Below the pieces are notes generated by a model. It saw only the letters and a list, made by a program, of their open reading frames with translations. It was not told the DNA's origin and made no database searches. Position numbers and translations under genes: made by a program. Positions 1 to 64,000 of a DNA stretch of 64,000 nt are shown piece by piece (position 1 is the stretch's first letter; the number at the start of each line of letters is the position of its first letter). This DNA is from the human T2T-CHM13v2.0 reference genome, Homo sapiens: the NCBI RefSeq assembly GCF_009914755.1, contig NC_060933.1; one strand, written 5' to 3'.

Positions 1-1914
1 GAAAACTTATTACAGCAGGTTAATTCACTTTGTTCAACATTTGATCTCAGAGTTTTAGTCCACCAAGTTGAGGCATTTCTCTCAAATGGATTGATTTGAG
101 ACTTCCAGGAAGAAATAGTGTCTGGTTAGTAGTTCCTAAAATGGCTTCTGATGAATTTCCGCTGAAGGAGCAGTGGAGTACATGCCAGTACGAAGGCAAG
201 TAGAAAGAAGAAAGATAAAGAAAACAGGCCTCACCCATTCGCTTTACCTCTTGAATTTAGAAAGGATTTGTTTCCTGCCCTTGGACTTCTGTTAGGTGCC
301 TGGACACTAAGGCCTGAAGGCTCAGTGACAGTTGCTGGTAATGTGCAGAAGATAGGCCATTGTGTAGCAGTTTGCATGCAGGACCCTCATACAGTTGTAC
401 CCTCACACTGTTGTAGCATGGTGCTTTCCTGTCAAAGAGCTGGGAGAAGTCAGGCCAACTGATGGCTATCTAAAAATCATAGTTCCATCTGGCCTGCTCC
501 AGGGGCTCCAGGCTGGGTTTGTGCGGTGGCTGAATAGCCACGGCGCTGCCGGTCTTCATCACGTACCGCTCTCATGAGTGCCCTGCAGAAGTAGTCCAGG
601 ATGCTGTGTAAGCCTCAGGGTCAGCTCGTGGAGTGAGCAGGAGTGTGACTGGGGCTTTATATCAAGGTCACTTGTTACATGTGACTGTTAATGTGTTTGA
701 ACATATGAAGTAAGATAGAAGATATACATACTGATTGCTCTATTAAGAGAGTCACATACACTCTTGAATTATGTGTGGGCTTTTTAAAAAGTTATTTTCC
801 TTCTAAAAGAAACTTTTTCCTGATGATATTAGTAATGTCTGAAAATGACAAAAAATATATATATTTGTCTGAAATTGTACAACCAAAAGAAAAGCATGCT
901 TAACACATAATCTTTTAAAAATAGTCTATTGTGGGAATTTCCTTCACCTTGAGATTATAAATACGTACAGTCTTACGTTTGAATTGTTTAAAACTTTGTT
1001 CGTATTTTTTCCATGTCATTAAGTATTTTTTGAAAGCAACTTGCATTGGATCTCTCATACTGATAGGTATAATTTATTTAACCATTCTTGAACAGGTAAG
1101 CTATTTCTAATTTTTTATTGGCCTTGGTGAGCATAAAAGTTATGTTTACTAAAAGAACAGGCTGTGTTTTAATATTATTTTTTATTCCTGGACTCATGTT
1201 ATGAATTGACAAATGGATAAATTTGTGAAGCATATGAATTTTAAAAATTATTTTAAATCCATTATCTACTTAATGGATTCAACTTTGAATCTTTTAATTT
1301 ACTTTTACCTCTGGTGTTAGTCACTTGGAGGAGCCTTTTAATATACTCGACCCCCCCATACACATAGCGTCATTATATGTCTTATGTTTAATATGTGAGA
1401 CAGCCTTCTGTCTTCATAACACAGGGCATACATTGCAGGCTTACATTTGTTGTCTTTGTAGACATTTTGATGGACTGTTGAACTTTGGTGTGTGCCTAGT
1501 GAATGATGGCTTTTGCATTTACATGGGATCATTGCAGCTTTAAGAATTGTGTGGTGCATCTGTGCCAACTTGTAAAGCTTGTCAGTAGTATGTTAAAGTT
1601 TTTTTAAAAGTTGCCACAATACTATGTGTGGTGTGATTCCATTATGGGAATCCGTATAAAAATATGATACACAAATGTTTATATCATAGGCAAAGAAGTA
1701 GAAGGATACTAATGAAGCTATAGATGTGGGTGGTGTTTTCCTCTAGGGAGTGAGATTTGGTTGAAGGAAGTAATTTAACTTTTCACTTTATGTACTTATA
1801 TATTTGGAAATTTTAATTAGCATATATTTTGCAGATTTTAAGAATGGCAAGGGAAGCTATATTTTAAAATTAAATGATTACTTTGAAATGGAAAGTAACT
1901 GCTTAGGCTTTTTT

Positions 1915-2668
1915 AAAAAAATAGATTTTATGTTCGAGAGCAGTTTTAGGTTCACAGCAAAGTTGAGAGGAAAGTACAGATTTCCCATATGCCCCTTGCC
2001 TGCACACACACACACACACACAGCCTCCTTCATTATCAACATCTTGTGCTAGAGTAATGCATTTGTTACAATTGATGACCTGCATTGACATGTCATCATC
2101 ACCCAAAGCGCATCGTTTGCATTAGGGTTCACTGTTGGTGTTGTGTCTTCTAAGAGTTTGGGGAAATGCATAATGATGTGTGTCTACCATAGTAGTATGG
2201 TACAGAGTGGTTTCACTGCCCTAAAAATCTTCTGTGCTTCACCTGTTTATCCCTTCCTCCCCTCAGCCCCTGCTAACTACTATCTTTTTATTGTCTCCAC
2301 AGTTTTGTCTTTTCTAGAATGTCATATAGTTGGAATCATATAGTATGTAGCCCACATCTTGGCTGCTTCCAAGTTGTGGCAGTTATGAGTAAAGCTGCTA
2401 TAAACATCCATGTGCAGGTTTTTGTGTGGACATAAGTTTTCACCTCCTTTGGATAATTACCAAGGAGTGCAGTGGCTAAATCATATGGTAAGAGTATGGT
2501 TAGTTTTGTAAGGAATTGCTAAACTATTAAATATCTCCCAAAGTGGCTGTAACGTTTTTCATTCTTACCAGCAATGGATAAGGATTTCTGTTGTCAAAGT
2601 GTTCTGGATTTTGATATGTAGTGTTATCTCCTTGTTTTAATTTGCATTTCTCTGATGACATCTAATGT
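1915..2668 (-). mobile_element. Old L1 (L1MC-like) 3' fragment, antisense
   Basis: Typical L1M 3'-end text (agcagttttaggttcacagcaaa, ccaaagtggctgta, ttttaatttgcatttc). Confidence 0.8.
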
Positions 2669-2681
2669 GTTTGCTTTTTAG

Positions 2682-28601
<25,920 letters not shown>

Positions 28602-29399
28602 GAGTTCTTGCCTGTGTGTCTGTATTTTGGGTAAGGAGGGGAGGTCTGAAAAAGACTTTGGGGCTTTTTCTTCTGTTTTTCATGACAATGTAATTTGTGT
28701 AACTGTTGAATCTGGAAATTGATCAGCATTAAAGGGCACATGAAGCAGTGTCTGCAGGCGTTCAGTGCTGCGGAGCCTGTTAAAGGTCACTCAGATGTGC
28801 AGGTGTTAATCTTCTCTAAAAGCCTGGTGATACAGCTCTGGCTTTCTGAGCACACTACGGATCTGGAAAATACTGGAAAATGTGATACTTAGAATACTTT
28901 GGCTGCTAAGGAAACTTCCTCTCCATTGCAGAATAGCTGAGCCAAGTGAGTGAGTTTGCAGAAAGCAGGTGGTGAGCTCCTGCCTGCTGGAGGTTGCCAT
29001 GGAGGGCCATTCCTGCCCGGCAACAGCACCGTCCTGCAGGGAGCCACTTGGCAGAAGGGTGCAGGGCTGCTGGTGTCAGAGCAAGAGGGCTACAGGGAAA
29101 GGGCCCTTTCTCAGGGGATGTAGCTTTTTTAAAAGATTTGGGAACACTTGGAGGATTTGCTAAAATGAGCCTCAGAAGGAAAATTGGTTTTCTAACCTGT
29201 GACTTTTTGAAATGAATTATTCCTTTCAGTCTTTATTTTTCAAAGAAACAATGTGTATTGAAGTACCTAGATTTGTTTGATAATCAACAAATCTTTCCTT
29301 TTTCAATGAACATATTCTGAATGTGGTTTCTGTCTTAGACCAGGAGGACAGAGTTTGCTTTCATATTTTCCCTGTAAGTAAGAGGGCTTATTTATTTTA

Positions 29400-29405
29400 A
29401 ATAAA
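29400..29405 (+). terminator. SECISBP2: Probable main SECISBP2 poly(A) signal AATAAA (further candidates: AATAAA 29522-29527, ATTAAA 28728-28733)
   Basis: Hexamer ~800 nt after the stop, in AT-rich context with U/GU-rich sequence downstream. Confidence 0.65.
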
Positions 29406-30584
29406 GAGTAATTATTAAATTTTGTTTCAGACTCTGGTGATTTTAGGCTTCTCAGTGGTCTCTGTCTTACTTGATGATTCCTATGTCTTAATTTACCTCC
29501 TTTGGACAGTCTGGGCCCTGAAATAAAAGGGGGCCGCGTAGTGGGGGTTCTGCTATCCCCAGCACTCCTAGGTCTGGAAGTAGTGATTGTCAAAGCCTCC
29601 AGCACTGCACAGACCTGCCGGAGCCAGATCCTGGCTCAATCCCAACCTGCACTTGCGTTTTCACCACAGCCAATGGCAGGAAAGAATTTTCACTGCTTTT
29701 TGTATTGTTTTGGCTTTGAAAGTGCTCTTAATTGAATTCAGTCTTGGCAATATTGTACCTCTTGAGAAGCGGCCTGTGATGAGCACATAAAATTGGAATA
29801 GTGAGTCAGAAATGACATGCTATGAGCAGGGCTGGAAATGTGACCAGAGGTTGGTGTATGAAGGCACCGTCTGCCCTGTCATCTGTGGAGCTCACAGTGA
29901 CCAGTGTGAGCCTTGCTGTTCTTTACACGTTCTGAGCTGTTTAGACATGGGAAGTAGATGTGGTCAGCCAGGCCATCAGTAGTCCCAAGCAGCAAGTCAT
30001 CTCCACCCATTTATCTTTCAGGGCAGTCAGCGGGGCCAGCAGGAAAGGAGAGGTCTTTCCTGCTTCCTCCTCCCCTCATCAGTAAGTAAATAGCAAGTTG
30101 TGGTAAGTTTGAAAATAGGAGATTATTTGAGAATGAAAGTTCCAAAATTAATTTGTGGGCAAAAAGACAAAATAGCCTATCAGCTGCACTCAGCAGCTAG
30201 AATTTTAAAATTTGATAAATCAAAAAATTAAAGATCTCCACTAGAGATGAATTCCTCTGCTCAAAGCCCCTTTTTAGAGCTCTCTAGTTCTGTGATATTT
30301 GTTTTGCTAATCCTAAGATAAAAGCAGCTTAAACAGAGTAGGTAGGCTTTTCAACATGTCATGCAGCTGCTGAGAGCTTTCCTTTTCCTGGGATTTAACC
30401 AAACTCTCATCACATGGTTGCCTGGTGATGCTATCATTTTCTTGGCAGTGAAGGACTCCAGCTGAGGCCACTGCTGCAGGTGACTTCAGCTCCCTCAACG
30501 TGCAGATGGTGCCGCATGAAGCACACAGCTCTGGGCCAGGGGCGCCAAGTACAGTCATTTAACTGAACAATGTACAACTCTATT

Positions 30585-30590
30585 TTTATT
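30585..30590 (-). terminator. SEMA4D: Probable poly(A) signal of the distal SEMA4D isoform
   Basis: TTTATT on + strand, ~1.6 kb downstream of the TAG at 32179. Confidence 0.55.
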
Positions 30591-32178
30591 TTTTCCAGCA
30601 GAGCAAAGAAAGACTCAGAAATTCATCCTCATAACTCCATTTCCCAGTAGAACACTCCACATTACGAAAACTTCAAGTATGTAATTATTTTGTTAAGTGT
30701 GAAAGTGCTTGAAATCCAGACTTCAGGAGAAGAGACAGAAAACAGCACCAAGAATATAAGCCTAAAGCCCATAGCATTTCACTCATCAGTTTGTAGTGGT
30801 TGAAGCCACACCCAAAGCAAGAACCACAGTGAGCTGATGGATATTTTACAGGAAAACTTCAGGTTATGAGTATGTGATGGTTCCGTGAGCAAGACTGGCA
30901 TCCTTGGCTGGATGGGCAAGCACACACCTCACAGGCAGCTGGGCCTCTCGACTTGGGGTGCGGAGGGGGAACGTGTGGAGACAACCAGGGTGTCTCCAGC
31001 ATCTTCAGGACACCTGTTGTGATGGATCCTGAAGGAATTAGCAGGCGATGTATGCTGATCCCACACAAAGGCTGGTAGAGAATTTGTCCAGCTCCAGAAA
31101 GAGGGGATGCAAAACAGGTCATTGTCACACTGCTGGGAAGACACTCAGTATTTGCTAGGATCACCAGAGGGGTGCGGCTTGACTTTTAACAGAGGCTTTG
31201 GTTTTATGATAGACATGAAAACTGTCATTCAACAGACAAGAAGAGACGTGTGTGTAAGATTAAAGGCTGAGTAGCTTTAGGACAAGTTCACACACACAGT
31301 GACACAGTCTTCAGAGATACAGCTTTAATAATTAGAGACTTGAAAGCAGGTAGAACAAAACACTCATGAGACTCATTCCATCGTCAAGAAATTTAATATG
31401 GCACCAGGAGATTTGCATAATTGACCTATTTGGCTTTCTGCATCAAGTTTGGTGTCCTGTTGCAGAAGCTGAGCATTGACGGGACAGAGGCATAAACTGC
31501 AGCGCTTGATAAAATAGAGCCCAGTATTCTGAGGTTAGTGAAGAAAACACAAAGACTTGACAGATGCACTCCCAGATCGCATCTCACAGTCATTCAAGGT
31601 TTAGGGCAAGGCATTTCCATGTGGAGTCTCACCTTTTCTTGTCCCAGTCATGCATCTTGGAGTTCCTTGGCTAAGTCTGCAGGGAGGAGAAGCAGCAGGC
31701 TTGATTTGCATCAATAAAAGCAGCGATCTGTGCTGGCCATGCTAACCCTGTTGGCTATTAGGGGGTGGGGGCACTCTGTCAAGGGGAGTCACTGGGACGG
31801 TGTAGGATCAGCCTTCAGAGCCTGCTGCCTGACCGTAGAGGAGGAACCTGCACACACCCTGCTGTTTTAGTTCACGAGCAGCTATCAAAGCCTGTTAGCC
31901 ATCCTGGTTACCTGCTTGTGCCAGACAGAACTTACTGTCCCAGGTAAGCACCTAATTTTTTAAGTCTTAGTTCCTGTCACAGGCCCACTTGGGTTCCAGG
32001 CTTCTCCACTGTCCCGCCTCTGCCCATCAGGTGGTGGCCCAATGGCTGTGTTCAGAGCAGGCTTGGGCAAGACAGTTCACAGTTGTGGGGGACCAGGCCT
32101 TCTCCGGGGGTGGCTGTGGTCAGTGGCAGCAGGGTCTTGTTGGGGTTGAGGTCGGTGTCAGGGACTCCTTCCTGGTGG

Positions 32179-32205
32179 CTACAGGGTGTCCTTGCTACAG
32201 CTTTC
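32179..32205 (-). CDS. SEMA4D: SEMA4D alternative terminal exon coding part (ESCSKDTL*)
   Basis: tctttcag|GAA; TAG stop; isoform totals 738 aa. Confidence 0.82.
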   Translation of the reverse strand, partial: ESCSKDTL

Positions 32206-33206
32206 CTGAAAGAACAATGTGGTCTTTGAATCCTTGGTGGAACGGATGGGCCTTTCCTGCTCTGCAGCCCAGTCTGTCTCATAGCCCATCCCAGGCAGAG
32301 CACTCAAGGCCTCAGCCCCCTGTTGTGGTTCCCCTCCTTGGAGTCTAAAGATCCAAATGCCAGGAGTGGTTCTCCCATATGTGACAGGAAGGCAGAGCAG
32401 CAGCGCATTCACTCCACTCCCAGATTGTGCTGAGAGGCAGGAGGGCTGGAGAGAGGGAGCCTGTGTGTGCTGAAGTACAGAGGATCAGCTGTAAATGCCC
32501 AGCCTTTGGTGGCAACAGTTCGGGGGTGTACTGCTGGCAGCCACGTAACCCACACACTTTAATGCACTCATTTGAGTGCTGCAGACCCCACCGCAGGTGG
32601 TAGCACACAGTGATGAATCCCTGCCTTTGCCTTCTGTATCGGCTATTTAGGAGCCGGGGCTGGACAACTTTGTCTCCGTGGGGAGACAGGGAGCCTCTAG
32701 GGAGCCTCTGCCCCACTGCCTGCAGCTTCCATGCTGTAGCCCAGTTCCTGCCAGGGCTTAGCTCAGGAAGCCACTCCCCCTGACCCCTCCAACAGGTGCC
32801 TCAGGTGAGGCATCCAGCCAGGAGCTACCTGGAGGGTTCCCCATCTGTCCAGGTTTCCTGCCCTCCTCAAAGGAGTGGCTGGCTGAGTGCTCTGTACAGA
32901 GAATGGGGTGGTCGTGGGGGCCCATCTAACTAGACAGCCCCACCTGTGAGTCCCTCCCAGTCTCGCCTCCCTTCAGTCTCTTTTAAGGGCTGGGGCCAGA
33001 TGCCCCTTGATCTCCTGCAGTCTCAGCAACAAGACGTGGGATTTCCCCCCCCAGTGTTGCAGATTTCATAAAGGAAACTGCTCCGGGGCTAAGAGGGAAC
33101 AAGTGGGGTCCATGCTGAATGGGGCCCTTGAAAGATCCACTGGATGTGGCAGGTGCCCTGCCCCTGGCTCCAGCCCTCCTTTCTTTGCCCGGCTGCGGCC
33201 ACTTAC

Positions 33207-33304
33207 CCACGCCTTCCTCCAGCTCTGCATCATCCGGTCGTGCTCCCCAGCCACAGCCCTCCAGGCAGAGAGCTCTCTGGTCCACCTCTCCTGGTGGGTC
33301 ACTT
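33207..33304 (-). CDS. SEMA4D: SEMA4D alternative cassette exon 3 (EVTHQERWTRELSAW...WRKAW)
   Basis: ttttccag|AA ... TGG|gtaagt; 98 nt, phase 1/0. Confidence 0.85.
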
Positions 33305-33517
33305 CTGGAAAACAAGCAGGGTCCCCAGGTCAAAGCTCTGTGGGCCTTTATGGCACCCTTGATGCCCACTGGCCACCTTTCTCAATGGAAAGCCAATAAA
33401 ACCCAAACCCAGAATGCCACCGTGCAAGCATGCTTTCCAGCTGTTTTTTTCACTGCCATTGTAAATAGTGAAAAATTACCTCATAAAAGGGTAACAGTGG
33501 GCATGGGAATCACTTAC

Positions 33518-33727
33518 CAGGTCTCATCACAGCAACCTGCACCTTCGAAGTCTTGTTCCCTGCTGAGGAGAGGACAGAGCAGCGATACTCAGCGCTTTCC
33601 CTGATGGCGTCCTGCAGCCAGCTGAGTGCATGGGCCCTGCCATCGGGCAGTGCATGGGTCTGCACAGGGACACAGGTCTCCAGAGCTCGCCCATTCTTCT
33701 CCCAGACAAAGCGAATGTCTGCAGGAC
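33518..33727 (-). CDS. SEMA4D: SEMA4D alternative cassette exon 2 (GPADIRFVWEKNG...EYRCSV...VMRP)
   Basis: cccag|GT ... CCTG|gtaagt; 210 nt, phase 1/1; Ig-type W and YxC motifs. Confidence 0.88.
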
Positions 33728-36700
33728 CTGGGGACACAGACCGTTTCCACCTCTGAGTCCACATTTAGGACCCAAAGAAGCTGCCCCATGAGGGTGCAGG
33801 GGGGTTACCTCTGCTGTCCCAGTTGGACCTGAAGTGACTTGGGACAACTTCCAATTCAGTCCCTGGGACTGCCCTGGAGGTGGCTTCCCCATGGCCAGCG
33901 GGAGCCTTGGCCTTGGCCCGTCCTGTGGACTTCCTGCTCTTTGACCTTAATTGCCATTTTTCAAAGCACACCTGTGTGGCCTGTGTCCCCTAGGACCCCC
34001 TTTCTTGCAGCGCTGTGCTGGTTTCTTACAGAATGGTTCTGGGCCTTGGAACAGCATCCCACCCCACCATGGCCCTGCTGCCACACACATGTCCTGTGAC
34101 CACATGGACAGAGACATCCCAAGGCTCTGCCATCACCAGGGCCACAGCATGGAGAGGCCCAGAGCTCGGCCAGCTGTGTGCAGAGGGGGCTGGGCCAGAG
34201 TGGGGACCATGAGGGCCTGTCTCTCCAATTGAGACACTGGGGTGGGCTTGGAGGGGAGTAGATGCCACAGGCTGGAGAGCTCAGACCCTGGCAGGGGCCA
34301 GGCCCTGCAGAATTACACTAGGACTGCCGAGTGCAGCACATCCAGGATGGGCTTCCAGCCTTGAGCATGGACTCTGGGCCCGACATTGGCCACTTCTGCC
34401 GCAAACCTCTGTTGTTTTTCTCTGGGCTTTTGATCTTAATTACTTATTGAAGAAAGTAGAGAGGCCAGTTACTTCACACACACTCAGACCATCTGTTGCA
34501 ACCTGCCAGGGTGGAGCCTGGCTGGCCTCAGCTTGTCTGATGGAGAGATCAGGAGGGTGGGCGAGGCAGAGACGTTCCCCTGTGGCCCAGGCTGCCTCGC
34601 CTGGGGAGGCCAGCCTCATCCCAGGGCAAGAAGTCTGCGCGGCCAACCCTGAGGGCTACTCCTAGACACTATTTGTTCCAGGTGGCTGGGGTGGGGCTGT
34701 GAAAACCAGAATGTTGGGGGTTTTGGGCGGGGGGGAGGGGCACAAGTAAGTTCTGGTCAGCAGGTCACCTCCCGGCCTTCCTTGCTCGTGAAGTCTGTTG
34801 GCCCTCCAGGGGCTGCTGGCCATGTTGGGACAGGCTCAACTCCCTGTTCTTACTGAAGGAAAAACAAGCACATCCATTTTGATCTGCTTCGCACACTGGC
34901 TTCCACTCAAATGCAGAAAGGGCTGAGGGGGGCCACAGTCCCACTAAGCTCCAGCCCCAGAGCGTACAGACCCTGGAGTTGAGCTGGGAGGGCCAGGCCA
35001 GGCCCTGGAGGGCAGGTGAGGGGGTGCAGGTGCTCCTTCTGTCTCTGAAGCTCCTGCTTGTGGTGGGGCTGGGGAGGCCGGCCAGCCTACTCTGCTGCTT
35101 CTGTCTCCCTCAGGCACAGCCTGCATCAGGCCAGGCACCCCAGCAGCGTGGACTGGGGTGACACCCACCTGCTGCCTAGCGACCCGGCTCCCTGACCAGC
35201 ACCTGCCCTTCCTCGAGGCCCACCAAGGCCCCCAAATGGGCCATGGGCCACCTAGACCAGTGCCGGCCATGGCCTCTGCTTGACCATGACACCTCGTAAG
35301 AATTGGTCTTTAGAAGTTAGATTTGCCCTAGATGTCCATCAACCTCACAATGACAAAATGAAGTGTGGCTTCATGGAGAATGCTTAGTAGTGAAAAGGAA
35401 GGAGTTCAGAACACTGAGCAGGTAAAACAAATTCCAGAGCCAAAAGAGTCCAAAGTACCTGCACACACAAAAACTGGCCTTGTTCTCAGGTGTAGGGGCA
35501 GAGGTGCATCCAGTTACAGGTATTAAATGGTGTGGGTGGACCCACGCTCCCCTCCCTGGGCAGGACAGTAGTGGCCAGAGAGCTTTCCATTTCTGTGGCA
35601 CATGCTGGACTTTTGAAAAGAAGAGATCGCCAGTTTAATGAAGCTGACTTTAGTAATGCATTTTCCCTGCTTTACTGACTGTGGCATCTGCTCATCTTTG
35701 TCCGGTCTCTTGGTCAACAATTCCCCACTGTCCAGGATCACCAGAGAATGCTCCTCCCAAGGACTTGACCAAGCTCAGACCCTTTAGCTGGGCAGTCCTA
35801 GGAATGAGTCCCGAGGCAAGGATGGGCCCAGTGAAGCCCTGTTTCTATCAGTGAGGAGTTGGGAAATGTCCAAGAAGGGGGCCACAAGTCACTCATTCGA
35901 AGTGCCATCGAAGAATATTCAGCAACACAGAAAAATAAGTGAAACAATATCTAGGAATGTGTGCATATATGTACACACCCATGTATACATGTGTGAACGT
36001 AGATAGTCATGGCCCAAAAATGGCTGGGATGCTGGTGGTAACTACCTCTGGATGGTTAAATTTGGGATTGTTTAAATTTTTTCTTTATACTTCCCTGGAG
36101 TTTCCAAACTTATAACAAACAAGCATTGCTTTTATAATAATAATTTTTTATAAAAGTGTTACTTTGAAGGAAACATTCTGTAAACTCAAGGAAATTCAGA
36201 AGGTGCTCCAAAACTGTTTTGCCTGGCGGCCCATCTGGCCCTGGCCTGGTGGACAAGCCCTTGTGAACAGGTTTGGTTTTTGTGCAGAATTTAAAAAAAA
36301 ACAAAACTTAACACTCTATAATTTGTTTTTTCCCACTCAAAATGTTTTGGACTCTGGCCACAGATAATTCCATGTATCTATCTACAAATATAAGTACATA
36401 TTACATAGATGTACAAACATATGTCTCTATGTACATCTAGGTGCCCATCAACTGGGGAATAGATATTCCCTTTCCCAGCTGATGGGCATCCAGGTAAAAT
36501 CTCATTTTAAGAAACAGATTTTTTTGAGCTGTTATGATCAAGTAACACTTTTCTTTGAACAGACAGTGAAGTGAGTTCTATAAAAGCCCGGTCTCCTCCC
36601 TCATGTGACCTGCACCAAGAACCACCCAGGGGACTGGAGTCACTGAGTCACAGGAGCCTCTGGAAGGTTCTCATGACCAAGCCCTTGAGACTAAGAATCT

Positions 36701-39642
36701 GGGTGGCCTAAGCTGGATTGGATTAATCACCCAACGCCCCATCATGGGACCACTGACTGCAAAACCCTCAAAGCTCTACACTCTTGGGGTGTGAGCAGAA
36801 ACAGACACGTGCTTACCACTGCTAACAGGCATCAGTAAATACTATTTAAATACATGCTTGATCATCATAAGACATTAAAGATGTTAAAGAAGTACTTACG
36901 TTCCATGTATTCGTTTTTAAACTATCCATCTCTTTCTGAATGCATGAGAGAGAGGGAAAGTGAGAGTTACCATCAGTGTGCAGGGCCACCCCATCAGCAC
37001 CGCACCCTCAGCGGGACAGGGCAGCAGGTGCAAACCCACGTATGTCCCACGGAGGACTGCTGGGGAGCTCCTGGAATCCTAGGCCCCCAGTGGGGAGCTG
37101 TCTTCCATCTCCCAGCAGGGCCTCCTGAAAACACCACTGTTTTCTTGCTTGGGCCAGTGCTCCAAGCTCCCTAACCATCCAACCCTGTTACCTCAAGAGA
37201 GCGGCCAGGCTGGGGTGCTACTCCCAGATCACCCCCTTGGCCTCTGTGGGGTGGGGACAAGAGGCTGGTCTGATGCTGTGGGGCTCAGCAGCCACCAACC
37301 TGGATGTGCCTTGGCTCTTCCCAGTGGCGAGCCAGGTGACACTGGTCGCGCCCTCAAAGAAGGGAAGTTGTTGTGGCTTACAAGGATCTAGGGTAGAGGT
37401 CCTGAGGACAGATATTTCCCCCTGGCCCTTCCTGTCACTGCAACTAGCTTAAGTTGAAGGCAAATTAACTGCTGTGGCAGATGCCGTAGGTAATGATCTT
37501 TCTCCTACAGCTAGGACTGTCGTGAGAAGACTGATCACCTTGGTATAAGCAAGGGCCAGGTTTATTCACCAGGGCTGGGTTTATTACATCAACTCAGGAG
37601 TCTGGGGAGGCTGTTGGCAGCCTGGGCTCCAGCACTCAGCCTGTCACTGGGGCACCTCCCACCTGCTCACTCCCACCCCAAGCCTCTAACGGAGCCAGCT
37701 GGTGCCAGGACCACCATGGCTTCAGAGCTTCGTGGATGTGATTACAAAATATGGAGCTGATTCTACTCTGCGACAAACCAGGTGCCCTCTGGGCAGTGGC
37801 CTCGCCCTGAGGAAGGCCTGGAGGGGTGGTGAGACATCCACCCAGTGACTGAGTTGCTCGGGCCCATCCTGGAAAGTGCCCCCACTGCCATCTCCTGCAG
37901 CACTCCTCTGTGTCCTCCCGGCATCCCCATGCATGTGGCCCACTCTGACCTCAGGGCTGGCTGCCTCGGGGCCAGCCCATCTCCCAAACTCACATCCAGG
38001 TGGCCTTCCTGCAACTAATGGGGCAGCGGGCACATCCCCAGAGGGGCCATTCTCTGCACACAGTGCTGGCCGCTGGCCATCATGTCTTCCATGATGGGAC
38101 TCCTGGCTTGTCCCTGCCTGTACCCGCTGCCCGGGCCTCACCCGGACACCTGCTCCCAGCCTCTTTTCCCGAGGATCCCACTGCTTCCCTGGCCCATCTC
38201 TGTGCTCTCTCCTTGGGGCACGGTCTTTTCTAATCCTGGCCATGGCCCCTCCTCCCTCCCAGACTCTGGGGACCCTTCTGGGGACAAGGACAGTGCAGCT
38301 GGGGGTATGCCCTGAGGCCTTGTTGGTCATCCTTTCTGTCCTCTGTTGAAGTCACAGAGTAGCCAGGGGCCCCAAGAGGAGGGAGGAGAGAGTGAGACCC
38401 CTGCCACATAGGTAGCAATTCTGACAGCTCCCTTCTCTGAGTCCTCATCTCCCTGACAGTCACCAGGCCGACGCAGCCTAACGTTTCACTCTGGTATGCT
38501 CTAGACCACTCAGGGCACTGGACCAGCCCCAGCGCTTCTGGAATGCACCTGTTCATGCCTGCCACTTACTGGCCAAGCCGCCTTATCAATGTGGGCAGGA
38601 ATCCTGAACCTCTTCTCTGCAAAGGGACCTGAGAAAGTACCACTGAGGCATCTGTAGGCATCGCCTGGCTCCATGGGGGGCCTGTGGGAAGGCACCACTG
38701 AGGCACCGAGGGCATTTCCAGACCCCAGGTAACCAGACAGCTGTGTTGTAAAGGCACGTGGAATTATCCCAGATAACAGAAGAGACATGGATAGTTTCTG
38801 GTGAAGCTGCCTCATCTAACATGCGAAGGACCTCAGAGCACAGGGAGTTGATAGCACCACCTTGTCCTGTCCAGCAAGGGTGGCCCAACACACAAGGTCA
38901 ACTAATTCCCACGACGGCCGTGGCCTTTCAAGAGTCTGAAACAAAGGGAAATGTCACAGAGCAGCTGGAACACACACATGCGTGCCAACAGGCCACTGTG
39001 GCTGCTAGGAACGGGGGCCCTCTCCAGAGCCCTGGGCCCCTCAAAGAGGACCAAGGGCGCCTTCTGCTGCTGCCCTCTGATCCCAGTGGTTCCAAGGGCT
39101 CTGATTTCTAACACTGTAGTTAAAACATAAAAGGCCATCCCAAATCCAAATATCTAAATGCTGCCTAAAGTATGGGGGAACCATTATTAGCTTTGAAAAT
39201 GACACGGGTCTAAACTTGACATGGAAGATAGTCCTGGCAGAGGTGAAGGCAGGGCCCTGACAGGGTAAAGACTGCACTTTGGTTAAAAAATTATATCGAT
39301 CTGTTTCTGTGTGTGCACACTAATGTACAAGTGCATGATTTGTATCTGCATGTAGACACAACCCATCGCCATTCATCGCTATTGATCCTTACGTTTGTAT
39401 GCCAGATGCGCTATGTGCTGGCACACGGGTGGTGGGGTTATTTTTTCACCCATCTGTATTCTGAGTGATCCATGAGGAACTTGGGTTCATCAGTTCAGAC
39501 GAGCAGAGCTCGGCTGCATGCTAACTTTACTTCACCAGCTCCAGACGGCTTTCCTCCCCTTGTCAATACACATGCTGCTCCACTTGCCACGGGGCTGCAT
39601 CCCAATAAACCCACTGTGAGTTGAAACGATCCTAAGTCAACA

Positions 39643-42205
39643 ATGTGTGTGTGTGTGTGTATGGTTGTGTATGTGTGGATGTGATTGGTGTGGTGTGGGT
39701 AGCGTGCATGTGTCTATGTGGTGTGTATGTGCTTTGGTGTGTGCAGTATGTGTGGTGGTGTGTGTGTAACAGTGGTATGATTGGTGTGTGTGTGATGTGT
39801 GTTGTATGCTGTGCTGTGTGTGGTGCATGTGTGAGTGGTTGTGTTTGGTATGGTGTGTATGGGGGTGGTTTTAGGTGTGTGTACAGTGTGTGTGTGTGGT
39901 GTGTGTTGGTATGTGTGCACATGTGCAGTGAGTATGCATGGTCTGTGTGTATGGTGTTTGATGTGTGTGTGGTGTGTGTGATTTGGTGTATGTGATGTTT
40001 TGTGCTGTGCATTTATTGTGTGCATGCACATGGTGTGTGTGTTGTGTGGTGGACATGATTGTGTTTGTGATGTGTGTGCGTGTTATGTCGTGTGTGTGTG
40101 TTGTGGTACATGTGTCGTGTGGTGTATATTGTGGTGTATCTGTACGTATGTGGTGTATCTGATATATGCGTGGCGTGTGGTGTGTGTGGTGTGTTTGTGG
40201 TGTGTGGCTGGTGTGTGGTGTGTGGTATGTAGGTGTGTGTCTGGTTTGTGTGTGTGGTGTGTATGAAGGAGGTATGGTGTGTGTGTGATGCTGGCATGTG
40301 GTGTGTGTGGCATGTGGTGTGAGGGGGTGTGGTGCTGGTGTGTGGTATGTCTGCTGTGTGGTCTGTGTAGTGTGTGTGGTATGTGTGTCTGGGATGTGTG
40401 TGGGGGGGTACAGTGCATGGCATGTGTGCGGTATACGTCATGCTCATGTGTGGTGTGTGTGTCTGGTGTGTGGTATGTGGCTAGCATAGTCTATGTAGTT
40501 TGTGGGGTGTGGTGTGTGTGTGGGGTGTGGTTGTGAGGGGTGTGATGTGTGTGTGGGGTGGGGTGTATGTGTGGGGTGTGGCATGTGTGTGGGTGTGGTG
40601 TGTGTCTGGGGTGCGGTGTGTCGGGCGTGTGTGTGTGGGATGTGGCGTGTGGGGTGTGTGTCTGGGATGTGTGGCATGTGACTGGGATGGTGTGTGTTGG
40701 GGGGGTGTTGTGTGTCTGGGGTATGGTGTGTATCTGGGGTAGGGTGTGTATCTGGGGTGAGCTGTGTCAGGGGTATGTCGGGGTGTGGGGTGTGTGGTAT
40801 CTGGGGTGGGGTGTGGTGTGTGTCAGGGGTATGTGTATGTCTGGGGTGTGGGGTGTGTGTTATGTCTGGGGTGTATAAGGTGTGTGTGGGGGGGTGTGGT
40901 GTGTATGTCTGGGGTGTGGGGTGTGTGTTATGTCTGGGGTGTATAAGGTGTGTGTGGGGGGGGTGTGGTGTGTATCTGGGGTGTGGTGTGTGGGGTGTGG
41001 TGTGTGTCTGGGGTAGGGTGCGTATGTGGGGTGGGCTGTGGCATGTGTGTGGGGTGTGGTGTGTGACGGTGTGTGTGTCTGGGGTGTGGTGTGTGTGGGG
41101 TTGGTGTGTGTCTGGAGTGTGGTGTGTGTTGGGGTGTGTGTGTCTGGGGTGTGGCATGTGTGTCTGGGGTGTGGTGTGTGTCTGGGGTGTGGTGTGTGTC
41201 TGGGGTGTGTGTGTGGGGTGTGGTGTGTGTCTGGGGTGTGTGTGTGGGGTGTGATGTGTGTGGGATGTGTCTGGGGTGTAGTGTGTGTGTGTCTGGGGTG
41301 TGGTGTGTGTGTGGGGGTGTGTTTGGGGTGTGGTGTGTGGGGGGGGGTGTGTGTCTGGGGTGTGGTGTGTGTCTGGGGTGTGGTGTGTGTCGGGTGTGTG
41401 TGTGGGGTGTGATGTGTGTGGGATGTGTCTGGGGTGTGGTGTGTGTCTGGGGTGTGTGTGTGGGGTGTGATGTGTGTGGGATGTGTCTGGGGTGTGGTGT
41501 GTGTCTGGGGTGTGGTGTGTGTCGGGTGTGGTGTGTGTGTGGGGGGTGTGGTGTGTGTCGGGGTGTGTTTGGGGTGTGTGTGTGGGGGGTGTGTGTGTCT
41601 GGGGTGTGGTGTGTGTTGGGGGTGTGGTGTCTGAGGTGTGTGTGGGGGGGTGTGATGTGTGTGGTGTCTGGGGTGTGGTATGTGTGTGGTGTGTGGGGTG
41701 TGGTGTGTGTGGGGTGTGGTGTGTGTGGGGTGTGGTGTGTGTGGGGTGTGGTGTGTGTCTGGGGTGTGGTGTGTGTCTGGGGTGTGGTGTGTGTCTGGGG
41801 TGTGGTGTGTGTTGGGGTGTGTGTGTCGGGTGTGGTGTGTTGGGGGCGTGGTGTGTGTCGGGTGTGTGTGTGGGGGGTGTGATGGGTGTGGTGTGTGGGG
41901 TGTGTGTGTTGGGGGGCGTGGTGTGTGTCGGGTGTGTGTGTGGGGGGTGTGATGGGTGTGGTGTGTGTGGGGGGTGTGGTGTGTGTCTGGGGGGTGTGGT
42001 GTGTGTCTGGGGTGTGGTGTGTCTGGGCTGTGGTGGGTGTGTGGGGTGTGGTGTGTGTCGGGGGTGTGTATGGGGTGTGGTGTGGGTCGGGGGTGTGGTG
42101 TCTGAGGTGTGTGTGGGGGGGTGTGGTGTGGTGTGTGTCTGGGATGTGGTGTCTGGGGTGTGGTGTGTCGGGGGTGTGTGTGTGTCTGGGGTGTGGTGTG
42201 TGTGT
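39643..42205. repeat. ~2.56-kb GT-rich simple repeat/minisatellite (core GTCTGGGGTGTGGTGTGT)
   Basis: Almost entirely G/T on the + strand; 18-mer core repeated many times. Confidence 0.97.
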
Positions 42206-44505
42206 CCCTGCCCGTCCTTCACGGCTGGTACCAGGGTGACTGACTATAGTAAATGTGCATTGCTAGCCGCATGACAAAGCTTAGACAGCAGTCCATCCCA
42301 GGGCCAACGCGGTGCAGGATGGCTGTGCAACAGCTCTGAACACTCTCAAGGCCGCTGTCCCTCCTGTGCGGCCACAGTGCACACTGAGGCAGTCGGCCAC
42401 TCCCAGCTGCTCCAGGCCCTGCCGATGCACTCAGTCCCCCAGGACTCAGGATCATAGGGCTAGCGGCTCCCAGGGCACGGGCCCCAAGGCAGTGCAGTCC
42501 TGACCTGCCCACCCCTCTTGTCACTGAGCCCAGGGTACCATGCTTGGGGTGACACCATGTGCTGTCTCACCTGGGCACTGCAAAGGCATAGTTCCCACTA
42601 TGACACCCCTAGGGTGTCCCAGGGCCTTCTCAGGACCGTCCCATCCTGCCCCAGGGACAAGGCTGGCCTGTGCCAGGGCCATCAGTGGATCTTTCCGTAT
42701 CATCTTCCACTGATAATTCCACTTCCTAGAGGCGAGAACTGTGGTGGAGAAGGGATGAAATGTGTCTAGGTGGAGAGTGGCACTGGTGGCCAATCTCCCA
42801 CCCCAGCTCCTGACACAGGCCCACAGGTGTGGCCCTGTCCCTCCCTTGGATGGGCACTGAGGCCCCTGGGTGCAGGACAAGGGTGGGCCTCCACCCCACC
42901 ACCAGGCCTCAAGCTCTCGCATCCCCAGGACACAGGCCTCTCCGCCCTACTCCGCCCACGTGGCCACATCACCTCCACCGCACCCCACGTTGGGCCCTTG
43001 TGCCCTGGCAGCCTCTGCACACACCACAGGCTATGTTTTCCCCTGTGCAGACCCACCCCGATCCCCTTTCAGGAAGCGCTTTGGCCTCAGAGGGCCCTCA
43101 CCTCTCCTGGATGGCCAAGTCCCTGGGGCCACTTTCTGAGCACTGGCCAAGTGTTGGGGCAGGTGGGGACATCTCCTGGGTGACACATGGGCCTCCACCA
43201 GCTCTGGGGCAGACCCAGTCCCCAAGTGCAACCCTGACCAGCTGACCTTCCATCAGTCAGCCCTCTCTGGGGGGTGAGACGCTCCCCAAGACACAGGGTC
43301 ACCCAGCAGAGCTACAGGCACCAGGACGCAGCATGGGGAACTGAAGATGCCACGAATGTCCTCTTAAGTTTCATATTCTAAAGACACTTTGCTAGCCCTT
43401 TAATCAGACAGCCCCCAAACCACTGTGACAGCTACCACGAAAACAGCCATTATAGCAAAGAAAAACCCAGCCAAGTTCCAAAGCAGCCCTGCCCTGGGTG
43501 GCTGGGGGAGGACACAGGCAGAAGCGGTAGGCCTGTGCCTTGAGTGCACTGTATTGCAATCTCCAGGCTCTGGGCCTCACCTGGAATGGCTCATTCCTGG
43601 CCCACAAGGCAGAAAATGGCACTCACTCTCCTCAGGAAAGTCTCTGGGACTTGCAAGTCACACTGTGGCCTCTGTCGCAGGAAGCATCTACAGACCCCAA
43701 CAGAACCCTGGAGCCTACTCGGGAAATTCACAGCCACAGCCCCTCTGAGTTCACGGCATGCCCATGATGCCCTGGCCTCGGCCCACCCTTGAAAAGGCTG
43801 AAGCCACTCTCTCCTAAGCTGGTGCTCCCTGGGGAGGTCTCACAGCCTTCGCAGGCTGTGGCCTCAGTGGAACAAGTGAACGAGAATGTCCCAGATGGGG
43901 CCAAATGCCTCTGGAGAGAAAGTAAAGACCACGTGAAAAGGGGGTGGCGGAGGGCTGGGGGCCTCAGTTCTCAATCTGTTCAGTCCATCCTGAGCACTGG
44001 CAAAGGACTGCCCTCCTCCCTCAGCTCCCCTACCCTCTACACACTACTCCTGGCCACACTGCTGCAAGCCCACAGCTACATTCCCCATATCCATCTGTGA
44101 CCGCCAGCTTTCTGTTAGGTCTGGCCATGGGAGTCATTGACAGGAGACAGGAAGTTGGAAGGAAGAAACATTTTTGTGGCTTCAAGTAGGACCTCCAGCA
44201 GTGAAGGCAGTGTGGCGGGCAGGGAGAGGCTGCAGATCACACGGCCACAGCCTCGGTGGCACAGCAAGTGAGACTGAGTGTTTGACACTTCACTCTTCCT
44301 GCCCATGGCTGATAATGGAAACCTCACCTTCCCACTGTTCCCAGCCCTTCTATCACCTTTGTAACCAATTCCCTGTGTTAAATGCCCTGTGGTTGAAATA
44401 TCTGGGGTGGTTTCTGTTGCTGTAACAGTGATGTCCCTTCTCCCTGGGCACCCATCTTTCATTCCCTGCTGACCCCAGGGGCTTGTGTGTATGCCTGCCT
44501 AGCTA

Positions 44506-45284
<779 letters not shown>

Positions 45285-45654
45285 TTAACAGGAGAGGGCA
45301 GCACCTTAAAACTCTCAGGAGCTACTGACAGTGTGTTTAACATGTTTAAAAAGAGAGCAATTGGGTTTGCTTTTCCTCTTCATTAACTTCATCCCTCCCC
45401 CGGGGCAGGCTCTAACAGGCCACTTCCTTTCTTTCTGTATCTACTGATCAGTCAGATGACAACACAGGGGCCACCAGGGCTACCACGCACTGCCTGAAGC
45501 ACAGGATACATCTTTGAAGTGTGGTTCTGGACATCTACTATCTTTCAAGAGCAGATATCCCATCCGAGTATTTTCCAATCCAGGGCAAATGCCTCCAGGT
45601 CCCAGAGGAGTACACTAGACTCTCAATCTTTTCTGTTTTTATAATGATGATGAT

Positions 45655-45895
45655 TTTTGAGACAGGGTCTTGTTCTGTGATCTAGGCTGGAGTGCAGTGG
45701 CACCATCATACCTTACTGTAACCTCAAACTCCTGGGCTCAAACAATCCTCAAGGCACGTGCCACCAAGCCTGGTTAGTTTTTTTCACATTTTTGGGTAGA
45801 GATCAGGTCTCGCTATGTTGCTCAAGCTGCTGTGAAACTCCTGGCTTCAAGCAATCCTCCTGCCTTGGCCTCCCAAAGCAGGGGGATTATGCCCG
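45655..45895 (-). mobile_element. AluJ-like, degraded, antisense
   Basis: gagacagggtcttg...ctcccaaagc. Confidence 0.8.
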
Positions 45896-46029
45896 CCAAT
45901 CTTTTCCGCTTTTAAATACCACGAAGCAAGTCATTAAAACAACTCCCATTCTGGAAGCTCTTAATTTTTTAAAATTTCCAAATACCACGTATATCAACCT
46001 CCAAATTGTTAGCAGAAATAGAAGCACTC

Positions 46030-46146
46030 TGGCTCTGGAGGCTGAGGCAGGAGGATGGCTTAAGCCCAGGAGGCAGGGGCTGCAGTGAGCTATGATTGTG
46101 TCACTGCACTCCAGCCTTGGTGACAGAGGGAGACCCTGTCTCTTGA
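46030..46146 (+). mobile_element. Alu right-arm fragment
   Basis: gaggctgaggcaggaggatggctt...gcactccagcc. Confidence 0.8.
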
Positions 46147-46187
46147 AATTTTTTTTTTTTTTAAGGGAGAAGCAATCCTATATACCA

Positions 46188-46398
46188 CAGGTTGGGAAAC
46201 TGGGGCCTTTGGGGCAAATCTGGCCCACCGTGCATTTTTATAAATAAAGTTTTACTGGCACACAGCCCTGACCACTCGTTGTGTATTGACTATGGCTGGT
46301 TTTACAATACAACAGCAGAGCTTAGTGGCTGTGACACAGCCTGCAGCCCACAAGGCCTAAATATCTAGCCCTTTACAGAAAACACTGGTTGACCCCTG
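46188..46398. mobile_element. MER58A-like DNA transposon
   Basis: caaatctggccc, ataaagttttactggcacacagcc, ccctttacagaaaa, gacccctg. Confidence 0.75.
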
Positions 46399-46609
46399 TA
46401 CACTAGAAGTGGCTTCACACTGTCTACAGTTTCCCTCGGGATGGACCCACAATGAAAGCGTGAAACGGCTCAACCCGAGGGACGCAGCCAGGACAGATAA
46501 GGAAGGTAAAGGAACATGTGGAGGGATGTGGAGGATGCCCCCGCCCGCCCCCCACCTGTGGGAGGAGACAGATGGACAGGGCACAGGGGACAGAGAGGGC
46601 CCAACTCAC

Positions 46610-46828
46610 CTGTGGCCTGGCAGAAGAGGTAGAAGTTCCCCAGGGCGTGCACGTGCTGTGCCTGGTCACTCAGGAAGGGCGGCAGCAAGGAGACCCTCGA
46701 GCTGCTGTCGGGCCCCGCACCCGAGGCTGGCCAGGGGGTCCAGGGAGAGGAAAGCCTCCTGTCCCCCACATGGCCCAGACAGGACAGGGAAGAGGAGCCA
46801 GGAGGAGGGAGGGGCTTAGGAGACGAGG
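46610..46828 (-). CDS. SEMA4D: SEMA4D alternative 3' cassette exon 1 (ASSPKPLPPP...VSLLPP...FYLFCQAT)
   Basis: Pyrimidine tract + cag|CC ... ACAG|gtgagt; 219 nt, phase 1/1, compatible with the 50832 donor; matches recalled SEMA4D isoform 2. Confidence 0.85.
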
Positions 46829-47031
46829 CTGTGAGACAGAGAGGACAGAAAAGAGAGGGCACTGAGGAAGAAGTCGCCAGGAGCACGTCACAGGCCAGAG
46901 AGGGCAAAACACAGCAGGAAACGGACAGAAAAGAGCGAGCCCAGCTGTCCCGCCTGGGCCATGCAGGGGTGGGAGGCTGCACAGCCTCCGCTAAGGAATG
47001 TCTTCCCCAAATCAAGGATAGAAGCTTCTCA

Positions 47032-47037
47032 TTTATT
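47032..47037 (-). terminator. SEMA4D: Poly(A) signal AATAAA of the SEMA4D membrane isoform (second candidate at 47183-47188)
   Basis: TTTATT on + strand, ~1.45 kb downstream of the stop, after a U-rich UTR. Confidence 0.7.
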
Positions 47038-48480
47038 TGGGTACTTTCCAAATGTATACAATTCAAAGTAGAAAAATAAAAACAAGGTAAATCTTATAAA
47101 ACACAAATGTTTACACCAAAATGGTCAAATCCTATCATGCTGGAAGATAAGACTGTCCACACACGCGCACAAACATCCAGAGTTTATTGCTCTTCACCAT
47201 GGAAAAAAAGTCTCTTCCCGATGGGTATTTACAAAGCGGGGAGATGGAGTGTGAAATTAACCAGTGTTGAAATCGTACCACCCATTCACATCTTCAGGAC
47301 AGTGGCAGGAACAGCGCCGTATGCTTGAGGGTGCTGTGGTCACAGCTCGCGGCCCCGGCCACCGAGGCCCAGTTCCCTTCCAGTAGTGGGCAGCTCAGTG
47401 AGGCTGGATAGAAAGTCTGGGCAGGCAGTGGGTAAGCAATTGAAGCAAGAAGAGAAAGGAGATGTTCAGAGAACCAAAGGCGCCCTTGTGAAGGTTCCAT
47501 CTGTCTCACAGGAGGTTCTGACCGACAGCTGTGGGCTCCAGATTGTACCGCACTCCCATCTCAGCTCTGGGCCAGCCTGGCTCCACTCAGCTCATCCAGG
47601 CTACCTTCCCTTGCTCAAAACCCACCTCGTGGATGTGGGAAGGTCCTCTTCTTCGAGAGAGTAAAAGTTAAAAAAAAAGAAAAGTAAAACGAAGTACAGA
47701 AAGAAAATCTCTCCAAAAACAATGCTTCCCTCAAGGAATAAAGTTAAAAAAAAAAAAAGAAAAAGAAAAAAGGTGAGTGGGCTCCGGGGAGTGTTTATGT
47801 CTACATTTCTAAAAGCAGAAAGAATGCATTTAGCAAAAGGAAGTTTATCCCTGAGAATCTTAAGCAACGTAAGCCGTATTTTATGCCAAATATATAACAA
47901 AATCTGGAAGATATACATCTTCTTCTAAATATTAACACAACTGCTTCTGTAACTAAAAAAAAATGACCCATGACATAAACACAATCAAAGCAAAATCCTA
48001 AAAAAATAATTAAGTGGAAGAAAAGGTTCGTGCCAATCTGGACAACAGGCGATAAGTTACCAATCTGATAAACTAAAATGTCATTTCCAATCTGGAATTA
48101 AATAATCTTTTAGTGGCTGCTACGGGGAGGGGAAGCTGAAGGGATGCTCTTCTCAGCCAACAGAGGTCCAGCCACCTTTCCCCCACTACAGAAAGGGCTC
48201 AGGAACTCCGTGCCGCCCGTGGGCCTTCTTCAAGTACTCCGACTGACTTCGGAACACAAGACTGGGATGCAATGCTTGTCATTTTTCCAAAAGGACAAAG
48301 AGAAACCAAGTCACAGGCTCAACCCAAGAGAAAATAGACAAGAGGACTGAGGTTGTCTGCACGATGCGGGCTAACCTACGCAGCACTGCACGAGACTCGG
48401 ATACTGAACAGGAGAAACACAAAACTCTCCACGCCTGGACACGTCGCAGCCGAGGCACCAGCGGGGATGCACAGCCGGCC

Positions 48481-63432
<14,952 letters not shown>

Positions 63433-63644
63433 CTACAATTGAATAAAAAGAGAGCACATCATCAGATGGCTGAATTTCTATAGTAACAATGTGTCTCTGT
63501 ACCACTTCATTTTACAAATTTGCTCTTCTCGGAAGACCAACAGGGCCGAGCAGATAGGTGTGGAGCTACAGGAGTCCCGCCCACTAGGGCCAGGGCTTGT
63601 GTTGCTCAGCTCAGGTCTAGACATCAGCACCTTGGTGCCCTTGC

Positions 63645-63785
63645 TCCGTTGCCCTGGCCAAGCTTCTCAAGATCTCAGACCCTCAATTTACTCATCTGCA
63701 AAATGGAAATGGCAACGCTGATGGCTCTAGGGCTGGAAAGCCACCAGGATAAACCCAACACAGGACGTGCTCAGTATGTAATCGG
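63645..63785 (+). mobile_element. MIR fragment
   Basis: ctcaatttactcatctgcaaaatgg ... gtgctcagtatg. Confidence 0.55.
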
Positions 63786-64000
63786 AAGCCCATGAGCAGA
63801 ATTTTAACATCAATAAAGACGGCATTCTAAGCAGCTAGGTGACCCAATAAATAGGAAGCAGAAAAACATAAACAGGCAGAATCTCTACGTCGCTCCACCC
63901 ACCAAAACACACTCCAGATGGATCAACCATCTGAATACTAAAAACAGAACCGCACTGTACTAAAACAGAGCAGGGGCTGGCGTTTCCATCTGGGGGTCCT

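What the first reader, a model, noticed from the sequence alone, without database searches (positions are those of the whole stretch)
33518..46828. Alternative SEMA4D cassette encodes an antibody-constant-like (C1-set) Ig domain split by a 12.9-kb intron
Seen: joining exons 46828-46610 and 33727-33518 gives RVSLLPP...FYLFCQATG|PADIRFVWEKNG...LPDGRAHALSWL...AEYRCSVLSSAG. Established: C1-set hallmarks, for example in IgG CH3, read VYTLPP...[21 protein letters not shown]...DSDGSFFLYSKL...FSCSV. The VxxLPP, LxCxxxG, PxDIxxxWxxNG, DGxxxxxSxL and (Y/F)xCSV elements all line up by eye. C1 domains are largely confined to Ig, TCR, MHC, B2M, tapasin and SIRP, and are normally encoded by one exon. Inference: this is not a diverged copy of SEMA4D's own Ig exon but a separate immune-type module, possibly an independent gene captured as an alternative 3' end. 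The isoform itself is annotated as I recall; I do not recall this domain reading being described.
Basis: partly seen in the sequence, partly recalled or inferred. Interest (0 to 1): 0.8.

Follow-up and report, generated by a model that had tools for sequence, protein, structure and literature searches.

The report
SEMA4D secreted-isoform Ig tail, I-set-like
The alternative 3' exons of SEMA4D really do encode an extra immunoglobulin domain split by a 12.9-kb intron, but it looks more like a cell-adhesion-type (I-set) domain than an antibody-constant (C1) domain, and it is an ancient, already annotated part of SEMA4D that replaces the membrane anchor.

Summary
Exons 46828-46610 and 33727-33518 (minus strand) join in frame across a phase-1 intron of 12,882 bases. 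Exons 33304-33207 and 32205-32179 complete the tail.

The C1-set reading is not supported by sequence.
- Pfam favours I-set: 34 of 37 and 28 of 30 orthologues match at E<=1. C1-set matches 12 of 37 and 10 of 30, and stayed below its cut-off in the five proteins scored singly.
- PDB sequence neighbours are titin, LAR-type phosphatase Ig1, LRIG1 and neuregulin.
- The Cys-Trp spacing fits the I-set match and is two residues short of IgG CH3.

Fold comparison is a near tie. Foldseek puts beta-2-microglobulin and MHC first. VIA-align puts MuSK, Lrig3, Dscam and titin first, at lower rmsd.

The module belongs to SEMA4D in mammals, birds, reptiles, amphibians and teleosts. It is not a recent capture.

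It is followed by a conserved four-heptad, Trp-rich helix ending in a Cys, and no membrane anchor follows. It therefore most likely makes secreted SEMA4D.

The isoform is already annotated and has been seen as protein (PMC8909304). Interest is low to moderate.

The parts
46698..46828 (-). First part of alternative exon A. It encodes a Pro/Ser-rich linker (ASSPKPLPPPGSSSLSC...). The acceptor takes either the donor of exon 50832-50875 or an internal donor at 49077.
   Evidence: Translation and splice sites are. The linker is moderately conserved in 37 orthologues, and its Cys is present in amniotes only. AF2 gives pLDDT below 50 here, indicating disorder.
46610..46697 (-). Second part of exon A. 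It encodes Ig strand A (..SLL), the PP turn, a short predicted A-B helix, and strand B with the first Cys (..FYLFCQAT, plus the first base of the Gly codon).
   Evidence: L122, L123, P124, P125, D129, Q130, V134, F140, L142, F143 and C144 are invariant or nearly so.
33728..46609 (-). A 12,882-nt phase-1 intron that splits the Ig domain between strands B and C.
   Evidence: Gene-model fragments in the unnamed representative library start their homology at the same Gly-Pro position. This is consistent with a conserved exon boundary, which is an inference.
33518..33727 (-). Exon B. It encodes Ig strands C, C', D, E, F and G (PADIRFVWEKNG ... AEYRCSVLSSAGNKTSKVQVAV), with the invariant Trp, the second Cys and a partly conserved N-x-T sequon.
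   Evidence: W156, S183, W184, Y195, C197 and S208 are invariant in 37 sequences. pLDDT exceeds 90.
33207..33304 (-). Exon C. It encodes most of the C-terminal amphipathic helix (..WTRELSAWRAVAGEHDRMMQSWRKAW).
   Evidence: The helix spans residues 219-252 in the human-type model (block-mean pLDDT 69-97) and 107-141 in the eel model (block means 67-82). A heptad stripe runs W225, W232, H239, W246, C253, with L229, V236, M243 and W250 between.
32179..32205 (-). Coding start of terminal exon D: ESCSKDTL followed by the TAG stop. It carries the conserved terminal Cys.
   Evidence: Cys253 is present in 34 of 37 sequences.
30564..32178 (-). 3' UTR of the alternative transcripts, with AATAAA at 30590-30585.
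   Evidence: plus the hub gene table for exon 30564-32205.
49075..49077 (-). Internal 5' splice site (GAAG|GTAGTA) inside the canonical terminal exon. It lies after the canonical Ig domain and before the transmembrane segment, in the same phase as exon A's acceptor.
   Evidence: The junction '..TE|A/T-SSP..' is used in the 838-927-aa two-Ig SEMA4D proteins of 16 of the 18 species examined, from teleosts to marmot (the motif search found no match in the other 2). No human exon ending here appears in the hub's RefSeq list.

Best explanation
The interval is the alternative 3'-terminal exon set of SEMA4D.

How the isoforms arise: the canonical terminal exon (Ig, stalk, transmembrane and cytoplasmic parts; 49406-47012) can be skipped. 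In other species it can also be left through an internal donor, which human DNA keeps at 49077. Either way the Sema-PSI core is joined to four downstream exons.

What the downstream exons encode:
- a disordered Pro/Ser linker;
- one Ig domain, split B|C by a phase-1 intron;
- a four-heptad, Trp-rich amphipathic helix that ends in a conserved Cys.

No transmembrane segment follows, so the product is a secreted semaphorin. This is shown by reading the sequence; secretion itself is inferred.

Domain class: the Ig domain is best classed as I-set-like, the 'intermediate' type of titin, LAR-type phosphatases, MuSK and Dscam. Its predicted structure also lies within about one Z unit of C1-set domains. 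It is not a copy of SEMA4D's own Ig domain.

Age: the module has been part of SEMA4D at least since the common ancestor of teleosts and tetrapods.

Inferred mechanism (not tested): the heptad helix and its terminal Cys hold the two chains of the semaphorin dimer together. They would replace the stalk cysteine and membrane anchor that this isoform lacks, and the extra Ig domain would act as spacer or partner-binding surface.
For: Anatomy and frame.

I-set class:
- Pfam I-set scores 23.8 bits for the human-identical P0001 (cut-off 23.7), 25.3-27.2 for three other orthologues and 19.2 for mouse P0101. C1-set scores 18 bits or less, or is not listed.
- At E<=1, I-set matches 34 of 37 one-Ig orthologues and C1-set 12 of 37. 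Among non-mammal module-only proteins the counts are 28 of 30 and 10 of 30.
- phmmer of the module P0027 against PDB: the first 26 rows are titin, RPTP delta/sigma/LAR, LRIG1 and neuregulin-1 (E 1e-15 to 8e-5). MHC and beta-2-microglobulin rows all have E>0.07.
- The RPTP-delta Ig1 alignment runs from strand B to strand G with Cys on Cys and Trp on Trp. In the CH3 alignment the Cys is offset by two columns.
- Of 12 non-orthologous hits Pfam-scanned out of the 88 listed from the 1.84-billion-protein library, 10 have I-set as top family and 1 has Ig_3.
- VIA-align puts MuSK Ig3 first (Z 12.0, rmsd 1.7-2.1 A, 88-91 residues aligned). Lrig3, Dscam, titin and UNC-5 follow.

Ancient SEMA4D part:
- The named rows are semaphorin-4D isoforms in placental mammals.
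- They are also semaphorin-4D isoforms in birds, crocodilians, turtles, squamates, frogs, a caecilian and many teleosts.
- Mouse-to-fish identity is 36-45% in the Ig domain and 26-34% in the tail, against 62% in Sema+PSI.

Tail:
- The long helix appears in two models.
- Mean conservation on the W-W-H-W-C heptad stripe is 0.95.
- The teleost sequences examined lack the extra Cys166, so the terminal Cys is unpaired within the module.

Expression: passages of PMC8909304 report the 'last-exon' SEMA4D mRNA on polysomes and a smaller protein isoform in Jurkat T cells.
Against: - Foldseek (3Di+AA) lists only beta-2-microglobulin, MHC class I/CD1 and MHC class II entries in its 50 rows for the human-type model. 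It lists mostly such entries plus IgG, IgM and IgNAR constant domains for the eel model.
- The nearest ESM-Atlas clusters carry C1-set, C2-set_2 and C2-set_3 (scores 0.90-0.93, a weak range).
- A six-sequence profile of the module puts an IgG Fc hybrid first against PDB sequences. That score is a sum over four domains. The best single domain is 13.3 bits, against 17.1 for an LRIG1 domain.
- Both AF2 models show a short helix where an I-set domain would have its A' strand, and no A' strand. Confidence is lower there (block pLDDT 74).
- The VIA-align margin between I-set and MHC class II domains is only 0.5-1.4 Z units.
- The human Pfam I-set score passes the cut-off by only 0.1 bit.
- Nothing tested here shows secretion, dimerisation or any partner.
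Confidence: 0.7

Rival explanations
1. One reading: the domain is a true C1-set (antibody-constant / MHC / beta-2-microglobulin type) domain. On this view an immune-type module sits at the end of an immune semaphorin.
For: - All 50 Foldseek rows for the human-type model are C1-type entries, and most rows for the eel model are too.
- The nearest ESM-Atlas cluster is 89% C1-set, at score 0.93.
- Both AF2 models show an A-B helix and no A' strand.
- Sub-threshold Pfam C1-set matches occur in 12 of 37 and 10 of 30 orthologues, with a best E of 4.3e-4.
- Half-domain phmmer hits MIC-A/B alpha-3 at E 0.04.
- IgG Fc rows rank high in the profile search.
Against: - C1-set stays below its Pfam cut-off in the five proteins scored singly (18 bits or less against 21), and its best E-values over the two orthologue sets are 0.0017 and 4.3e-4. 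I-set is always the better family.
- The Cys-Trp spacing is 12 residues, as in RPTP-delta Ig1, not 14 as in the CH3 chain shown.
- The F strand reads E-S-A-E-Y-R-C...G-N. This matches the I/V-type pattern rather than the C1 pattern; both patterns are recalled, not tested.
- VIA-align gives C1 domains a higher rmsd (2.5-3.8 A, against 1.7-2.3 A) and an equal or lower Z.
- Beta-2-microglobulin is absent from all three VIA top-50 lists.
Confidence: 0.2
2. The cassette is, or recently was, an independent gene that is only read together with SEMA4D by transcript models. The old symbol C9orf164 appears as the name of one duck fragment.
For: - Stand-alone gene models exist: LOC697570 in macaque (P0004), LOC135232381 in elephant (P0060), LOC118241550 in electric eel (P0271), and 'C9orf164, partial' in duck (P0336).
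- The hub table lists RefSeq enhancer marks at 33674-34675, over exon B.
- P0004's first exon maps inside the long intron, at 35590-35402.
Against: - The stand-alone models begin with unrelated or intron-derived residues. P0001 starts at 47051, inside the canonical 3' UTR, and reads straight through to exon A.
- Exon A's acceptor phase fits two different upstream SEMA4D donors. The junction residues are conserved from fish to mammals.
- More than 200 listed proteins named semaphorin-4D carry the module at their C-terminus.
- The module on its own has no start codon in exon A.
Confidence: 0.05
3. The alternative transcripts are splicing or read-through noise or decay targets, and the open frame has no protein function.
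For: [quoted passage not shown]
- The canonical poly(A) end at 47012 lies only 184 nt upstream of exon A (and the hub table).
Against: - Invariant Trp, Cys, Tyr and His positions are kept across 37, 42 and 30 aligned orthologues from fish to human.
- The stop codon lies in the last exon, so the transcript is not a predicted NMD target.
- Polysome association and a protein band are reported in PMC8909304 (passages).
Confidence: 0.05

Closest known systems
SEMA4D / CD100 isoform 2 (738 aa in human; mouse rows are named isoform 3 and 4 precursors; 'isoform X2'-type models in many vertebrates)
   Same: It is this object. The gorilla 738-aa protein P0003 maps exon by exon onto the window, including 46829-46608, 33728-33519 and 33308-33201. 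Mouse rows are named 'isoform 3/4 precursor'.
   Different: Nothing differs structurally. What is added here is the domain class, the conservation from teleosts to mammals, the heptad tail, and the conserved internal donor for a two-Ig form.
I-set Ig domains of LAR-type receptor phosphatases (Ig1), titin, LRIG1/Lrig3, MuSK Ig3 and Dscam
   Same: These are the best sequence matches in PDB. They are also the best VIA-align matches, at Z 11.4-12.0 and rmsd 1.7-2.3 A. They share the Cys-Trp and Cys-Cys spacing of RPTP-delta Ig1 and the Pfam I-set match.
   Different: No A' strand is predicted; a short helix sits in the A-B connection. The Pfam score is only at the cut-off. The domain is followed by a unique helical tail.
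C1-set domains (beta-2-microglobulin, MHC class II alpha-2/beta-2, Ig constant domains)
   Same: These are the top Foldseek matches, at E about 1e-5 and target-normalised TM 0.6-0.7 for the single-domain chains. VIA Z is 10.6-11.5. An A-B helix and the lack of an A' strand in the models resemble C1; the C1 feature itself is recalled.
   Different: The Pfam C1-set match is below cut-off in the proteins scored singly. There are two fewer residues between the B-strand Cys and the C-strand Trp. The rmsd is higher. The domain is encoded by two exons.
Class 3 (secreted) semaphorins: Sema-PSI-Ig followed by a C-terminal tail with an interchain disulfide (architecture recalled, not tested here)
   Same: The overall layout is the same: a secreted Sema-PSI-Ig-tail protein with a C-terminal Cys.
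   Different: No sequence relation was seen. No other semaphorin class appeared by its own name among the hits. A few fish SEMA4D clusters carry a UniRef label 'Semaphorin-3C' beside an NCBI name of semaphorin-4D. The tail here is an amphipathic Trp-rich heptad helix, not a basic tail.
Membrane-versus-secreted switch of the immunoglobulin mu heavy chain (splice site inside a composite terminal exon competing with a poly(A) site; recalled analogy)
   Same: An internal donor inside the canonical terminal exon (49077) and a poly(A) site (47012) decide between an anchored and a secreted product (and the hub table).
   Different: Here the secreted form is the spliced, downstream one, and it gains a whole extra domain. 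Regulation was not tested.

Membership tests
Ig C1-set (Pfam PF07654) | Match to the curated C1-set profile at or above its gathering score (21 bits) | tested here: not met
   Not listed for P0001, P0007 and P0101, and 15.3 and 18.0 bits for P0027 and P0060. Matches at E<=1 occur in 12 of 37 (best 0.0017) and 10 of 30 (best 4.3e-4) orthologues.
Ig C1-set (Pfam PF07654) | B-strand Cys to C-strand Trp spacing as in constant domains | tested here: not met
   In the HMMER alignment to IgG CH3 the query Cys sits two columns after the CH3 Cys while the Trp residues align. The spacing is 12 here and 14 in that chain.
Ig C1-set (Pfam PF07654) | Seven-strand A-B-E-D / C-F-G topology without A' or C' (definition recalled) | tested here: inconclusive
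   DSSP of two AF2 models shows strands A, B, C, a 2-residue C', D, E, F and G, with a helix instead of A'.
Ig C1-set (Pfam PF07654) | Closest solved structures are C1 domains | tested here: inconclusive
   Foldseek says yes. VIA-align puts I-set domains first and MHC class II domains 0.5-1.4 Z lower at higher rmsd.
Ig I-set (Pfam PF07679) | Match to the curated I-set profile at or above its gathering score (23.7 bits) | tested here: met
   P0001 23.8, P0027 25.3, P0007 25.3 and P0060 27.2 bits; mouse full-length P0101 reaches only 19.2. At E<=1, 34 of 37 and 28 of 30 orthologues match. The margin for the human sequence is 0.1 bit.
Ig I-set (Pfam PF07679) | Closest sequence relatives with solved structures are I-set domains | tested here: met
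   Titin, RPTP delta/sigma/LAR, LRIG1 and neuregulin-1 fill the first 26 rows (E 1e-15 to 8e-5).
Ig I-set (Pfam PF07679) | A' strand paired with strand G (definition recalled) | tested here: inconclusive
   No A' strand appears in the DSSP of either model; a helix is predicted at 127-133 and at 16-22. The region has lower confidence and no coordinates were available.
Semaphorin class 4, SEMA4D orthologue group | The module is physically joined to the Sema and PSI domains of SEMA4D in one protein | tested here: met
   Pfam Sema and PSI appear in 26 of 37 aligned members that also carry the module. The source names are semaphorin-4D.

The most novel reading that the evidence does not exclude
Vertebrate SEMA4D has always made natively secreted forms by a splice-versus-poly(A) choice at its terminal exon. 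There would be two forms: a one-Ig form and a two-Ig form. The two-Ig form uses the conserved internal donor at 49077, which is not in the hub's human RefSeq exon list. On this reading, these forms are covalently dimerised by a Trp-rich heptad helix with a terminal Cys. Part of the 'soluble SEMA4D' measured in blood and targeted in the clinic would then come from splicing rather than shedding. It would carry an extra Ig domain, on the border between I-set and C1-set, with a binding partner of its own.
Probability: 0.25. Interest if true: 0.55.

Novelty: already known. Interest (0 to 1): 0.3.

Why it matters
Soluble SEMA4D is a biomarker and drug target. A passage read here (PMC10935759) ascribes it to proteolytic cleavage of the membrane form. 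My searches found no paper on the domain make-up of the spliced secreted isoform.

A secreted isoform conserved from fish to man, with its own Ig domain and a likely dimerising tail, would be a distinct ligand species. Antibodies and assays may or may not see it.

For the scan itself, the value is mainly corrective. The attractive 'antibody-constant domain in a semaphorin' reading rests on a by-eye alignment that fails at the Cys-Trp spacing. The case also shows that Foldseek top lists can be filled by the very numerous beta-2-microglobulin and MHC chains.

Tried and rejected
1. Half-domain searches were too weak to decide. Exon B alone gave Pfam I-set 18.6 bits against C1-set 13.1. Its top PDB hits were neuregulin-1 at E 0.0055 and MIC-A/B at E 0.04. 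Exon A alone matched no Pfam family. I then used whole-module proteins returned by the database searches.

2. The homodimer prediction (two copies of residues 117-258 of alignment A3) was never accepted. There was no usable answer. No result exists in either direction.

3. The ESM-Atlas search with the tail alone (residues 215-258) gave no usable hit.

6. Codon-level dN/dS was not possible because no vertebrate DNA collection is on hand. Protein-level conservation was used instead.

7. No cartilaginous-fish, lamprey, coelacanth or lungfish name appeared in the rows shown. The lists are capped at 120 rows and many rows are unnamed, so this says nothing firm about the age of the module beyond bony vertebrates.

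8. Literature:
- Searches found no paper describing the domain content of the isoform.
- PMC8909304 (passages) treats it as an alternative-polyadenylation isoform. Its Figure S8 was not seen.
- For PMC13187750 I saw the abstract, passages of the text and one table row; its supplements were not seen.
- C9orf164 occurs in 3 papers (listing only).


Full report
**1. Observation**

On the minus strand, exon 46828-46610 (219 nt) and exon 33727-33518 (210 nt) have consensus splice sites. They join in the frame handed down from exon 50832-50875. The Gly codon between '...FYLFCQAT' and 'PADIRFVWEKNG...' is split one base plus two, so the 12,882-nt intron (33728-46609) is phase 1.

The frame runs on through exon 33304-33207 and eight codons of the terminal exon, reaching TAG at 32181-32179. 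An AATAAA lies at 30590-30585.

**2. Is it an Ig domain, and of which set?**

Because a joined sequence may not be typed, I first searched with the translation of exon B alone. That was too weak to decide. It did retrieve whole proteins that carry the module, and these were used from then on.

*Sequence profiles.*
- On five such proteins, Pfam I-set scores 23.8, 25.3, 25.3 and 27.2 bits for P0001, P0027, P0007 and P0060, and 19.2 for mouse P0101. The cut-off is 23.7.
- Ig_2 comes next. C1-set is not listed for three of the five and scores 15.3 and 18.0 bits for the other two, against a cut-off of 21.
- Across 37 aligned orthologues that carry only this Ig domain, I-set matches 34, Ig_3 30, Ig_2 30, ig 13 and C1-set 12 at E<=1.
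- Across 30 module-only proteins from non-mammals, the counts are I-set 28, Ig_3 18, C1-set 10 and Ig_2 9.

*Sequence neighbours.*
- phmmer of the 137-aa module P0027 against all PDB sequences gives titin, RPTP delta/sigma/LAR Ig1, LRIG1 and neuregulin-1 in the first 26 rows (E 1e-15 to 8e-5). MHC and beta-2-microglobulin rows all have E>0.07.
- The alignment to RPTP-delta Ig1 runs from strand B to strand G, with Cys on Cys and Trp on Trp.
- In the alignment of a six-sequence profile to IgG CH3, the query Cys is two columns out of register while the Trp residues align.
- In the library of 1.84 billion representatives, the non-orthologous hits to exon B are long multi-Ig proteins. I Pfam-scanned 12 of them: I-set is the top family in 10, Ig_3 in one, and one has no Ig match.

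**3. Evidence that points the other way**

Two AlphaFold2 models were made, one headed by the human-identical P0001 and one by a cutthroat-eel protein, P0179. Both give a confident Ig sandwich, with pLDDT above 90 over most of it.

Both show the same elements:
- strand A;
- a short helix in the A-B connection;
- strands B, C, a two-residue C', D, E, F and G;
- a long C-terminal helix.

No A' strand is assigned. Confidence is lower in that stretch (block mean 74).

*Foldseek against PDB.*
- For the human-type model it lists only beta-2-microglobulin, MHC class I/CD1 and MHC class II entries in its 50 rows (E about 1e-5; rmsd 3.7-6.0 A).
- For the eel model it lists mostly the same, plus IgG, IgM and IgNAR constant domains. 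SYG-2 D4 is at rank 7, Lrig3 I-set at rank 13 and MuSK Ig3 at rank 22.

*ESM-Atlas.* The feature search puts a C1-set/C2-set_2 cluster first (0.93) and a butyrophilin C2-set_3 cluster second (0.92). The tool itself calls this score range weak.

*VIA-align.*
- It scores one representative per sequence cluster, so it is not swamped by the many beta-2-microglobulin chains.
- Its order is MuSK Ig3 (Z 12.0, rmsd 2.1 A over 90 residues; 1.7 A over 88 for the eel model), then Rst D2, sDscam, DSCAM, Lrig3, titin and UNC-5.
- The first MHC class II domain comes at rank 16 (Z 11.0, rmsd 2.6 A) for the human-type model. For the eel model a shark Ig constant region is at rank 23 and an MHC class II domain at rank 26 (both Z 10.6, rmsd 3.5 and 3.8 A).
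- Re-scoring Foldseek's own best 1000 chains gives the same order. The seven non-MHC rows (MuSK Ig3, Lrig3, Rst D2, sDscam, DSCAM and two titin entries) come first (Z 11.5-12.0, rmsd 1.7-2.3 A). MHC class II follows (Z 10.7-11.5).

The fold therefore sits on the border between I-set and C1-set. The sequence evidence tips it to I-set. I put about 65% on I-set-like, about 20-25% on C1-like, and the rest on 'not classifiable'.

**4. Whose domain is it?**

It is not a copy of SEMA4D's own Ig domain. BLASTP against the canonical last-exon protein gives E=19.

It is also not a recent import.
- The 120 rows shown of 185 hits to exon B are semaphorin-4D isoforms or fragments. Every named row is from a placental mammal.
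- A profile of four non-mammal modules finds 138 longer proteins, and the 120 shown are again semaphorin-4D. They come from birds, crocodilians, turtles, squamates, frogs, a caecilian and many teleosts.

These proteins come in two sizes:
- about 704-762 aa, with Sema-PSI joined straight to the module, as in human isoform 2;
- about 838-956 aa, with the canonical Ig domain and stalk followed by the module.

In the larger form the junction reads '..TE|A/T-SSP..' in 16 of 18 species examined; the motif search found no match in the other two. Human DNA keeps the matching internal donor, GAAG|GTAGTA at 49077|49076, in the right phase. The hub's RefSeq list shows no exon ending there.

Stand-alone models are fragments.
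- They include macaque LOC697570, elephant LOC135232381, electric-eel LOC118241550 and a duck protein named 'C9orf164, partial'.
- They begin in unrelated or intron-derived residues.
- P0001 starts at 47051, inside the canonical 3' UTR, and reads straight through into exon A.

Against mouse, fish sequences keep 36-45% identity in the Ig domain and 26-34% in the tail, compared with 62% in Sema+PSI. Trp156, Ser183, Trp184, Tyr195, Cys197, Ser208 and His239 are invariant in 37 sequences.

**5. The tail and the likely mechanism**

After the Ig domain both models predict one long helix, at residues 219-252 and 107-141.

- Conservation is concentrated on a seven-residue stripe: Trp225, Trp232, His239, Trp246, Cys253 (mean 0.95).
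- Leu229, Val236, Met243 and Trp250 lie four residues after each of these. Together they form a regular a/d heptad pattern over four heptads.
- Cys253 is present in 34 of 37 sequences.
- The extra Cys166 in the C'-D region is present in 33 of 37 and missing from the teleosts examined.
- A linker Cys is present in the amniote full-length rows but not in the frog or teleost rows.
- In fish, therefore, the terminal Cys has no partner within the module.

No hydrophobic segment follows, so the product should be secreted. I infer that the helix and its Cys tie the two chains of the semaphorin dimer together. They would take the place of the stalk cysteine and membrane anchor of the canonical form; the dimer and the stalk cysteine are recalled knowledge. 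The Ig domain would serve as spacer or binding surface.

The homodimer prediction that would test this could not be run, because the queue was full at every try (last).

**6. What is known**

The isoform is annotated in the hub table, and mouse proteins are named 'isoform 3/4 precursor'.

- Passages of PMC8909304 describe the canonical mRNA as an intronic-polyadenylation isoform and this one as the 'last-exon' isoform. [quoted passage not shown] Its Figure S8 was not seen.
- PMC13187750 lists SEMA4D in a table of candidate NMD-escape switches (table row seen). Its supplements were not seen.
- A passage of PMC10935759 describes soluble SEMA4D as a product of proteolytic cleavage.
- Six full-text searches found no paper on the domain content of the isoform. 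C9orf164 occurs in three papers, of which I saw only the search listing.

**7. Verdict**

The striking part of the interpretation, a C1-set antibody-constant-like module possibly captured from another gene, is not supported by sequence and is only tied by structure. The object is an already annotated, ancient alternative C-terminus of SEMA4D.

What is worth keeping:
- the conservation from teleosts to mammals;
- the heptad Trp-rich tail with a terminal Cys;
- the conserved internal donor for a two-Ig secreted form that is not in the human RefSeq list given.

Noticed in passing
window 49075-49077 (minus strand), inside canonical terminal exon 47012-49406: A strong internal 5' splice site, GAAG|GTAGTA, lies after the canonical Ig domain, in the same phase as the acceptor at 46828. 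In 16 of 18 species examined, from teleosts to marmot, the 838-927-aa two-Ig SEMA4D proteins show the matching junction. The hub's RefSeq exon list shows no human exon ending here.
   Followed up: partly
window 42571-42738 (minus strand): This 168-nt exon of 'other transcripts' lies inside the 12.9-kb intron. It is open in exactly the frame needed for a phase-1 to phase-1 insertion. It would place 56 residues between strands B and C of the Ig domain. The unnamed protein P0132 has a different insertion at the same point.
   Followed up: no
window 46829-47051: The acceptor of alternative exon A lies only 184 nt downstream of the annotated end of the canonical transcript (47012). The database protein P0001 (13 member sequences) starts at 47051 and reads straight through this gap into exon A. 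Read-through of the canonical poly(A) site therefore does occur in assembled transcripts.
   Followed up: partly
window 35402-35590 (minus strand): The first 71 residues of a macaque stand-alone model (LOC697570 isoform X4, P0004) align at 48% identity to this stretch inside the long intron. This hints at an alternative first exon or internal start upstream of exon B. The hub table lists RefSeq enhancer marks nearby, at 33674-34675.
   Followed up: no
window 30564-36894: The alternative SEMA4D 3' exons (minus strand) overlap tail-to-tail with the extended SECISBP2 transcripts (plus strand, to 36894 in the hub table). The selected SECISBP2 transcript ends at 29440, about 1.1 kb from the SEMA4D alternative poly(A) end.
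   Followed up: no
proteins P0157 and P0174, unnamed library representatives: Two long repeat proteins with no obvious relation to semaphorins scored E 7e-8 and 5e-6 against the 69-aa exon B translation. The match falls on a repeated '...YRISWAK.GE...W.D...' unit. It is probably a chance or beta-sandwich-level resemblance.
   Followed up: no
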